Both the position numbers and the translations under genes were made by a program. Below the pieces are notes generated by a model. It did no database searches. It was given only the letters and a program-made list of their open reading frames with translations, and had not been told where the DNA came from. From Escherichia coli (lineage in GTDB: Bacteria > Pseudomonadota > Gammaproteobacteria > Enterobacterales > Enterobacteriaceae), in NCBI RefSeq assembly GCF_003334255.1, contig NZ_QOWU01000052.1: a DNA stretch of 41,323 nucleotides. One strand, written 5' to 3'. Position 1 is the first letter of the stretch. The number at the start of each line of letters is the position of its first letter. Below, piece after piece: positions 1 through 41,323 of the stretch.

Positions 1-10592: not shown

Positions 10593-10656
10593 AAATACTC
10601 CAGGGGATGAACAAAAAGAGTACAGCTATTGTAGATAAGTGGGGATACTACGGGTA

Positions 10657-10686
10657 TAAAAAAACCCGCCGGGGCGGGTTTTTTTA
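10657..10686. terminator. Bidirectional rho-independent terminator downstream of rplQ (end of the alpha operon)
   Basis: aaaaaaa-cccgcc-gg-ggcggg-ttttttt: GC stem flanked by an A-run and a T-run. Confidence 0.8.
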
Positions 10687-10698
10687 CGTTGCTTCAGA

Positions 10699-11106
<408 letters not shown>

Positions 11107-11122
11107 TTAACCTGTGATCCGG

Positions 11123-12112
11123 TTACTCGTCAGCGATGCTTGCCGGTGGCCAGTTTTCCAGGCGCATGCCCAGAGACAGTCCACGGGAAGCCAGCACGTC
11201 TTTAATCTCAGTAAGAGATTTTTTACCAAGGTTAGGCGTTTTAAGGAGCTCAACCTCGGTACGCTGTACCAGATCACCGATATAGTGGATAGCTTCTGCT
11301 TTAAGGCAGTTAGCAGAGCGGACAGTCAATTCCAGATCGTCAACAGGGCGCAGCAGGATCGGATCGAACTCTGGTTTCTCTTCTTTCACTTCAGGCTGAC
11401 GTACATCACGTAAGTCAACGAAAGCTTCCAGTTGTTCAGCCAGAATGGTTGCCGCACGACGAATCGCCTCTTCAGGATCGATTGTGCCGTTGGTTTCCAT
11501 TTCGATGACCAGCTTGTCCAGGTCGGTACGCTGTTCTACACGCGCTGCTTCAACATTGTAGGCAATACGCTCCACAGGGCTGTAGCATGCGTCGACCAGC
11601 AGACGGCCGATTGGGCGCTCATCTTCTTCCGAATGAATTCGGGTAGAAGCCGGCACATAACCACGACCGCGCTGAACTTTGATACGCATGCTAATAGACG
11701 CGTTCTCATCGGTCAGGTGGCAGATCACGTGCTGCGGCTTGACGATTTCGACATCACCGTCGTGGGTGATATCGGCTGCAGTCACAGGGCCAATGCCAGA
11801 TTTATTCAAGGTAAGAATAACTTCATCTTTGCCCTGAACTCTCACCGCCAGCCCTTTCAGGTTGAGCAGGATTTCCAGGATATCTTCCTGAACGCCTTCT
11901 TTGGTGCTGTACTCATGTAGTACACCATCAATCTCAACCTCGGTCACCGCGCAACCCGGCATCGATGAGAGCAGAATACGGCGCAGTGCGTTACCCAGAG
12001 TATGGCCAAAGCCACGCTCTAAAGGCTCAAGGGTCACCTTGGCGTGCGTCGAACTCACTTGCTCGATATCAACCAGGCGCGGTTTTAGAAACTCTGTCAC
12101 AGAACCCTGCAT
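11123..12112 (-). CDS. rpoA: DNA-directed RNA polymerase alpha subunit (329 aa)
   Basis: Translation [53 protein letters not shown]... Confidence 0.99.
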
Positions 12113-12137
12113 TGTGTCCTCTCTTTGGTACTAAGCT

Positions 12138-13184
<1,047 letters not shown>

Positions 13185-13197
13185 TCAATCACCCCGA

Positions 13198-13563
<366 letters not shown>

Positions 13564-13653
13564 CTACTATTTAATATGTACGTTCCATGCTGAAAAGCCC
13601 GTTTTCAGGATACTCAAATGGAAACGCACAGACATACAAAAGATTGGCTGGCT

Positions 13654-13682
13654 AATCTAGCCAGCTCAACCCAACTTTGCAA
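13654..13682 (-). promoter_or_regulatory. Candidate alpha-operon promoter (minus strand -35 TTGCAA at 13677-13682, 17-bp spacer, -10 TAGATT at 13654-13659); the leader 13555-13653 carries the S4 autoregulatory target
   Basis: Hexamers and spacing read directly from the sequence; S4 translational repression of the alpha operon at the rpsM leader is established knowledge. Confidence 0.5.
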
Positions 13683-13700
13683 GAAAAATATGCGAAAAAA

Positions 13701-15180
<1,480 letters not shown>

Positions 15181-15187
15181 CTGCTAC

Positions 15188-16321
<1,134 letters not shown>

Positions 16322-16326
16322 CTACC

Positions 16327-17634
<1,308 letters not shown>

Positions 17635-17661
17635 TTACTCCCGTGATTCAATTGGTGACAA

Positions 17662-17970
<309 letters not shown>

Positions 17971-17981
17971 GTAACCCTACC

Positions 17982-19244
<1,263 letters not shown>

Positions 19245-19289
19245 CTAATGTCAACTACTACTGAGACCCGAAAATCAGGTCGTTAAAAA

Positions 19290-19340
19290 TCCCCATATCG
19301 AGGGCGCGGCATTATAACACCGCTTCAAGGATATGGGTAG
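19290..19340 (-). promoter_or_regulatory. spc operon promoter region (minus strand -10 TATAAT at 19311-19316 with GC-rich discriminator GCCGCGCC; -35 not confidently assigned)
   Basis: Reverse complement reads ...cttgaagcggtgtTATAATgccgcgccc...; lies between the S10-operon terminator and rplN; exact -35 could not be fixed by eye. Confidence 0.45.
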
Positions 19341-19371
19341 AAAAAATAAACGGCTCATTTCTGAGCCGTTT
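19341..19371 (-). terminator. Rho-independent terminator at the end of the S10 operon (downstream of rpsQ)
   Basis: Plus strand aaaaaat-aaacggctca-tttc-tgagccgttt; on the minus strand this is a 10-bp stem followed by a U-run. Confidence 0.75.
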
Positions 19372-19396
19372 ATTCGTATTGAGAGAGTGTACTGTA

Positions 19397-21325
<1,929 letters not shown>

Positions 21326-21330
21326 CTACC

Positions 21331-21612
<282 letters not shown>

Positions 21613-21625
21613 TTATCCTCTAAAA

Positions 21626-24021
<2,396 letters not shown>

Positions 24022-24041
24022 TCAATCGCTCAATGACCTGA

Positions 24042-24530
<489 letters not shown>

Positions 24531-24558
24531 ATTATACATACTTAACCACCGAACGCAA
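24531..24558 (-). promoter_or_regulatory. S10 operon promoter (minus strand -35 TTGCGT at 24553-24558, 16-bp spacer, -10 TATAAT at 24531-24536, discriminator GCGCGGG)
   Basis: Reverse complement reads TTGCGTtcggtggttaagtatgTATAATgcgcggg. Confidence 0.55.
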
Positions 24559-24590
24559 GCGTATTGCTAGTAAAGTAAACAGCCTTCGGG

Positions 24591-25010
24591 TTATCTCTCA
24601 AGTTCGTTCAGTGCATTTTTGACACGCTCTCTTAAACCGGCTTTCTCTTCGCTTTCTTCCACAGTATTTTCTTCGTCTTCAGAAGAAGAGGGGGCATTCT
24701 CAACCGCGACGCCTGGGTCATCTTCCTCCTCGACGGATTCGACGACGGGGAGTGGCTGTTTTTTGAAGAAATAGTGTTGTGTTGATTGTTTAAAAGCGGG
24801 CGTTTCAGCCTCTACAGTGACTTCGGCTTTTACTATCCAAAGCACCCATAGCTGCCTGGCATACCCACCAACCAGCACCATTCCTGCAAACCACAGGCAA
24901 ATCAGTAATAAACAAATTACATATATTATGGTGCTGTGTTTTTGTCGGGAGAAGATACCAGGGTGACCTGTTTCTTTCTGCTCACGCGCGGCGATATAGA
25001 ATTCAAACAT
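24591..25010 (-). CDS. gspB: GspB, T2SS accessory protein (139 aa) with a single TM segment and acidic C-terminal region
   Basis: Translation MFEFYIAAREQKETGHPGIFSRQKHSTIIYVICLLLICLWFAGMVLVGG...; directly downstream of gspA. Confidence 0.85.
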   Translation of the reverse strand: MFEFYIAAREQKETGHPGIFSRQKHSTIIYVICLLLICLWFAGMVLVGGYARQLWVLWIVKAEVTVEAETPAFKQSTQHYFFKKQPLPVVESVEEEDDPGVAVENAPSSSEDEENTVEESEEKAGLRERVKNALNELER

Positions 25011-25011
25011 G

Positions 25012-26481
25012 TCATTTCCCCTTCACTGTTGTTTCCGGGGAAATATTTGCTTCATCCCGATATAAGTAGGCACTCTCCCCTGCCACCTGCCAGAGATGTA
25101 CTAACGTTGAAAAGCCAACAACACCGTCAGTTTTCAAGTGGTGGCTTTTTTGAAATTGCTTTATTTTTTCTACCAACAAGGGACGCCACTCCGCCGAAGG
25201 TTCTGTCGAAATATGCAATGCGCGGTTTAACATCGTTTCCAGCCAGAGAATCTCTTCCTCGCTGCTATCACGCGTAATGGTACTCTCCCCTTCCGGCGAC
25301 ATTTTCCACAACAGAAGATAATCACCCGTCCATACCGACTCAAACCATTTATGTGTCAGCGTCCACGTTTGCTGACCTACGAGGACATCAACGCTAGCCT
25401 CACCGACGCGAACGACCACAACAGGCAATTTTTTGTCCCCGACTTTAAGCGATGCGATCCAGGGCAAATTCTGATCTACCAATGTTTGTAAAGAAGCATT
25501 CCCACTTTTACATGCCAGCCCCGCTCTTACTGCCTGATCGCACCAGGCCGAATCAGCTGGGACCTCGTACCCCCATACGCCGTATAACACGCTTAGCGCC
25601 TCACTATCGCGCATCACCACATGAGCAATATCCTTAGTCATATCTTGTTTAACTACTGGCGTTACGGGTATCAGCCACGCAGGAACGGGTAACGTAGCTG
25701 TAAAAGAGGACAGCAGTAGCCAACCACAGGTAAGAGCGATAATGGTTCCACTCATCACCACGGCAAGCTGCATTTTCCGGGGGCGGTTATCACCCAATAT
25801 GCGGTAAATCATTCGCCATTGTTTTGCTGTGAAAACGCTGGTCTGCTCGGCTTGCTGTAATAAGCGAATTGTTTCGCCGGCAAGCGCCAGCTTTCTGCGA
25901 TCGCCCCGACATAATAAAGCTATCCGTTTCAGAACTCTGGCGGTTAAAAGGAGATCGGGTTGGTCAATATTCTGACCTTCAAGGATGCTTGCCTTAAGTT
26001 CGTGCTCCGTCAGACGTCCTATCGAGACAAGTTCAATGCCCTGTTTTTTAAAATCACGTTCGACTTTTCGATCGGGTCTGCCGATCAGCAAAAATTGACC
26101 GTCAGGAATAAGAGATATTGCGCGTTGGAGATCATCAAGTATGCGGCGGTGATTCAGGTGAGCATTTTCAATAATAATAAGAGGGCAGCGACTATCAGTT
26201 CGATGAAGCGCATGCAGTAATTGCCCCGCCATCTCATCTCGCGTCCAGGCGCTGTCACGGCAGCCCTGTTCAGCCGCGTTATCGTCGGTAACGATCCATG
26301 CGGCCTTACCTTGCCAGGAAACAACGAGGCTTAAAGTAATCACACGGCGATGTTTATCTTTTTGCAGTTGCTGCGCCAGCCAGGTTTTTCCACTTCCAGC
26401 CTCACCCAACAAATAGCATAGACGCCAGGTTTGACGTTTCTCACACAACCAGGAAAGAATAACTTCTCTTCTCGTAGACAT
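25012..26481 (-). CDS. gspA: GspA, T2SS-associated AAA+ ATPase-like inner-membrane protein (489 aa)
   Basis: Walker A motif GEAGSGKTW near the N-terminus; a C-terminal region that in this family is a peptidoglycan-binding domain; divergent from gspC. Confidence 0.9.
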   Translation of the reverse strand: MSTRREVILSWLCEKRQTWRLCYLLGEAGSGKTWLAQQLQKDKHRRVITLSLVVSWQGKAAWIVTDDNAAEQGCRDSAWTRDEMAGQLLHALHRTDSRCPLIIIENAHLNHRRILDDLQRAISLIPDGQFLLIGRPDRKVERDFKKQGIELVSIGRLTEHELKASILEGQNIDQPDLLLTARVLKRIALLCRGDRRKLALAGETIRLLQQAEQTSVFTAKQWRMIYRILGDNRPRKMQLAVVMSGTIIALTCGWLLLSSFTATLPVPAWLIPVTPVVKQDMTKDIAHVVMRDSEALSVLYGVWGYEVPADSAWCDQAVRAGLACKSGNASLQTLVDQNLPWIASLKVGDKKLPVVVVRVGEASVDVLVGQQTWTLTHKWFESVWTGDYLLLWKMSPEGESTITRDSSEEEILWLETMLNRALHISTEPSAEWRPLLVEKIKQFQKSHHLKTDGVVGFSTLVHLWQVAGESAYLYRDEANISPETTVKGK

Positions 26482-26660
26482 AGAACTTCCTGTTTTAATT
26501 ATTGATTATCCTTAATCATAAAAATAATGTATGTATTTATTAATTAAATACATATTACTAATATGAATAAATTTTGCTTGATTCATGCAAGCGGCATTAA
26601 TACTATTTATACTAACGTCAATATACAACCCACCCAATCTATTTTATTAGAACATACATC
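26482..26660. promoter_or_regulatory. Extremely AT-rich divergent control region between gspA and gspC (probable H-NS-silenced promoters)
   Basis: 179 bp dominated by A/T runs (taattattgattatccttaatcataaaaataatgtatgtatttattaattaaatacatattactaatatgaataaatttt); H-NS silencing of the gsp locus is established knowledge. Confidence 0.6.
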
Positions 26661-27476
26661 GTGCCCACACTACGTTTCCCCTTCCATCTGGCGAATCATA
26701 ATAAAGATGCTGCCATCAATATATTGATTATATTTATAAGCATAGGGTCGATTATTTTTAATGTGAATTATTTCCATACAACTATAGTTAAAAATGGACA
26801 GATCATTAATCAACCAACAAACGCATTTCAGTCTGATTTCAGCCTTGCCGCTTTATGGCGTAACGAAAATCATGCTGGGGTAAAAGATGCAAATCCCGTG
26901 GCAGTTAATCAGGAAACACCTAAGCTCTCTATAGCGCTTAATGGCATTGTACTCACATCGAATGATGAGACTTCTTTTGTCTTAATTAATGAGGGGAGCG
27001 AACAAAAGCGATACTCCCTCAACGAAGCCCTTGAGTCAGCGCCGGGAACGTTTATTAGAAAAATAAATAAAACCAGCGTTGTGTTTGAAACTCACGGGCA
27101 TTACGAAAAAGTAACTCTCCATCCAGGGCTACCTGACATCATCAAGCAGCCTGATTCAGAAAGTCAAAATGTACTCGCTGATTATATTATCGCCACGCCT
27201 ATACGTGATGGAGAACAGATATACGGGCTTCGATTGAACCCTCGTAAGGGCCTCAATGCATTTACCACCAGCTTGCTACAACCAGGGGATATCGCCCTCA
27301 GGATCAATAATCTTTCGCTGACCCACCCTGATGAGGTTTCACAGGCATTAAGTTTACTGCTAACTCAACAAAGTGCTCAGTTTACAATTCGTCGCAACGG
27401 CGTACCCCGCTTGATAAATGTTTCCGTCGGGGAACTTACAGGAATGAATGGACTGCGTCATGAAAGGACTCAATAA
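26661..27476 (+). CDS. gspC: T2SS inner-membrane protein GspC (271 aa, GTG start)
   Basis: [41 protein letters not shown]... with one N-terminal TM segment, first gene of the gspC-O operon; the exact start is uncertain. Confidence 0.8.
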
Positions 27477-29412
27477 AATCACCTGCTGCTTGCTGGCAGC
27501 ACTACTCATGCCTTGTGCAGGACACGCTGAGAACGAACAATACGGCGCGAACTTCAATAACGCCGATATCCGCCAGTTCGTGGAAATAGTGGGTCAGCAT
27601 CTTGGCAAAACGATCCTGATCGACCCTTCGGTACAGGGAACCATTTCCGTACGCAGTAATGATACGTTTAGCCAACAGGAGTACTACCAGTTCTTTTTAA
27701 GTATTCTTGATCTTTACGGTTATTCCGTGATCACGCTGGACAATGGTTTTCTGAAAGTGGTTCGCTCAGCTAATGTAAAAACATCGCCAGGGATGATTGC
27801 TGACAGTTCTCGTCCAGGCGTAGGTGATGAGTTGGTCACCCGAATTGTACCGCTTGAGAACGTTCCTGCTCGTGACCTGGCCCCCCTGCTCCGCCAGATG
27901 ATGGATGCGGGTAGCGTCGGTAATGTTGTGCATTATGAACCCTCCAACGTTCTTATTCTGACCGGTCGTGCCTCCACCATTAATAAACTGATTGAAGTCA
28001 TAAAGCGCGTTGATGTCATCGGCACAGAGAAGCAGCAAATTATTCATCTGGAATATGCGTCAGCGGAAGATCTCGCCGAGATTCTTAATCAATTAATCAG
28101 CGAAAGCCACGGTAAAAGCCAGATGCCAGCCCTCCTCTCCGCGAAGATTGTGGCGGATAAGCGAACCAACTCTCTTATCATCAGTGGACCGGAAAAAGCA
28201 CGCCAGCGCATCACTTCATTACTGAAAAGCCTTGATGTCGAAGAGAGCGAGGAAGGAAATACCCGGGTTTATTACCTGAAATATGCTAAAGCCACGAATC
28301 TGGTGGAAGTGCTAACCGGTGTTTCCGAAAAGCTGAAAGATGAAAAAGGGAATGCGCGTAAGCCCTCCTCTTCTGGCGCGATGGATAACGTCGCCATTAC
28401 CGCCGATGAACAGACTAACTCTCTGGTCATTACCGCTGACCAGTCCGTCCAGGAAAAACTCGCCACGGTAATTGCGCGTCTGGACATTCGCCGTGCACAG
28501 GTGCTGGTTGAGGCAATCATCGTTGAAGTTCAGGATGGAAATGGACTAAACCTCGGCGTGCAATGGGCGAATAAAAACGTTGGCGCACAGCAATTTACCA
28601 ATACCGGATTACCGATTTTTAACGCTGCGCAAGGTGTGGCTGATTATAAAAAGAATGGTGGGATCACCAGCGCGAATCCTGCCTGGGATATGTTTAGCGC
28701 CTACAATGGCATGGCCGCAGGCTTCTTCAATGGCGACTGGGGAGTACTGCTTACCGCGCTGGCCAGTAACAATAAAAATGACATCCTCGCCACCCCAAGC
28801 ATCGTAACGCTGGATAATAAACTCGCGTCCTTCAACGTGGGGCAGGATGTGCCGGTGCTATCCGGGTCACAGACCACTTCAGGGGATAACGTCTTTAATA
28901 CCGTCGAACGCAAAACGGTGGGGACAAAACTCAAAGTTACTCCGCAGGTCAATGAAGGCGACGCGGTGTTGCTCGAAATAGAGCAGGAAGTCTCCAGCGT
29001 TGACTCTTCCTCTAACTCGACGCTCGGCCCGACGTTTAATACCCGTACTATTCAAAACGCCGTGCTGGTCAAAACCGGTGAAACGGTGGTCCTGGGCGGA
29101 TTGCTGGATGATTTTTCTAAAGAGCAAGTGTCAAAGGTTCCTCTGCTTGGCGATATTCCTTTAGTGGGGCAACTCTTCCGCTATACCTCCACCGAGCGCG
29201 CTAAACGCAACCTGATGGTATTTATCCGTCCGACGATTATCCGTGACGATGATGTTTATCGCTCACTGTCAAAAGAGAAATACACCCGTTACCGTCAGGA
29301 GCAACAACAGCGGATCGACGGGAAATCAAAAGCGCTGGTTGGCTCGGAAGATTTGCCGGTGCTGGATGAAAACACGTTCAACAGTCACGCCCCTGCGCCA
29401 TCGTCACGGTGA
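27460..29412 (+). CDS. gspD: T2SS secretin GspD (650 aa)
   Basis: Signal peptide [24 protein letters not shown]-domains and C-terminal secretin core ([35 protein letters not shown]); start at 27460 inside ORF 27448..29412, overlapping the gspC end by 17 bp. Confidence 0.93.
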
Positions 29413-29421
29413 GGCATTCAT

Positions 29422-30903
29422 ATGAGAATTCACTCACCGTACCCCGCCAGTTGGGCGCTGGCACAACGAATTGGTTATCTCTATTCAGAGGGCGAGATTA
29501 TTTATCTCGCCGATACGCCATTCGAGCGGTTACTCGATATTCAACGTCAGGTTGGCCAGTGCCAGACCATGACCAGCTTGTCACAGGCTGATTTTGAAGC
29601 TCGGCTGGAAGCGGTATTCCATCAGAATACCGGTGAGTCGCAACAGATTGCGCAGGATATCGATCAATCCGTCGATCTTCTCTCGCTTTCGGAAGAGATG
29701 CCCGCAAATGAAGATCTCCTGAATGAAGATTCAGCGGCACCGGTTATCCGCTTGATCAATGCGATTTTGAGTGAGGCCATCAAAGAAACCGCCTCTGATA
29801 TCCACATTGAAACCTATGAAAAAACAATGTCGATCCGTTTTCGCATCGACGGCGTTTTGCGGACAATTTTACAGCCAAACAAAAAACTGGCGGCACTGCT
29901 TATCTCCCGAATTAAGGTCATGGCTCGTCTTGATATCGCCGAAAAACGTATTCCACAGGATGGAAGAATTAGTTTGCGTATCGGGCGACGTAACATAGAT
30001 GTCCGCGTATCCACACTGCCGTCCATCTATGGTGAACGCGCCGTACTCCGCCTGCTGGATAAAAACAGCCTCCAGCTTTCATTGAACAACCTGGGGATGA
30101 CGGCAGCGGATAAGCAGGATTTAGAAAATCTCATTCAGCTTCCGCACGGTATTATCCTGGTGACAGGGCCGACAGGCTCCGGTAAAAGCACCACGCTCTA
30201 CGCCATCCTTTCGGCGCTGAATACTCCCGGCCGCAATATTCTGACGGTAGAAGATCCCGTGGAATATGAGCTGGAAGGCATTGGGCAAACGCAGGTGAAT
30301 ACCCGTGTGGATATGTCTTTCGCTCGCGGCCTGCGCGCCATACTTCGCCAGGACCCGGATGTCGTCATGGTGGGGGAAATTCGTGATACAGAAACCGCGC
30401 AGATTGCGGTTCAGGCCTCGCTCACCGGCCATCTGGTACTCTCAACACTCCACACTAACAGTGCATCAGGCGCAGTGACCCGGCTCCGCGACATGGGCGT
30501 CGAATCATTCCTGCTTTCGTCTTCCCTGGCAGGGATTATCGCGCAACGTCTGGTTCGTCGCCTGTGTCCGCAATGCCGACAATTCACGCCCGTATCACCC
30601 CAACAAGCGCAGATGTTTAAATATCATCAGCTCGCGGTGACAACAATTGGCACTCCCGTAGGCTGCCCTCATTGCCATCAATCCGGCTATCAGGGGCGCA
30701 TGGCGATCCACGAAATGATGGTGGTGACGCCGGAATTACGGGCCGCTATTCATGAAAATGTGGATGAACAAGCACTGGAGCGACTAGTCCGGCAACAACA
30801 CAAGGCCTTAATCAAAAATGGCCTGCAAAAAGTGATAAGCGGTGACACCTCCTGGGATGAGGTTATGCGCGTCGCCAGTGCCACGCTGGAGAGCGAAGCA
30901 TGA
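29422..30903 (+). CDS. gspE: T2SS assembly ATPase GspE (493 aa)
   Basis: Walker [10 protein letters not shown], Walker B/His box region, and C-terminal tetracysteine zinc motif (CPQC...CPHC). Confidence 0.97.
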
Positions 30904-32096
30904 ATTATCGCTATCGCGCCATGACCCAGGATGGTCAAAAATTGCAAGGGATCATTGATGCTAACGATGAACGTCAGGCACGACTGCGGCTGCGTGAAGA
31001 AGGGCTTTTCCTGCTGGATATTCGCCCCCAAAAAAGTTCGGGAGTAAAAACACGTCGCCCGAGGATCAGCCATAGTGAACTGACGCTTTTCACCCGGCAG
31101 TTGGCAACCTTAAGCGCAGCGGCATTACCCCTGGAAGAGAGCCTTGCCGTAATCGGTCAACAAAGCAGTAATAAACGACTGGGTGACGTGTTAAATCAGG
31201 TACGCAGCGCCATCCTTGAAGGGCATCCCCTTTCCGATGCATTACAGCATTTTCCCACGCTTTTCGATTCGCTCTATCGTACCCTGGTAAAAGCGGGCGA
31301 AAAGAGCGGGCTGCTGGCCCCGGTGTTGGAAAAGCTGGCTGATTACAATGAAAACCGGCAGAAAATCCGCAGCAAGCTCATTCAGTCACTGATCTACCCC
31401 TGTATGCTCACTACGGTGGCGATTGGGGTCGTGATTATTCTCCTCACTGCTGTCGTGCCCAAAATTACCGAACAGTTCGTGCATATGAAGCAGCAACTGC
31501 CGCTGAGTACACGCATTCTTTTAGGTCTGAGCGACACGTTGCAACGTACCGGCCCGACATTATTAGCGACAGTGTTTATTGTCGCTGTAGGTTTCTGGCT
31601 CTGGTTAAAACGCGGCAATAACCGCCACCGTTTTCATGCCATGTTGCTGCGCGTTGCGCTCATCGGCCCGCTGATTTGCGCCATTAACAGCGCACGCTAT
31701 CTCCGCACTTTAAGTATTTTGCAATCCAGCGGCGTCCCTCTGCTGGATGGGATGAATTTGTCCACCGAAAGCCTCAACAACCTCGAAATTCGCCAGCGTC
31801 TGGCAAATGCGGCAGAGAACGTTCGCCAGGGTAACAGCATTCATCTTTCGCTGGAACAAACCGCAATTTTCCCGCCGATGATGCTCTACATGGTGGCCTC
31901 TGGCGAAAAAAGCGGGCAGCTCGGCACATTAATGGTCAGAGCCGCAGATAACCAGGAGACACTCCAACAAAATCGGATCGCCTTAACGCTCTCCATCTTC
32001 GAGCCAGCACTCATTATTACGATGGCACTGATCGTCCTGTTTATTGTCGTGTCGGTACTCCAACCTCTTCTTCAACTTAACTCAATGATTAATTAA
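30900..32096 (+). CDS. gspF: T2SS inner-membrane platform protein GspF (398 aa)
   Basis: Translation [41 protein letters not shown]...; ATGA start/stop overlap with gspE. Confidence 0.96.
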
Positions 32097-32105
32097 GGAA
32101 AGCAT

Positions 32106-32543
32106 ATGCGCGCAACGGATAAGCAACGCGGTTTTACATTACTGGAAATTATGGTGGTGATCGTCATTATCGGCGTACTTGCCAGCCTGGTGGTTCCTAA
32201 CCTAATGGGCAATAAAGAAAAGGCGGATAAGCAAAAAGCCGTCAGCGATATTGTGGCGCTGGAAAACGCCCTTGATATGTACAAACTCGACAATCATCAC
32301 TATCCAACCACAAATCAGGGGCTTGAATCCTTAGTAGAAGCGCCGACACTGCCACCGCTGGCCGCAAACTATAACAAGGAAGGTTATATCAAGCGTCTGC
32401 CTGCCGATCCCTGGGGCAATGATTATGTCCTCGTTAATCCTGGTGAACATGGTGCATACGATCTGCTTTCAGCAGGGCCCGATGGTGAAATGGGAACCGA
32501 GGACGACATCACCAACTGGGGTTTGAGCAAGAAGAAAAAGTAA
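32106..32543 (+). CDS. gspG: T2SS major pseudopilin GspG (145 aa)
   Basis: Prepilin leader and cleavage motif ([20 protein letters not shown]). Confidence 0.97.
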   Translation: MRATDKQRGFTLLEIMVVIVIIGVLASLVVPNLMGNKEKADKQKAVSDIVALENALDMYKLDNHHYPTTNQGLESLVEAPTLPPLAANYNKEGYIKRLPADPWGNDYVLVNPGEHGAYDLLSAGPDGEMGTEDDITNWGLSKKKK

Positions 32544-32550
32544 GTCAGCG

Positions 32551-33060
32551 ATGAATCAGCAACGCGGGTTTACCCTGCTGGAGATGATGCTGGTGCTGGC
32601 GCTGGTCGCTATCACGGCAAGCGTGGTGCTCTTCACATATGGCCGGGAGGATGTCGCCAGCACTCGTGCGCGCGAAACAGCGGCGCGGTTTACCGCTGCA
32701 CTTGAATTAGCCATCGACCGCGCCACGCTCAGTGGTCAGCCTGTCGGTATCCATTTCTCTGATTCAGCATGGCGCATTATGGTACCGGGCAAAACACCAT
32801 CAGCCTGGCGCTGGGTTCCATTACAAGAAGATGCCGCAGACGAGAGCCAAAATGACTGGGATGAAGAACTCTCAATTCATCTTCAGCCATTTAAACCTGA
32901 TGACAGCAACCAGCCACAGGTTGTGATTCTGGCCGACGGACAAATCACGCCCTTCTCTTTGTTGATGGCTAACGCCGGGACCGGTGAGCCGCTCCTGACG
33001 TTAGTCTGTTCAGGCTCATGGCCCCTGGATCAAACGCTCGCCAGAGATACCCGCCCATGA
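32551..33060 (+). CDS. gspH: T2SS minor pseudopilin GspH (169 aa)
   Basis: Prepilin-type N-terminus [21 protein letters not shown]. Confidence 0.93.
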
Positions 33061-33434
33061 ACAAACAATCAGGGATGACACTGCTTGAAGTCTTACTGGC
33101 GATGAGTATTTTCACCGCTGTTGCTCTGACTTTAATGAGCAGTATGCAAGGGCAACGAAATGCCATCGAGCGAATGCGTAACGAGACGCTGGCATTGTGG
33201 ATAGCGGATAACCAGCTTCAGTCACAAGATTCATTCGGCGAGGAAAACACGTCCAGTTCTGGCAAAGAGTTAATAAATGGCGAAGAGTGGAACTGGCGCA
33301 GCGATATCCACTCAAGCAAAGACGGCACGCTTCTGGAACGCACCATAACGGTGACATTACCCAGCGGTCAGACAACCTCGCTTACGCGTTATCAAAGCAT
33401 CGATAATAAATCCGGGCAGGCACAAGATGATTAA
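33057..33434 (+). CDS. gspI: T2SS minor pseudopilin GspI (125 aa)
   Basis: Prepilin-type N-terminus [19 protein letters not shown]; start at the internal ATG of ORF 33018..33434, overlapping the gspH stop by 4 bp. Confidence 0.9.
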
Positions 33435-34014
33435 TCGCCAGCAGGGTTTCACATTGCTGGAGGTCATGGCGGCGCTGGCGATTTTCTCAATGCTTAGCGT
33501 GCTGGCGTTTATGATTTTTTCGCAAGCTTCCGAGTTGCATCAACGCTCACAGAAAGAAATCCAGCAGTTCAATCAGCTACAGCGCACCATCACCATTCTT
33601 GATAACGATCTCCTGCAACTGGTCGCCCGGAGGAATCGGAGTACGGACAAAATCATGGTGTTGGGTGAAGAAGCTATTTTTACCACGCAAAGTCGCGATC
33701 CGCTGGCTCCTCTCAGTGAAGCACAAACCTTACTCACTGTTCACTGGTATCTGCGAAATCATACGCTCTACCGTGCTGTTCGTACTTCTGTGGATGGCAG
33801 GAAGGATCAACCCGCCCAGGCGATGCTGGAACATGTCGAGAGCTTTCTTCTGGAAAGTAACAGCGGGGAAAGCCAGGAACTTCCTCTCTCAGTCACGTTA
33901 CATCTGCAGACTCAGCAATATGGGGGGTTACAGCGCCGTTTTGCATTACCTGAGCAGTTAGCGAGAGAAGAGTCGCCAGCTCAGACGCAGGCCGGGAATA
34001 ATAACCATGAATAA
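33427..34014 (+). CDS. gspJ: T2SS minor pseudopilin GspJ (195 aa)
   Basis: Prepilin-type N-terminus [20 protein letters not shown]. Confidence 0.93.

Positions 34015-41323: not shown

Follow-up and report, generated by a model that had tools for sequence, protein, structure and literature searches.

An A/T-rich spacer between the divergent gspAB and gspC-O operons of Escherichia coli as a shared control region silenced by H-NS

The type II secretion machine encoded by Escherichia coli K-12 is complete, yet laboratory cultures export nothing through it, which raises the question of what keeps the system silent. The spacer that separates its two divergent operons explains this behavior, as has been understood since 2000. 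Confirming that the spacer is silenced adds no new biology, and the same 179-bp fragment has already been used in binding assays; what is new here is the conservation of the spacer, the persistence of its divergent layout, and a palindrome that lies between its predicted promoters.

The DNA analyzed is a 41,323-nt stretch of E. coli sequence (contig NZ_QOWU01000052.1), referred to below as the window. The region belongs to the E. coli chromosome: when 601 nt around the spacer were used as query, the match to strain G1/2 was 100%, and identity was 95% or more in 3142 of 5426 complete genomes of the species. In the annotation of a 100%-identical E. coli genome the gene order is rplC-rpsJ, gspB-gspA (minus strand), gspC-D-E-F-G-H-I-J-K-L-M-O (plus strand), and bfr-bfd-chiA-tufA, and in the annotation of K-12 MG1655 the gsp products are named as proteins of a “cryptic type II secretion system”. 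Pfam domains on close homologues of GspA are GspA_C39-like, AAA_22, and PG_binding_1. The initial annotation had described a 179-bp gap between the divergent gspA and gspC starts, and its coordinates are exact, with the spacer adjoining the rightmost base of the gspA start codon (complement, 26481) on one side and the gspC GTG at 26661 on the other, in agreement with the RefSeq annotation of the 100%-identical genome. The K-12 gspAB/gspC-O region described by Curran et al. 2017 (PMC5797941) is the same locus, with the same gene order and the same 179-bp length, and the spacer of MG1655 differs from ours at a single base, 26565 (G here, A in K-12). With gspA facing leftward, gspC facing rightward, and a putative promoter, recognizable as a -35/-10 pair, on each strand between them, the locus has the form of a divergon, and the spacer is the shared control region of the gspAB and gspC-O operons of the E. 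coli chromosomal type II secretion system (T2SS-alpha; Table 1). No megablast match to the gspA-spacer-gspC query was obtained in 2284 of the 5426 complete E. coli genomes, and about 42% of them therefore lack the T2SS-alpha control region or carry a version too diverged to be detected.

Table 1. Features of the gspA/gspC control region and its surroundings (positions in the window)
Feature	Position	Strand	Basis and remarks
gspB, 139 aa, second gene of the gspAB operon	24591..25010	-	ORF and annotation
gspA, 489 aa, first gene of the gspAB operon	25012..26481	-	ORF and RefSeq annotation
gspA/gspC intergenic spacer, 179 bp, 23.5% GC	26482..26660	none	H-NS-bound divergent control region; same fragment as primers TC59/TC60 of PMC5797941
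gspA Shine-Dalgarno sequence AGGAAG (strong)	26486..26491	-	read from sequence
Predicted sigma-70 promoter of gspAB, TTAATA-17-TATGAT	26515..26543	-	consensus scan here and Shimada 2014 (PMC3946193)
Perfect palindrome TATGTATTTA-ttaat-TAAATACATA, 10-bp arms, 5-nt center	26530..26554	none	inverted-repeat search; overlaps the gspA -35, between the predicted promoters
Proposed SlyA box, TTATATTAGTAA in K-12, TCATATTAGTAA here	26555..26566	-	Curran et al. (PMC5797941)
Predicted sigma-70 promoter of gspC-O, TTGATT-17-TACTAT	26578..26606	+	prediction of Shimada 2014 (PMC3946193); located here
gspC, 271 aa, GTG start, first gene of the gspC-O operon	26661..27476	+	ORF and annotation; GTG in TCGTG context kept in four lineages
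A/T-rich gspC 5' end, 32% GC	26661..26810	+	encodes an Ile/Asn/Phe-rich N-terminus and membrane segment
gspD to gspO, remainder of the T2SS-alpha operon transcribed from the spacer	27460..37303	+	annotation of the 100%-identical genome
A/T-rich region upstream of chiA (chiA/tufA gap), 29.9% GC overall, 179-nt minimum 22.9%	40937..41227	-	composition

The base composition of the spacer is extreme. Its GC fraction is 0.235, whereas 179-nt windows average 0.495 (SD 0.048), placing it approximately 5.5 SD below the mean; windows this low make up 0.04% of all those in the stretch, and the sole equally low spot lies upstream of chiA, at 40882-41253. These windowed values (23.5% versus 49.5% GC) bear out the earlier description of the spacer as far more A/T-rich than the flanking coding DNA, and its description as a mosaic of short A/T runs and TA steps was accurate as well: the 179 nt contain 29 TA steps and 12 runs of four or more nucleotides made up of A and T only, and both TpA and ApT are enriched (observed/expected 1.11 versus 0.75 in the whole window for TA, and 1.23 versus 0.99 for AT). 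AA and TT, by comparison, are relatively depleted (0.86 and 0.95, versus 1.09 and 1.26 in the window), and homopolymer tracts of at least 4 nt number only four. The low-GC tract exceeds the spacer itself. Sliding 179-nt windows remain below 32% GC from 26382 to 26894. At 40-nt resolution, GC content is as low as 10-15% across 26500-26579 and reaches 20% across 26700-26759, which is already gspC coding sequence; that gene has 32% GC over its initial 150 nt and 44.7% thereafter. This A/T-rich gspC 5' end is likely a downstream extension of the tract that H-NS binds, in line with the 392-bp extent of the “promoter island” listed at this locus (PMC3661553).

Divergent transcription of both gsp operons was reportedly found by Francetic and colleagues in 2000 to be silenced by H-NS. 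Later papers, including PMC5797941, cite Francetic 2000 for the statement that the K-12 secretion system is silent and is de-repressed in hns mutants, which then secrete the chitinase ChiA, and the repression by H-NS is reported in such papers either for gspC-O or for the entire secretion system. Curran et al. 2017 (PMC5797941), citing Francetic et al. 2000 and Francetic & Pugsley 1996, describe gspC-O as a “cryptic”, H-NS-repressed transcription unit, and they tabulate binding of H-NS at gsp in the ChIP-chip data of Kahramanoglou and Oshima. The spacer is also a divergent RpoD-holoenzyme genomic-SELEX site that carries an HNS mark and one predicted promoter per direction (Shimada et al. 2014, PMC3946193), an H-NS-bound “promoter island” of 392 bp (3453428_392, gspA(-)/gspC(+); Panyukov & Ozoline 2013, PMC3661553), and, in an IPOD-HR preprint (10.1101/2020.01.29.924811), the sole prominent non-RNAP occupancy peak of its neighborhood. 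The proposal that this A/T-rich divergent region is bound and silenced by H-NS therefore matches ChIP-chip, IPOD-HR, and hns de-repression results that others have published for the same locus; silencing of the gspA/gspC control region by H-NS has been on record since 2000 and was extended between 2013 and 2021. To this record we add a sequence analysis of the composition, layout, promoter-like elements, and conservation of the region.

A simpler account of the low GC content would be that two UP-element-bearing promoters and two leaders give the spacer the A/T-richness ordinary for a promoter region, with no role for a nucleoid protein. Intergenic promoter regions are generally A/T-richer than genes, and the other gaps in the window have 30-45% GC. 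At 23.5%, however, the spacer has the lowest GC content among the eight listed intergenic gaps of at least 60 nt and falls far below every other gap in the window, including the highly active promoter regions of the ribosomal-protein genes. Moreover, in both K-12 and BL21 these two operons are silent and not active, and the account is already contradicted by the published H-NS ChIP and IPOD-HR occupancy and by the hns data, making it extremely improbable. An H-NS-silenced shared control region is, in our judgment, very probably the best explanation of the locus.

How H-NS would recognize the spacer is a separate matter. All H-NS sites identified by Lang et al. 2007 (PMC2094087) contain a central T-A step, and the spacer combines its excess of TpA steps with an A/T content well above background over at least 100 bp. 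The tCGATAAATT motif of the same authors is matched at 8/10 once within the spacer (26564) and three times in the gspC 5' end (26716, 26718, and 26748), and the number of spacer sites matching at 7/10 or better was not above that expected from composition (5, versus 5.1 +/- 2.2 in shuffled sequences). The initial annotation had called the spacer curved, and a statically bent element built from phased A-tracts, with the bend itself recruiting H-NS, would accord with its high A/T content and with the historical description of H-NS as preferring curved DNA (PMC2094087). Curvature was estimated with a wedge model for dinucleotide steps, based on approximate Bolshoy/Trifonov parameters, such that absolute values are approximate. 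The model detects bends, since the ratio of end-to-end distance to contour length was 0.338 for a phased A6 control, versus 0.979 for A6 tracts placed out of phase. For the spacer the ratio was 0.962, compared with 0.947 +/- 0.035 for the window and a mean of 0.920 for its own shuffles; its bend was no greater than that in 84% of those shuffles or in 59% of all windows, and, ranked against the window, its mean and peak curvature fell at the 65th and 30th percentiles, respectively. A 10-11 bp periodicity of AA/TT was not found in the spacer either: 92% of shuffles matched or exceeded its signal, which fell short of their mean, and TpA and ApT steps, rather than its few homopolymer tracts, dominate the sequence. 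The curvature part of the proposal thus fails, in that a model with a working positive control predicts neither an unusual static bend nor A-tract phasing, and recruitment through curvature, as judged from this modelling, is already disfavored and appears unlikely. The alternating, TpA-rich, and apparently unphased character predicted for the spacer fits the view of H-NS sites that emphasizes sequence and flexibility (Lang et al. 2007, PMC2094087), and the earlier picture may be refined accordingly: the recognition feature would be TpA-rich flexible DNA and not predicted static curvature.

Both promoters had been proposed to lie within the spacer, and the predicted elements fit this arrangement. 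The predicted gspC promoter scores 8/12 against the consensus and was left unlisted by our simple scan, for which the threshold was 9/12; its -35 CTTG and -10 TAyTAT are kept in the allele found in E. ruysiae (described below), in another enterobacterium, and in Superficieibacter. On the gspAB side, 41 of 46 positions around the -10 are identical in the E. ruysiae-type allele, and the gspA Shine-Dalgarno sequence is kept in that allele and reads AGGATG in locus L011. The two predicted -35 hexamers are back to back, 34 bp apart. From their positions we infer start sites near 26508 for gspA and 26613 for gspC, approximately 105 bp apart, which would give leaders of about 27 and 47 nt. This part of the proposal is therefore consistent with conserved -35 and -10 elements for each direction, all of them predicted. 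In a simple consensus scan, promoter-like sites were no denser in the spacer than in shuffled sequences (4 versus 2.8 +/- 2.1). The spacer is a listed member of the “promoter islands” (PMC3661553), yet its promoter-like sites are not denser than in composition-matched shuffles, and by such a scan its “island” property is indistinguishable from a consequence of A/T-richness.

Several other elements were noted in the spacer. A short inverted repeat that contains G+C, GCTTG-attcatg-CAAGC at 26576-26592, overlaps the predicted gspC -35; a T-rich run follows it on the minus strand, and it was flagged as terminator-like. In the E. ruysiae-type allele the repeat is altered in its loop and right arm (GCTTGATTCATTCAACC). 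An Rfam scan of the spacer returned a chance-level match to snR63 only (12.3 bits versus a gathering score of 50, E = 0.91). Two small open reading frames, 26563-26727 (plus strand, 54 aa) and 26512-26637 (minus strand, 41 aa), were judged spurious, and the ATG of the first exists only because of a rare single nucleotide polymorphism (SNP) of this strain at 26565, K-12 having ATA. A Fur box near 26503-26523, considered by eye because bfd and bfr are nearby, matched the consensus at approximately 10 of 19 positions and was rejected.

Taken together, the published data and the layout are compatible with the following sequence of events. Two back-to-back sigma-70 promoters would sit in the spacer, embedded in a TpA-rich tract of approximately 400 bp and 10-30% GC that runs into the first ~150 nt of gspC. 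H-NS would bind this tract and polymerize over both promoters, with RNA polymerase excluded or trapped under laboratory conditions, and both operons would thereby be silent, producing the “cryptic” phenotype. Removal of H-NS would de-repress both operons, and competing A/T-binding regulators such as SlyA may partly counteract silencing, at least for gspC-O. Within this scheme, spreading of the filament into gspC and occlusion of the promoters as the silencing step are what we infer from the extent of the tract and the position of the predicted promoters.

Binding of SlyA to this DNA has been demonstrated by others. The primers of Curran et al., TC59 and TC60, map to 26482-26504 and 26635-26660, respectively, and their amplicon is the same 179 bp analyzed here. 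SlyA binds this fragment in EMSA with an apparent Kd of ~50-100 nM, and a SlyA box was proposed 79 bp upstream of gspA (PMC5797941). By our own count the box matches the consensus TTAGCAAGCTAA at 5 of 12 positions here and at 6 of 12 in K-12. It reads TCATATTAGTAA and not TTATATTAGTAA as a result of an A-to-G SNP at 26565, which falls within the proposed box; A is the base at this position in K-12 and in four further, diverse E. coli strains, and the G allele is rare, the exact 61-mer occurring in 10 of 3123 genomes that carry the region. As for the suggestion that one silencing or anti-silencing event could control the whole machine, overexpression of SlyA raised gspCDEF 2.4-fold, and gspAB is not among the SlyA-regulated operons listed in the same study (PMC5797941). 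A single anti-silencing event that acts in both directions therefore does not follow from these results.

The spacer appears to be under functional constraint. We compared four E. coli strains in which the 601-nt region is 97-98% identical to the window. The spacer differs at 1-2 of 179 positions in these strains (0.6-1.1%), and one of the differences is the window's own rare allele, while flanking gspA differs by 2.3-2.9% in all four and flanking gspC by 2.2-2.6% in three and 0.7% in the fourth. A search with the GspA protein returned E. coli clusters at 97-100% identity, then one cluster at 75%, and then clusters at 41-45%, one of which is Superficieibacter. The members named in the 75% cluster are E. 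ruysiae, unclassified Escherichia, and some isolates labelled E. coli. The spacer of this E. ruysiae-type allele is 180 nt long with 23.9% GC and is 86% identical to that of E. coli, versus DNA identities of 72% for gspB, 78% for gspA, and 75% for gspC; by segment, identity is 92% across the gspC promoter and leader and 74% across the central segment containing the palindrome and SlyA box. The spacer thus seems to be under purifying selection, since it has diverged less than its neighboring genes, whether E. coli strains are compared with one another or with the E. ruysiae-type allele.

The arrangement of the locus is old, judging from the loci with 41-45% GspA identity. These are syntenic, with gspE-D-C leftward, a spacer, and gspA-gspB-rpsJ-rplC rightward, and they keep the TCGTG context of the gspC start, the CTTG of the -35, and the TAyTAT of the -10. 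Their spacers are 179 and 143 nt long, with 30.7% and 38.5% GC, the latter in Superficieibacter, so that the extreme A/T-richness appears to be specific to the Escherichia alleles. Persistence of the divergent layout beside the S10 operon in distant enterobacteria indicates a probable long residence at this site. Constraint on the spacer and an old syntenic layout argue that the “cryptic” system is maintained and regulated and is not a decaying relic.

These comparisons also bear on the idea that the low GC content is itself a relic of horizontal transfer from a foreign low-GC island, to which binding of H-NS would be incidental. Promoter islands, this one included, are associated with predicted foreign genes (PMC3661553), the locus is absent or undetected in the 2284 complete genomes mentioned above, and the E. 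ruysiae-type allele, just 78% identical in DNA, marks an unusually divergent locus. The gsp genes, however, have 42-56% GC, near the window average, such that the low GC content is confined to the spacer and the gspC 5' end; the locus is found at the same position beside rpsJ in Superficieibacter and in one other enterobacterium, with GspA only 41-45% identical, which indicates old residence there; and the spacer is more conserved than the coding DNA around it, as would be expected under purifying selection. An origin of the composition in horizontal transfer is consequently improbable, and silencing by H-NS at a shared, maintained control region remains the preferred reading.

The divergence between the two Escherichia alleles is an observation in its own right. 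In E. ruysiae and cryptic-clade Escherichia (loci L010 and L014-L021), gspB-gspA-gspC DNA is 72-78% identical to that of E. coli, which is far below the usual genome-wide identity between E. coli and these lineages. This difference suggests an old allelic split, or a replacement of the gsp locus, even as the spacer remains 86% identical.

The remaining candidate for a specific control element is the palindrome between the predicted promoters. Perfect arms of 10 bp are unlikely by composition, arms of at least 10 nt occurring in 1.4-2.2% of shuffles (P 0.014-0.022), and the DNA hairpin has a predicted energy of -5.9 kcal/mol (z = -2.55). In the E. ruysiae-type allele, by our own reading of an ungapped alignment, 8 of 10 Watson-Crick pairs are kept, and two positions are changed on both sides (T-A to A-T and T-A to C-G); the equivalent sequence folds as a weaker hairpin (-3.9 kcal/mol, z = -1.73) with the same pairs plus one G-T and two inner pairs. 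The palindrome overlaps the gspA -35 in a stretch between divergent promoters where negative supercoils would be expected to accumulate. One could accordingly envisage that a specific dimeric regulator, or a supercoil-driven cruciform, at 26530-26554 is the real switch and H-NS only the background. The P value of ~0.02 is weak, given that many features were inspected, and the E. ruysiae-type allele provides a single independent comparison: all loci of this type share one allele here, and the spacers of further E. ruysiae and cryptic-clade loci are essentially identical and add no independent comparisons. The central segment is, in addition, the least conserved of the spacer (28 of 38 positions), no comparable inverted repeat was found in the two distant orthologous spacers, one E. 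coli strain has an uncompensated T-to-C change in one arm, and no known regulator motif was matched. We therefore give little credence to the palindrome as the real switch over a mere background of H-NS. That it acts within H-NS silencing, as a dimeric-regulator operator or A/T-rich cruciform that decides when the system escapes, is a decidedly long shot, yet the palindrome is a cheap candidate to test for natural induction of the secretion system.

A second type II secretion cluster of E. coli invites comparison. The T2SS-beta cluster of ETEC and EPEC, yghJ-pppA-yghG-gspC-M, was reportedly found by Yang et al. in 2007 to be repressed by H-NS and StpA, and would thus be a further type II secretion cluster of E. 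coli subject to H-NS-type silencing. It differs in being at another locus (between yghE and yghF, near pitB), in having a paralogous gene set, and in having no divergent gspA partner. BL21 expresses the T2SS-beta cluster while its alpha cluster stays silent. The organization of the gsp spacer also bears similarity to that of proU and bgl (Lang et al. 2007, PMC2094087), in that an A/T-rich, TpA-containing tract with 8/10 motif-like sites covers the promoter and continues past the start codon, here over 26661-26810. Unlike at proU and bgl, two divergent promoters share one tract at gsp, and the high-affinity motif is not enriched beyond composition.

The other A/T-rich spots of the window lie on either side of chiA, itself another H-NS-silenced gene, whose product is the chitinase secreted by this T2SS (PMC5797941). 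The region upstream of chiA, unlike the gsp spacer, has two of the ten strongest curvature peaks predicted for the window near its edge, at 40956 in the gap and at 40802 inside chiA. A third low-GC stretch, at 38001-38259 (bfd/chiA gap, 38075-38242), reaches a 179-nt minimum of 27.9%; the gap separates the chiA 3' end from the bfd start, and it also contains a predicted curvature peak at 38145.

A natural deletion of the control region was found in E. coli TL012 (locus L007, NZ_CP123951.1, 2503-4655), where an IS1A element has taken the place of the entire spacer together with the 5' half of gspA and the first part of gspC; gspA is annotated as a pseudogene in this strain and gspC as shortened. 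When genome contigs were searched with GspA, E. coli-like sequences in unrelated assemblies were limited to two contigs. One (L008, NZ_JAUFQN010000012.1, labelled Flavobacterium paronense) contains the same gsp allele riddled with single-base indels, and the other (L009, labelled Alkalicoccobacillus porphyridii) is a 273-nt contig that carries E. coli gsp sequence; both look like E. coli contamination of public assemblies.
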